The notes under the pieces were generated by a model. That model was not told the origin of the DNA, ran no database searches, and saw only the letters and a program-made list of their open reading frames with translations. The position numbers were made by a program, and so were the translations under genes. From NCBI GenBank assembly GCA_018221165.1, contig JAAOYD010000033.1, positions 1 through 41,779 on the forward strand: a stretch of DNA of 41,779 bases. Reading direction: 5' to 3'. This document shows positions 1 to 41,779 of this stretch, piece after piece (within the stretch, counting starts at the first letter, position 1; each line of letters begins with the position of its first letter). This stretch comes from Candidatus Woesearchaeota archaeon. GTDB taxonomy: Archaea > Nanobdellota > Nanobdellia > Woesearchaeales > UBA525.

Positions 1-66
1 GTCGCGGCAGGACACGATGGCTCAGAATATGTTATCGCAGTCGATGCGAAGACCAGCGGCAGGTAG
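1..66 (+). CDS. 3' end of an unidentified CDS (partial, enters from the window start)
   Basis: The frame is open from base 1 (..AAGHDGSEYVIAVDAKTSGR) and ends at TAG 64-66. It is too short to assign. Confidence 0.3.
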   Translation, partial: VAAGHDGSEYVIAVDAKTSGR

Positions 67-71
67 AAGCG

Positions 72-79
72 TTTTTAAA
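72..79 (+). promoter_or_regulatory. TATA-like box upstream of trmI
   Basis: tttttaaa ends 24 nt before ATG 103. The same spacing recurs at many genes in this window. Confidence 0.45.
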
Positions 80-102
80 CGAATTCTGATTCTTCTTTTG
101 TT

Positions 103-843
103 ATGAGTCGTATTATACTTCGTGAACGTCATAGCAAGCATGACAAGAAACCAGCTGAGTTCTACGCTCCTGATGAAGCCCATGATTTCCACACTGACTT
201 CGGGACTATTTCGAAGGCTGACCTGAAGAAGGGCGGTGTAGTATCAATAGGTAAGGAAACCTTCACCATCATGCCACCATCATTCATAGATACCTATTCT
301 CGGTTGGGAAGAGGCGCGCAAGTTGTCCACCCCAAGGACATTGGTCTGGTGATTGCTGAGACCGGTCTTGGTAAGGATTCTTTGGTTCTCGACATCGGTG
401 CAGGCTCCGGATTCTCAGCCTCGTTGTTCGCTCGCATTGCGAAGGAAGTGCACGCCTATGATATTGACGATCGCAACTTGAAGAAGTCAAAGGAGAACAT
501 CAAGGAATTAGGCATCAAGAACATCACCATCACTAAAGGAGATGTCTACGATGCTGCAACCATCAAGGAGAAAGACATCGACCTCTTCTTCCTGGATGTC
601 CCTGAACCTTGGAGAGCGCTTACAACAGCGAAGAATGTGCTGAAAAGTGGTGGGTTCCTCGTTGCATATTCACCGTGCATCACACAGACAATGCAAACTA
701 TTGAAGCTTTAGATAGTTCATTCCTCCATCTCAGAACTGTTGAAGTGATGCTGCGTGACTGGAAGGTACAAGGACAGGCCGTACGGCCAGAAAGTAAAGA
801 TTTCCAGCATACAGCGTTTCTTTCTTTTATCAGAAAGGTCTAG
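103..843 (+). CDS. trmI: tRNA (adenine-N1)-methyltransferase, TrmI/Trm61 (GCD14) family
   Basis: SAM-binding motif VLDIGAGSGFSASLFA, then DLFFLDVPEPW and the FLVAYSPCITQ region typical of m1A57/58 methyltransferases. Confidence 0.85.
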   Translation: MSRIILRERHSKHDKKPAEFYAPDEAHDFHTDFGTISKADLKKGGVVSIGKETFTIMPPSFIDTYSRLGRGAQVVHPKDIGLVIAETGLGKDSLVLDIGAGSGFSASLFARIAKEVHAYDIDDRNLKKSKENIKELGIKNITITKGDVYDAATIKEKDIDLFFLDVPEPWRALTTAKNVLKSGGFLVAYSPCITQTMQTIEALDSSFLHLRTVEVMLRDWKVQGQAVRPESKDFQHTAFLSFIRKV

Positions 844-1445
844 AATTTTCTCTTCCAGAGATAGCCGATGAGCGTGCTGGCCAGACCGTAACTCCCTATC
901 GCGAGGATTGTAGAAATCGCGAAGTTAAAGAAGAACCGTTCTGGGAAGAGCTGAATGAGTGTGCTGCCTTCTGGAAAGGCCCAGTTGCCGTGTGGGAAGA
1001 CAATATAGTGAAACTGAATCCAGAAGTTCTCGAAGTCGATAAGTGCGAGAATCGCCAAAAGGACGATGACACCAAGCGTTCCCAGACCACCGTAGAAGAG
1101 CATGTTCTGGAAGAGTTCTCGTGTCTGCTTCGCTGTCAGGATGAGAATAATAAGTGCTAGAAGAATGATACCTGCTGTCCTGAAGAGTGTCTTGAAGCGG
1201 TTCCGGACGTCGATGAGATGGAGGATTTCCTTGTCATTATAGGCAGTGAGCTTGACCTCCTCGAAGTTGAGGAAAGTGAAGGTGTCGTTCGCGATACGCT
1301 CTTGTTCAGGAGTCCATTCTTGCTTCGCGTACACACTGTTCTCGCCGTGATCGTAGAACACGCCAACAAAGCCAACCAGGATGAAGAGTGGCACGATAAG
1401 AATGCTGCAGATGATGTAGCGCCATGCACGGTCTTTCTTCGCCAT
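840..1445 (-). CDS. Integral membrane protein, DUF1461/TIGR01906-like
   Basis: N-terminal TM segment plus 3-4 C-terminal TM segments. The motif FENFWIQFHYIVFPHGNWAFPEGSTLIQLFPERFF resembles the DUF1461 signature. The start lies 1 nt after the ABCE1 stop. Confidence 0.55.
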   Translation of the reverse strand: MAKKDRAWRYIICSILIVPLFILVGFVGVFYDHGENSVYAKQEWTPEQERIANDTFTFLNFEEVKLTAYNDKEILHLIDVRNRFKTLFRTAGIILLALIILILTAKQTRELFQNMLFYGGLGTLGVIVLLAILALIDFENFWIQFHYIVFPHGNWAFPEGSTLIQLFPERFFFNFAISTILAIGSYGLASTLIGYLWKRKF

Positions 1446-1446
1446 C

Positions 1447-3225
1447 TCAACTCGCGTAATACAGCTTGCCGCTTTCTTTCTGTTCGCGGTCTTTCACGCT
1501 GGCGAGCTTGTTCGCTCTCGGTCGGTTGTTCTCCTCGTCTCTTCGGAAGGTTATTCCCAAATCGTCGAGGAACTTATTCATGCCTTCTTGCATACTAAAC
1601 GGTCCTTTGGCGACGCCGGTCTTGCCAGGTTCGCCTTCGAACACAATCAATTTCTCGCTGAGGTAATCAATAAACAGTAAGTCGTGGTCAACAACAAGGC
1701 AAGCTTTGCCTTTCGCTTCCATCATCTCACGGATTATTTTAGACATGAGCAATCGTTGTTCGACATCTAAGTAAGCCGAAGGTTCGTCGAGGAGGAAGAT
1801 GTCCGCATCAGCAGATAAACATCGTGCAATAATCACTCGTTGCAACTGGCCGCCTGAGAGTTCACTGAGTTTCTTTTCGTAGAGCGAAGCAAGGTTCAAA
1901 GGTTTAACCAATTGCGTCTCGTACTTCATCGCATCGGAAAGGAAGGAACCGACAAGTTCTTCTGCATCATAGCCTTCAGTTTCTTCAAGATATTGTGGCT
2001 TGTAACTGACTTTCAACGCACCACGAGAAGTTTCTCCTTGCATCTGCGCGAGTTCTTTTACAAAGGTAGTCTTGCCGATGCCGTTCTCGCCCAGGATGCC
2101 GATGACGTCGTGCTTGTGAATCACACCTGGTTCTGCAGTGAGTGTGAAGCTACCGAGCGTCTTGGTTATCGCAGGCCATTCCGCGAGTTTTGAATCCATC
2201 ACATCCCGTTGCTCGACCGCGTGTTTCGGGAAGTGAATCTTGTTGTCTCTGAATCGCACATTCTCCTCTTTCAAATAGCCGTCGAGATACACGTTAATAC
2301 CTGCTTTGGTGGCTTTTGGCTGCGAGACAATACCATAGGCGTTTTCTCGTCCATACAACAAGTGCACGAGTTCGCTCATGTAATCCAGGACTATCATGTC
2401 GTGATCGATAATCATCACGGCTGTCTCGTCATCTGCCAATGATTGGAGGAAGTTCGCGTTGCGCATGCGTTGTTTGATGTCTAAGTAGGAGGTCGGTTCA
2501 TCGAAGAACAACACGTTGGCGTTCTTGATGACGGTAGCTGCGATAGCAACTCGTTGCAACTCACCGCCTGAAAGGACTTTGATGTCCCGGTCGAGCAAGT
2601 GGTCAATCTGCACTTCTTTCAGAATTCGCTCAAATTCCTTTTCGTCTTTCTCGTTAATCTTTTTGAGCAAATCACCAACAGTACCTTCGTAGGCTTTCGC
2701 TAATTGCTCTACTTGCTGTGGTTTGTAACTGAGTGTAATCTTCTTGTCCCGGAGTTTTTCGAAGTAGCCTTGGGCTTCGTTGCCTTTGAAGTGCTCGATG
2801 AGTGCTTGGACTTCAGGCTTCTCCTCACTTTCAGTGTCTCCAAGGTTGGCAGGAAGTACACCAGCGAGTATCTTGACAGCAGTGGATTTACCGATGCCGT
2901 TCCGTCCCATGATGCCGACGACTTTGCCGAAGATGGGAACTGGTAAGCGAAATAACGCAAAGCCGTTCTTGCTGTATCTGTGGACTGGCTTCTCAGTAAG
3001 TTGTTCTGGAAGATTAATCAACTTTAGAGCGCGGAAGGGACATTTGTTCACCGCAATCCTATCAATGTCAGAGACGAGCTCTTCGTTCACCCCAATCTTG
3101 CCATCTTTGTCTTCGTAGAAGGCTTCTTTTCCAGCGCGGTTGCTAGGGCTGACCCTCGCGCAGAGGTAGCCGCCGCACCCTTCTGGGTTGCATTTCTCCT
3201 TCTCGACAATAACAATCTTGCTCAT
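1447..3225 (-). CDS. ABCE1 / RNase L inhibitor-type ribosome recycling ATPase
   Basis: N-terminal ferredoxin-like domain. Two ABC cassettes with Walker A motifs (GRNGIGKST, GENGIGKTT), signature motifs (LSGGELQR, LSGGQLQR) and Walker B motifs (LFFDEPTSYLD, FLLDEPSAYLD). Confidence 0.95.
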   Translation of the reverse strand: MSKIVIVEKEKCNPEGCGGYLCARVSPSNRAGKEAFYEDKDGKIGVNEELVSDIDRIAVNKCPFRALKLINLPEQLTEKPVHRYSKNGFALFRLPVPIFGKVVGIMGRNGIGKSTAVKILAGVLPANLGDTESEEKPEVQALIEHFKGNEAQGYFEKLRDKKITLSYKPQQVEQLAKAYEGTVGDLLKKINEKDEKEFERILKEVQIDHLLDRDIKVLSGGELQRVAIAATVIKNANVLFFDEPTSYLDIKQRMRNANFLQSLADDETAVMIIDHDMIVLDYMSELVHLLYGRENAYGIVSQPKATKAGINVYLDGYLKEENVRFRDNKIHFPKHAVEQRDVMDSKLAEWPAITKTLGSFTLTAEPGVIHKHDVIGILGENGIGKTTFVKELAQMQGETSRGALKVSYKPQYLEETEGYDAEELVGSFLSDAMKYETQLVKPLNLASLYEKKLSELSGGQLQRVIIARCLSADADIFLLDEPSAYLDVEQRLLMSKIIREMMEAKGKACLVVDHDLLFIDYLSEKLIVFEGEPGKTGVAKGPFSMQEGMNKFLDDLGITFRRDEENNRPRANKLASVKDREQKESGKLYYAS

Positions 3226-3333
3226 AGCGCTGAAGAATGAGAGAGCATTATTTAAAGCTAGCTACGGATTCTTTTCTATATGGACGAGAAACTGATATTA
3301 TGCAAAGACATATTAATCTAAAGACTTCAAGAG

Positions 3334-3555
3334 TTGTCATGGTACACAGAAATCACATTCACCGTACCACGAGACATCACTGGCGAATTCAAAGCACAGC
3401 TTGAAGCGATGGCCATGGCTAAGAAAATTGGAAGTCCCATCAATGCTTGGCTAATGCTTTTGATAATTCCGGTCTTGGTAGTTGTTGTTATCTTCTTCCA
3501 ACGATTCAAGAAAGAACCAGAACTCCCTTCATCAGATGAAGAAGTTAAGATTTAG
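3334..3555 (+). CDS. Small hypothetical membrane protein
   Basis: 73-aa ORF with one hydrophobic helix (WLMLLIIPVLVVVVIFF). I recognise no family. Confidence 0.3.
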   Translation: MSWYTEITFTVPRDITGEFKAQLEAMAMAKKIGSPINAWLMLLIIPVLVVVVIFFQRFKKEPELPSSDEEVKI

Positions 3556-3624
3556 ATAATCTTCTAAATAAATACATCAAAACCACAACCTTTATATCTC
3601 ATTCTTACTTTCCTTACTTGTAAG

Positions 3625-3900
3625 ATGAAGAGACCAATCCTCCAAGAGGTCCGCACAGTCACGGTGACGAGCAAAGGACAGATATCCTTACCGAAAGCTA
3701 TGAGAAAAAAGAACTTCAAGGAAGGGAAGAAGCTCGCGCTTATCGCATTCGATGACCACATCGAACTTCGCTCCGTAGAATCCTTCCAGAAGGCCGTCGA
3801 CCTTTCGAAACCTGGAGTGATAACTGCTTTAATGAGTAGTCGTTCATTAGCAAGAGAATGGCTAACCCCTGAAGAAGACGAAGCATGGAAGGACTTGTAA
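3625..3900 (+). CDS. AbrB/SpoVT-domain antitoxin (MazE-like)
   Basis: VTVTSKGQISLPKAMRKK is a SpoVT/AbrB swapped-hairpin motif. The CDS overlaps the downstream toxin gene by 16 nt. Confidence 0.8.
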   Translation: MKRPILQEVRTVTVTSKGQISLPKAMRKKNFKEGKKLALIAFDDHIELRSVESFQKAVDLSKPGVITALMSSRSLAREWLTPEEDEAWKDL

Positions 3901-4205
3901 AAGGAGATGTTGTCATACTCGACTTCCCATTCGCAGATTTAGCACAAAGAAAACGTCGCCCTGCACTTGTTCTGCAAGTTCTACAGAAAGATATCATCAC
4001 ATTACAAATAACTACTTCGAACTTCAACGGAATCATTCTTGAACAAGACGATTTTATCACAGGTGAGCTCAGAGCGGCGAGCATTATCAGACCTAATTTC
4101 ATCATGACTGTTGAAAAAACACTTGTCCTCTACAAAGCAGGACACATAACTACTGAAAAACTCGAAGAGACCATCGAGAGCGTCTGTGCACTGGTCAGAC
4201 AGTAA
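3885..4205 (+). CDS. PemK/MazF-family toxin (endoribonuclease)
   Basis: GDVVILDFPFADLAQRKRRPALVL is a typical MazF/PemK N-terminus. Size is 106 aa and it is paired with the AbrB antitoxin. Confidence 0.8.
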   Translation: MEGLVKGDVVILDFPFADLAQRKRRPALVLQVLQKDIITLQITTSNFNGIILEQDDFITGELRAASIIRPNFIMTVEKTLVLYKAGHITTEKLEETIESVCALVRQ

Positions 4206-4212
4206 CACCATC

Positions 4213-4220
4213 TTTTTATA
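4213..4220 (+). promoter_or_regulatory. TATA-like box upstream of polB
   Basis: tttttata ends 22 nt before ATG 4243. Confidence 0.45.
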
Positions 4221-4242
4221 CGTCTCTACGCTCCATCGAAGC

Positions 4243-6591
4243 ATGAAAGGATTCATCGTAGATAGAACCTATCGCCTCATTGATAGTAGGGCCTATGTCT
4301 ACCTCTTTGGACGCTTGCATAACGGCGCATCTTTCCTCACAATCAACTCATTCAATCCCTTCTTCTACATCAAGAAAGCGGACCTTGACAAGGCGAAGAA
4401 AATAGCTCCTGTTGAAGACGAAGCTGTCGATATGAAGTCAATGGATGAAGAACCTGTCCACAAGATTATTTTGAAAGTGCCGCGAGACGTCCCCACAGTC
4501 AGGAAGGCCTACGAAGACCAAGGTATCGCTTGCTTCGAAGCAGACATCCGATTCACCCAGCGTTTCTGCATGAACCAAGGCATCTACGCAACCTTAGACA
4601 TCCATGGCGAATACAAGAAAGGTCAGTACGTCGACCGCATCTACGAAGAACCGGATTTCACCCCAGTGGACTACACACCCAAACTCACCACCTTGAGTTT
4701 TGACATCGAAACATCCTTGGATGGCAAACACCTCTACGCTATCAGTCTCGTCACACATGAGAAGAAGAAAGTCTTGTTCCTCAAAGAAAAAGAAAACAAA
4801 TCTCACCAAACCCTCAAAATTCCTAATACTGAACTGTTTGATGATGAAAAATCCCTTCTCGAACGCTTCACAGCACTCATAAAAGAATGGGACCCGGACG
4901 TCATCACCGGCTGGAACGTCATCGACTTCGATCTCGCAGACCTGAAACGACGCTTCGACAAACACAAGCTTCCATTCAAGCTTGGCCGCGCAGACTGGGA
5001 CTGCGCCTTACGCCTAGAAAAAACCTTCATGAAAGACAGCACTGCTGACTTCCCCGGCAGGGTCGTCTTAGATGGCATTCACTTGCTGCGTTCTAGCTTC
5101 GTCCGCTTGGATGATTACAAGCTTGAAACAGCAGCCAGAGAGCTTCTCGGAGAGGGTAAGCTCATCAAAGGAGACGACAGACATGAAGAAATCGAACGGC
5201 AATATCATAACGACCCGAAGCAGCTCATCGCCTATAATCTCAAAGATTCAGAACTCGTTCTACAGATTCTCGACAAGCTCCAGCTCATCGAACTCACAGC
5301 TTTGAGAAGCATGCTGACTGGCCTCACCATGGAGCGCGTCCGCGCATCCATCGCGAGCTTCGATTCTGTCTATATCCGCCACATGAACACCACAGGTATC
5401 GTCGCTCCGTCAGGCACCTACACTGAGAAAGCGGAACGAATAACCGGCGGTTATGTCATGCAGAGCAAGCCAGGCATCTATGACTACATCCTCGTCCTTG
5501 ATTTCAAGAGCATGTACCCCAGCGTCATCCGCTCCTTCAATATCGACCCAGTGAGCTATCTGCCGAAGGCAAAGGACAAGAAGAGCACGAAAGACGTTAT
5601 CGTTGCTCCGAATGGTGCGTGCTTCAAGAATGACGAAGGCCTTCTCCCAGAAATCATCCAGCATTTGTGGAAACAGCGTGATGAAGCAAAGAAACGGAAA
5701 GACCAAGTGGCTTCCTTAGCCATCAAGACGCTCATGAACAGTTTTTTCGGCGTGCTCGCTAGCGCAAACTGCCGTTTCTTCTCTTTGGAAATGGGCAACG
5801 CCATCACCCACTTCGCCCAGCATTTCATCAAGTTGGCAGCTGAAAAAATTGAAGGTCAAGGCTATGAGGTCATCTACGGTGATACAGATTCTGTTTTCGT
5901 CAAGTCAGGCGCGAAAGACGTGAAAGAAGCCGAGAAGATAGGGACGACTATCCAAGACAAAATCAATGCCTTCTACGAGGACTATGTGCAGAAGGAATTC
6001 TATCGCACAAACTTCATGGAGTTAGAAGCAGAAAAGGTCTACCGCAAGTTCATGATGCCCACCTTGCGCGGTTCCGATGTGGGCGCGAAGAAGCGTTACG
6101 CGGGGTTATTGATGAAAGATGGAAAGGAAAAGCTGGACTTCACCGGCCTGGAATTCGTGCGCAGAGATTGGACTGAAGTGAGCAAGAAGTTCCAGCTGGA
6201 ATTGCTGGATAAGATCTTCCACGAGCAAGAAGTCACGGGATATGTCAAGACATTCATCGAGGACCTCAAGAAGGGGAAATATGACAAGCTTCTCGTCTAC
6301 AAGAAGAGCGTGCGGAAGAGCTTGGCTGAGTACGTCAAGACCACGCCACCGCACGTCAAAGCTGCGAGGATTCTCGAGCACCACCTCGGCGGCTTGCCCA
6401 GCAGTATCATCGAGTACATCATGACGGAGAACGGGCCAGAACCGGTTGATTACCTCACTGGCACCATCGACTACGACCACTACATCGCGAAGCAAATCAA
6501 ACCACTCGCCGACTCAGTATTAGGCTTCTATGGCACGACTTTCGACGAGCTCATCGAAGGCAGCCAACAGCAGACCTTGTTTGGGTATTGA
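4243..6591 (+). CDS. polB: Family B DNA polymerase
   Basis: Exo I FDIET, Exo II NVIDFDLADL, Exo III YNLKDSELV. Pol motif A DFKSMYPS, motif B KTLMNSFFGVLA, motif C YGDTDS. I chose the start at MKGFIV (4243) rather than the ORF-track start at 4186 because of the upstream TATA box. Confidence 0.93.
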   Translation: MKGFIVDRTYRLIDSRAYVYLFGRLHNGASFLTINSFNPFFYIKKADLDKAKKIAPVEDEAVDMKSMDEEPVHKIILKVPRDVPTVRKAYEDQGIACFEADIRFTQRFCMNQGIYATLDIHGEYKKGQYVDRIYEEPDFTPVDYTPKLTTLSFDIETSLDGKHLYAISLVTHEKKKVLFLKEKENKSHQTLKIPNTELFDDEKSLLERFTALIKEWDPDVITGWNVIDFDLADLKRRFDKHKLPFKLGRADWDCALRLEKTFMKDSTADFPGRVVLDGIHLLRSSFVRLDDYKLETAARELLGEGKLIKGDDRHEEIERQYHNDPKQLIAYNLKDSELVLQILDKLQLIELTALRSMLTGLTMERVRASIASFDSVYIRHMNTTGIVAPSGTYTEKAERITGGYVMQSKPGIYDYILVLDFKSMYPSVIRSFNIDPVSYLPKAKDKKSTKDVIVAPNGACFKNDEGLLPEIIQHLWKQRDEAKKRKDQVASLAIKTLMNSFFGVLASANCRFFSLEMGNAITHFAQHFIKLAAEKIEGQGYEVIYGDTDSVFVKSGAKDVKEAEKIGTTIQDKINAFYEDYVQKEFYRTNFMELEAEKVYRKFMMPTLRGSDVGAKKRYAGLLMKDGKEKLDFTGLEFVRRDWTEVSKKFQLELLDKIFHEQEVTGYVKTFIEDLKKGKYDKLLVYKKSVRKSLAEYVKTTPPHVKAARILEHHLGGLPSSIIEYIMTENGPEPVDYLTGTIDYDHYIAKQIKPLADSVLGFYGTTFDELIEGSQQQTLFGY

Positions 6592-6648
6592 CTATTAAGT
6601 AGTACTAGAATAAAAAGCTATTTAAATCTCAATCTAATTCTCACCAGT

Positions 6649-7113
6649 ATGAGTATTCCATGTGGCCTTTTAGAAAGTAACAGTCCAGGTTTTCTTGTTC
6701 GTAATGAATGGAATGCAATAGACAAACAGTTCAACAAAGCAAGAGGATGGGTGACAACCCAACGAGAATTCTGGAGACGACTGAGTATGCATCATCAACC
6801 AAGACTTCTTGAGTTAGAAGGTGCTGCAGAATCATTGCTTTCAAGAAAGTTTCCAGGTGCAGAAGACTACCTACAAGATGTGGCAATAGCCAGAAATGAA
6901 GATTATCTTTATTTACAAGCTTTTGACGCGACACTCAGCCAACTCAACAAAGAAGAAAAACAGATTACACAATCGACGAGAAACGCACACAATAGCGTTG
7001 CCGAAGCGTATCAACGCAATTGGACTATTGTGGCAACCAGACTTGCACAAGAGGATGAAGCAGAAACGCAAGCGAAAGAATACTGGACAACTTGCCAGCT
7101 TCCGGACGCATAA
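6649..7113 (+). CDS. Hypothetical protein
   Basis: 154-aa ORF in an otherwise empty interval. No family recognised. Confidence 0.45.
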   Translation: MSIPCGLLESNSPGFLVRNEWNAIDKQFNKARGWVTTQREFWRRLSMHHQPRLLELEGAAESLLSRKFPGAEDYLQDVAIARNEDYLYLQAFDATLSQLNKEEKQITQSTRNAHNSVAEAYQRNWTIVATRLAQEDEAETQAKEYWTTCQLPDA

Positions 7114-7151
7114 GCGAAACCCTTTAAAACATCCTTTTCTCAAATTCTCTT

Positions 7152-7742
7152 ATGACAAAAGACGAAGCTCCAAAGAAGATTCTCAAGAAGCTGGGCGAGA
7201 CCGGCAATTTCTACGCGCGTTTGGAACACCTCAACGTTGATTTCGGCGGTGGCGTCGTAAAGGAAGCCTACCGAGCGGTTTTGCCTAATGGCGTCTTCAT
7301 CCTCCCCATAACCGACGACGGAAAAATAGTTCTTGTGCATCAGTATCGCGTCTTCGGTCGTGGTTGGACTTATGAGATTCCCGCAGGCGCCATGGACAAA
7401 GAAGACCAGGAATCACCGGAGATGTGCGCACTCAGAGAGCTAGAGGAAGAAACCGGCTACAAAGCCCATGAGATTGAGCCTTTGTTTGATTTCGAACCGC
7501 ACACAACGATGCCATCGCAAAGTCATCTCTTCGTCGCGCGCAAGCTGGTGAAGGGCGAGCCGAAGCGCGATAAGGAAGAGAGTGAGATGGAAGCTGTCGA
7601 AGTCACACCTTCACAGTTCTGGGCCATGTGCCTGGACGGCACCATCAAGCAAGGCCAGACCATCATTGCTTGCCTCGTCGCCAAAGACAAAGGCATCCTC
7701 AAGGTCGATATGAAAGAAGTGAAGAAAGGACATCCGTTCTAG
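7152..7742 (+). CDS. NUDIX hydrolase (ADP-ribose pyrophosphatase-like)
   Basis: Nudix box [25 protein letters not shown] (GX5EX7REUXEEXGU). Confidence 0.85.
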
Positions 7743-7795
7743 TTGACTACTCCCCAATACTAATCTTTTTAATCTTCCGATAGTTCCCGACACCC

Positions 7796-8224
7796 ATGCC
7801 AGTCTTGGAATTGCAGCCGAGAAGCCTCGCGCCGGTACGTGACTACGAGTCGCTCGACAGCCATATAGATAGCGCGCTCGTCATCAATGCAATCACTGAT
7901 GGTGAGATTCTCAGCATCCCGAGCCAAAAGCGCGGTATCTATGCCAACCTTAAGCTCTTGAGCAAGGCGCCTGTGGGAGACCTGCTTGTCGGCTACCATA
8001 AGAACGGGGTGAATCATTGGGTGCAGGGCGTCTCGTTCACGCCAGACCTGGATGGCGAGCACGATATTCTCGGAGCTAGGTACGCGGTGAATGAGCCAGG
8101 CATGATGATCGCCATCAAGGAAGGCTCGTTCATGGTCCAGGATCCCCACGCAATCTCTCAGGAAGAAATCGAGAAGGTTCTTCGGATTATCGCTGCGCTT
8201 TCAGAAGGAGCTTGGGAGTACTGA
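7796..8224 (+). CDS. Hypothetical protein
   Basis: 142-aa ORF that fills the interval. No family recognised. Confidence 0.45.
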   Translation: MPVLELQPRSLAPVRDYESLDSHIDSALVINAITDGEILSIPSQKRGIYANLKLLSKAPVGDLLVGYHKNGVNHWVQGVSFTPDLDGEHDILGARYAVNEPGMMIAIKEGSFMVQDPHAISQEEIEKVLRIIAALSEGAWEY

Positions 8225-8226
8225 AC

Positions 8227-8517
8227 TCAGAGCAGCATCATGATGCCCATCTCGACGCGTTCCAGATAGCCATCGGTTTCCAAATCAGTAATCAGACCGT
8301 CAACTTCCTCGTCGGTGAAGCCTTGGTTGCGCGCCTCCACAACAATCTGTTCTGTGAGAATCCTGCCTTTCTTGTCAGGGTTGAGACCTTGGATGATACT
8401 GAGTAGCGAGACCTTACGATCCATGTCGTTTTCTTCGCGGAGCCGACCAGCCATATTACGCTGGACCCGCATCAGTTCGTCAAATTCGTCAGCATCCATA
8501 CTAAACCCCCTAACCAC
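8227..8517 (-). CDS. Small hypothetical protein, possibly a winged-helix fold
   Basis: 96-aa acidic ORF. The C-terminal part (LTEQIVVEARNQGFTDEEVDGLITDLETDGYLERV) resembles wHTH domains. This is my pattern impression only. Confidence 0.4.
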   Translation of the reverse strand: MVRGFSMDADEFDELMRVQRNMAGRLREENDMDRKVSLLSIIQGLNPDKKGRILTEQIVVEARNQGFTDEEVDGLITDLETDGYLERVEMGIMMLL

Positions 8518-8800
8518 AAGCTCTCCAGGAACGTATAAAAAGATTCCGGAAGTGGTATACAGAAAAGGGAATTAGGAGCAGTACCGCTGCATAAACACGC
8601 AGGCAGAGCGATGACGTAAGGCTTAAATATCCAGCCAGACTCACTTTCTTGGGGGTAAGTATGTTTCACGCTATTACTAAGCAGGAGAATGGAAGCTCGC
8701 GTTTCCTAAATTTTCTCGTTTGCGGCGAGGACTTCTTTATCCAGCGCCAAGTCGAACAAAAGAATGGCTTCGTTTTTATGCGCGCTAAGAAACGGGTTAT

Positions 8801-9232
8801 CTAGAACTCATCTTCAGGCTTGGGCTTTTTCGGAACGTCACGCTTCTTCACTTCTTTCATGACTTCTTTGTACATGCGGATGCGTCGGCCACCGCGCTTG
8901 AACACGCGACCAGTACCTTTGATGACAGTGTTGTGGAGGCCACGGCCCATGCTCGCAAATATCCCTACTGTACCTGCGCCTGCTGACTTCATAGCGTTCC
9001 CCATCCTGGTCGACAACGCTGGTGGGCCTTCTCGCTTCAACTCGAAGTCAGCTCCCTTAATCTGCTCTTCGCGAAAGAAATCAATGGCCTTCAAGGTATG
9101 CTCGAGTTCCTTGATTGCACCATAGAGTTGGTGCTGCTTGCTGAGCTCGAAGGCGTCCTTCCCTTTCTGGAGGGTGTCGATCAATCCTAATCGTCGTTCT
9201 TCGGTCTGTCGCTTAAGCTTGTTGAGTGGCAT
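8801..9232 (-). CDS. Hypothetical protein
   Basis: 143-aa ORF immediately downstream of ORF 9259-9525 on the same strand. Confidence 0.45.
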   Translation of the reverse strand: MPLNKLKRQTEERRLGLIDTLQKGKDAFELSKQHQLYGAIKELEHTLKAIDFFREEQIKGADFELKREGPPALSTRMGNAMKSAGAGTVGIFASMGRGLHNTVIKGTGRVFKRGGRRIRMYKEVMKEVKKRDVPKKPKPEDEF

Positions 9233-9258
9233 GGTAGTATTGTGCTCCGTTCGTTTTT

Positions 9259-9525
9259 TTAAACCTTATTATTCAGGAAGCTATTCAAGCAGTCCTCGCC
9301 ATCAAAGCTCGCTCGTTGCCGCAACCCTTTTGGCCCAAAGTACAGGGTCATAGCGGTAGAGGGATCAAGCTCTACGCCGCATACAGGGCATACTTTATTC
9401 GGGTTCTCGAAGGCAGCTATCCGCTCTTCAATCAAGCGAAGCATGTTACCTTCAGCTATGTCTTTCCGTATCTTCAACAAGTCGTCATAATCGAGTTCTT
9501 GTACTAGTTTTGCCAGCCTGTTCAC
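9259..9525 (-). CDS. Hypothetical small protein (single CPVC motif)
   Basis: 88-aa ORF on the same strand as, and tightly spaced with, its neighbours. Confidence 0.45.
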   Translation of the reverse strand: MNRLAKLVQELDYDDLLKIRKDIAEGNMLRLIEERIAAFENPNKVCPVCGVELDPSTAMTLYFGPKGLRQRASFDGEDCLNSFLNNKV

Positions 9526-9548
9526 GCCGGTTCACCTTCAATATTTCT

Positions 9549-10193
9549 TCACCTCTTCAAAAGATCGTTAGGATCGGTAATGATGTGGGGGTGCTTCAGC
9601 AGGTTCTCAAAATAGTCCTCTCCAGCCGCCAAGCCTTCAGCCAGTTCGGCTTCGCTGTGGGTCCAGGAAATGACTGTCTTTTTCCCATTGGGACCTTTCA
9701 CCTCAACCTTGCTGTATTTCTTGCGGAGGGCTTCAAGCTTCTCAGGCGAAGCTATGGCCAGGATGTGAATTTCTTTCTGGTCAGAATCAGCAATGGCAAG
9801 CGCATCGCAGGCTTCGACATAGTCTTCGCATTGCCAGAGGAATTTTTGGAGGTAGTAGTGGTCATCCTGTTTTGGGTGGAAGAAGATATTCAACATGGCC
9901 CAGCAAGACGGTGTCGGCGTAATCATTTTCTTACCAGCGAAGCCATCTCGCAACACCGCGATATGCGCCAGTTCTTTGTTCAATCCATAGATGATTTTCG
10001 GCTTGCCCGGACCTTTACGCGACGCTTTCAGTCTCTTGATCAAACCCCAAGCTTCCAGCAGTTTTGCCTGCTGGCTGATGTTCGCAAGACTCGTTCCGGT
10101 GGCTTTCGAGATGTCACTCGCGGCCATATCCTCTTTCGCAACAGAAGACAAGATGTTCCATTTGCTGTTAGTGAGCAAGTCTTCGAATTCCAC
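9549..10193 (-). CDS. Winged-HTH transcriptional regulator with an uncharacterised C-terminal domain
   Basis: The N-terminal NILSSVAKEDMAASDISKATGTSLANISQQAKLLEAWGLIKRL is ArsR/MarR-like. Confidence 0.6.
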   Translation of the reverse strand: MEFEDLLTNSKWNILSSVAKEDMAASDISKATGTSLANISQQAKLLEAWGLIKRLKASRKGPGKPKIIYGLNKELAHIAVLRDGFAGKKMITPTPSCWAMLNIFFHPKQDDHYYLQKFLWQCEDYVEACDALAIADSDQKEIHILAIASPEKLEALRKKYSKVEVKGPNGKKTVISWTHSEAELAEGLAAGEDYFENLLKHPHIITDPNDLLKR

Positions 10194-10437
10194 GACCTTA
10201 CAGGCGGAGCAGACATATTTAAATGTTTCGAAAGTAAATAATAATATGAATTAATAAGTTATAAAACACTTTAAATATCCGTTTTCCCCAACGAGAGCGC
10301 TTGTCGACGATAGTAAAAGCAGAACTTTTATAAATCAATTCAGACCGAATACCTAGTTGGGGACGACACGGTGAGGTACTACTCCGCCACTGTCGTGTCA
10401 CAGCAACCAAAAAAGGGGGCTTCCTACGGGAAGAGAG

Positions 10438-11682
10438 GTGAGGACGCTGAAGGTACTTATGCTAGGGTGGGAGTTTCCGCCCTATTTTGCGGGAGGGGTC
10501 GGCACAGTCTGCCATGCATTGACACAAGCATTGTCAAAGCGCAACGTAGACGTCACCTACATCATGCCGTCCGGACCGCGCAACGTCCACGCCGATTTCG
10601 TGAACCTTCTCGTCGCTGACAATATGATTGCAGATGGTCGCATCAAGATTGCAAAAATTGACAGCCTCCTGGGAGCCTATGAAGGTTGCGACGACTACCG
10701 CCACCAATACGAACGCATCCTCCGTGAGACCAATGGCAAGAGCGGCAAGCTCTACGGCCACAACCTGCTCGCGGAGATCGAGCGCTTCGCGGAGAAAGTG
10801 AAGATGATTGTGAAGGAACTGGGAATCGAGTTCGACGTCATCCATGCCCATGACTGGACTACCTTTCCAGCGGCCGTCGCCCTGAAAAAAGCGACCGGCA
10901 AGCCGCTTCTCGTCCACGTCCACATCACCGAGTTTGACAAGAGCGGCGGTGACCACGCCGACCCGCGCATCTACGCCATCGAACAGATGGGTATGCAAGC
11001 AGCTGACCGTGTTATTACCGTGAGCAATCTCATGAAGAACCGTTGTGTCAACCAGTATTTCATTGACGAGCGAAAGGTGCGCGTCGTGTACAACGCTGTT
11101 GAGTTCAACAAGCTTCCAGCACTCCCAGAACGTTTCGAGATTAAAGCGCAAGACAAGATCGTACTCTTCCTCGGCCGCATCACACTCCAAAAAGGGCCGG
11201 ATTATTTCATCGAAGCGGCACGCAAAGTGCTCGATGTGGACCCGAATGTCAAGTTCGTCATGGCAGGATCTGGTGATATGCTGCCACGGATGATTGAACG
11301 TTCTGCAGCCATGGGCATCGGCAACAAGGTCATTTTCCCAGGATTTGTCGGCCGCGAAGAAGGCGACCGGCTCTACCGCATGGCCGATGTGTTCGTCATG
11401 CCAAGCGTCAGCGAACCATTTGGACTCGTCCCATTAGAAGCAATGTACCAAGGCACACCCGCAATCATCAGCAGACAGAGCGGTGTCAGTGAAGTGCTGC
11501 AGCACGCGCTGAAGGTTGACTTCTGGGATGTGGATGACATCGCGAACAAGATTCTCGCAGCATTGAGCTACAGCACGCTTCACAAACAACTTCGCCATGA
11601 AGGCAGCATCGAAGTCCAGGGGTTCAACTGGGATTCGGTGGCGACCGAAGTGGAACAACTATATCACGAGGTAGGGGGATAA
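10438..11682 (+). CDS. Glycogen synthase-like glycosyltransferase (GT-B fold, GT4/GT5 type, archaeal GlgA-like)
   Basis: N-terminal KVLMLGWEFPPYFAGGVGTV and C-terminal EPFGLVPLEAMYQGTPAIIS. GTG start at 10438, with an alternative ATG at 10459. Confidence 0.8.
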   Translation: MRTLKVLMLGWEFPPYFAGGVGTVCHALTQALSKRNVDVTYIMPSGPRNVHADFVNLLVADNMIADGRIKIAKIDSLLGAYEGCDDYRHQYERILRETNGKSGKLYGHNLLAEIERFAEKVKMIVKELGIEFDVIHAHDWTTFPAAVALKKATGKPLLVHVHITEFDKSGGDHADPRIYAIEQMGMQAADRVITVSNLMKNRCVNQYFIDERKVRVVYNAVEFNKLPALPERFEIKAQDKIVLFLGRITLQKGPDYFIEAARKVLDVDPNVKFVMAGSGDMLPRMIERSAAMGIGNKVIFPGFVGREEGDRLYRMADVFVMPSVSEPFGLVPLEAMYQGTPAIISRQSGVSEVLQHALKVDFWDVDDIANKILAALSYSTLHKQLRHEGSIEVQGFNWDSVATEVEQLYHEVGG

Positions 11683-12950
11683 TGGTCAACATCTGTTTCT
11701 ATTTCCAAGTACACCAGCCCGAGCGGCTGCGAAACTACAGCGTCTTCGAAATCGGAAAGGCCAATGGCTATTTCGACGAAAAGAAGAACGATGAAGTGAT
11801 GAAGAAGGTAGCGAAGAAATGTTATCTCCCAATGAACGCCCTGCTGCTCAAGCTCATCGATCGACACAAGGGAAAGTTCAAAGTCGCGTTCAGTATCAGC
11901 GGCACGGCTTTGGATCAATTCGAGAAGTTCGCGCCAGAAGTCTTGGAGAGTTTCAAGGCCCTCGCACGAACTGGCTGCGTGGAATTCCTGGCAGAGACTT
12001 ACTACCACAGCCTCAGCTTCCTCTACAACAAGGTTGAGTTCGACCGCCAAGTGGAACAGCACTCAGCGAAAATCAAAGAACTATTTGACCAAACACCCAC
12101 CGTTTTCCGGAACACCGAACTCATCTTCAGCAACGAGTTGGCGATGCACATGCAAGACAAAGGATACAAAGCCATACTCGCGGAAGGCGCGGACCACATC
12201 CTTGGCTGGAAGAGTCCAAACTTCCTCTACACATCAGTCACCGCTCCGAACATCAAACTTTTACTCAAGAACTACAAACTCAGTGATGACGTGGCATTCC
12301 GATTCAGCAATAAGGGTTGGAATGAACACCCACTGACTGTTGACAAGTACAGCAAGTGGATTAACAACGTCAACGGCGATGGCAATGTGGTGAACCTGTT
12401 CATGGATTACGAGACTTTCGGCGAACACCAGTGGGAAGACACGGGTATCTTCGAATTCATGGACCATCTCCCTGACGAGCTACTCAAGCATCCTGATAAC
12501 GCGTTCATGACCCCCAGCGAAGTGGCGGATGCCTTCCAACCGGTGGGAGCCTTGGATGTCCACAACTTCGTCAGCTGGGCTGATCTGGAACGAGATGTAA
12601 GCGCCTGGCTCGGAAACAACATGCAACAGACCGCTATTGGCGAGCTCTACAAGCTCAGGGATGCAGTCTACGCTACTGAGGACAACAAACTCATCCGCGA
12701 CTGGGAACTGCTCACCACCAGCGACCACTACTACTACATGTGCACCAAGTGGTTCGCCGATGGGGATGTGCACAAGTACTTCAACCCCTATGACACGCCC
12801 TATGAGGGCTATATCGCATTCATGAACGTGCTCAACGACCTCACACTCCGCATCAAAGGCGGGCCTGAGGAGACGCGAATACAGCTTACTGAGGAACCCA
12901 GCAAAATCCTCGTGAGCGCTGATCAATTGGGTGGTAAGAAGAGGTGGTAG
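11682..12950 (+). CDS. Glycoside hydrolase family 57 enzyme (alpha-amylase-like)
   Basis: N-terminal ICFYFQVHQPERLR and the FMDYETFGEHQWED region. Its start overlaps the previous stop by 1 nt (taATG). Confidence 0.85.
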   Translation: MVNICFYFQVHQPERLRNYSVFEIGKANGYFDEKKNDEVMKKVAKKCYLPMNALLLKLIDRHKGKFKVAFSISGTALDQFEKFAPEVLESFKALARTGCVEFLAETYYHSLSFLYNKVEFDRQVEQHSAKIKELFDQTPTVFRNTELIFSNELAMHMQDKGYKAILAEGADHILGWKSPNFLYTSVTAPNIKLLLKNYKLSDDVAFRFSNKGWNEHPLTVDKYSKWINNVNGDGNVVNLFMDYETFGEHQWEDTGIFEFMDHLPDELLKHPDNAFMTPSEVADAFQPVGALDVHNFVSWADLERDVSAWLGNNMQQTAIGELYKLRDAVYATEDNKLIRDWELLTTSDHYYYMCTKWFADGDVHKYFNPYDTPYEGYIAFMNVLNDLTLRIKGGPEETRIQLTEEPSKILVSADQLGGKKRW

Positions 12951-12951
12951 G

Positions 12952-13392
12952 ATGGCGAAAGCCAAGAAAGCAACAAAAAAGGCGAAAACGGTGAAGAAGG
13001 CGAAGCCGAAAGCAGCTAAGGCGAAGAAGGCAGCGCCAAAGAAAGCAAAGCCAAAAGCAGCTCCGAAAGCACCAAAGAAAGCGGCAGCGAAGAAGAAGCG
13101 CATCAGCCTGGGCACCTACGACATGCAGGACACGCCTGAGGAGAGTCACTTCTACTTCGTCAATGGCCACAAGGTCAAGAATGTGAAGGAGCTCGCCGAG
13201 GTCATGGACCGCATCGAACAAGAAATATTCGACTTCCATGTCAATCCCGACAAGAACGACTTTTACAACTGGGTCAGGCACGTCTTTGACGACCTGGAGC
13301 TGGCTGAGAAGATGGTTGGGGTTACTGGACCAAAACACTTGCAGTTCACGATTTACAAACACGTGGCTGACAAGGCTATGAAAAAGAAGTGA
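12952..13392 (+). CDS. Lys/Ala-rich tail protein with a conserved domain of unknown function (paralog of 13426-14037)
   Basis: The N-terminal ~50 aa are AKKAxKKAKPKAAKAKKAAPKK repeats, followed by HFYFVNGHKVKNVKELAEVMDRIEQEIFDFHVNPDKNDFYNWV. ATG 12952 lies directly after the GH57 stop. Confidence 0.6.
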   Translation: MAKAKKATKKAKTVKKAKPKAAKAKKAAPKKAKPKAAPKAPKKAAAKKKRISLGTYDMQDTPEESHFYFVNGHKVKNVKELAEVMDRIEQEIFDFHVNPDKNDFYNWVRHVFDDLELAEKMVGVTGPKHLQFTIYKHVADKAMKKK

Positions 13393-13425
13393 GCCCGGAT
13401 TCCCGGGAAAAAGAGGTGAGGCAGC

Positions 13426-14037
13426 GTGGATATTCCACCAGAACAGCAGTTCCATTTCCGTGATGGCGAAAGTATCTCGGACCTGGAAGGGCTGAAAGGA
13501 AAAATAGAGAGCATCGGCTACGAGGAGTTCTACGGCCACGTAAACGATGAGAAGAACGACTTCGCCGCTTGGGTAGAAGGCGTTCTCCAAGACACCGAAC
13601 TGGCCAACAGATTGCGCGCCGTGACGAGCATTGTCGAAACTGTCGAGATGCTGAACGAGGCGCTCTATCCTGAAGATACGCAAGTGGCAGAGACCGCACT
13701 CGAATCGAGTGGAGAAACCGACTTCCAGCAGCGCATCGAAGAGCAGTTGTTCTCAGAGGAACCGAAGCACGTCGACAATCTAGAAGGCGACACGGACTTC
13801 TCATCAGAGGGCGACGAAGTCTCGCTCCCGACACCTGAAGAAGTTCAGGGTGAAAGGCTCCCTGGCGCACCTGTCACGACCGCTGATGAAGCACACACAC
13901 CCATCACCGAACGTGTTGACAGACCCGTAAGCCATGAGGAACACATGAAATTCGTAGTGAAGCAGTTCATCTATGGATTCCTGCTCGGTATCATCATCGG
14001 CTATGTGCTAGCGAACATAATTGGACGATTCATATGA
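13426..14037 (+). CDS. Hypothetical protein: paralogous domain, acidic linker and C-terminal TM helix
   Basis: FHFRDGESISDLEGLKGKIESIGYEEFYGHVNDEKNDFAAWV aligns with the preceding protein. GTG start with gaggtga about 8 nt upstream. The C-terminus FIYGFLLGIIIGYVLANII is hydrophobic. It overlaps the next gene by 4 nt (ATGA). Confidence 0.6.
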   Translation: MDIPPEQQFHFRDGESISDLEGLKGKIESIGYEEFYGHVNDEKNDFAAWVEGVLQDTELANRLRAVTSIVETVEMLNEALYPEDTQVAETALESSGETDFQQRIEEQLFSEEPKHVDNLEGDTDFSSEGDEVSLPTPEEVQGERLPGAPVTTADEAHTPITERVDRPVSHEEHMKFVVKQFIYGFLLGIIIGYVLANIIGRFI

Positions 14038-15821
14038 GTGAAAAACAAGCGGCCCCGGAAACTGACATTCTCTTCGAAGTTAGTTGGGAGGTTTGCAACA
14101 AGGTCGGCGGCATCAATACCGTGCTGAAGAGCAAGGCTGGTGTGATGCAGGACCGGTACAAGCAGTACATCCTCATAGGGCCTTATTTCGAGAAGAAAGC
14201 GATGCTCGAACTGGAACGCAAAGAGCCACCGAAAGCCGTCGCGAAAGCGCTGGACAGTCTCAAGAAGAATGGTATCGAATGCCACTACGGCACCTGGCAG
14301 GTCAAGGGAGAGCCCACCGTCATCCTTATCGACTTCTCACGCCTCACCGAGAAGAAAGATGAACTGAAGGCGCAGCTGTGGGAATCTTACGAGATCGATA
14401 GCATGGGTGCCAGTTGGGATTTCGAAGAACCTGTTATCTTCAGCGCCGCAGTCGCCCAAGTACTCAACGCCCTCGAAAAGGCCATGGGTAAGAAGAAGGT
14501 CGTCGCCCACTTCCACGAATGGATGACTGGAGCGGGCATCCTCTTCCTCAAGCGACTCAAGAGTCCCATCCGCACCGTCTTCACCACCCACGCGACGATG
14601 CTGGGCCGCGCCATTGCTGGCGGTGGCGAGAACTTGTATGAGATGCTTGAGAATATCAATCCACGAGAAGCGGCCTACAGCCACGGCGTTCAGGCAAAGC
14701 ACCTCACCGAGACAGCATGTGCCCATGAATGCAACGTCTTCACCACAGTAAGTGAGATTACGGGTATGGAAGCTGAGAAGTTGCTTGGCCGAAAGCCCGA
14801 TGTACTCGTGCTGAACGGGCTCGAGGTGAACCGTTTCCCAACGTTTGAGGAGACGAGCATCAAGCACCTCACCTGCCGAGAGAGCTTACGAAGCTTCCTC
14901 ACCTATTACTTCTTTCCTCATTATCTCTTCTCACTAGACCACAATCTTATCTTCTTCATCACTGGCCGCTACGAGTACAAGAACAAGGGTATCGACCTGA
15001 CTATTCATGCCCTCGGACGGCTGAACGAGTTGCTCAAACAGGGCAAAGATAAAGACCGGACAGTAAGTGTGTTTTTCTGGATTCCCATGGAGCACGCTGG
15101 CGTCAAGGTCGAGCTCTTGGAGAACAAGAACTACTACAATCACATCACCAGCTACATCCATTACAACGCGGATAACATCCTCCAGAAGGTTCTCTATGAT
15201 TTCCTCTCTCAAAAGGATGTGAAGAGTGAGACTTTGTTCACAAAGGAGTTCCTGAAGGAGATGAAGAAGGACCTCTTGCAGTTCAAGCGCCAGGGCAACC
15301 CGCCATTGTGCACGAACTATCTCCCGAACGAGGACCAGAACGATATCATCAAGGCCTTGATTGAAGCTGGCTTGGATAATCGCGAGGATGACAGGGTAAA
15401 GGTCATCGTCCAGCCAGTCTATCTGGACGGCAGTGACGGGCTTGTGAATCTGCCCTATTACGATGCCATTGCTGGGACCCATTTGGGTCTTTTCCCGAGC
15501 TATTACGAGCCCTGGGGTTATACACCCTTGGAAACAGGGGCTATGGGTGTGTCATGTGTAACAACAGATCTCGCTGGCTTTGGGCGGTTTATCGAGCCGC
15601 ACCTAGAGGGAAAGAGCAGCGGCATCAAGGTCCTCCACCGCCTCCACAAGCCGTATAACGAGATTGTTGAGGATTTCGCCCAGAAGATGTATGGCTATTG
15701 CAACATCTCTCATACCGAGCGCGTCCAGAACAAGATTCAGGCGAAAGAACTCAGCCAACTCTGCGACTGGGGCGAGTTCATCAGATTCTACATCAAGGCG
15801 CATAATATGGCGTTGAAGTAG
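14034..15821 (+). CDS. Glycogen synthase, GT3 (eukaryote-type Gsy) family
   Basis: FEVSWEVCNKVGGINTVLKSKA closely matches the GT3 N-terminal signature (FE..EV.N.VGGI..V.KSKA). Length is 595 aa and the C-terminal PSYYEPWGYTPLE motif is present. Confidence 0.85.
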   Translation: MSEKQAAPETDILFEVSWEVCNKVGGINTVLKSKAGVMQDRYKQYILIGPYFEKKAMLELERKEPPKAVAKALDSLKKNGIECHYGTWQVKGEPTVILIDFSRLTEKKDELKAQLWESYEIDSMGASWDFEEPVIFSAAVAQVLNALEKAMGKKKVVAHFHEWMTGAGILFLKRLKSPIRTVFTTHATMLGRAIAGGGENLYEMLENINPREAAYSHGVQAKHLTETACAHECNVFTTVSEITGMEAEKLLGRKPDVLVLNGLEVNRFPTFEETSIKHLTCRESLRSFLTYYFFPHYLFSLDHNLIFFITGRYEYKNKGIDLTIHALGRLNELLKQGKDKDRTVSVFFWIPMEHAGVKVELLENKNYYNHITSYIHYNADNILQKVLYDFLSQKDVKSETLFTKEFLKEMKKDLLQFKRQGNPPLCTNYLPNEDQNDIIKALIEAGLDNREDDRVKVIVQPVYLDGSDGLVNLPYYDAIAGTHLGLFPSYYEPWGYTPLETGAMGVSCVTTDLAGFGRFIEPHLEGKSSGIKVLHRLHKPYNEIVEDFAQKMYGYCNISHTERVQNKIQAKELSQLCDWGEFIRFYIKAHNMALK

Positions 15822-16347
15822 GAAATTCTATCTCGAGCTTCATCTTGAAGTCTTTCAACCTCCAATCATCCACTTCGAGTTTTAAGTCCCATTTCTCCCT
15901 TTTAGGTGTTGAGAACCAGAAGCCCATGTTGAAGTTTGTCTTCCAACGCTCACCAACATATTCAAACTCACAAATATTTCCCGCAATTCCATCAAAAAAT
16001 CCTTTCCAACGAACAGGATTTGGCGCACCTGCGTAAACCGCGTCTACACCCTCGGCACTAAGTTGTCCTGTTACTTGTCGCTCGGGACTTTCTATTGAGA
16101 AATCAATTCTACCATCTCCAATAGTGCCTTTTAGATTGACTGGAAAAACCAATAATGCCATACCCTTAGCTGTAAACGCATAGCGATCTTTCAAGAGATT
16201 GTAGGATATAGACCCTTTATTTTTTGATTCAAGACGTGGACATTGCGGTAGTTCCGGGAGCCCAGTGAGCTTCTCTGTGGTATCGCCAGCCCCTGCTACT
16301 GTAGCGATGGCTGTGAGTGTCACTGCTGCAATCGCTTCCCTAATCAT
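15793..16347 (-). CDS. Hypothetical secreted or membrane-anchored protein
   Basis: I chose the start at MIREAIAAVTLTAIATVAGAG (signal/anchor-like). The longer ORF-track version would overlap the aminotransferase start and its promoter. The 3' end overlaps the GT3 gene convergently by 29 nt. Confidence 0.45.
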   Translation of the reverse strand: MIREAIAAVTLTAIATVAGAGDTTEKLTGLPELPQCPRLESKNKGSISYNLLKDRYAFTAKGMALLVFPVNLKGTIGDGRIDFSIESPERQVTGQLSAEGVDAVYAGAPNPVRWKGFFDGIAGNICEFEYVGERWKTNFNMGFWFSTPKREKWDLKLEVDDWRLKDFKMKLEIEFPTSTPYYAP

Positions 16348-16420
16348 ATCGTCGGAGTCGTTCGTCCCTTTAAGTCCCTTTTGCACAAGGTTTTTATAGC
16401 CGTCAGGGGAAACGCGCCAT

Positions 16421-17644
16421 ATGAACCCGCAAGCAGAAGCGTTGAATAAGTCCCTTCCAAGCCACGTCACAGCTCTGCTTTCAGCTAAGGGCAAAGCGGC
16501 ATTCTGGCCCAAGCTGGGCATCCTCCAACAATGTGCTGACGCCCGCGGAAAGGCTATCGATGCCACCATTGGTATCGCAGTTGAGGACGATAAAGAGCCT
16601 ATGCGGCTCAGCGCAACGGACAAACTCCCTCTCCCTCCAAAAGCGGTCTATCCCTACGCTCCTGGCTTCGGCGTGAAAGAACTCCGTGAGCTGTGGAAAG
16701 CGGAGATGCTGAAGAAGAACCCCTCTCTGAAAGCACCCGCGAGTCTCCCAGTGGTCACTGCTGGCCTGACCCACGGCTTGAGCATCCTCGGCTCGCTCTT
16801 CCTCGACCCAGGCGATGAAATCGTCCTGCCTGACATGTTCTGGGGCAACTACAAGCTCATCTTCGAGCACATCCACGGCGCGAAGCTCACCAGTTTCCCA
16901 ACGTTCATAGACGGCGGCTTCAACCTCAAAGGATTAGAAGAAAGTCTCAAAGGGAAGAAAGTGCTCCTCCTGAACTTCCCCAATAATCCCACCGGCTACA
17001 CGCCGACAGAGGAAGAAGCAGACGGAATAATTACTATCATCAAAAACGCCGCGAAAGAGAATCCTCTTCTCGTCATCCTGGATGATGCGTATTTTGGGTT
17101 AGTCTATGAGGATGGAATCGAAAAAGAAAGCCTCTTCGCTAAACTCGCAGGACTCGATAACGTGCTTGCAGTCAAGGTCGATGGCGCGACGAAAGAAGAA
17201 TTCGCTTGGGGCTTCCGCATCGGCTTCCTTACCTACAACCTCGACACAGCTGCTGCCCAAGCTCTAGAGGAAAAGACCGCCGGCACAATCAGAGCCACAG
17301 TAAGCAACTGCAACCACGCTGGCCAGAGCCTGATGGTCCAGGCACTCAAAGACTCAAAACATGAAGAAGAAAAAGAACAGAAATTCAACACTCTCAAAGC
17401 CCGATACGAAAAAGTGAAGGAAGTCCTCAAGGATTCCAAACTCTCTCCCCTCCCGTTCAACAGCGGCTACTTCATGTGCCTCAAACTAGAGAAAGACTCA
17501 GAAGCGGTCCGCCAAGCACTCTTGAAAGACGGCGTGGGCGTCATCGCCCTAGCGAATAACCTCATCAGGGTAGCGTATAGTGGCGTGGCCGAGCAGGACA
17601 TCCCAGAACTGTTCAAGAAAATCGAGCGTCAGACAAATATTTAA
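16421..17644 (+). CDS. PLP-dependent aminotransferase, class I/II
   Basis: LLNFPNNPTGYTP and ILDDAYFGLVYE motifs. 407 aa. Confidence 0.85.
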   Translation: MNPQAEALNKSLPSHVTALLSAKGKAAFWPKLGILQQCADARGKAIDATIGIAVEDDKEPMRLSATDKLPLPPKAVYPYAPGFGVKELRELWKAEMLKKNPSLKAPASLPVVTAGLTHGLSILGSLFLDPGDEIVLPDMFWGNYKLIFEHIHGAKLTSFPTFIDGGFNLKGLEESLKGKKVLLLNFPNNPTGYTPTEEEADGIITIIKNAAKENPLLVILDDAYFGLVYEDGIEKESLFAKLAGLDNVLAVKVDGATKEEFAWGFRIGFLTYNLDTAAAQALEEKTAGTIRATVSNCNHAGQSLMVQALKDSKHEEEKEQKFNTLKARYEKVKEVLKDSKLSPLPFNSGYFMCLKLEKDSEAVRQALLKDGVGVIALANNLIRVAYSGVAEQDIPELFKKIERQTNI

Positions 17645-17690
17645 AAAAGCCAGTCACATTCCGTTTCTCATTACATAGTGGGGTGTTATT

Positions 17691-18245
17691 ATGAAAAGTG
17701 AACTCAAAAAACTCGCAAATACAGCATGGTGGATTTTCCTCCTGAGGGGTATCGGTTTCGTCCTGCTTGGACTCCTGCTCCTCGTCAAGCCTATCGGAAC
17801 GACAGCACTGATACTGTTAGCGTTTGGTATCTACTTACTGTTCGACGGTCTGTTCGCAGTCGTGTTCAGTATCTTCAACCACAAAGTCCTACCTAAGTGG
17901 GGTTGGGAAATGGTACGCGGCCTGCTCGGCGTCATCGTCGGTCTCTTCGCCATCTCGCGACCCATATTGTGGACTGGCGTCGCTGCGCTGACCTTGTTCC
18001 TCATCTTCGGTGCCACCTTGGTGCTCATGGGCATCTTGCAGATCATAGCGATGATTCATTACAAGAGCTGGAGTATGTTCTTCGGCGCTGCGCTCTCGAT
18101 TCTGCTTGGTGCATTGTTCTTCGCGAACCCTGGTGCCTGGATGGTCACCTTCGTCATGCTGATGGGTATCATCCTCATCATCAACGGCTTGGTGAACGTC
18201 TTGCTCGGCTTCCAGTTCGAGAAGGCTTCGAAGAAGCTGAAGTGA
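17691..18245 (+). CDS. HdeD/DUF308-family membrane protein
   Basis: About six TM helices with the repeated DUF308-like pattern (WWIFLLRGIGFVLLGLLLLVKP...). Confidence 0.7.
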   Translation: MKSELKKLANTAWWIFLLRGIGFVLLGLLLLVKPIGTTALILLAFGIYLLFDGLFAVVFSIFNHKVLPKWGWEMVRGLLGVIVGLFAISRPILWTGVAALTLFLIFGATLVLMGILQIIAMIHYKSWSMFFGAALSILLGALFFANPGAWMVTFVMLMGIILIINGLVNVLLGFQFEKASKKLK

Positions 18246-18260
18246 AGTTCAGATAAAACT

Positions 18261-18277
18261 CTTTTTCCTTTTCTTAT
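18261..18277 (+). terminator. T-rich tract downstream of the DUF308 gene
   Basis: ctttttccttttcttat. Archaeal terminators are oligo-T tracts. Confidence 0.35.
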
Positions 18278-18301
18278 TAATTATAATGAAGAAATAAAAA
18301 G

Positions 18302-18397
18302 TGGGCCTGCGGAGATTTGAACTCCGGTTAGGCGGCATTCCGCCGCTCTAGGAGCTAGTCCCGAACCACCTGTGATACCAAGCTACACTACAGGCCC
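18302..18397 (-). tRNA. tRNA-Pro (anticodon CGG) with a 23-nt intron at the canonical 37/38 position (intron 18337-18359)
   Basis: Folded by hand. Acceptor GGGCCTG/CAGGCCC, D arm with A14 and G18G19, anticodon stem GGTGG/CCGCC, T arm CGGAG-TTCAAAT-CTCCG, discriminator A, no encoded CCA. The intron ACTAGCTCCTAGAGCGGCGGAAT allows a 4-bp central helix (TTCG/CGGA) flanked by 3-nt bulges (BHB). Oligo-T follows the 3' end. Confidence 0.8.
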
Positions 18398-18412
18398 AAT
18401 GAATATGTTTAA

Positions 18413-18474
18413 GGGCTTGAGCGGAAGCGAAACCCTTGCTTCCCAGGGTAGCAACGCTGCTACACTACAGGCCC
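18413..18474 (-). ncRNA. 62-nt tRNA-like element that duplicates the 5' end of tRNA-Pro (function unknown)
   Basis: 18 nt (+ strand gctacactacaggcccaa) are identical at 18382-18399 and 18459-18476. The ends pair 6/7 (GGGCCTG vs CAAGCCC). Internal hairpins are GTAGCA-GCGT-TGCTAC and GGAAGC-(9 nt)-GCTTCC. It is not a canonical cloverleaf. Confidence 0.3.
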
Positions 18475-18531
18475 AAAAAATGTGGAGCTTGGTTTTCTGA
18501 ATGAAATAGTTTCTGAAAGGGTTTAAAAGCC

Positions 18532-18987
18532 TTACTCAATGAGCAACTTGATTCGCTCTGGGTCGTACTTCCAGTCAGCCGGTAATCGCTCTGTTTTTTT
18601 GTAGTACTTGGCGAGGCGCATAATCTTGCTCTCAGTCAATTGCAGTCCGCGCTTGCCTGGCATGTCCTTCTTGTTCTCATCCATGTGCTTGCGGATGAGG
18701 ACAGCCTTGCGCATAAGCGCCATGATGTCGTCCGGCAGTTCTTGCTGGAGCTTCTTGTCCTTGAGAATCATACTGATGCTCTTGCCAGTGACGAGCTTGA
18801 TGCTCGGAACGCCATACTCGTCTCGGAGCATGATACCAATCTGGCTGGCGGTCTTGCCTTCCTTTGCCTGTTTGATGACGAGCATTTCGACTTCTTTGGG
18901 CTTCAAAGAGAGCCAGCTCGGTTTCTTCAAGACGGCCGGTCTGGTCGAGCCGCTCTTTCCTTTCTTTCGTGAATGCATTCGTGCCAT
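18532..18987 (-). CDS. rps15: 30S ribosomal protein uS15 (archaeal S15P / eukaryotic S13e type)
   Basis: MARMHSRKKGKSGSTRP... is the typical archaeal S15 N-terminus. 151 aa. aggtga lies about 7 nt upstream of ATG 18987. The ORF-track start at 19032 is probably too long. Confidence 0.9.
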   Translation of the reverse strand: MARMHSRKKGKSGSTRPAVLKKPSWLSLKPKEVEMLVIKQAKEGKTASQIGIMLRDEYGVPSIKLVTGKSISMILKDKKLQQELPDDIMALMRKAVLIRKHMDENKKDMPGKRGLQLTESKIMRLAKYYKKTERLPADWKYDPERIKLLIE

Positions 18988-19147
18988 GGTTTCACCTGTG
19001 GACGGATAAAGGGATGGAGAATCTCTCCGCATCCAGTGAACGGAAGCTTACACCGCCGTTCCTCTCCGCGATAATGCCTGAGAACAATGGTTTGTTTATA
19101 AAGCTTGCTCTTGTGAGAGTGCAACCCCTGAACGCAAGTGAGGACGC

Positions 19148-19873
19148 TTACTGGTCAAGATGCGCTGGGCGGGTATATGCTCTTCCTTTTCGTTCTGGAC
19201 GTGCAGGGTCAAGCATACGTTCAGATAAAGGAACGTGTTGGACTCTTTCAGCATACAGGGTTGTGGGTTCTGGAATGACATGTATGAACGGCTTGACAGC
19301 CCACTCAGGTTGGTTAGGATGGTGGTTTGTTACCTCATCTCTCCATTGGTTCAGCAGCCTGAGATCAAGTCCGATGAAGATTGCTCCTTGCTCGGTGAAG
19401 GGGATACTATAACCATTAATGAGAATCGGCCGAGGTGCTGTATAGGAGGTAATTGTCCAAGCCCAGTCCCTGTAGCCTTCGACGTTGGAGACTCCCGCTT
19501 TCTTGTCGTCTCGCCAATGCTGAGGCATGAGTCTCAGGTGACGTGGAGGGTGGATACTACCATCCATATGGATGACTGCGATGTCGTCGAGGACTGGCCT
19601 TCCTTTCGGCGCTCGGAACACCCCTTTTTGATATGATTCTTTGTTGAAGTTTATACGATAGCTCTGTTCATAGAGCAAACCAAGTGCTGTACCGAGCTCA
19701 GTAATAACTGCTGACAAGCGTTCTAGGTCAAGATGGTGGGTGCCAAGAACAACGGAGCAAAGTTCTTCGCCAATAGTGTTCGAACGTTTTCTGAGAGCAT
19801 TCAATGGCTCGTTCGGCCAAGAGAAAGTGAATTCATGACTAGGCTGCATAGTAGCCGCTTCATACGCCCCCAT
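19148..19873 (-). CDS. Hypothetical protein
   Basis: 241-aa ORF directly downstream of the helicase fragment. No family recognised. Confidence 0.45.
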   Translation of the reverse strand: MGAYEAATMQPSHEFTFSWPNEPLNALRKRSNTIGEELCSVVLGTHHLDLERLSAVITELGTALGLLYEQSYRINFNKESYQKGVFRAPKGRPVLDDIAVIHMDGSIHPPRHLRLMPQHWRDDKKAGVSNVEGYRDWAWTITSYTAPRPILINGYSIPFTEQGAIFIGLDLRLLNQWRDEVTNHHPNQPEWAVKPFIHVIPEPTTLYAERVQHVPLSERMLDPARPERKGRAYTRPAHLDQ

Positions 19874-19909
19874 AAGTTTTAGGAATCCCGTTAGGCTTAA
19901 AAGATTATC

Positions 19910-21475
19910 CTAGAAATCTCCCATGCTTTTCTGACCTTTCCTTTTCCCTGTTTTCACAGCAACTTTCCCCATATCTTGCCCGACTTGCTTCTTCACGTTG
20001 AGGGCAACAGCCTTACCGAGGAGTTGCGAGAGTGAAGTGTAGTCAATCTTCTTCACGTCCTCCAGCGTCTTAATGCGAGCGTTGTACATCTTCCTTGCTC
20101 GCACCCGGCCAATGCCTCGAAGCTTCAGCAACGGCAACAGTTCCGCTTTCGCGCCATGCTTCAACCGCAGCCGCATCTTCGCCAAGGGCGTCCTGAACAT
20201 CTGGTAATTAAGGATGCGCGCTAGTTCCTCGGTAGCGTATACCAACCAGTCTGCACGTTCCAATTTCGACCGTACTTCACCGGGTGCGATGCCGAGTTTC
20301 TCGAGGAGCATGTCCTCACCGACTTCATCCACCCAATCTTGGAAGAACAACGCAGTTTTCAAAGTCATGAGAAACTCGTCGTATTCCTCAGAATACTGCA
20401 CTGGTTCCAACGCGAGCAATTCTGAAGAATAGGGGTTCGTTTGTTCCATAATCTCATCAAGTTCGCGGACGCGTGGACGCAGCAACGGCCGTAGTTCTAA
20501 ACAGCTGCTAATCATATGCAAAATAGCAAAGTCATGCATGCCTTTCTCCGTCGCCCGTTTCAAGCAGGTAATCAAGAAATGAGCAGTATAAGGATCCAAA
20601 TACAGTTCCGCTATGCGTTTCCCGACGAGCGTCGCCTCGAGCTTGCCGTCGCGTACCTCATTCGCTGCAATGAACTCATCAGTGTTGCTCGCGACTTTCA
20701 GGAATTCCCATTCGTCGAGCTTGGCAACCATAGCATCCAAAATACTGTTGAGTTTGTGTGTGTCGCCGTATTGCTTGGCGTAGAAGGTCTTGCTGAAGAA
20801 CTCATAGAGGCCTTCGTGGGTAGTAATGAACTCTGCGGCGATGAGACTCAAAACATACGTCCGTAGTACTGGTTCAACAGCGAGCTTCGAATAAATCTCT
20901 TCTGGTTCACCATTGATGTACATCTCAGTGCGCGCTTCTTTCTGGTCTTTTGTCTCGGCGAGGATAATCGCTTCTCCCCATTTCTCCATGCCAGGACGAC
21001 CAGCTCGGCCAGCCATCTGGTGGTATTCGAGGACAGGAATATCAACCATGCCTCTACCACTGAAGCGTTTCAAGTCTCTAATGATGACGCGGAAGGCAGG
21101 CATGTCGAGGCCCATGGCTAAGGTGGGCGTGCAGCAGATGATCTTGACAATTCCTTTCCTAAAATTCTCTTCTATCAATGCCCGCTGTTTTGAATGCAGT
21201 CCTGCGTGGTGAAAGGCTGTACCTTTCTGCAAACAGCGAGCGAGTCGCTTGCATTGCTTGGTCGGGTTCGGCAGGGTCTTCAAGGCCTTCTCAGCGAGGT
21301 TCAGCAAGTCGGCGCTCTGATTCTTCACTTTCCCAGCTACTCGCTCAGCCTGCGACTCAGCACCACGTTTCGTGCTGCAGAACACCAGGGCTTGCTTGTT
21401 CTTGCCAAGCGTGTCGAGACAGATGTTGATGACCGCGTCGTTACTCGGAGCGTTAATCTCTACTACCTTGCCCAT
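19910..21475 (-). CDS. Hel308/Ski2-like helicase, C-terminal portion only (RecA2, winged-helix, ratchet and HhH domains)
   Basis: Begins at the RecA2 domain (QALVFCSTKRGAE). Motifs HHAGL, TPTLAMGLDMPA and QMAGRAGRPG (motif VI) are present, plus a C-terminal helix-hairpin-helix (LKLRGIGRVRARKMYNA). Walker A, DExH and SAT motifs are absent. Confidence 0.85.
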   Translation of the reverse strand: MGKVVEINAPSNDAVINICLDTLGKNKQALVFCSTKRGAESQAERVAGKVKNQSADLLNLAEKALKTLPNPTKQCKRLARCLQKGTAFHHAGLHSKQRALIEENFRKGIVKIICCTPTLAMGLDMPAFRVIIRDLKRFSGRGMVDIPVLEYHQMAGRAGRPGMEKWGEAIILAETKDQKEARTEMYINGEPEEIYSKLAVEPVLRTYVLSLIAAEFITTHEGLYEFFSKTFYAKQYGDTHKLNSILDAMVAKLDEWEFLKVASNTDEFIAANEVRDGKLEATLVGKRIAELYLDPYTAHFLITCLKRATEKGMHDFAILHMISSCLELRPLLRPRVRELDEIMEQTNPYSSELLALEPVQYSEEYDEFLMTLKTALFFQDWVDEVGEDMLLEKLGIAPGEVRSKLERADWLVYATEELARILNYQMFRTPLAKMRLRLKHGAKAELLPLLKLRGIGRVRARKMYNARIKTLEDVKKIDYTSLSQLLGKAVALNVKKQVGQDMGKVAVKTGKRKGQKSMGDF

Positions 21476-21613
21476 GAGCGAATGGGGAGAAGAAGTCCTT
21501 ATAAGGGTTTTTAGGGCGTGACCAGTGAGTAAGCTTTATAAACCGATTTGGGTCTCTGGCAAAGAGTTGCCTCCGGTTGACTGTCAAGCGGAGGCTGAGA
21601 ACATAGTGACCCT

Positions 21614-21688
21614 GCCTCTGTAGCTTAGTCTGGTTCGAGCGGTCGGCTGTTAACCGACAGGTCCCCGGTTCAAATCCGGGCGGAGGCG
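21614..21688 (+). tRNA. tRNA-Asn (anticodon GTT)
   Basis: Folded by hand. Acceptor GCCTCTG/CGGAGGC (one G-U pair), anticodon arm GTCGG-CTGTTAA-CCGAC, T arm CCCGG-TTCAAAT-CCGGG, discriminator G, no encoded CCA. Confidence 0.9.
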
Positions 21689-21740
21689 TATTTCTTCTTT
21701 CCAATAAGTTTTATAAACAAATTATCACTTCTGAGTAGTT

Positions 21741-22514
21741 ATGACATTCCGTACTCCTCCTGAGCTCGTTGAACTCTGGGGTGATTTCATCGGTCCGTAC
21801 GAACAACGTGTGGAGACATGCGGCAAGCACGTGGAAGCTATCGTACGACGGCTCAGATGCAAAACTGTTCTTGATAACGCTGCAGGCACTGGTTATGAAG
21901 TGCAATATCTAGACGAGCAAGGAATACCTATTGATGTCAATGAGATAGATGACAGTTTTAGAAAAAAAAGTGAAGAGCGATTCAAAGGAACAAGCGTCAG
22001 AGTTTTTGATAGTGACTGGCGCGAGATGGCATATACTATTCCAAAAGGATACGACTTAGAGATGTGTCTCGGCAACAACCTCACTTATCTCCACGACCGA
22101 GAGGAACAGCTCAAGGCCTTGCAGAATATGCGAGCAGTTTTGAACAATCCAGGAGCGTTGCTCATCGATCACAGGAATTACGATAAGATACTAGAGCTTG
22201 TCGAGGAAGACCCTGGTTTCACATCAAGACCATTAGATAATCATAATATCTACACAGGCGATCTCGTTACAGTTACACCACGCATTGTCACACCTGAGAA
22301 CGTTCGCCTCCATTACCAACACACCGAGAAACCAATCGAGGAATATCTCAACCTCTATCCGTTCGGATTCAAAGAATTCAGAGAGCTTTTGCGCGAAGTA
22401 GGTTTTGAAACGGTTGAATCGTTCGCCAACTGGGAGCCTATAACTGATTTAGAAGATTTCAATCCACTCACTCTCGACGAGAACACCTTTTTCCAGCATC
22501 TCGCTCATAAATAG
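21741..22514 (+). CDS. Class I SAM-dependent methyltransferase (glycine/sarcosine N-methyltransferase-like)
   Basis: VLDNAAGTGYEVQYLDEQG is motif I, followed by the acidic loop VNEIDDS. 257 aa. The substrate call is only a resemblance. Confidence 0.7.
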   Translation: MTFRTPPELVELWGDFIGPYEQRVETCGKHVEAIVRRLRCKTVLDNAAGTGYEVQYLDEQGIPIDVNEIDDSFRKKSEERFKGTSVRVFDSDWREMAYTIPKGYDLEMCLGNNLTYLHDREEQLKALQNMRAVLNNPGALLIDHRNYDKILELVEEDPGFTSRPLDNHNIYTGDLVTVTPRIVTPENVRLHYQHTEKPIEEYLNLYPFGFKEFRELLREVGFETVESFANWEPITDLEDFNPLTLDENTFFQHLAHK

Positions 22515-22556
22515 CTAGAGCATCGCGCCAAGACAAATCTTGCCTTGAGTTGAAAC

Positions 22557-22916
22557 CTATTTCAGGAACTTCACACCTTTCATCCCCTTAAAGGCTTGGT
22601 CGCCGGTGACAAAAGGAATCTTTTGCTCTTGGGCAAAGGTATACCCTAAAGCATCAGCATAGGAAAGGTTCTTCGCCTTCATCTCTCGTCGAAATTGCAT
22701 TGCTTCAGGAATAAGTGCTTTCGGCAACGAGGTAGCAATAGTAGATAACTGCATGTGAAAATGATTGGCAGTCTTTTTGTTGTAGAGCCTAAGAAGATGA
22801 TAATAGAGTTCTGCAAGCTGGAAGTCAAGGGTTATGATATCATCAGTAAGTAGGGGCGCTTCTCCTTGGACCAACCGGATAAGTGCATAGGTATCGAGAA
22901 AGTCCATCAGTCCCAC
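22557..22916 (-). CDS. vapC: PIN-domain toxin VapC
   Basis: N-terminal LDTYALI acidic motif, C-terminal FVTGDQAF. 119 aa. It overlaps the upstream antitoxin gene by 10 nt. Confidence 0.85.
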   Translation of the reverse strand: MGLMDFLDTYALIRLVQGEAPLLTDDIITLDFQLAELYYHLLRLYNKKTANHFHMQLSTIATSLPKALIPEAMQFRREMKAKNLSYADALGYTFAQEQKIPFVTGDQAFKGMKGVKFLK

Positions 22917-23155
22917 TTACTCCGCATCTCTTCTTTAATCAGCTTCATAAAATCTCGCAATGGCATACCCGCACGCTCCTCTATATCTGGCAAAGCTCCA
23001 TAAACGTTTGCCAACTTGAATTTGGGTCGTATCTCTATTTCAACAGTCTGCCCTATCTCAATGCCGAAGGCTTTCGCCTCTGCCTTCGGCAGAATGAGAC
23101 CCAGACTCTGGCCCCAGGGCTTGACTGTCGCTTTAAAGCTCATCGTCCGCTCCAT
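22907..23155 (-). CDS. vapB: AbrB/SpoVT-type antitoxin VapB
   Basis: VKPWGQSLGLILPKAEAKAFGIEIGQTVEIEI is an AbrB swapped-hairpin domain. Confidence 0.8.
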   Translation of the reverse strand: MERTMSFKATVKPWGQSLGLILPKAEAKAFGIEIGQTVEIEIRPKFKLANVYGALPDIEERAGMPLRDFMKLIKEEMRSKWD

Positions 23156-23177
23156 TAGTTAACTATTAGTTAACTAT
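23156..23177. promoter_or_regulatory. Perfect tandem 11-nt repeat (tagttaactat x2) between the TATA box and the vapB start: candidate operator
   Basis: Read directly. Each unit contains the palindrome GTTAAC. tttatata at 23180-23187 is a TATA-like box for the minus-strand vapBC. Confidence 0.5.
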
Positions 23178-23269
23178 TCTTTATATACTTTATGTTTATT
23201 CTTGGCAATAAGTGTCTTACTGAGAAAAAAACGGAGAATATTCAAGAGAGAAAAGTGTTTTCCGAAAAA

Positions 23270-24442
23270 TCACAACCCCGCATCCTTCTTCAACGCATCA
23301 GCCTTCTCCGTGCTTTCCCAGGAGAAGCCGCCGTCTTTCTCAGGGTCTCGTCCGAAGTGACCGTAGGCAGCAGTCCTGCGATAAATAGGCTTCTTCAAAC
23401 CGAGACTGTCAATGATACCTTTCGGCGTCAAATCAAAGTTCTTCTTCACAACCGCGACAATCTTCTCTTCATCAACAGTATGAGTCCCAAACGTATCCAC
23501 ATTAATCGAGGTCGGTTGCGCGACGCCAATAGCATAACTCAATTGGACTTCGCACTTCGTCGCCAATCCAGCAGCAACGATGTTCTTCGCCACCCAGCGA
23601 GCAGCGTAGGCAGCGCTCCGGTCGACCTTTGATGGGTCCTTGCCTGAAAACGCGCCACCACCATGCCGACCGACACCACCATAGGTGTCGACGATAATCT
23701 TCCTGCCAGTCACTCCGGCGTCTCCTTCCGGACCACCGATGACAAACCGTCCAGTGGGATTGATATGATACTTAGTCTCAGCGTCAAGGTATTCTTTGCA
23801 GACTGGAGTGATCACTTTTTCCTTGATTTCTTTCCGCAACTCATCCAATTCTTTCGAGACGAGGTGCTGTGTGCTAATGACCACAGCAGTAATCCGTTTC
23901 GGTACACCATCGTGATACTCTACTGAGACTTGACTCTTCCCGTCGGGGCCGATGTCTTTGATTTCTCCCTTCTTGCGCACTTGCGCGAGTCGGTGCGTGA
24001 GCTTGTGTGCCAGGATAATCGGCAGAGGCATCAAGTCGTCAGTTTCGTCGCAGGCAAAACCATACATCATTCCTTGGTCGCCAGCTCCTTGCTCCTTGTC
24101 ATCACCTTTTCCTTCGTCGACGCCTTGGGAGATATCAGGTGATTGTTCATGGATGGCGCTCAAGACAGCTGCATCTCCTGAGTCAATACCAAATTCGGGA
24201 TTGGTGTAGCCAATTTCTTTAAGCGTCTTCCGGGCAACTTTCTGAATATCAACATATCCTTTCGTCGTGACTTCGCCAGCGACGACAATCATGCCTGTCT
24301 TGGTGAGACATTCAACCGCGACGCGGCTGTTTGGGTCTTGTTCGAACAGGTTATCCAAGATTGCATCGCTCACTTGGTCACAAATTTTATCGGGGTGCCC
24401 TTCGGTGACGCTTTCGGAAGTAACATAGGTTATTTTTGCCAT
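23270..24442 (-). CDS. metK: S-adenosylmethionine synthetase, bacterial/eukaryotic MetK type
   Basis: [34 protein letters not shown] and [19 protein letters not shown] motifs. Confidence 0.95.
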
Positions 24443-24528
24443 AAGTATCCCTCTGAATTATTCTACCTGTATGCGACAGAGAGTCCTTTAAAAGAATTAT
24501 GGAGAGAAAGATTCTGATAAGAATAATA

Positions 24529-25458
24529 TTAGAGCTTTTCTAATTCTTGGGTGAGTTCTTTCACGCTCTTGCCACTATGCTGCAACGCCGCTAACTCGTC
24601 ATCAGCAAGTTCCAACTCAACCACTTTTTCGACACCATCTTTACCGAGGAGGCAAGGCACACCAAGGAAGATATCCTGCAGGCCATACTGACCAGTGAGC
24701 CAAGCACTGACCGGAACAGGTTTGTCAGAGTCAGTGAGCAGTGCATGGAGCACCTCGTAAATCGCTCCGCCAACGGCGAAGTAGGCGCTCCCGTTGCCAA
24801 GGAGTTTGACAATCTCCGCACCGCCGTGCTTGGTGCGTTCCTCAATAGCGGTAATCGTCTCAGCGTCGAGAACTTTAGAGAGTGGTTTTCCCTCGACAAA
24901 AGCGTGTCGGGAGAGCGGCACCATCAAATCCCCGTGACCACCAAGCACCATCGCGTCTATCTTTCTAGGACTGACGCTAGCTTTCTCAGAGATGAACGTC
25001 TTGTATCGTGTAGTATCAAGAGTGCCAGCCATACCAATGACTTTCTTCTTGTCATACCCTGATTCTTTCGCGGCAAGATAAGTCATGGCGTCCAACGGAT
25101 TCGAAACAATAAGTAAAACTGCATCAGGGGTGTGCTTCTTCACCTTCGCCACGACATCTTTCATGATCTTCGCGTTGATGGCGAGCACATCATCCCTGCT
25201 CTGGCCTGCCTTGCGCGGCACACCAGCTGTAATCACGACGACGTCGCTGCCGTCGATGAGAGCGTAATCATCACCGCCCTTAACTTTGACATCAAGACCA
25301 AAAACCCCAGTCGCTTCGTAGATGTCGAGCGCTTTCCCTTCAGTGGGCTTCGCCAGAATGTCAACGAGCGCCACCTCATCAACCAAGTCTTTCATGGCCA
25401 AGACATATGCCGCTGTGGCACCGACAAAACCAGCGCCGATAATCGAAATTTTACTCAT
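24529..25458 (-). CDS. mdh: Malate dehydrogenase (LDH-like MDH family)
   Basis: KISIIGAGFVGATAAY Rossmann motif. GVPRKAGQSRDD carries Arg at the substrate-discriminating position, which indicates MDH rather than LDH. Catalytic GGHGD is present. Confidence 0.88.
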   Translation of the reverse strand: MSKISIIGAGFVGATAAYVLAMKDLVDEVALVDILAKPTEGKALDIYEATGVFGLDVKVKGGDDYALIDGSDVVVITAGVPRKAGQSRDDVLAINAKIMKDVVAKVKKHTPDAVLLIVSNPLDAMTYLAAKESGYDKKKVIGMAGTLDTTRYKTFISEKASVSPRKIDAMVLGGHGDLMVPLSRHAFVEGKPLSKVLDAETITAIEERTKHGGAEIVKLLGNGSAYFAVGGAIYEVLHALLTDSDKPVPVSAWLTGQYGLQDIFLGVPCLLGKDGVEKVVELELADDELAALQHSGKSVKELTQELEKL

Positions 25459-25510
25459 GGCTATGAGAAGAAAGCAGCCCTTAAAATAGATTCCGACACA
25501 AAAAGGATAG

Positions 25511-25518
25511 TTTTAAAA
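25511..25518 (+). promoter_or_regulatory. TATA-like box upstream of the 2-hydroxyacid dehydrogenase gene
   Basis: ttttaaaa ends 24 nt before ATG 25543. Confidence 0.45.
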
Positions 25519-25542
25519 CAGTCTGTCCACGCGCTAGCAGTC

Positions 25543-26499
25543 ATGAAAATTGCGTTTTTCGAAGTTGACAAGCATCAGAAGGCGTACCTCAGAGAATTCT
25601 TCCCTGAAGCTAACTATGACTATGGCCTCTTGACGCCGAAGGAAGCACCGAATTTTGCTGATATCGAGGTGCTCGTCATCCGCGTGTACACACAGGTCAC
25701 GGAAGAACTGCTAAATCTGCTCCCGAAACTGAAGCTTCTGCTCACGATGTCCACAGGTATCGATCATATCGATCTCAACGCATGCAAGAAGCATGGTGTC
25801 CAAGCATGTAACGTTACAGGATACAGCGATGAGGCCGTCGCCGAGCACGTTTTCGGCCTCCTGCTCTGCCTTGCAAAGAATATCGTCTCGACCTATAATC
25901 GGGTGAAGACTGGCCAGATGAGCGACTCGCGAATAGAAGGGTACGAACTCGCAGGCAAGACACTCGGAATTGTCGGCTGTGGTGGAATCGGCATCCACGC
26001 AGCGAAGATCGCTCAAGGCTTCGGCATGAAAATACTCGTTTTCGATATCGTCAAGAACGAGAAGTGGGCGAAGAAGTACGGATTCGATTATGTCGAGTTC
26101 GATGAGTTGTTAGCACAGTCTGACGCGGTGACGCTCCACGTTCCCTACAACAAGCACACGCATCATCTCATAGACAAGAAAGCCTTGGCCAAGATGAAAG
26201 ATGGTGCTGTCCTCATCAATACCGCACGTGGGCAGATTGTCGATACGGAAGCTCTTCTCACCGCATTAGAGAACAAGACGCTCAGTGGCGCGGGGCTCGA
26301 TGTGGTCGAGGATGAGAACTTTATCGAGGACAAGCCGGTGAATGATCTGCAGAAGCACCTATTCAAAATGGAGAACGTCATCGTGACGCCGCACAATGCC
26401 TATAACAGCATTGAAGCTTTGCATCGTCGCCTAGACACCACAGTAAAGAATATCACGTCGTTCAGCGAAGGGAAAGAGCTGAATGACAAGCTGGTCTAA
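25543..26499 (+). CDS. D-isomer-specific 2-hydroxyacid dehydrogenase (NAD-binding)
   Basis: GIVGCGGIGIHAAKIAQGFGM nucleotide-binding motif, NTARG and TPHNA motifs. I chose the start at MKIAFFEV. The ORF-track extension (25132-25542) is antisense to mdh. Confidence 0.85.
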   Translation: MKIAFFEVDKHQKAYLREFFPEANYDYGLLTPKEAPNFADIEVLVIRVYTQVTEELLNLLPKLKLLLTMSTGIDHIDLNACKKHGVQACNVTGYSDEAVAEHVFGLLLCLAKNIVSTYNRVKTGQMSDSRIEGYELAGKTLGIVGCGGIGIHAAKIAQGFGMKILVFDIVKNEKWAKKYGFDYVEFDELLAQSDAVTLHVPYNKHTHHLIDKKALAKMKDGAVLINTARGQIVDTEALLTALENKTLSGAGLDVVEDENFIEDKPVNDLQKHLFKMENVIVTPHNAYNSIEALHRRLDTTVKNITSFSEGKELNDKLV

Positions 26500-27974
26500 C
26501 GGTTCTCTACATAGTTCGTGAGTATTCTGACACCCCAGCCAGTGGCGCCTTTCGGAATGCAAGGCCGTTCGCGTTCTTCATTCACGGCAGCACCCATGTC
26601 AATGTGCGCCCATTTCTTCGGTTCCTTGACGAATTCCTGGAGAAAGATTGCGCCAGCCGCGATGCCGGCGTAGAACTGGAAGCCCAGATTCTTGACGTCA
26701 GCAATCTCAGATTTGATATCTTCTTTGTAATCGTCCCACATGGGAATGCGCCACGCACGGTCGCCCGAAACGTCACCAGCAGCGACAAGTCCTTCGGCAA
26801 TGCCATCAGTCGGCGAGCACACAGCCGCGGCGTTCGCACCAAGCGCGACCATAGCAGCTCCTGTCAGCGTCGCGATATCAATAATGCCATCGTTCTTGAG
26901 CGTTGAGGCATAGGAGAGACAATCAGCGAGGACGATGCGCCCTTCAGCGTCGGTGTTCGCCACTTCGATGGTCTTGCCGTTCATGGCTTTCACCACGTCG
27001 CCGGGCTTGTAGGCGTTACCGCTAATCATGTTCTCGACCGCGCCGATGATGACCGTGACATGCACTGGGAGTTTGAGCTTGGCAATAGCAACGAGCATTC
27101 CCATAAGGGCAGCTGCGCCACCCATGTCGTCCTTCATCGCCTCGAGCATCTTGGTCTTGAGGTTGTAGCCACCGCTGTCGTAGGTGACACCTTTTCCGCA
27201 GAAAATCAAATGTTCTTTCGCCTTTCGCTTCTTGTACTCAAGGACGAGCAAGCGAGGCTTAACAGGACTTCCCCGGCCAACTGCGAGCATAGCTTCCATC
27301 TTCCTGCTACGGAGCTTTCCTTCATTCAGGATGGTGAGGTCAAGGTCGTGTTCTCTTGCGAGGCGCTTCGCTTCCTTTTCCATTGTCGCCGGATTCAGGT
27401 CAGACGCAGGCGTGTTCACCAGGTCACGAGCGTAGTTTGCTGCTTCCCCGAGGATGAGACCACGGTGGAGGCCTTGTTTCGCTTTCTCTTGCTGCTCGGT
27501 TTTCTCGACGATGATCGTGAATCTTTTGAGCTGCTTAATCTCGTCGAGTCCTTGTGTTTTATATTTGAGGAATTTGTAGTTGCTAAGAACTATTCCTTCG
27601 GTGATGGCTTGGATGGCCTGGTCGAGGCCTTCCGCCTTGTCATCGTGGAATGGAACGGTAAGATGGTCGCTAAATTCACGCGCAACTTTGACAGCTGTGC
27701 CTGCCGCTCGTCGCAGGGTCTCAAGATTAACCTCTTGTTTCTTGCCGAGTCCGACGAGGAGGAGCTTCTTGAAAGCCTGCTTTGGCGTCCTCAGCATTGC
27801 CGCTTGGAGCTTCTTGCCAGTGAATTCCTTGCTCTCGCGAAGCGCCTTGATATCATCACCGAGAAGTTTCTCCACCGTCTTGTATTCTGCCGAGTCCTCA
27901 TCCTCTGCTGTGAAGATGATGAGCATATCTGTGTTGTGCGAACCCAGAGCGCCATGAATGACTGTGCCTTTCAT
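26496..27974 (-). CDS. pepA: Leucyl aminopeptidase, M17 family
   Basis: GKGVTYDSGGYNLK and NTDAEGRIVLADCL motifs. I chose the start at MKGTVIHG, with a TATA-like box (ttttttata on the minus strand) about 30 nt upstream. Confidence 0.9.
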   Translation of the reverse strand: MKGTVIHGALGSHNTDMLIIFTAEDEDSAEYKTVEKLLGDDIKALRESKEFTGKKLQAAMLRTPKQAFKKLLLVGLGKKQEVNLETLRRAAGTAVKVAREFSDHLTVPFHDDKAEGLDQAIQAITEGIVLSNYKFLKYKTQGLDEIKQLKRFTIIVEKTEQQEKAKQGLHRGLILGEAANYARDLVNTPASDLNPATMEKEAKRLAREHDLDLTILNEGKLRSRKMEAMLAVGRGSPVKPRLLVLEYKKRKAKEHLIFCGKGVTYDSGGYNLKTKMLEAMKDDMGGAAALMGMLVAIAKLKLPVHVTVIIGAVENMISGNAYKPGDVVKAMNGKTIEVANTDAEGRIVLADCLSYASTLKNDGIIDIATLTGAAMVALGANAAAVCSPTDGIAEGLVAAGDVSGDRAWRIPMWDDYKEDIKSEIADVKNLGFQFYAGIAAGAIFLQEFVKEPKKWAHIDMGAAVNEERERPCIPKGATGWGVRILTNYVENR

Positions 27975-28023
27975 ATGAACCACCTGAAGGTATGGACGAG
28001 AAGGGGTATAAAAAAGTGATGCT

Positions 28024-28779
28024 TTATCTGAGTTGTTCGACGAGCTGAGCATGCAATGCTTTGTTCGCTATGAGGAAGCTCGTGCTGTCAGGTCCTACCT
28101 TCTTGCCATTCATGTCAGTGACTTTTCCGCCGAGCTCTTCAATCATGACAACATAGGGTGCAAAGTCGTAGAATCCAAGACCACCACCCATCATCGCTTC
28201 GACTTTTCCGGTGAGGACTGCTTGGTATTCTTCCCGAGCATCAAGGATGGTAGTAGAGAAGGAATCTTTGATGAGTTGCCAAACTTGTTGGTCCTTATCC
28301 ACCCTGGTGAAGCCTTTCAGCCATTCAAAGGTGAGGATGGATTTGGCGATGTCTGTTTCTTGGGAGAGTTTGGCAGTCTCACCATCGATTGTGACACCTT
28401 TGCCTTTCTCGCAAGTCATGAGGTGGTCGCGAAGCGCGTCGTAGCTCACACCCATAATGACCTCGTCACCTTTCATGAGCGCGATGAGAACCGAAAAATG
28501 GTCGATGCCACGAAGAAAGTGGTGCGTGCCATCTAATGGGTCGATGACCCACGTGTACTCACTGTCACCACTCTTGCCGGTCTCTTCGCCGAAGAAGGCA
28601 TGGTCAGGGAAGGTCGCTTTGATTGTTTCAATGATAACAGCTTCAGATTCCTTGTCTGCGGTAGAAACGAGGGACTTGTCTTCCTTGACCTCTATTTCCA
28701 CTTGGTGCTGGAAGTACTTCTTGTGGATTTCGCCAGCCTTCTTCGCTGCGTCGATGGCAACATCTAAGAATTCACTCAT
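28024..28779 (-). CDS. Inositol monophosphatase family protein (IMPase/FBPase-type)
   Basis: FFGEE, WVIDPLDGT and the downstream metal-binding region. Its start overlaps the trxB stop by 4 nt. Confidence 0.85.
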   Translation of the reverse strand: MSEFLDVAIDAAKKAGEIHKKYFQHQVEIEVKEDKSLVSTADKESEAVIIETIKATFPDHAFFGEETGKSGDSEYTWVIDPLDGTHHFLRGIDHFSVLIALMKGDEVIMGVSYDALRDHLMTCEKGKGVTIDGETAKLSQETDIAKSILTFEWLKGFTRVDKDQQVWQLIKDSFSTTILDAREEYQAVLTGKVEAMMGGGLGFYDFAPYVVMIEELGGKVTDMNGKKVGPDSTSFLIANKALHAQLVEQLR

Positions 28780-29705
28780 CGTTTCTCGATCTCCGCCTTG
28801 CGAACGTCTTCGAACGCTGAGAATGCTGCCGCGACACCTTCAGCTGCACCCGTAATGGTCTGCTTGAACGGTCGGTTGGCTGCGTCGCCGGCTGCGTAGA
28901 TAAGAGGTACGTTTGTTCGTGAGTGACCATCGATGATAATCTCCTTGCGCTCGTCGAGCTTGACGCCGAGCTTGGCCGCCATCTCTGTCTGCGGGTCCGA
29001 ACCAATCATGATGAAGGCACCTTCCACTGGCAGAACGTCTTTGCCATCGTAGGGGTTATTGAGTTTGATGCCTGTCAAGGCGTTCTCGCCAACAAATTCC
29101 ACTGGCGCAGTATTGTAGAGAATCTCTATCTTCTCGTTCTCCTCCATCTTCTTGAGATTGATGGGCTCTGCCCGCATGTGATCTTTGCGTACAATAACAT
29201 AGACCTTACTCGCGTGTTCCGCCAGCAAACTCGCTGCGGATGCCGCACCGTCACCACCGCCGATGACCGCGACTGGCGCGTTCTTGAAGAAAGCTGCATC
29301 GCAGGTGGGACAAAAGCTGACACCTTTACTGGAGAACTCTTCCTCGCCAGGGATACCGAGATGTCGGTGCTTGCTGCCAAGCGTGAGAACAACTGATTTC
29401 GCATCGTAGGTACCACTGCCAGTCGTGACTGTGAATGCGTCGCCGTCCTTCTCGATGCTCTTGACCCATTCCTGCTTGATTTCGATGCCAAAGCTCTCGA
29501 CGTGTTCCTTGAACTTAGTCATGAGTTCTCTGCCTGGGATGCCGATAAAACCAGGGTAGTTCTCGACTTTGTGGCTTTCGTTCAATAATCCACCCACTTC
29601 CGCACCAATAATGAGTGTTTTCAAGCCGAAGCGGTGGCTGTAAATCGCGGCAGGCATGCCTGCGGAGGCAGCGCCGATAACAATGATATCGTAGGAATCA
29701 CTCAT
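28776..29705 (-). CDS. trxB: Thioredoxin-disulfide reductase
   Basis: DIIVIGAASAGMPAA FAD motif, redox-active CPTCDAAFF, VAVIGGGDGAASAA NADPH motif, and C-terminal AAGDA. Confidence 0.9.
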   Translation of the reverse strand: MSDSYDIIVIGAASAGMPAAIYSHRFGLKTLIIGAEVGGLLNESHKVENYPGFIGIPGRELMTKFKEHVESFGIEIKQEWVKSIEKDGDAFTVTTGSGTYDAKSVVLTLGSKHRHLGIPGEEEFSSKGVSFCPTCDAAFFKNAPVAVIGGGDGAASAASLLAEHASKVYVIVRKDHMRAEPINLKKMEENEKIEILYNTAPVEFVGENALTGIKLNNPYDGKDVLPVEGAFIMIGSDPQTEMAAKLGVKLDERKEIIIDGHSRTNVPLIYAAGDAANRPFKQTITGAAEGVAAAFSAFEDVRKAEIEKR

Positions 29706-29858
29706 AGTATCACCTGTAGTATACGAAAAAGGACAGATAGAGCGCTTTTAAACCTTGTGTAGAAGCGTCAAGAAGTGCTATAAGAATGCACGAGCGCTAG
29801 GTCGGAATCTTTAAGAATCGTCGTCACGTGAAACGCTGAAAAGGTAAGAGGGATACTC

Positions 29859-30068
29859 ATGGCAAAAAAGAAAGATAAATGTGATTGGAAATCATCCTGT
29901 AACACTAAAGAATGCGGCGGTTGCGCGTATTTCCTAGGTTTCCTCGGCGCGGCTATATACTATATCTCAACCGCGACAGGATTCTGGGGTGGCGTGCTCG
30001 GCTTCATCAAAGCCATCATCTGGCCGCTCTTCCTCGTGCTCGAAGTGCTGAAATACGTGGGAGCATAA
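29859..30068 (+). CDS. Small Cys-rich membrane protein (hypothetical)
   Basis: 69 aa. The N-terminus CDWKSSCNTKECGGC is followed by two hydrophobic helices. Confidence 0.4.
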   Translation: MAKKKDKCDWKSSCNTKECGGCAYFLGFLGAAIYYISTATGFWGGVLGFIKAIIWPLFLVLEVLKYVGA

Positions 30069-30096
30069 ACAATTTTTAAGAATAAGGAAAGTTGTT

Positions 30097-30366
30097 TTAT
30101 CTTCCACAGCCACAGCCTTTGTTGCCACAGGCACCAGGAGTCTCGCAGGAGCCGCCGCAAGAGCCTGCACCTTCGCAAGAACCAACGTTGCCACCACAAG
30201 AACCAGTACCATAATTCCCGTCGGCAACTGCACAGCTTCCGCCGCCGCATCCGCCGGCTTTGTAGGATTTTTCGCTCATGTCGTCTACCGCATTCGCGGT
30301 GACGAAGACAGCAGCCACCATCAACACGGCAGCGATGCCAAGCACAGTTACTATTGTTTTGCTCAT
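30097..30366 (-). CDS. Membrane-anchored or secreted Gly/Cys-rich protein (metallothionein-like, hypothetical)
   Basis: N-terminal hydrophobic anchor IVTVLGIAAVLMVAAVFV. The C-terminal ~53 aa contain 9 Cys in repeated G-S-C contexts. It lies just downstream of the cop operon on the same strand. Confidence 0.5.
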   Translation of the reverse strand: MSKTIVTVLGIAAVLMVAAVFVTANAVDDMSEKSYKAGGCGGGSCAVADGNYGTGSCGGNVGSCEGAGSCGGSCETPGACGNKGCGCGR

Positions 30367-30428
30367 TTTTCCACCTCGGTGTCTTTAGTATTGTAACGTG
30401 TTTATAGTTTTCGTGTTTGAAAACAAGT

Positions 30429-30779
30429 TTATTCTACATTCAGCGTGCCGAAGTACATGTTCATGCCGCAGCTGGCGGTCAACGGACCGGGCTTCGTAGG
30501 TGTGAACGTGACTTGCGAATCGCCAGCTTGAATCACTTTCTTGACGCCTTCCGCGTGGATGTTAAAGCTCCGTTCGCAGCCACGGAATTCCTCAGCTTGG
30601 AACTGCAAGGTCACTGGTTCACCAGCTTTGACCGTGCTTGGTGTAAACACGTACTCACCGTTTTGAAAGTTCACCTTGACGACATTCGCTGTCGCACCAG
30701 TTGTTGTGCTTGTTTCAGTCGTGCTGCAAGCAGCCACCACAAGCAAGGCCATAATCCCCACTATAATTGCATATTTCAT
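30429..30779 (-). CDS. Cupredoxin-like lipoprotein or secreted protein
   Basis: Signal plus lipobox-like LLVVAACS. The beta-rich domain has candidate Cu ligands (GCERSFNIH ... SCGMNMY). It starts 3 nt after the copA stop. Confidence 0.65.
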   Translation of the reverse strand: MKYAIIVGIMALLVVAACSTTETSTTTGATANVVKVNFQNGEYVFTPSTVKAGEPVTLQFQAEEFRGCERSFNIHAEGVKKVIQAGDSQVTFTPTKPGPLTASCGMNMYFGTLNVE

Positions 30780-30782
30780 TCT

Positions 30783-33047
30783 TTATACCTCCAGTTTTTT
30801 CGTCTTTAGGAGTAAGCTGTTCGTGACGACGCTGACGCTGCTCAACGCCATGGCCGCGCCCGCGATAATCGGACTCAAAAGGATACCAAAAGTAGGATAC
30901 AATAACCCAGCCGCAATGGGCACGCCTAATGTATTATAGATGAACGCCCAGAACAAGTTCTGCTTAATCTTCCCCATAGTGAGCCGACTCAATCTGATAG
31001 CCTTGGGCACGTCGCGTAAATCATCTTTCATCAGCACGACGTTACCAGTCTCCATAGCGACATCAGTACCAGAGCCCATGGCAATGCCAATGTCAGCTTG
31101 CGCCAACGCAGGACTATCATTAATCCCATCACCAACCATGGCAACTTTCGCATCGTCTTTCTGCAGCTTCTTCACATAGGCCGCTTTCTGGTCAGGCAAG
31201 ACCGAAGCAAACACCTTCGAAATTCCCGCCTGCTTCGCGATGGCCTGAGCTGTGCGTTCATTGTCACCAGTAATCATGTAGACGTCGATACCCATCTTTT
31301 GCAATTGCTTCACTGCTTGGGCGCTGTGCTCCTTGATCGTATCAGCAACCGCGATGAGCCCTAAGAGCTCACGGCCGTTCGCAAGGAGCATGACAGTCTT
31401 GCCTTCGCGCTCTAACGTGTGCATCTGCTTCTCGATGGATTTCACAGCAATCTTGTGCTTCGCCATGAGTTTGTCATTGCCGAAATAATAGGTGATGCCT
31501 TTGAGCTTCGCTTGAATGCCATGTCCAGGGACTGCCTGGAAGCTAGTTGCTTTCCCAAGAGCAAGCTTCTCCTGCTTCCCTTTCGCCACAATCGCATCAG
31601 CGAGCGGGTGTTCGCTGCCTTGTTCGATGCTCGCAGCCAGGGTCAAGAGCGCTTTCTGTGAGATCTTCCCTACAGGAATAATATCTGTCACCACAGGCTC
31701 GCCGTTCGTAATCGTGCCAGTCTTATCGAACACGATAGCTTTCAGCTTGTGTGCCATCTCCAACGCCTCGCCGCCTTTGATGAGGATGCCATTCTTCGCT
31801 CCCAAACCAGTGCCAACCATGATAGCTGTTGGCGTAGCAAGTCCGAGCGCGCAGGGACAAGCAATGACAAGGACACTGACAGCGGTAATGATGCCGAAGC
31901 CGACACCCATATTACCCAGCGTAGACCAGAAGAGTAACGTCAGAATCGCGATACCAATAATAGTAGGAACAAAGTAGCTGCTCACCACATCAGCGAAGCG
32001 CTGGATTGGCGCTTTCGTGCCTTGGGCTTCTTCGACGAGCTTGACGATGCGACTCAAGGTTGTATTCGCGCCGACCTTCGTCGCTTTGAACGTAAAGCTT
32101 CCATGCTTGTTAATTGTCGCGCCAATGACGTCATCGCCTTTCTTCTTCCCAACAGGAATACTCTCCCCAGTAATCATGCTTTCATCAAGCGAGGAATGAC
32201 CTTCGACAATGACGCCATCGACTGGCACTTTCTCACCAGGCTTCACAATAACAAGATCGCCAACTTTGACATCATCAATAGGAATCTTCAACTCCTTGCC
32301 ACCACGCAATACCGTCGCAGTCTTTGGAGACAGACCAACAAGCTTCTTGATAGCATCGCTGGTCTTGCCTTTCGCTTTCAGCTCAAGCAATTTCCCCATC
32401 AAAATAAGTGTAATAATCGTTGTAGCCGCTTCGAAGTACTGCCCGGTTTTCTCCATCGCGTAGAACACGATGTAAATGCTGTAGAAGTAGGCGACAGTCG
32501 TGCCCATGGCAATCAAGGTATCCATATTGCTCGTACCGTTTTTCAGCGCAGCCCATGCTCCTTTGTAGAACTGCCAGCCAACGATGAACTGCACAGGCGT
32601 GGCAAGCACGAAGAGCAAGCCCATCGCTCCGGGCATATCCCAGCCGACATAGAACAAGCCATCTGTCATGAAGAACATACCAATGATTAACGCAGGAACG
32701 CTGAAGATGAGACTCAGATGAAACAACTTTGTTAATCTATCGACTTCTGCTTTCTCACGTTGCGCTCTGAGTTCATAGGGGTCTACTTTCTTGCGAGGCT
32801 CTTCAGATTGTGATGGGGTATTTTGGGGTGTTGGTTCATCTTCCATATTAATTACTTCATAGCCACGCTTCTCAATCGCAGCGGATAAATCTGCAACAGT
32901 CGCAGAGCTATTATGTTCAACTGTCGCTCGCTCAGTAGCATAATTCACGTTCGCCTCTTGCACTCCTGGCACTTTCTTCAGCGCCTTGGTGAGGAGTGTA
33001 GAACAGCTCGCGCAGTGCATGCCACCGATGGTAAGCTCAGTCTTCAT
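30783..33047 (-). CDS. copA: Copper-translocating P1B-type ATPase
   Basis: N-terminal HMA GMHCASC, TGES, transmembrane CPC, DKTGTIT, and [10 protein letters not shown]. Confidence 0.95.
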
Positions 33048-34381
33048 TATTTCCTCCGTACAAAGTAGAGGGTCAACGCGAGCATGACCAACGCTGCGAC
33101 GATCCAGGCCCAGGCCATCTCGAAGGGCATGTCTCTATAGTAGAAGCGATTGATAATCTCCAGCTCAATAGTACGGTCGAGCACAACTTCTTCGTTGAAG
33201 CTGTTCAGGAAGGTGACGCGGACCGGCAAGGCTAAGTCATCTTCTTCCGCGAGAATTTCGAATGTTGCGTTCGCGTTCGCTCCGGGTGACAAGCTACCAA
33301 GATACACCTCGCTTGGAGCAGTGAGTAAACGATAGTCTTCACTCTCAACCAACTCTATCTTGACAAAACGCATCTCAGTCAACGCACGGTTCGCCACAGA
33401 GATTGTTGCCTTACCTGCAAAGTCTGTACTCCGTAAGTCAGTACTCAATAACTCAACAAACACATTTGGTTCCATATCAATCAAGATGGGAATCTCAATG
33501 CGAGCGTGGAAGGGATTATTGTCTTCATCGTTGTAGTTGACGTAGAGTGGGACTGCATAGATGTCTGGTGTCGCTCCTGGCAAGGCTCTGATAGGGATGC
33601 GAACTTCAATCTCACTTTGCGGTTCTAAGTCAGGGACTTGAACCCGAGTCGCGCCGCCACTCGGCGCAACCGCTGTAAACGCAGTGGGGATGCGTTCTTT
33701 GCCGCCGGACACCATCATCGGCGTGGCACCGGAGAGCGGGCTCTGTCCTGAAGCGACTTTCCTATTCACTTCCTCTAATCGGGCATTAATCATTGACTGA
33801 ACCGCAAGCGAGTTCTCCATATTCGCATTGACATCGTAGCTGTCTGTAAAATCAAGGTGGATGTCGATGTTGCGCAAGGGCTGGTCATCGAAGTTCCTGA
33901 TTAAGAGAATGAGTTCTCCTTCTTCACCTGGACGAAGACGCTCAGGCTCCTGCCGAACTTCTTGCAGACCAACACGAGCGTTGAAGGTTTGGATGTTGAT
34001 ATCAAATTCGCGCTCTTGATAAGGAGCATCTTGTGAACGAGCAAAGGTGACTCTCAAAGGTGCGAGGCCATCGTTCGCTCCTGGCGCCACTTTGATCTGG
34101 AATTGAAGACGTTGCAGACCTGAAACAGTAAACTGCTTGGCTCGTTCAACATCTTGTGTATCAAGAAGCTCGAACGGGTATTCAGCGATGACTTCAAGCT
34201 TGGCATCGTTCGCCGCATCGCCGTTGTTCGTCACCTCGAGGAAGAGGTCAAAGGTCTGGCCTGGTTGCACTGGGCTCGGGTTGTAGCTGAGGAGGGCGAC
34301 ATCGAGGTTAGCTTCCGCTGCCAGTGCAGGAGTCACGGCGAGGAGCAGTACTACCACCAGTATACTGAGTTGTCGTATCAT
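33047..34381 (-). CDS. Secreted multi-domain beta-sandwich protein (CARDB/COG1361-like) with a C-terminal TM anchor
   Basis: Signal peptide [13 protein letters not shown]. Repeated motifs of the type [18 protein letters not shown] and [14 protein letters not shown]-terminal [18 protein letters not shown]. Its stop overlaps the copA start by 1 nt. Confidence 0.6.
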
Positions 34382-34385
34382 GTTC

Positions 34386-35318
34386 TTACCCCATAAATAT
34401 ACTGGGCGGTGCCCAGATGATGATCGCTGTCAATGCGGCGAGGACCAGGAGGCTCACACCAAGGAAAGGAAGGAAACTCATCGGGACGCGTTGCACGTCC
34501 TTGCCTTCGACCATCTCTTCGAAGAGCATGTAGCTGAACCCAATAAGGATGATGATGTTGAGCACTAGGAAGAATGGCATGAAGATGTGCACGTGGTTGG
34601 TGAACATCATCACGGTAATCATCGCGCCCATGGTACCACCCATGAGGCCTGCCATGAGTCCTTCCATGATGCCCATAACACCACAGCAGTTGCCGGTCCA
34701 GGCGCCAACCGCACTCGCGAGGAGCATGCCGACGAAGGCTCCCATGAAGAAGCCGTTCGTGGCACCGAGGACTGCACCGACGAGCATGCCCGTCTGCATG
34801 CCAATAGTCATGCCTATCATCATGCCGAGCATGCAGCCGACTGTGCCTCTGTAGGATTTGAAGTGCCAGATTGCGCCTGCGAGGAAAGCAACGCTAATTG
34901 CGAGATAGACACCCCACCACATCCTGATTTCGAAGAAACCTGGATTTCTCATGCCTGCGTAGTAGAGGGCTGCGAGTTCCAGGATAATGAAGAGGATGAG
35001 ACTGGCGAAGACGTACCCAACCATCTTGCGTTCGATTGCGTACTTCTTCTTGTCGGAGAGGAATTCTTTGGTTCGTTCTCGGATTGAAGGTCGGAGTTCA
35101 GGGTTCAACGACGCGCGGTAGCCCTTGCTCTTGAAGAGCGCGACGAGCTTCGTCGCTTTGACGGTCTTGTCATGTTCGACCTCGACGCAGTCGCCTTTGA
35201 AAGAGAATGAGGTGATACCTTTGTGTTTGTCTAGTACTCTCCCGAGCACTTTGACGCAGCTGTCGCATTCGATGTCCGAGGAATACAACTTAGTCTTCAT
35301 AGGACACCTTATACTCAC
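34386..35318 (-). CDS. HMA-like domain fused to a Met/Gly-rich polytopic membrane domain (hypothetical metal-handling membrane protein)
   Basis: The N-terminal CDSC lies in a ferredoxin-like ~70 aa domain. About six TM helices are extremely rich in Met and Gly (GMMIGMTIGMQTGMLVG..GNCCGVMGIMEGLMAGLMGGTMGAM). An alternative start at MKTKLY (35300) is possible. Confidence 0.6.
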   Translation of the reverse strand: MSIRCPMKTKLYSSDIECDSCVKVLGRVLDKHKGITSFSFKGDCVEVEHDKTVKATKLVALFKSKGYRASLNPELRPSIRERTKEFLSDKKKYAIERKMVGYVFASLILFIILELAALYYAGMRNPGFFEIRMWWGVYLAISVAFLAGAIWHFKSYRGTVGCMLGMMIGMTIGMQTGMLVGAVLGATNGFFMGAFVGMLLASAVGAWTGNCCGVMGIMEGLMAGLMGGTMGAMITVMMFTNHVHIFMPFFLVLNIIILIGFSYMLFEEMVEGKDVQRVPMSFLPFLGVSLLVLAALTAIIIWAPPSIFMG

Positions 35319-35502
35319 CGAGTGCTTCGATGGCTGCTTTCAGCTCAGCAGTATCTTTGTCTGTTTCAAAGTTGACCGTGCCTGTTTGCGTTGCGTCATC
35401 AACGGTAATAGAAACGTTAGTTACACCGAGGTCTTCGAGCTCTTCCTGGATGAGCATGCTGCAGCTCTTGCAGTGCATGCCTTTAACAGTGAATGAGGTC
35501 AT
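35290..35502 (-). CDS. copZ: Copper chaperone CopZ (HMA domain)
   Basis: 70 aa with GMHCKSC. Confidence 0.85.
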   Translation of the reverse strand: MTSFTVKGMHCKSCSMLIQEELEDLGVTNVSITVDDATQTGTVNFETDKDTAELKAAIEALGEYKVSYED

Positions 35503-35513
35503 GGTTTTCCCTC

Positions 35514-35858
35514 CTAGTGTTTAGCGCAGCATTCTACGATGCAGTGGGTATGCACATGCTGGTCGATGAGCTGCATGAGCGGCTCAATGGTCTCTTTGTT
35601 AATGCTGTAGATTCTGAATTTTCCATCTCGTTTGCTCGTGACGAAGCCGTTCTCCTCCAGCTGTCGGAGGCAATGGCTCACGCAGGTCTGTTCAAGATTT
35701 GTGAGTTGGATGATGTCGCTGACGCTCTTCTCGCCAGTTCTCAACGCTTTGATGATGTGCATACGGTTGGTGTTGCCTAAGGTGCCGAAGAAACGGGCGT
35801 AGCCTTCGCAGAGGCAGTTGCTGCCTTTGCACAGGTCGCAATCGCATGTATCACTCAT
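35514..35858 (-). CDS. ArsR/SmtB-family metalloregulator
   Basis: wHTH region RMHIIKALRTGEKSVSDIIQLTNLEQTCVSHCLRQLEENGFV, with Cys-rich termini (CDCDLCKGSNCLC and HTHCIVECC). Confidence 0.85.
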   Translation of the reverse strand: MSDTCDCDLCKGSNCLCEGYARFFGTLGNTNRMHIIKALRTGEKSVSDIIQLTNLEQTCVSHCLRQLEENGFVTSKRDGKFRIYSINKETIEPLMQLIDQHVHTHCIVECCAKH

Positions 35859-35919
35859 ATGATAAGAATTTCATATGTTACTTATATAGTTTGTGGTTGA
35901 TTAGTGTGGGATTTTCCAC

Positions 35920-36351
35920 CTAACTTCGCCATGTGCGATGCCCATAGAAGGGAGAGTTCCTCGTGACGTCAAGGCCGACGAAAACTGAAAAGGTATCACC
36001 CGGAGCAATGACGATATAGCGCTCATGAGGAACATGGTAACGCATGATTGACTCTTTCAAGCAAGTAGGAGATACTGTGATACCAGTACAGCGTGCATGA
36101 GCATCCCCACTACCTTCATCAATAATAGCTTGACCACCTTTGCCAATCTTGAGATGATTTTGACTCCGAAAGAGGTTCTGTGCCAAGACTCGTGTCTCGA
36201 ACCAGAAGAAATCAATAGGGGATGGACTCATAGCCTCATATCTGAAGCCAATGTGTTGTGGATTATCTGTCAACCGTCCATTCAATAACTCGGCGACTTT
36301 CTCGAGCTCTTCATTACTACAGAGAATAGTCGTGTGAAAGCTTTCAATCAT
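35920..36351 (-). CDS. Hypothetical protein
   Basis: 143-aa ORF that fills the interval. No family recognised. Confidence 0.4.
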   Translation of the reverse strand: MIESFHTTILCSNEELEKVAELLNGRLTDNPQHIGFRYEAMSPSPIDFFWFETRVLAQNLFRSQNHLKIGKGGQAIIDEGSGDAHARCTGITVSPTCLKESIMRYHVPHERYIVIAPGDTFSVFVGLDVTRNSPFYGHRTWRS

Positions 36352-36385
36352 ATGACGGAGCTAAGGGGAGAATATTTATGCTTTG

Positions 36386-37060
36386 CTATTTTAGCACGAG
36401 AATATTCCCGCGACCTTTCTTGAGTTTCTCAATCTTGCCTTTCGCTTCGAGTTCTGCAACAACAAGAGAAACTTTCGCTTCGCTGTGGGGAAGATGCTTA
36501 CGCAAATCTTTCTGCGTGATGCGGCCGCCTTCGTGTTTGATGATAGTTAGAACCTGAGCAGCCATATCTTCTTCGCCGTTGCCATTCTGCCCATTCCGGT
36601 GGTGCATGCGCGGCATGATGATGGCGAGGGAAGTAGCGAAGACGAGCAAGCCGACAAGGATGAGTGCTGGCCAAGGAAAGTCGACTTCGTTTTCTATGAT
36701 GACTGATTCCGGGTCAAGTTCTTCCAAGTCATTGAGTAAGTCTTCTTCTTCGGTGAGGTCGGGAAGGAGGAAAAGATCAAAAGTGAACTCACCATCATGC
36801 TGGACATTGACTGTTTCACGAGAGGTCATGTTCAGACCGTATTCAGGATAGGTAACGATGATTGTATATTCACCTTGCGGTACTTCAAAGCTATATTCGC
36901 CGTCGGTGCTGAGCATGCGTTGCGTTGGTTGTGTGTCAATCTCAACAAGGATGTTGGATGCGACTTCTAACTCCGCTGTGTAGATAGTGCCCTGGAGGGT
37001 TGCTGCAGTTGCAAGCGGGATAAGAAAGAGCGTCATAAGCATAAGTAAGACGGGTCGCAT
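36386..37060 (-). CDS. Membrane-tethered protein: signal/TM, extracellular beta-sandwich (CarboxypepD_reg-like), TM, cytoplasmic wHTH
   Basis: GTIYTAEL..DGEYSFEVPQGEYTIIVTY, TM helix WPALILVGLLVFATSLAII, and C-terminal VLTIIKHEGGRITQKDLRKHLPHSEAKVSLVVAELEAKGKIEK. I chose the start at MRPVLL (37060) because a TATA-like ttaaatat lies about 25-30 nt upstream, inside the longer ORF. Confidence 0.55.
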   Translation of the reverse strand: MRPVLLMLMTLFLIPLATAATLQGTIYTAELEVASNILVEIDTQPTQRMLSTDGEYSFEVPQGEYTIIVTYPEYGLNMTSRETVNVQHDGEFTFDLFLLPDLTEEEDLLNDLEELDPESVIIENEVDFPWPALILVGLLVFATSLAIIMPRMHHRNGQNGNGEEDMAAQVLTIIKHEGGRITQKDLRKHLPHSEAKVSLVVAELEAKGKIEKLKKGRGNILVLK

Positions 37061-37305
37061 AGGAAAAGCGGAGTTTCGGTGATATTTAATGGTATTGTAC
37101 AAAACAAACCCCTTCACAGTCTAAAATAATACCTACAGCTGTTTGTATCTATTTTTTCGTATTTCTAAGTTTTTTAGAGGATATTTTAGCCCCTATAAAG
37201 TTTCGTAAAGTTATTTTCATCTTTTCAAAGCGACCTCTGAAAGTATGTTTATAAGCGATAGTGCGCTAACCAAGCGTTAACGATTACCACTGAGGTGCAA
37301 ACAAC

Positions 37306-38490
37306 ATGAAGAAATTGTTCAGTATTTTGATTATCGCCATGTTCGTGATGAGCATGGTACCACTGGCATTCGCTGAGAACGAGAGCGAAGACGCAGACCC
37401 AAGTGAAGAAGCTCCGCCGATGCCGCCCGAGAGGGATCGCGAGGAGATGCAGAAACGCATCCAAGCGCGAAATGAAGAAATGAAGGAACACGCACAGCAG
37501 TTCCGAGAAAGCGTCAAGGAACGAAATGCGCAGTTCAGAGAGAACGTGAAAGAGCGCAACGAACAGTTCCGAGAAAACGTCAAGGACCGCAACGAACAAT
37601 TCAGAGAGAACGTCAAGGCACACATCGAACAGGCTCGGGAACGTAACGAGATGGCTAAGGAAAAGTACGAGCAGGCTCGTGAACGCTACAAGGAAGCCCA
37701 AGGTAAGGTGAACGAGGCTCGTGAGAAGTGGCAAGACTGTGAAGGTGACGAGAATGAAGCCTGCACAGCAGCACGCGAGAAGATTCGCGGCAACGCCAAG
37801 CCTTTCCTCGGCAACAGCGCCGACATGATTCTCCAGTCTTTAGAGCGAGTGTATGCACAAGTAGCTGGAAACGAGAATATGGATCCTGAGCGCCAGGAAG
37901 AGATTCTTGACGAGCTCGAAGAACAGATGGCTGAAGTTGAAGCTGCTAAGGCTGAAACTGAAGCTCTCGATGACAATAGCACCGACGACGAGATTAGAGA
38001 CGCTGCTGAAGGTGTCAGGAACTCATGGCAACACACCAAGGCGAAGATGAAGCGTGCCGCAGCCCATCACGCCTATGCTAGGCTTGGTAACATCATCGAG
38101 AAGCTTGAACATCTCGGAGAACGCACCGAGAATGCTATCGAAAAGCTCGACGCGAATGGCAAGGATGTGAGCAAAGCAAAAGAACTCCACAGCGAGTATC
38201 TCCGTCTTCTTGCTGAATCCCGTAGCGAATGGGAACTCGCCAAGCAAGTCTGGGAAGAACAGAAGGAAGCTGATGAAGTCGATGCTCAGGACTCAACTGC
38301 CCGTGAGCACTTCCAGAAGGCTCGTGAACTCGCGAAAGAAGCCAGAAGCAAACTTCGTGAAGTCGTGCGGGCCATCAAGGCCGCACACGGCGGCGATCTC
38401 CCTCCAGTGACTGAGGTGGAGCCAGAAGAAGAGGAAGACGACGACAGCGAGACTGGCGGCAACAAAACCGACAGTAACGAGACTGCCTAA
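37306..38490 (+). CDS. Secreted charged coiled-coil protein with 11-aa tandem repeats
   Basis: Signal-like MKKLFSILIIAMFVMSMVPLAFA, then E/K/R-rich heptad-like sequence and an acidic tail. gaggtg lies 9 nt upstream of the ATG. Confidence 0.6.
   Translation: MKKLFSILIIAMFVMSMVPLAFAENESEDADPSEEAPPMPPERDREEMQKRIQARNEEMKEHAQQFRESVKERNAQFRENVKERNEQFRENVKDRNEQFRENVKAHIEQARERNEMAKEKYEQARERYKEAQGKVNEAREKWQDCEGDENEACTAAREKIRGNAKPFLGNSADMILQSLERVYAQVAGNENMDPERQEEILDELEEQMAEVEAAKAETEALDDNSTDDEIRDAAEGVRNSWQHTKAKMKRAAAHHAYARLGNIIEKLEHLGERTENAIEKLDANGKDVSKAKELHSEYLRLLAESRSEWELAKQVWEEQKEADEVDAQDSTAREHFQKARELAKEARSKLREVVRAIKAAHGGDLPPVTEVEPEEEEDDDSETGGNKTDSNETA
37498..37629 (+). repeat. Four tandem 33-nt repeats inside the coiled-coil gene
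   Basis: cagttccgagaaagcgtcaaggaacgaaatgcg and three imperfect copies encode (Q F R E N/S V K E/D R N A/E)x4. Confidence 0.8.
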
Positions 38491-38555
38491 ACCCTTTTTC
38501 CCAGTCCTTTATAAGTAAAGTATAAAAAGGGCGAAAGGGAAAAAGGACCAGAGAG

Positions 38556-38813
38556 GTGTATACTATGAGAATACAGCTACTACTCACTATAACCGCCCTC
38601 GCACTGCTCTTGGTGGCATGCGGTGGAAAAGAGCTCGCGCCAGAACCAGAACCAATGCCCGAGCCCCCATCCGAAGTGCCATTAGCAGCAGATACTATCG
38701 ACGAGGAAACCCTAACTGAAATTGATGGTCTTGTGACGGAGCTCGACGAGCTGGATGCAGAACTGGATTTCAGCGATTTGGACGCTCTCGACGAGGAGCT
38801 TGATTTCAGCTAA
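38556..38813 (+). CDS. Small acidic lipoprotein (hypothetical)
   Basis: Lipobox-like LLLVACGG, then a D/E/L-rich sequence with ELDxxDLDALDEELDFS repeats. Confidence 0.45.
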   Translation: MYTMRIQLLLTITALALLLVACGGKELAPEPEPMPEPPSEVPLAADTIDEETLTEIDGLVTELDELDAELDFSDLDALDEELDFS

Positions 38814-38944
38814 AGGGATAAACTATTTAAACACCTGATTTCCACTAAATCATTGTCGTGTGTTAAGGCATTGTTGCTCTTTTTTTCTTATTCTTTTCAA
38901 TCCCTAGCTAGAAAGCTGTAGAATAAACGTGTTCTGAGGGGGAA

Positions 38945-39445
38945 TCAATCGTTCACAACCACATACATCATCGTAAAGAATTTCCTCGCATTCTTCACAC
39001 TCTCTTCGGCAGGAAGTTTATTGGCTTGCGACAATTTTCGATACGTGAATTTTCCTCGTTTTCCTTTTTCTTCCTTGAAGATATTGAGTAGTGTTTTTGC
39101 TTTCATTTTGAGGTCATCATATATCGCGAGGAGTTCCTTGTCGAGCACACCTGTCTCGATGAACCAAGAGAAGCGTTCATAGGTCTGCTCGTGTTCTCGT
39201 GGAGCAGTAATCTTGATTCCTTTCGAGAGTAAGTAGGCTTTCGCTGCGTAGAAGATGGAGAAATAGGATGCGCTGATCGCGTTGCTATAGAAGGTTTGCT
39301 GTTCATCTAATTCGAGAGTTCGTTTCATTCCCTCTTCTTCTGAGAGAAGAACAAGTGCATGTGCGAGGAGCGATTCATGCCTCGCCCGCCCAATATACTT
39401 CGCGACGACCCCATCCTCGTCGATAGGCTTTCTTAAGGATTTCAT
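38945..39445 (-). CDS. HEPN-domain protein (partner of the upstream nucleotidyltransferase)
   Basis: Helical ~167 aa from MKSLRKP, with a HEPN-like helix pattern (AISASYFSIFYAAKAYLLSKGI) and pairing with the MNT gene. The start is uncertain: it overlaps the MNT 3' end by 71 nt. The longer ORF-track version is rejected. Confidence 0.6.
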   Translation of the reverse strand: MKSLRKPIDEDGVVAKYIGRARHESLLAHALVLLSEEEGMKRTLELDEQQTFYSNAISASYFSIFYAAKAYLLSKGIKITAPREHEQTYERFSWFIETGVLDKELLAIYDDLKMKAKTLLNIFKEEKGKRGKFTYRKLSQANKLPAEESVKNARKFFTMMYVVVND

Positions 39446-40019
39446 AATACAACGTACAGTTGTAGAGAAGTTTATGTTTCTTTGTGATCTGTTTCCCCAG
39501 ATTTTCCTCTTTATTGACGAGCATTTCGACGAAGTCGGAAAACGTGATGTAATGTTCGTCAATCTGACGAAGATGATGGAGTTTGATGGAATTGAGAGAC
39601 GATGCGATAGCTTTCTCAGTTTCTGGTTTATCGATGAGGAAACAGATATCAATATCCGAATCGGGAGTTTGCGTTCCGTTCGCGAAGCTGCCGAAGAGGA
39701 TAAGTCCAAAGTTCTTCACCGGAACCTCTTTCACAAGCTCTCGAAGAAGACGCTGCACTTCCTTGTGGAGCGGTTCGTTCGCTTCAATATAGAGAAGGTG
39801 TTCAATGAGCTGCGGAGTGTCGAGGTCAAGCGTGTAGAAGTTGCTGTTTGCCTTCCGCTCCTCGATAAGAAAGCTTTTCTTGACGAGCTTCTTCAGGACG
39901 TTGAACACCCAGGGCTTGCTCTTTTTTCCCGAGAGCCTCATCACATCCCTGATGGCGAGCTCTCTGAATGGCTGTGCTTTAAAGGTTGCAAGCACTTGAA
40001 GTTCGTCAGGAGTTAGCAT
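39375..40019 (-). CDS. wHTH-fused minimal nucleotidyltransferase (MNT, Pol-beta superfamily)
   Basis: LILFGSFANGTQTPDSDIDICFLID is the GSxxxGx(n)SDID NTase motif. The N-terminal ~70 aa are winged-helix-like. Confidence 0.8.
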   Translation of the reverse strand: MLTPDELQVLATFKAQPFRELAIRDVMRLSGKKSKPWVFNVLKKLVKKSFLIEERKANSNFYTLDLDTPQLIEHLLYIEANEPLHKEVQRLLRELVKEVPVKNFGLILFGSFANGTQTPDSDIDICFLIDKPETEKAIASSLNSIKLHHLRQIDEHYITFSDFVEMLVNKEENLGKQITKKHKLLYNCTLYYEILKKAYRRGWGRREVYWAGEA

Positions 40020-40104
40020 ATTACTAAATTAGATAATGAACGTTATTAATAAAAGTAACGATTTTGTGACGAGAAAGAGAAGATATTTGTCCCAATGTGC
40101 TGGC

Positions 40105-40191
40105 CTATTCCGACAGACGCGCCGTTGTTGTTGAGGTTGTTGTCGAAGTTGACACCGTTGTTGTTGTCGTTCGCGACACCCAACCGGCCGC
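40105..40191 (-). repeat. DGR template repeat (TR), intergenic and AAC-rich
   Basis: Gap-free 87-nt match to 40453-40539. All 17 mismatches fall at coding-strand adenines of this copy. On the minus strand it reads GCG AAC GAC AAC AAC AAC GGT GTC AAC TTC GAC AAC AAC CTC AAC AAC AAC GGC. Confidence 0.8.
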
Positions 40192-40384
40192 CCAGGTAGC
40201 CCCTCCGCCTTTTTTTCTTTCCACCACCCATTCAGTCATGCGAAGCACGAGTAGTCTGGGTTGAATTTTATGACAGCAAGCTGCCGTAACGGAAGGACGT
40301 GTAGGTCCAGCAGTCCGCATCAATAAGCGGCATAACTGGGACAATGAGAAAAGAAAGTATTGATGTTTAAATGCCTATTGGTGC

Positions 40385-41371
40385 TTATTCGACTCGACGT
40401 TCAAGATTGCTGTCGCGAAGACCTTTAAAAAACGCGTCGAGCGCCTCCGGCGCTACCCCGACAGACGCGCCGTCGTTGCCGAGGCCGCTGACGAAGTAGA
40501 CACCGAGGCTGCTGCCGCCCGCGACACCCAACCGGCCGCTGTCCGGCAACTGGTACCCATCATGCCAAGAACCGTACTGTGTGAAGCCGAACTTCTTGGC
40601 TCGATTCAGCAAAGCGTGAGCGGGCTTGACACCGCCTGTGGCAATACTCAAATCAGGATTAACACGACCATCAACATCTCGCTGAGAAGATTGATCTTCA
40701 GTTTCAGGATTATGATCAATGAGGTGGTATCCTGACGGGCTGTTCTCCAATGCTTCCACAGCAGGACGCACGACAGCATATGCGAGATCGCCATCAAGAA
40801 CGAAACCCTGACTCGCATCCTCAAAATCCCCAACAGAGGTAAAGAAACGATTGCCGAGAACACAGTCACCAACGACACCTTCGTAGAGCAAGCGGTTCAG
40901 AGCATTCCGCTCCTTCCGATTGCTCCTATTAAACTGCAGGGCACCGCGAACAAGCGCGCCATCCTGCACTGCTGCACGAATGCGCTCGTGATCATCAGAG
41001 AAATACGGCGCATTCACGAGGTCAACAACCATGTGAGCATTCCTGACACCATACACGCCTTTTGTGTCTTTCAGGACAAGACGCTCATGGTTCATGTCAT
41101 CCCAACTATTCCATTCAGGGCTCTCTTGCCAGCTCGTGACTTCTTCTGGAACAAGACTTCGCCCATGAAGCAGGAGGAATGAAGCAACACGAGCTAAATC
41201 AGCCTCTTGAACTGCCTGAATGGAATCCGCAACACCCGTAATTCTTTGCCGATACATGCGCACGCCGCGAAGCTGAGCGCCAGTTGGTGGAGTGAAAAAA
41301 GGCCGAATCTTTTCAGGAACGCTCTGTGCGTCCGTTTGCTGTCGATCCAAGAGGAGGTATGTGTCTGCCAT
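40385..41371 (-). CDS. DGR variable (target) protein, with the C-terminal variable region probably in a C-type-lectin-like fold
   Basis: 328-aa ORF. The VR encodes GRLGVAGGSSLGVYFVSGLGNDGASVGVA about 22 aa from the C-terminus. The N-terminal 250 aa are unassigned and I see no signal peptide. Confidence 0.7.
   Translation of the reverse strand: MADTYLLLDRQQTDAQSVPEKIRPFFTPPTGAQLRGVRMYRQRITGVADSIQAVQEADLARVASFLLLHGRSLVPEEVTSWQESPEWNSWDDMNHERLVLKDTKGVYGVRNAHMVVDLVNAPYFSDDHERIRAAVQDGALVRGALQFNRSNRKERNALNRLLYEGVVGDCVLGNRFFTSVGDFEDASQGFVLDGDLAYAVVRPAVEALENSPSGYHLIDHNPETEDQSSQRDVDGRVNPDLSIATGGVKPAHALLNRAKKFGFTQYGSWHDGYQLPDSGRLGVAGGSSLGVYFVSGLGNDGASVGVAPEALDAFFKGLRDSNLERRVE
40440..40454 (-). promoter_or_regulatory. 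GC-rich hairpin at the 3' boundary of VR (candidate DGR target-recognition element)
   Basis: On the coding strand, AGCGCC-GGA-GGCGCT gives a 6-bp stem and 3-nt loop. It can be extended by gtcg/cgac (40436-40462). No equivalent is present next to TR. Confidence 0.5.
40453..40539 (-). repeat. DGR variable repeat (VR) inside CDS 40385-41371
   Basis: Counterpart of TR. It differs only where TR has A on the coding strand (17 of 25 A positions); all 62 non-A positions are identical. Confidence 0.8.
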
Positions 41372-41459
41372 GCAATATCACCATGAATAGTCTTTATCAG
41401 CGAGAGCGAATACAGAATTACTTATAAAGATTTTTATATTTATTCACTTCAAAGTAGTA

Positions 41460-41779
41460 TTATCCCTTCACAACCCCAATCGGGGTCAATTTCACAACTT
41501 TCTTCGCGATGCCAGAATCATGGCACACCTGAATAACCTGGTCAACGTCTTTGTAGGCGCCAGGCGCTTCCTCAGTGACGCCTTTCCGGGAAGCGGACTT
41601 GATGCTGATGTCCTTGTCAGCGAGATCTTTGGTGATGCCTTCCTGGTCGAACAGCTTGTTGGCTTTGAAGCGCGACATCAAACGACCAGCGCCGTGAGCG
41701 CAGCTGCCGAAGCTCTCCTTCATCGCTGTTTCTGTTCCATGCAGAATAAAGCTGTGCGTGCCCATGCTGCCAGGAATCA
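41460..41779 (-). CDS. rtcB: RNA ligase RtcB, C-terminal part (partial, continues beyond the window end)
   Basis: IPGSMGTHSFIL and GSCAHGAGR motifs. The frame is open to the window edge. Confidence 0.9.
   Translation of the reverse strand, partial: IPGSMGTHSFILHGTETAMKESFGSCAHGAGRLMSRFKANKLFDQEGITKDLADKDISIKSASRKGVTEEAPGAYKDVDQVIQVCHDSGIAKKVVKLTPIGVVKG

Follow-up and report, generated by a model that had tools for sequence, protein, structure and literature searches.

Locus Organization

The window analyzed is the whole of contig JAAOYD010000033.1 (assembly GCA_018221165.1, Candidatus Woesearchaeota archaeon), 41,779 nt on the forward strand. Toward its end, a DGR target gene and its template RNA lie between the 3′ end of rtcB and two genes coding for a minimal nucleotidyltransferase (MNT) and a HEPN-domain protein. 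DGRs are usually found starting from their reverse transcriptase (RT), and are treated as one cassette with one RT and one template repeat (TR); here there is a TR, and no RT. The features are the following.

38945–39445, minus strand: HEPN-domain partner of the MNT, 166 aa (PF05168, 3.6e-5, 24.3 bits for a cut-off of 22); overlaps the MNT gene by 71 nt
39375–40019, minus strand: winged-helix (wHTH) MNT, 214 aa (NTP_transf_2, 8e-12; Polbeta, 1e-9); resident neighbor
40066–41457, minus strand: DNA in excess of the related locus L026, ~1.39 kb; target promoter, target, RNA promoter, template RNA, and nothing else; borders approximate
40087–40344, minus strand: complete DGR template RNA, ~258 nt; 5′ closing arm, RT-16 domain, TR, short linker, 3′ closing arm
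40087–40096, minus strand: closing helix, 3′ arm AUUGGGACAA (from folds and RNAalifold)
40105–40191, minus strand: TR, rich in AAC codons; ends in GGAATAG where the variable repeat has GGGGTAG
40191–40339, minus strand: match to Rfam RF03019 (RT-16 RNA), 56.9 bits for a gathering score of 50; full-length model, 1–158
40335–40344, minus strand: closing helix, 5′ arm UUGUCCCAGU (from folds and RNAalifold)
40365–40373, minus strand: TATA-like box ATTTAAAC, ~25 nt upstream of the RNA 5′ end; putative promoter
40385–41371, minus strand: DGR target gene, 328 aa, with the variable repeat near its C-terminus; homologs 33%–37% identical
40440–40454, minus strand: GC-rich hairpin AGCGCC-GGA-GGCGCT, directly after the variable repeat; putative target-recognition cis element
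40453–40539, minus strand: variable repeat (VR), differing from the TR at 17 of 87 positions, all TR adenines
41460–41779, minus strand: rtcB, 3′ part only, truncated where the contig stops (Pfam RtcB, 2.4e-39); 73% identical to the rtcB of L026

The TR/VR Pair and Its Target

A repeat search of the window yields the 87-nt TR and VR, with 80% identity. On the minus (coding) strand, all 17 mismatches are at adenines of the TR (17 of its 25), none of the 62 non-A positions differs, and the mismatches fall within AAC codons. By our own arithmetic, randomly placed mismatches would all fall at A with a probability of about (25/87)^17, i.e., ~6e-10. The VR is in frame and corresponds to residues 278–307 of the target. 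The TR ends in GGAATAG in all six TRs of the family, and the cognate VR ends in GGGGTAG in five of them and in GGAGTAG in locus L016. The gapped TR/VR anchor pattern has only two sites in the window, the TR and the VR, with zero expected from shuffled sequences, and no further TR copy or matching VR was found there. The degenerate anchor pattern has no match in the genome, metagenome, and viral collections. This is a DGR-type TR/VR pair, as an earlier reading made from the sequence only (hereafter, the sequence-only reading) had claimed for this place. That reading also took pure A-specificity to indicate recent homing. The argument is a fair one, but the absence of any mismatch among the 62 non-A positions only sets a limit to the age of the last homing event, roughly the time over which 87 nt escape neutral change; present activity is a separate matter.

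The target ORF has no Pfam match. Its family has so far been found only in Woesearchaeota (all loci with organism titles), and the family profile has a weak match to AvpA (5ioo; E = 0.01) over the VR region. The AlphaFold model of the target, built with six sequences, has a mean pLDDT of 35, too low for a comparison with the C-type lectin fold of variable proteins. In the hairpin that follows the VR, GTAGCGCCGGAGGC does not vary by a single nucleotide, even at synonymous sites, across the 11 family loci examined; ten of them keep the full sequence GTAGCGCCGGAGGCGCT, and L007 has GGCACT. The target proteins of these loci are only ~35% identical. The hairpin is probably a target-recognition cis element; the VR also has an IMH-like end (GGGGTAG, versus GGAATAG in the TR), which may likewise act in cis.

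The Template RNA

The interval of ~190 nt between the target and the TR had been described as a spacer lacking an Avd-sized ORF. There is indeed no Avd, but the spacer is a structured RNA, RF03019, which also fills this interval in RT-bearing relatives. The RT-16 match is contiguous with the TR, and hence RT-16 is part of the DGR template RNA. RT-16 also lies directly 5′ of the TR in L004, L016, L019, L021, and L022, the score being 46.8 bits in L022 and 56.9 in the window, against 63.5–79.3 in the RT-bearing loci. The template RNA is conserved in these five related Woesearchaeota loci, and the sequence blocks of RT-16 are nearly invariant. In the single-sequence minimum free energy folds of all six loci, GUCCCAGC pairs with GCUGGGAC. 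RNAalifold predicts 48 pairs, of which 13 show compensatory changes, and the window RNA retains such pairs (e.g., CCUUCCG/CGGAGGG, where other loci have CUUUCGC/GUGAAAG). A minus-strand TATA-like box had been pointed out at ~40366–40373; each of the five other TR-bearing loci has a TTTATATA-type box aligned with that at 40365–40373, which probably serves as the promoter of the RNA. Scans for bacterial promoters and terminators gave nothing, an expected result that has no bearing on an archaeon.

Search for RT and Avd

The best tblastn match of the family RT in the window has an E-value of 1.1; it falls in the reading frame of the MNT gene and was rejected as noise. Pfam searches of all long ORFs and of the six frames of 38800–40420 revealed neither RVT_1 nor Avd. 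A profile HMM built from 80 clade RTs, applied with --max to every six-frame segment of at least 15 aa, found nothing in the window at E ≤ 10, the positive controls of the same run scoring 2.6e-275 and 5e-33. The sequence-only reading is thus borne out in finding no RT in the 41.8 kb, and this extends to remnants: the pseudogene pieces that it envisaged in 40020–40104 or in the MNT region appear in neither the six-frame Pfam search nor that with the clade HMM. Its statement that Avd is lacking in cis also holds, as there is no Pfam match to Avd on the contig.

In the RT-bearing relatives (L004, L019, and L021), RF03019 is next to an RT gene, which starts 13–60 nt after the template RNA. Avd is missing from these three loci as well, the RT-16 RNA filling the interval. 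Because the RT follows the RNA so closely, Avd is not part of the cassette in this clade, and its absence from the window is a clade trait, not a defect of the locus. The related RTs consist of RVT_1 and a C-terminal HTH_40 domain, and the clade counts 6871 proteins at E ≤ 1e-40, the best 120 of these 6871 having 54%–62% identity. Since the clade RTs are this numerous and conserved, and the RT-16 blocks nearly invariant, it is plausible that one RT serves several RNAs.

Neighboring Genes and an Empty Site

The assignments made earlier for the neighboring genes hold: NTP_transf_2 for the MNT, PF05168 for its partner, and the RtcB C-terminus (at 41460–41777). The MNT starts 68 nt after the template RNA. 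Its translation carries a GSFANGTQTPDSDID motif, of the GSx(9–11)DxD type, and it matches the NCBIfam MntA_antitoxin model at 5e-10, with a score of 39.1 that is below the cut-off of 60. The HEPN orthologs align from residue 1, and the family alignment keeps an R-x4-Y and a separate E-H, without a clear Rx4-6H.

In L026, rtcB, MNT, HEPN, a coiled-coil gene, and a DUF7343 gene follow one another in the order of the window, without any DGR part. The MNT proteins are 71% and the HEPN proteins 62%–67% identical between the two, and the rtcB–MNT spacer of L026 measures 54 nt. Homology between the window and L026 resumes at AATCGTTAC (40055–40063) and stops just past the rtcB stop codon. As rtcB of L026 is directly followed by MNT and HEPN, the target and RNA of the window form an extra piece of DNA. 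From this synteny, the MNT/HEPN pair is a resident neighbor that was already beside rtcB and not a part of the DGR. The module sits between rtcB and this pre-existing pair, so that MNT/HEPN occupies the position of an RT by accident. Since only two genomes are compared, both an insertion in the lineage of the window and a precise loss in that of L026 may account for the difference.

A weak similarity between the target and MNT promoters raised the question of a target-site duplication or att site bordering the module. Neither is claimed, as the similarity results from the archaeal TATA/BRE consensus shared by all target promoters of the family. Composition was equally uninformative on a recent transfer of MNT/HEPN, the GC content dipping only mildly (0.43–0.47 versus 0.50). 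MNT/HEPN modules of this family are abundant, present in multiple copies, and scattered over unrelated contexts, with close homologs at 47%–49% identity that sometimes form tandem pairs. L016 also has an MNT/HEPN pair next to its TR. A common origin with that of the window was rejected, because the MNT identity is 27% versus 47%–71% for the other homologs, the orientation is inverted, and the HEPN partners do not align.

Related Loci and Action at a Distance

Two other, independent loci, L016 and L022, have a target and a TR but no RT. Both keep the whole RNA without an RT remnant, and their TR/VR mismatches are A-specific only (9 of 9 and 11 of 11, respectively). The three RT-less contigs break off within the target or no more than 0.5 kb ahead of its start, and an RT could therefore lie upstream in any of the three. 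The L016 contig, only 2.4 kb long, stops in an integrase gene, and its RT could be situated on the far side of an inserted element. In L001, only the C-terminal 85–94 aa of the RT are left, the TR and RNA are lost, and the target ORF is intact.

L019 has an RT next to its TR, and this TR matches the VRs of L017, L018, L020, and L025, with 20 of 20 mismatches at A. L020 and L025 are apparently on the same scaffold, which leaves ~3 independent contigs. Two more VRs match this TR, with 14 of 15 mismatches at A. This pattern indicates that an RT/TR locus of the target family acts on VRs at a distance.

Comparison with Known Systems

The canonical DGR of Bordetella phage BPP-1 has the order mtd-avd-TR-brt. 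The window locus resembles it in its A-specific TR/VR differences, in the VR at the 3′ end of the target, in the GC-rich hairpin after the VR, in the structured RNA around the TR, and in the GGGGTAG and GGAATAG ends, which are comparable to IMH and IMH*. Unlike BPP-1, it has neither RT nor Avd in cis, its RNA structure lies mainly 5′ of the TR rather than in a 3′ spacer, and the RTs related to it carry a C-terminal HTH_40.

A closer parallel is provided by the Nanoarchaeota (DUSEL4), which are DPANN too and have RT-less sites with adenine-directed variation (Paul et al. 2015, PMC4372165), as well as several DGR cassettes per genome (PMC4372165; Handa et al. 2016, PMC5006420). The variable protein AvpA, to which the target family is weakly similar over the VR region, is covered by the same two works. 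The partial DGRs of Nanoarchaeota consist of target, VR, and cis elements only, whereas the window locus adds its own TR and a full template RNA; also unlike them, it is delimited as a discrete extra piece by a syntenic empty site. In remote-target DGRs, the RT acts far from its own gene, as for the L019 TR, but the remote targets described so far use an RT-adjacent TR (Wu et al. 2018, PMC5758913), and the window locus has a TR of its own.

The RT-16 class was defined by its proximity to RT genes and given no role, RT-10 being the only class tied to DGRs (Weinberg et al. 2017, PMC5737381). In the window, the RF03019 match is full-length, above the gathering score, and contiguous with a TR, with no RT gene nearby. 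The MNT and HEPN genes share with type VII MntA/HepT-like pairs the GSx10DxD minimal nucleotidyltransferase and the overlapping HEPN gene. They differ by the N-terminal winged helix of the MNT, its MntA score below the cut-off, and the R-x4-Y and E-H of the HEPN protein.

Possible Sources of RT Activity

The best explanation is that the locus is a non-autonomous module of target and RNA, with the RT supplied from elsewhere in the genome, a proposal in which we place about as much belief as doubt. The template RNA would be transcribed from its own TATA promoter, and its RT-16 scaffold would be bound by a clade RT (RVT_1 and HTH_40) expressed from another locus of the same genome. This RT would copy the TR with errors at adenines, and the cDNA would replace the VR, with the GGGGTAG end and the hairpin as guides. 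In Bordetella, avd, TR, and brt remain functional if supplied in trans on a plasmid (PMC5758913).

The main rival is a recently orphaned fossil, no RT of the cell serving the module any longer and the A pattern being left over from the last homing. The lack of an RT over 41.8 kb fits this, as do the decay of the target family seen in L001 and the RT-16 scores, of which the window and L022 have the two lowest; the same choice between fossil and remote action was raised for the RT-less partial DGRs of Nanoarchaeota (Paul et al. 2015, PMC4372165). However, one would expect random deletion to cut the RNA or leave pieces of RT, as in L001, and the three RT-less loci keep the whole RNA down to the 3′ helix, with no scrap of RT. 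By our count, their TR/VR pairs have no mismatch over ~180 non-A positions, against two in the RT-bearing L004, and the compensatory pairs of the window RNA are retained. A fossil is a serious but rather unlikely explanation. An ordinary, spread-out DGR, whose RT would lie upstream of rtcB, shortly beyond the end of the contig, seems improbable. The window ends inside rtcB, the contigs of L016 and L022 likewise stop within the target or shortly before it, and the gene order of DGRs varies (PMC5758913). Yet the RT is directly 3′ of the RNA in all RT-bearing family members, and rtcB is a housekeeping gene outside every cassette seen. In L026, the 8.5 kb beyond rtcB contain genes for LAGLIDADG, archease, diphthamide synthase, RIO1, and TopoVI-B, and no RT, which makes an RT at this place less likely.

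The two remaining explanations involve the MNT. The sequence-only reading had suggested that an inserted MNT/HEPN cassette displaced or destroyed the RT, and the MNT does start where an RT would; in L016, moreover, an MNT/HEPN pair and an integrase come right after the TR. The DGR-free L026 refutes this, since there the orthologous pair follows rtcB with the same downstream genes. The six frames in and around MNT/HEPN hold no RT remnant and base composition shows no sharp break, so that we consider displacement very improbable. A functional link between the TR and the nucleotidyltransferase, which that reading itself called speculation, would have the MNT, with its Pol-beta fold, replace the RT or process the TR RNA. 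A wHTH-MNT/HEPN pair is the next one after the TR in two of the three RT-less loci, a 640-aa Pol-beta nucleotidyltransferase abuts the RT remnant of L001, and MNT genes lie <7 kb from targets in L008 and L020. Nevertheless, the window pair has the same place in L026, close homologs are dispersed in unrelated contexts, some as tandem pairs, the L016 pair is divergent and inverted, and L022 has no MNT. Minimal nucleotidyltransferases of the MntA family are known as adenylyltransferase antitoxins, not as templated polymerases (NCBIfam MntA). We give this substitution next to no credence, and participation of the neighboring Pol-beta nucleotidyltransferase in diversification in any form hardly more.

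Implications

The notion that a nucleotidyltransferase takes the place of the RT can be left aside, and RT-16 gains a concrete role, as the domain at the 5′ end of the template RNA of an archaeal DGR. In DPANN archaea, a DGR target and its RT-16/TR RNA gene might form a self-contained but non-autonomous unit, placeable at new sites in the absence of an RT and diversified by a clade RT encoded elsewhere, with one RT serving several TRs as well as several VRs; this generalization is tentative, somewhat short of an even chance. If it is true, DGR pipelines that start from the RT systematically miss RT-less units of target and RNA, and if such modules exist, and perhaps move, without an RT, DGR censuses undercount diversified genes. 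One RT could then drive several independent templates, and what the RT really recognizes as a unit would be the scaffold of the template RNA.

TR/VR Pair and Target Gene

A repeat search finds a single 87-nt direct repeat in the window (40105–40191 versus 40453–40539, 80% identity). Read on the minus strand, which is the coding one, the template repeat (TR) and the variable repeat (VR) differ at 17 positions, all at adenines of the 40105–40191 copy (17 of its 25), and at none of the 62 non-A positions. By our own arithmetic, 17 random mismatches would all fall on A with a chance of ~6e-10. A gapped anchor pattern matches the window twice, at the TR and VR sites, with no match expected from shuffles. 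The variable positions fall in AAC codons, and the VR lies in frame at residues 278–307 of the target ORF. The repeat is a genuine TR/VR pair of a DGR, with the A-only differences that the sequence-only reading had claimed.

Features of the window locus
40453–40539, minus strand: VR (repeat comparison; in frame in the target)
40385–41371, minus strand: target, 328-aa ORF
40440–40458: conserved site 3′ of the VR, the same in 10 other loci
40105–40191, minus strand: TR (repeat comparison)
40087–40344, minus strand: template RNA, window copy (fold and conservation)
39375–40019: winged-helix plus minimal nucleotidyltransferase (MNT)
38945–39445: HEPN protein (true extent)

Judging from the relatives of the target protein, the family is small and found so far only in Woesearchaeota. 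Its profile against AvpA (E = 0.01) gives a weak indication of a C-type lectin fold; the AlphaFold model is unusable.

Absence of Reverse Transcriptase in cis

The repeat, target gene and cis elements of a DGR are all present at the window locus, and a reverse transcriptase (RT) in cis is lacking. The window is an entire contig, so the search covered all 41,779 nt. With a family RT as query, tblastn gave nothing better than E = 1.1, and Pfam found neither RVT_1 nor Avd, the DGR accessory protein, in all long ORFs of the window and the six frames of 38800–40420. A profile of 80 RTs of the clade, run unfiltered on all six-frame segments 15 aa or longer, had no match in the window at E ≤ 10; with the same profile, an intact RT scores 2.6e-275, and an RT remnant of 94 aa, from a different locus, 5e-33. 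Hence, there is neither an RT nor a scrap of one on the contig. The absence noticed from sequence is borne out, and no degenerate remnants were found at 40020–40104 or in the MNT region with Pfam and the clade profile in six frames. The Pfam content is that of an ordinary archaeal chromosome (ABCE1, family-B polymerase, ribosomal protein S15, glycogen synthase, MetK, CopA, RtcB). A 521-aa ORF at 19910–21475, just downstream of a tRNA gene (21614–21688), matches only the C-terminal half of archaeal Hel308-type helicases (Helicase_C, domain 4, HHH_5) and lacks the N-terminal motor lobe; a 585-aa gene of L004, a related locus, has the same domain set.

Complete cassettes are found in three relatives (L004, L019 and L021), in the order target, RT-16/TR RNA, RT. 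The RT starts 13–60 nt past the closing helix of the RNA and is a protein of ~550 aa with RVT_1 and a C-terminal HTH_40 domain. Its DPANN clade is very large and well conserved (6871 proteins at E ≤ 1e-40; the best 120 of the 6871 at 54–62% identity). None of the three cassettes has an Avd gene; in lacking one, the window thus follows the norm of the clade.

Template RNA

The ~190-nt spacer between the target stop and the TR had been described as free of any Avd-sized ORF. There is indeed no Avd, but the spacer is not empty: the 190 nt match RT-16 RNA (Rfam RF03019) over its full length, and the covariance model scores them at 56.9 bits, above its gathering score of 50. RT-16 is one of 19 motifs found near RT genes by Weinberg et al. 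2017 (PMC5737381), who assigned them no specific role save for RT-10, tied to the BPP-1 DGR. Five other loci with a TR occur among the target relatives, and all five share the conserved block between target and TR: a TATA box, UUGUCCCAGC, CUACACG, AUAAAAU, UGAAGGGGUGGUG and finally GGGCUA, immediately 5′ of the TR. All five also have GCUGGGAC a few nucleotides 3′ of the TR. In independent minimum-energy folds of the six RNAs, the 5′ GUCCCAGC always pairs with this 3′ element, so that RT-16 and TR are enclosed in one RNA of about 260–300 nt across the six loci. RNAalifold gives 48 pairs, 13 with compensatory changes, and the window RNA retains the conserved helices, including the compensated ones. 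A TATA-like box lies ~25 nt upstream of it. These data assign RT-16 to a DGR template RNA of archaea, of which it forms the 5′ domain.

Elements at the 3′ End of VR

Directly 3′ of the VR, GTAGCGCCGGAGGC is nucleotide-identical in all 11 loci examined, the proteins sharing only ~35% identity; the longer GTAGCGCCGGAGGCGCT is complete in 10 of the 11, with one change in L007. This sequence folds into a 6-bp hairpin, which we infer to be a cis element of the target site. The V-A-P-E-A codons (GTAGCGCCGGAGGC) are the same in the 11 loci even at synonymous positions, and are followed by GCT in all but L007, which has ACT. Given such identity despite the divergence of the proteins, the conserved SVGVAPEAL peptide motif may reflect a constraint on a hairpin in DNA or RNA, and not one on the protein. 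The TR ends in GGAATAG in six of six cases, and the cognate VR in GGGGTAG in five of six pairs (GGAGTAG in L016), an asymmetry comparable to IMH/IMH* of BPP-1.

Distribution among Related Loci

Besides the complete cassettes, three loci (the window, L016 and L022) combine the target with the template RNA but lack an RT; in L022 there is none in 10 kb downstream. Other targets have a VR only (L015/L023 and L017/L018/L020/L025). L007 and L008 show no TR and no RT, but as their contigs stop 130–250 nt past the target, they were left unclassed. L001 is decayed, with the last 85–94 aa of the RT kept, the TR and RNA lost and the target intact. This C-terminal remnant (11092–11403; tblastn E = 3e-22, HMM 5e-33; also in L002, L003, L009 and L010) follows the intact target homolog, and after it, on the opposite strand, comes a gene whose 640-aa product has a Pol-beta nucleotidyltransferase domain.

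The TR of L019 (710–795), which has an adjacent RT, matches VRs on other contigs, with mismatches at A in 20 of 20 cases for L017, L018, L020 and L025, and in 14 of 15 for L015 and L023. L020 and L025 are apparently one scaffold, as are L015 and L023, and L017, L018 and L020/L025 have an identical VR and are perhaps one genomic locus from different assemblies. The matching contigs come from Rifle-type groundwater Woesearchaeota, and the remote targets on them themselves have neither TR nor RT. Action at a distance is thus normal in this target family. This agrees with the published non-adjacent targets and trans-complementation in Bordetella (PMC5758913), and is consistent with the Nanoarchaeota "partial DGRs", which Paul et al. 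(PMC4372165) left undecided between fossils and remote diversification. In the literature searched, we found no description of an RT-less DGR locus with its own TR and template RNA.

Genomic Context

The winged-helix nucleotidyltransferase, the HEPN protein and the RtcB C-terminus had all been correctly identified from sequence. The closest homolog of the window MNT is found in another archaeon, on a contig of 91 kb (L026), and its neighborhood is collinear with the window.

Identity between L026 and window proteins
rtcB: 73%
MNT: 71%
HEPN: 62–67%
Coiled-coil protein: 40%
DUF7343 protein: 50%

L026 has no target, RT-16, TR or RT, and only 54 nt separate the rtcB stop from the MNT start. Homology ends just past the rtcB stop codon and restarts at AATCGTTAC, ~45 nt ahead of the MNT start. 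The extra ~1.39 kb of the window (about 40066–41457) contain only the target gene and the template RNA, each with its promoter. Since L026 has the collinear rtcB-MNT/HEPN arrangement without DGR parts, MNT/HEPN is the resident neighbor of rtcB and the DGR module the extra piece, reversing the direction of the suggested displacement of an RT by MNT/HEPN. With two genomes compared, this may be an insertion in the window lineage or a loss in L026 that was precise; in both cases the RT-less target and RNA behaved as a discrete block. Had an RT once lain between the RNA and MNT, two separate precise deletions would be required.

The HEPN partners of this MNT family (window, L026, L027, L028) conserve K-R-G-x-F-T-Y and P-x-E-H, and no clear Rx4-6H RNase motif was found in them; the L026 gene is apparently frameshifted, its tblastn match being divided between two frames. 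The coiled-coil protein of the window (394 aa, 37306–38490) is acidic and secreted, with three tandem 33-nt (11-aa) repeats at 37481–37612, and its 40% identity with the L026 ortholog compares with 50–73% for the flanking genes. Free-standing LAGLIDADG_3 homing-endonuclease genes occur in L026 (7490–8113, near rtcB/archease) and L027 (9771–10496, near arginyl-tRNA synthetase). If the genome of the window has the L026 arrangement, variation at such a site might have contributed to the assembly break inside rtcB.

About 80 homologs of the MNT at 40–50% identity are found in DPANN metagenomes. Those inspected have unrelated surroundings, and a HEPN-like partner gene overlaps each of them; in one case there are two tandem pairs. 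A second pair abuts the TR in L016, but it is only 27% identical, on the opposite strand, with a partner that does not align, and it adjoins a tyrosine recombinase gene. On this 2.4-kb contig (824–2399), the 3′ end of the HEPN-like ORF overlaps the TR, and the MNT and the recombinase (Phage_integrase, 4.9e-12) follow; a small integrative element may have inserted where the template RNA gene has its 3′ end. In L022, a DUF5698/DUF2179 membrane protein takes the place after the TR. MNT/HEPN therefore adjoins the TR in two of three RT-less loci, which exceeds the expectation from module density in the fetched loci, in a tiny sample. Toxin-antitoxin pairs and mobile pieces both concentrate in variable regions, and we note the co-occurrence without an explanation and read no meaning into it. 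The window (22557–22916), L001 (9287–9863) and L004 (1253–1820) have PIN-domain (VapC-like) genes, those of L001 and L004 near DGR targets and with small upstream partners. Several kinds of toxin-antitoxin module cluster around these loci.

Interpretation

The window locus is a DGR part-set, a target with its own template RNA but without the enzyme. We give about an even chance that it is a non-autonomous module, whose RNA would be used by a clade RT encoded at another locus of the genome. Several observations argue for this. In three independent RT-less loci the RNA is intact to its last helix and no RT fragment is present; their TR/VR differences are at adenines in 37 of 37 cases and, by our own count, at none of about 180 non-A positions, in contrast to the two non-A differences of the RT-bearing L004. 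The RNA is preceded by a promoter-like element of its own, and RT and RT-16 scaffold are both highly conserved. The same A-only pattern would be seen in a fossil whose last homing was too recent for neutral change to show within 87 nt. Decay does occur in the family, in L001, and the window and L022 have the lowest RT-16 scores of the set, but we consider a fossil, the main alternative, somewhat unlikely.

An RT just beyond rtcB is improbable given the synteny with L026, although the window contig stops within rtcB and those of L016 and L022 are likewise cut close upstream of the target. The same synteny makes it very improbable that MNT/HEPN replaced the RT. A catalytic role of the nucleotidyltransferase, whose functional link with the TR had been raised as pure speculation, is barely conceivable and finds no support, as the pair also flanks rtcB in the DGR-free L026. 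A non-autonomous module of target and RNA, lacking RT, would bear on censuses of DGRs and on the mutual recognition of RT and template.

Follow-up and report, generated by a model that had tools for sequence, protein, structure and literature searches.

A probable partial AvpA-type diversity-generating retroelement with a predicted template-RNA gene on an archaeal contig

The window analysed here, which is an entire contig of 41,779 nt, carries two similar 87-nt segments, one intergenic and one inside a gene, that resemble the template repeat (TR) and the variable repeat (VR) of a diversity-generating retroelement (DGR). The locus raises the question of whether adenine-mutagenic retrohoming produced this pair and, with no reverse transcriptase (RT) found on the contig, which parts of such a system are present and from where they would be serviced.

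The repeat pair, its cis elements and the target gene

Three features define the pair and its target:

40105..40191, minus strand: TR of 87 nt; read in the VR frame, it contains 10 AAC and 2 GAC codons
40453..40539, minus strand: VR, 87 nt, in the target gene; mutable portion about 40474..40519
40385..41371, minus strand: AvpA-like target (variable protein) gene, 328 aa (ORF list, profile homology)

On the coding (-) strand, the recomputed alignment of TR (40191..40105) with VR (40539..40453) is gapless over 87 nt, and a comparison of 30-nt extensions showed that the homology ends sharply at both flanks. All 17 mismatches fall on TR adenines (17 of 25 A differ) and the non-A positions are identical (62 of 62); the chance that 17 random mismatches would all lie on the 25 A positions is 2.2e-12. 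The substitutions comprise 13 A>G, 3 A>T and 1 A>C, and 15 of the 17 changes lie at codon position 1 or 2. When every A of the TR was replaced by N, the resulting pattern had two sites in the window, the TR and the VR, and an expectation of 0 in shuffles. The preliminary description had reported a gapless 87-nt pair with 17 mismatches confined to A, 17 of 25 A changed and 62 invariant non-A positions, and the realignment returned the same counts; its two quoted peptides and the 328-aa ORF agree with the ORF list and the translation, and mismatches at non-A template positions, which it had named as the contrary outcome, are absent from all 62 of them.

The VR, at the 3' end of the coding target, spans codons 278-306 of the 328-aa ORF and has 12 variable codons, 10 of them AAY, with a non-variable Phe in the middle of the repeat; the TR is non-coding and part of a predicted structured-RNA gene. 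The TR could specify 15^10 x 4^2 = ~9e12 (~1e13) protein variants, and no stop codon is reachable from it. A length of 87 nt had been called short for a TR, and it is normal here, about 29 codons compared with 27 residues in the VR of AvpA (PMC5006420).

Homologous targets on Woesearchaeota contigs (loci designated by L and a number) show equal VR/TR geometry, with a DGR-type RT after or before them. The mismatches are all at A in L010 (11/11), L040 (9/9), L043 (14/14), L045 (8/8) and L050 (9/9), and nearly so in L004 (12/14), L046 (17/19) and L052 (13/14). The substitution types are 9 A>T, 4 A>G and 1 A>C in L052, 5 A>T, 8 A>G and 1 A>C in L043, and 3 A>T and 6 A>G in L050. These data support the interpretation of the AAC-rich invariant template and the 3'-terminal variable repeat as the probable product of adenine-mutagenic retrohoming, a reading made earlier from the window and upheld by homologous loci of equal geometry that have an RT, the RT-16 RNA and an AvpA-like target. 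The L043 TR also pairs with VRs on other contigs (L044, L013, L041 and L042); the match extends over 86 nt, and its 20 mismatches are all at A. This remote TR-VR pairing suggests that cassette components act at a distance in the AvpA-type family.

The 3' end of the VR and the nucleotides that follow it hold three further elements:

40471..40453, minus strand: invariant 3' end of the VR, IMH-type element, GGCGCGTCTGTCGGGGTAG
within 40105..40191, minus strand: 3' end of the TR, IMH*-type element, ...GTCGGAATAG
40440..40454, minus strand: inverted repeat AGCGCC-GGA-GGCGCT with a GRA triloop, in the target gene and directly 3' of the VR

The VR terminus reads GGGGTAG, a class-specific ending, and the TR terminus GGAATAG, which accounts for the last two A>G differences. 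In the window the motif is CGGGGTAG versus CGGAATAG and in L004 it is TGGGGTAG versus TGGAATAG; the terminal AA>GG difference was seen again in related loci with both repeats, one VR being GGAGTAG. GGGGTAG ends the VR in 17 of 18 distinct homologous genes, the remaining gene having GGAGTAG. The window thus has the (T)GGGGT in VR and (T)GGAAT in TR of nanoarchaeal/AvpA-type DGRs, for which an IMH*/IMH difference is described in PMC4372165. Judged from these sequence comparisons, the last two A>G changes are a fixed IMH*/IMH cis-element difference, to the exclusion of mutagenesis, so that about 15 of 23 template adenines reflect mutagenesis. The attribution of all 17 A differences to mutagenesis in the preliminary description consequently stands for about 15 of 23 adenines and falls for the terminal AA>GG.

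The inverted repeat forms a 6-bp stem in the DNA fold and encodes part of VAPEAL. Among 18 distinct genes its 19-nt core, GGgGTAGCGCCgGAGGCgC, hardly varies, even at four-fold degenerate codon positions, although the encoded proteins share only ~35% identity. A GRA-triloop hairpin inside the target gene also matches the description of nanoarchaeal/AvpA-type DGRs in PMC4372165, and we consider the repeat a candidate hairpin or cruciform cis element. This near-invariant 19-nt DNA element could be a search handle for the AvpA-like target family. A scan of viral contigs gave 0 matches to the VR hairpin motif; the TR-end motif had 19 matches there, all rejected as chance, with no AAC-rich TR. Since the viral scans gave only chance matches, the DGR class shows no viral sign here.

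The target protein has no Pfam or NCBIfam match, the exact-sequence lookup returned no record and its protein cluster has a single member. Homologs were nonetheless found, five at 33-41% identity and 140 as cluster representatives. A 65-sequence family profile matched AvpA (PDB 5IOO) with an E value of 3.9e-27 over a region that spans the VR; hhalign gave 74% probability and E 2.8e-5 over 193 columns, and AvpA was also the top match of a 6-sequence profile, at the marginal E value of 0.01 for so narrow a profile. A single-sequence PDB search with the window protein did not find AvpA. The AlphaFold2 model from a 6-sequence alignment had a pLDDT of 35 and was unusable, so the fold assignment rests on AvpA profile homology. 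The profile matches support the view that the target is a remote homolog of AvpA, a protein of C-type-lectin fold solved in 2016 (Handa et al. 2016, PMC5006420). The earlier suggestion of a possibly new target family gives way to this assignment.

The predicted template-RNA gene

The region between the target gene and the next gene downstream holds the following predicted elements:

40089..40342, minus strand: predicted template-RNA gene, 254 nt (conserved motifs in 9 of 9 loci, MFE folds)
40191..40339, minus strand: segment immediately 5' of the TR that matches Rfam RF03019 (RT-16 RNA) at 56.9 bits (gathering score 50)
40335..40342, minus strand: 5' strand of the terminal helix, GUCCCAGU, pairing with 40096..40089
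40089..40096, minus strand: 3' strand of the terminal helix, AUUGGGAC, pairing with 40335..40342
40365..40372, minus strand: TATA-like box, ATTTAAAC, positions -30..-23 relative to the RNA's first G

The predicted RNA gene begins 43 nt downstream of the target stop codon, and the predicted order along the RNA is 5' GUCCCAGU, RT-16 fold, TR, AAUAG, a short tail and AUUGGGAC 3'. The RT-16 match in the window lies above the gathering threshold and covers model positions 1-158 of 158, with several non-canonical pairs in the first hairpin. RT-16 is found directly 5' of the TR also in L004, L040, L043, L045, L046, L050 and L052 (53-79 bits) and in L010 (46.8 bits), and RT-16, TR and short tail form one RNA gene of ~250-380 nt in 9 of 9 related loci. 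A match to RT-11 in L039 reached only 48 bits, where the gathering score is 143.5, and was discarded as noise. Compensatory changes across loci are present at 12 of the 35 predicted pairs of the RNA region, and the TR is largely unpaired within the predicted RNA. The closest long-contig homolog, L001/L033, has no TR within 10 kb and is for that reason uninformative on the RNA.

Both RNA ends are paired in the MFE folds of all six loci folded, and RNAalifold predicted the terminal helix independently. Its 8 core pairs are present in 9 of 9 loci; double changes from C-G to U-A occur in the window and L046, and G-U wobbles elsewhere. With double changes at only 3 of 10 pairs, the support for the helix comes mainly from conservation, and its covariation score was reached by 33 of 500 shuffles. 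A T/A-rich box, mostly TTTTTATA or TTTTATAT, precedes the RNA in identical register in 9 of 9 TR-bearing loci, and we infer that the TATA-like box is a putative promoter of the template RNA, with a start ~25 nt after the box. A T-rich stretch follows the RNA 3' end in most loci and is weak in the window.

On this basis we tentatively propose, at slightly less than even confidence, that the template of AvpA-type DGRs may be an autonomous TATA-boxed RNA gene with paired ends, and that modules of this kind could be diversified by an RT encoded elsewhere. The template RNA would consist of 5' GUCCCAGC, the RT-16 fold, a single-stranded TR, a short tail and GCUGGGAC 3'; because its two ends pair, it would be closed and present the TR as a loop, and because the RNA gene is self-contained, a module of target plus RNA could keep diversifying through a distant RT. 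An RT gene adjoins RT-16 in L004, L043, L045, L046, L050 and L052, and none adjoins it in the window. Of RT-16, nothing beyond its proximity to RT genes was described, and RT-10 was the one family connected with a DGR (Weinberg et al. 2017, PMC5737381); no role for RT-16 is assigned in the literature searched. The present data connect RT-16, an Rfam family whose role is unknown, with the 5' half of a DGR template RNA, and the orphan family would gain a function if the proposal of an autonomous RNA is true.

The absent reverse transcriptase and the competing explanations

The genes on either side of the cassette are:

39375..40019, minus strand: wHTH and MntA-like nucleotidyltransferase (NTase; Pfam NTP_transf_2, Polbeta; NCBIfam MntA_antitoxin below cut-off)
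38945..39445, minus strand: HEPN-domain partner of the nucleotidyltransferase (Pfam HEPN)
41460..41779, minus strand: truncated gene at the contig edge, holding the 3' end of rtcB (Pfam RtcB, 2.4e-39 over profile positions 323-426 of 426)

No RT was found in the 41,779-nt contig: a six-frame scan for Y/FxDD gave no motif in an RT-like context, tblastn of the L004 RT against the contig gave no match, and Pfam scans of 30 ORFs, large ones included, gave no RVT domain. Since no DGR-clade RT was found on the contig, near the TR or elsewhere, the locus was filed as a partial cassette; the preliminary description had passed over this lack of an RT. The relatives' RT has 545-595 aa, RVT_1 and HTH_40 domains and LGNLTSQ and YVDD motifs, and it belongs to a family of >7000 members whose source names are Woesearchaeota or Nanoarchaeota. 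It adjoins the cassette in collinear orientation in L004, L045 and L050 and in divergent orientation in L046 and L052, where the RT gene lies upstream of the cassette and is transcribed divergently from the RNA gene; in L043 it is truncated and split over two ORFs, followed by a transposase-like ORF. An avd/HRDC accessory gene was not found among the Pfam-scanned cassette neighbours in the window or the called genes of related loci; avd is absent from 26% of DGRs (PMC5758913) and is thus not a universal DGR feature.

In the window the NTase/HEPN pair sits where collinear relatives have the RT gene. The wHTH-NTase subfamily also adjoins DGR parts in L040 and L046, and the HEPN partner is 24% identical to that of L046 (E 6e-6). 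The NTase was ruled out as a substitute for the RT, being an MntA-type minimal nucleotidyltransferase with a HEPN partner and no templated polymerase. This recurrent neighbour might be more than a bystander, which we consider far less likely than the proposal of an autonomous RNA gene.

Taken together, we conclude that the locus is very probably a partial DGR of the AvpA (nanoarchaeal/Woesearchaeota) class in a DPANN-like archaeal chromosome, whose cassette would have been serviced recently by an RT encoded off the contig. Its parts would be the AvpA-like target gene, the cis elements at the VR 3' end and a separate non-coding RNA gene. The VR of ~29 codons would form the ligand-binding face of the C-type-lectin fold; the DGR RT (RVT_1 plus HTH_40 in relatives) would bind the template RNA, copy the TR to cDNA and misincorporate opposite TR adenines; the IMH-type end and the hairpin would guide the mutated cDNA as it replaces the VR. 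We infer that the RT may still service the cassette and that it could lie beyond rtcB or elsewhere in the genome.

The same parts would be present in a fossil cassette whose RT was lost or moved, leaving the TR and VR as a frozen record of past retrohoming. The RT is indeed absent from the contig and its usual position is taken by the NTase/HEPN pair, RT decay is known in the family from L043, and the same alternative was raised for partial nanoarchaeal DGRs by Paul et al. 2015 (PMC4372165). Against it, the 62 non-A positions show zero differences and none of the RT-16 fold, the terminal helix, the IMH* and the hairpin has decayed, so any RT loss would have been very recent. The upstream side is known for only 408 nt, at which point the contig ends inside rtcB (itself 88 nt upstream of the target gene), and it is upstream and divergent that L046 and L052 have their RT genes; remote TR-VR pairing, as with the L043 TR, also exists in the family. 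We therefore regard a fossil as unlikely, while still a real prospect, and favour the recently serviced cassette. An intergenic copy that is a small protein gene and yields no template RNA is much harder to defend. An ATG-initiated ORF of 61 aa (40046..40231) does cover the TR in frame, yet the region matches the structured-RNA family RT-16, its conservation across loci tracks base pairing (12 of 35 pairs compensatory) and no ORF, and the predicted transcript, with conserved ends and a TATA-like box, starts 111 nt upstream of the ATG; this reading is very improbable.

Two explanations that dispense with retrohoming are so improbable that they can in practice be set aside. An ordinary duplication or gene conversion, with adenine differences due to chance or composition, has in its favour that two similar segments exist and nothing more; the tabulation refutes it (P ~2e-12 for 17 of 17 mismatches on A), the one-directional pattern recurs in 8 independent homologous loci, the changes are at positions 1 and 2 of AAC codons, and an RT-associated RNA adjoins the TR in a family whose members carry an RT. 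Adenine-specific deamination of one copy (A-to-I/G editing or a DNA adenine deaminase) would fit the excess of A>G in the window, 13 of 17 changes, or 11 of 15 once the IMH pair is left out, but 4 of the 17 are transversions (A>T, A>C), impossible by deamination, transversions are many in L052, L043 and L050, and a DGR-type RT is linked to the relatives' cassettes.

The partial DGR by itself adds little, because DPANN DGRs are documented and the target fold is solved. Across the family, a module of target plus template RNA is separable from the RT gene, which is collinear, divergent or absent, and RT-anchored detectors will miss cassettes such as that of the window. A putative promoter, the conserved ends and the terminal helix together delimit the probable full transcript, which would make it easier to reconstitute an archaeal DGR in vitro.

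Comparison with known systems

The closest known system is that of the DUSEL4 Nanoarchaeota and AvpA (PMC4372165, PMC5006420), which agrees with the earlier remark that DGRs were already described in DPANN archaea. Homology of the window target to AvpA extends through the VR, which in both has ~27-29 codons and lies near but short of the C-terminus. They also have in common 12 variable codons, mostly AAY, for ~1e13 variants and a non-variable Phe in mid-VR (PMC5006420), the GGGGT of VR versus GGAAT of TR and a GRA-triloop hairpin within the target gene; partial cassettes without an RT are reported there too. The relation is remote and visible only to profiles, and the window protein has 328 residues versus 255 in the crystallised AvpA chain. 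Term searches of PMC4372165 and PMC5006420 turned up neither a structured RNA on the 5' side of the TR nor a terminal helix.

The DGR of BPP-1 (Mtd, bRT, Avd, TR-Sp RNA) resembles the window in the adenine-specific flow from TR to VR, the AAC-rich TR codons, the GC-rich invariant VR 3' end, the hairpin after the VR and the C-type-lectin target. It differs in that the window cassette and its relatives have no visible avd-like gene and the relatives' RT has a C-terminal extension of ~200 aa with HTH_40. The large structured RNA lies 5' of the TR here (RT-16), whereas BPP-1 has a structured spacer 3' of the TR, to which Rfam RT-10 maps (PMC5737381); the 3' tail here is ~20-45 nt and pairs with the RNA 5' end, and the hairpin is within the coding region.

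DGRs with non-adjacent components (Wu et al. 2018, PMC5758913) likewise have parts that act in trans on remote sites, and their target genes can lie far from RT and TR. The remote part is usually a second target, whereas here target and TR are together and the RT is missing. Compared with the Rfam entry RF03019, the window segment 40339..40191 fits the full model at 56.9 bits against the gathering score of 50, with no RT gene near RT-16. In 9 of 9 loci RT-16 is the 5' part of a longer RNA that runs into a DGR TR, and beyond the TR, on its 3' side, a conserved motif that the Rfam model leaves out pairs with the first nucleotides of RT-16.

The template and variable repeats

Realignment on the - strand of 40191..40105 (template repeat, TR) with 40539..40453 (variable repeat, VR) paired 87 nt of each copy without gaps, and the similarity stops abruptly at both flanks. 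All 17 mismatches fall where the intergenic copy has an adenine (13 A>G, 3 A>T and 1 A>C), 17 of the 25 TR adenines being changed in the VR and the other positions identical (62/62), in agreement with the adenine-only divergence counted in the preliminary description. The chance that 17 random mismatches would all fall on 25 A positions is 2.2e-12, and a pattern with N at each A matches only the TR and VR sites in the whole window. Most of the changes (15 of 17) affect codon position 1 or 2. In the VR frame the intergenic copy contains ten AAC and two GAC codons, and adenine randomisation gives access to about 9e12 protein variants without creating a stop codon. The repeats are a genuine TR/VR pair of a diversity-generating retroelement (DGR), as had been proposed from the sequence, and the 328-aa target ORF and the two peptides reported with it were also correct. 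The VR and its downstream element lie in the target gene:

40385..41371, - strand: target ORF, 328 aa
40454..40440, - strand: 6-bp hairpin AGCGCC-GGA-GGCGCT with a GGA loop, directly after the VR end, encoding part of VAPEAL

The VR ends in ...GTCGGGGTAG and the TR in ...GTCGGAATAG. Nanoarchaeal DGRs display the cis elements IMH (TGGGGT, at the VR end) and IMH* (TGGAAT, at the TR end), with GRA-triloop hairpins inside the target gene (PMC4372165, Paul et al. 2015), exactly the arrangement found in the window. The conservation of IMH/IMH* indicates that the last two A>G changes are a fixed difference; mutagenesis thus accounts for changes at about 15 of 23 template adenines, rather than for all 17 changes as first described. 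Among 18 distinct homologous genes, a 19-nt core, GGgGTAGCGCCgGAGGCgC, is almost invariant, four-fold degenerate third positions included, while the proteins are only about 35% identical, so the core is under constraint at the DNA level. Three contigs with homologous target genes (L007, L008 and L009) end 130-330 nt past the target gene, just after the VR hairpin, consistent with assembly breaks at the VR/TR repeat.

The target protein and the template RNA

The target ORF has no Pfam or NCBIfam match. Five homologs show 33-41% identity, and in the homolog alignment the hypervariable stretch is exactly the VR, flanked by conserved DSGR and DGxSVGVAPEAL blocks. An exhaustive profile search gave 140 cluster representatives of the family, and the profile of 65 of them matches one solved structure, PDB 5IOO AvpA (E 3.9e-27), in an alignment that includes the VR and sets AvpA GRLLFVGDYCNNGLIGNYGIGNYARFVGV against the family VR block (window sequence GRLGVAGGSSLGVYFVSGLGNDGASVGVAPEA). 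AvpA was still top-ranked with a narrow 6-sequence profile (E 0.01), and hhalign gave a probability of 74% (E 2.8e-5, 193 columns); a search with the single window sequence did not find AvpA. Since the AlphaFold2 model, built from only six sequences, had a pLDDT of 35, the predicted C-type-lectin fold of the target rests on homology to AvpA. The suggestion that the target family might be new was not upheld by the 65-sequence profile, which places it in the known AvpA family. In AvpA, which serves a nanoarchaeal DGR as its variable protein, the fold is of the C-type-lectin kind and the 27-residue VR lies close to the C-terminus without reaching it; 12 residues vary, 10 of which are encoded by AAY codons, giving about 1e13 variants, and a non-variable Phe sits mid-site (PMC5006420). 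The window cassette reproduces this VR length and place, the 12 variable codons, the AAY count, the variant number and the central Phe.

Upstream of and around the TR, the following elements were identified:

40372..40365, - strand: promoter-like T/A-rich box ATTTAAAC, at -30 to -23 from the conserved GUCCCAGC
40339..40191, - strand: Rfam RT-16 (RF03019) match, scoring 56.9 bits (gathering score 50) and reaching exactly to the TR start
40342..40089, - strand: putative template-RNA gene, 254 nt, with ends predicted from motifs

In each of the eight other TR-bearing loci, RT-16 abuts the TR on its 5' side, at 53-79 bits in seven and at 46.8 in one (L010), and the T/A-rich box keeps the same register before GUCCCAGC in 9/9 loci. 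In the nine loci compared, the TR and GGAAUAG are followed by a short variable hairpin, the conserved GCUGGGAC and usually a T-run. GUCCCAGC is complementary to GCUGGGAC, forming 8 core pairs of a terminal helix in 9/9 loci. Double changes (C-G>U-A) are found in the window and L046, G-U wobbles occur in L040, L045, L052 and the window itself, and five loci have a ninth pair (G-C, U-A, U-G or A-U). With the partner strand shifted 1-3 nt, pairing falls from 91% to 22-41%; a shuffle control of covariation had little power to decide because the helix is so conserved. Minimum free energy folds closed the RNA by this helix in all six loci folded. RNAalifold on nine sequences predicted the terminal helix, an 11-bp helix and two hairpins of the RT-16 core, with compensatory changes in 12 of 35 pairs and the TR largely unpaired. 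RT-1 to RT-19 were described only as near reverse transcriptase (RT) genes, RT-10 alone being tied to a DGR (Weinberg et al. 2017), and no role for RT-16 was found in the literature searched. These data allow RT-16 to be identified as the 5' half of the DGR template RNA, which has a promoter-like box and an end-to-end helix, both conserved; this is a modest piece of new content.

The missing reverse transcriptase and the state of the cassette

In the window, which is the whole contig, there was no Y/FxDD motif in an RT-like context, no tblastn match to a cognate RT and no RT in Pfam scans of 30 ORFs. The Pfam content is that of an ordinary archaeal chromosome (family-B DNA polymerase, RtcB, archaeal helicase, glycogen synthase, SAM synthetase, P-type ATPase and others), and the contig ends inside rtcB, 408 nt upstream of the target start. 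In relatives, the target family adjoins a 545-595-aa RVT_1 + HTH_40 protein with LGNLTSQ and YVDD, the former fitting I/LGxxxSQ, the signature of DGR RTs. The order target, RNA, RT is collinear in L004, L043, L045 and L050, and the RT is upstream and divergent in L046 and L052. An adjacent RT is absent in three of nine TR-bearing loci (the window, L010 and L040); the L010 and L040 contigs break off a short way upstream of the target gene, where a divergent RT is possible. The RT family has more than 7000 members, with source names Woesearchaeota or Nanoarchaeota, and the four GTDB genomes with target homologs are all Woesearchaeota; the AvpA-type archaeal DGR class is therefore common and known. 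The window locus is an added member of it, a partial cassette without RT, and what is modestly new is a target-plus-RNA module found apart from the RT gene. L048 (1-7677) displays the converse arrangement: a DGR-type RT adjoins a gene for an AAA-like ATPase and a tandem array of three AvpA-like genes, which have the conserved hairpin, and neither RT-16 nor a TR was found within 6 kb.

The RT slot of collinear relatives, downstream of the TR, is occupied in the window by a wHTH-nucleotidyltransferase (MntA-like) and HEPN protein pair, and one subfamily of this pair lies beside DGR parts in three independent loci:

Window 38945-40019, - strand: pair after the TR, on the same strand
L040 824-1811, - strand: pair converging on the TR
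L046 7697-8804, - strand: pair converging on the RT gene

The three nucleotidyltransferases share 27-37% identity over 140-200 aa; in L001 and L007, too, the target gene has nucleotidyltransferase genes nearby. Toxin-antitoxin systems of this type are abundant in archaea, so the adjacency could be due to chance. Mobile-element genes directly downstream of the cassette, a DDE transposase after the TR RNA (L052, 3305-4252) and a tyrosine recombinase after the pair that trails the TR (L040, 1890-2399) suggest that the cassettes lie in rearrangement-prone regions. In L050 (3015-8952, - strand) the cassette adjoins the rRNA operon, whose 23S gene contains a LAGLIDADG ORF and weakly matches a group I intron. 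Elsewhere in the window, 37306-38490 (+) encodes a very acidic, low-complexity 394-aa protein, unrelated to the DGR and without Pfam match, with internal repeats of 33-nt period at 37497-37641 (ERNEQFRENVK...). The archaeal helicase ORF at 19910-21475 (-) has Helicase_C, HTH_61, archaeal helicase domain 4 and HHH_5 and, as listed, lacks the N-terminal DEAD/ATP-binding domain; a 585-aa gene in L004 is similar.

Chance or ordinary duplication as the origin of the repeats is excluded by the mismatch statistics and by the recurrence of the pattern at eight further loci. Adenine deamination is excluded by the transversions seen in the window (4/17) and among relatives, such as the 9 A>T of L052. 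A coding function for the 61-aa ORF over the TR is unlikely, given that conservation tracks base pairs and transcript ends and not the ORF. That the cassette is a fossil is a rather doubtful reading: the RT is absent from 40 kb on one side, its slot is taken by the unrelated gene pair and RT decay is documented in L043, where at 833-2877 the RT is split into two ORFs (165 + 231 aa), with most of the HTH_40 tail missing and a transposase-like ORF behind it; however, the absence of non-A differences (0/62) and the intact non-coding elements favour recent activity.

Proposed mechanism and comparison with known systems

The target VR differs from the neighbouring template only at adenines, the class-specific cis elements are intact and the template lies in a self-contained structured RNA gene. 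By the DGR mechanism of Bordetella BPP-1 (PMC4372165, PMC5758913), an RT would bind the template RNA and copy the TR, misincorporating bases opposite A, and the resulting cDNA would replace the VR from the IMH end; for the window cassette the RT would have to come from off the contig. In L043 the VR adjoining the TR is offset by one codon, and despite the split RT there, the TR perfectly matches a VR on other contigs (L044, L013, L041 and L042) over 86 nt, with 20/20 mismatches at A. This remote match, the divergent RTs of L046 and L052 and the RNA's own promoter-like box show that components of this family can function when separated. Compared with the Bordetella BPP-1 DGR, the archaeal RNA has a large structured element 5' of the TR and a short 3' tail that pairs with the 5' end; the archaeal cassettes have no avd, and the RT of the window's relatives differs by its HTH_40 extension.
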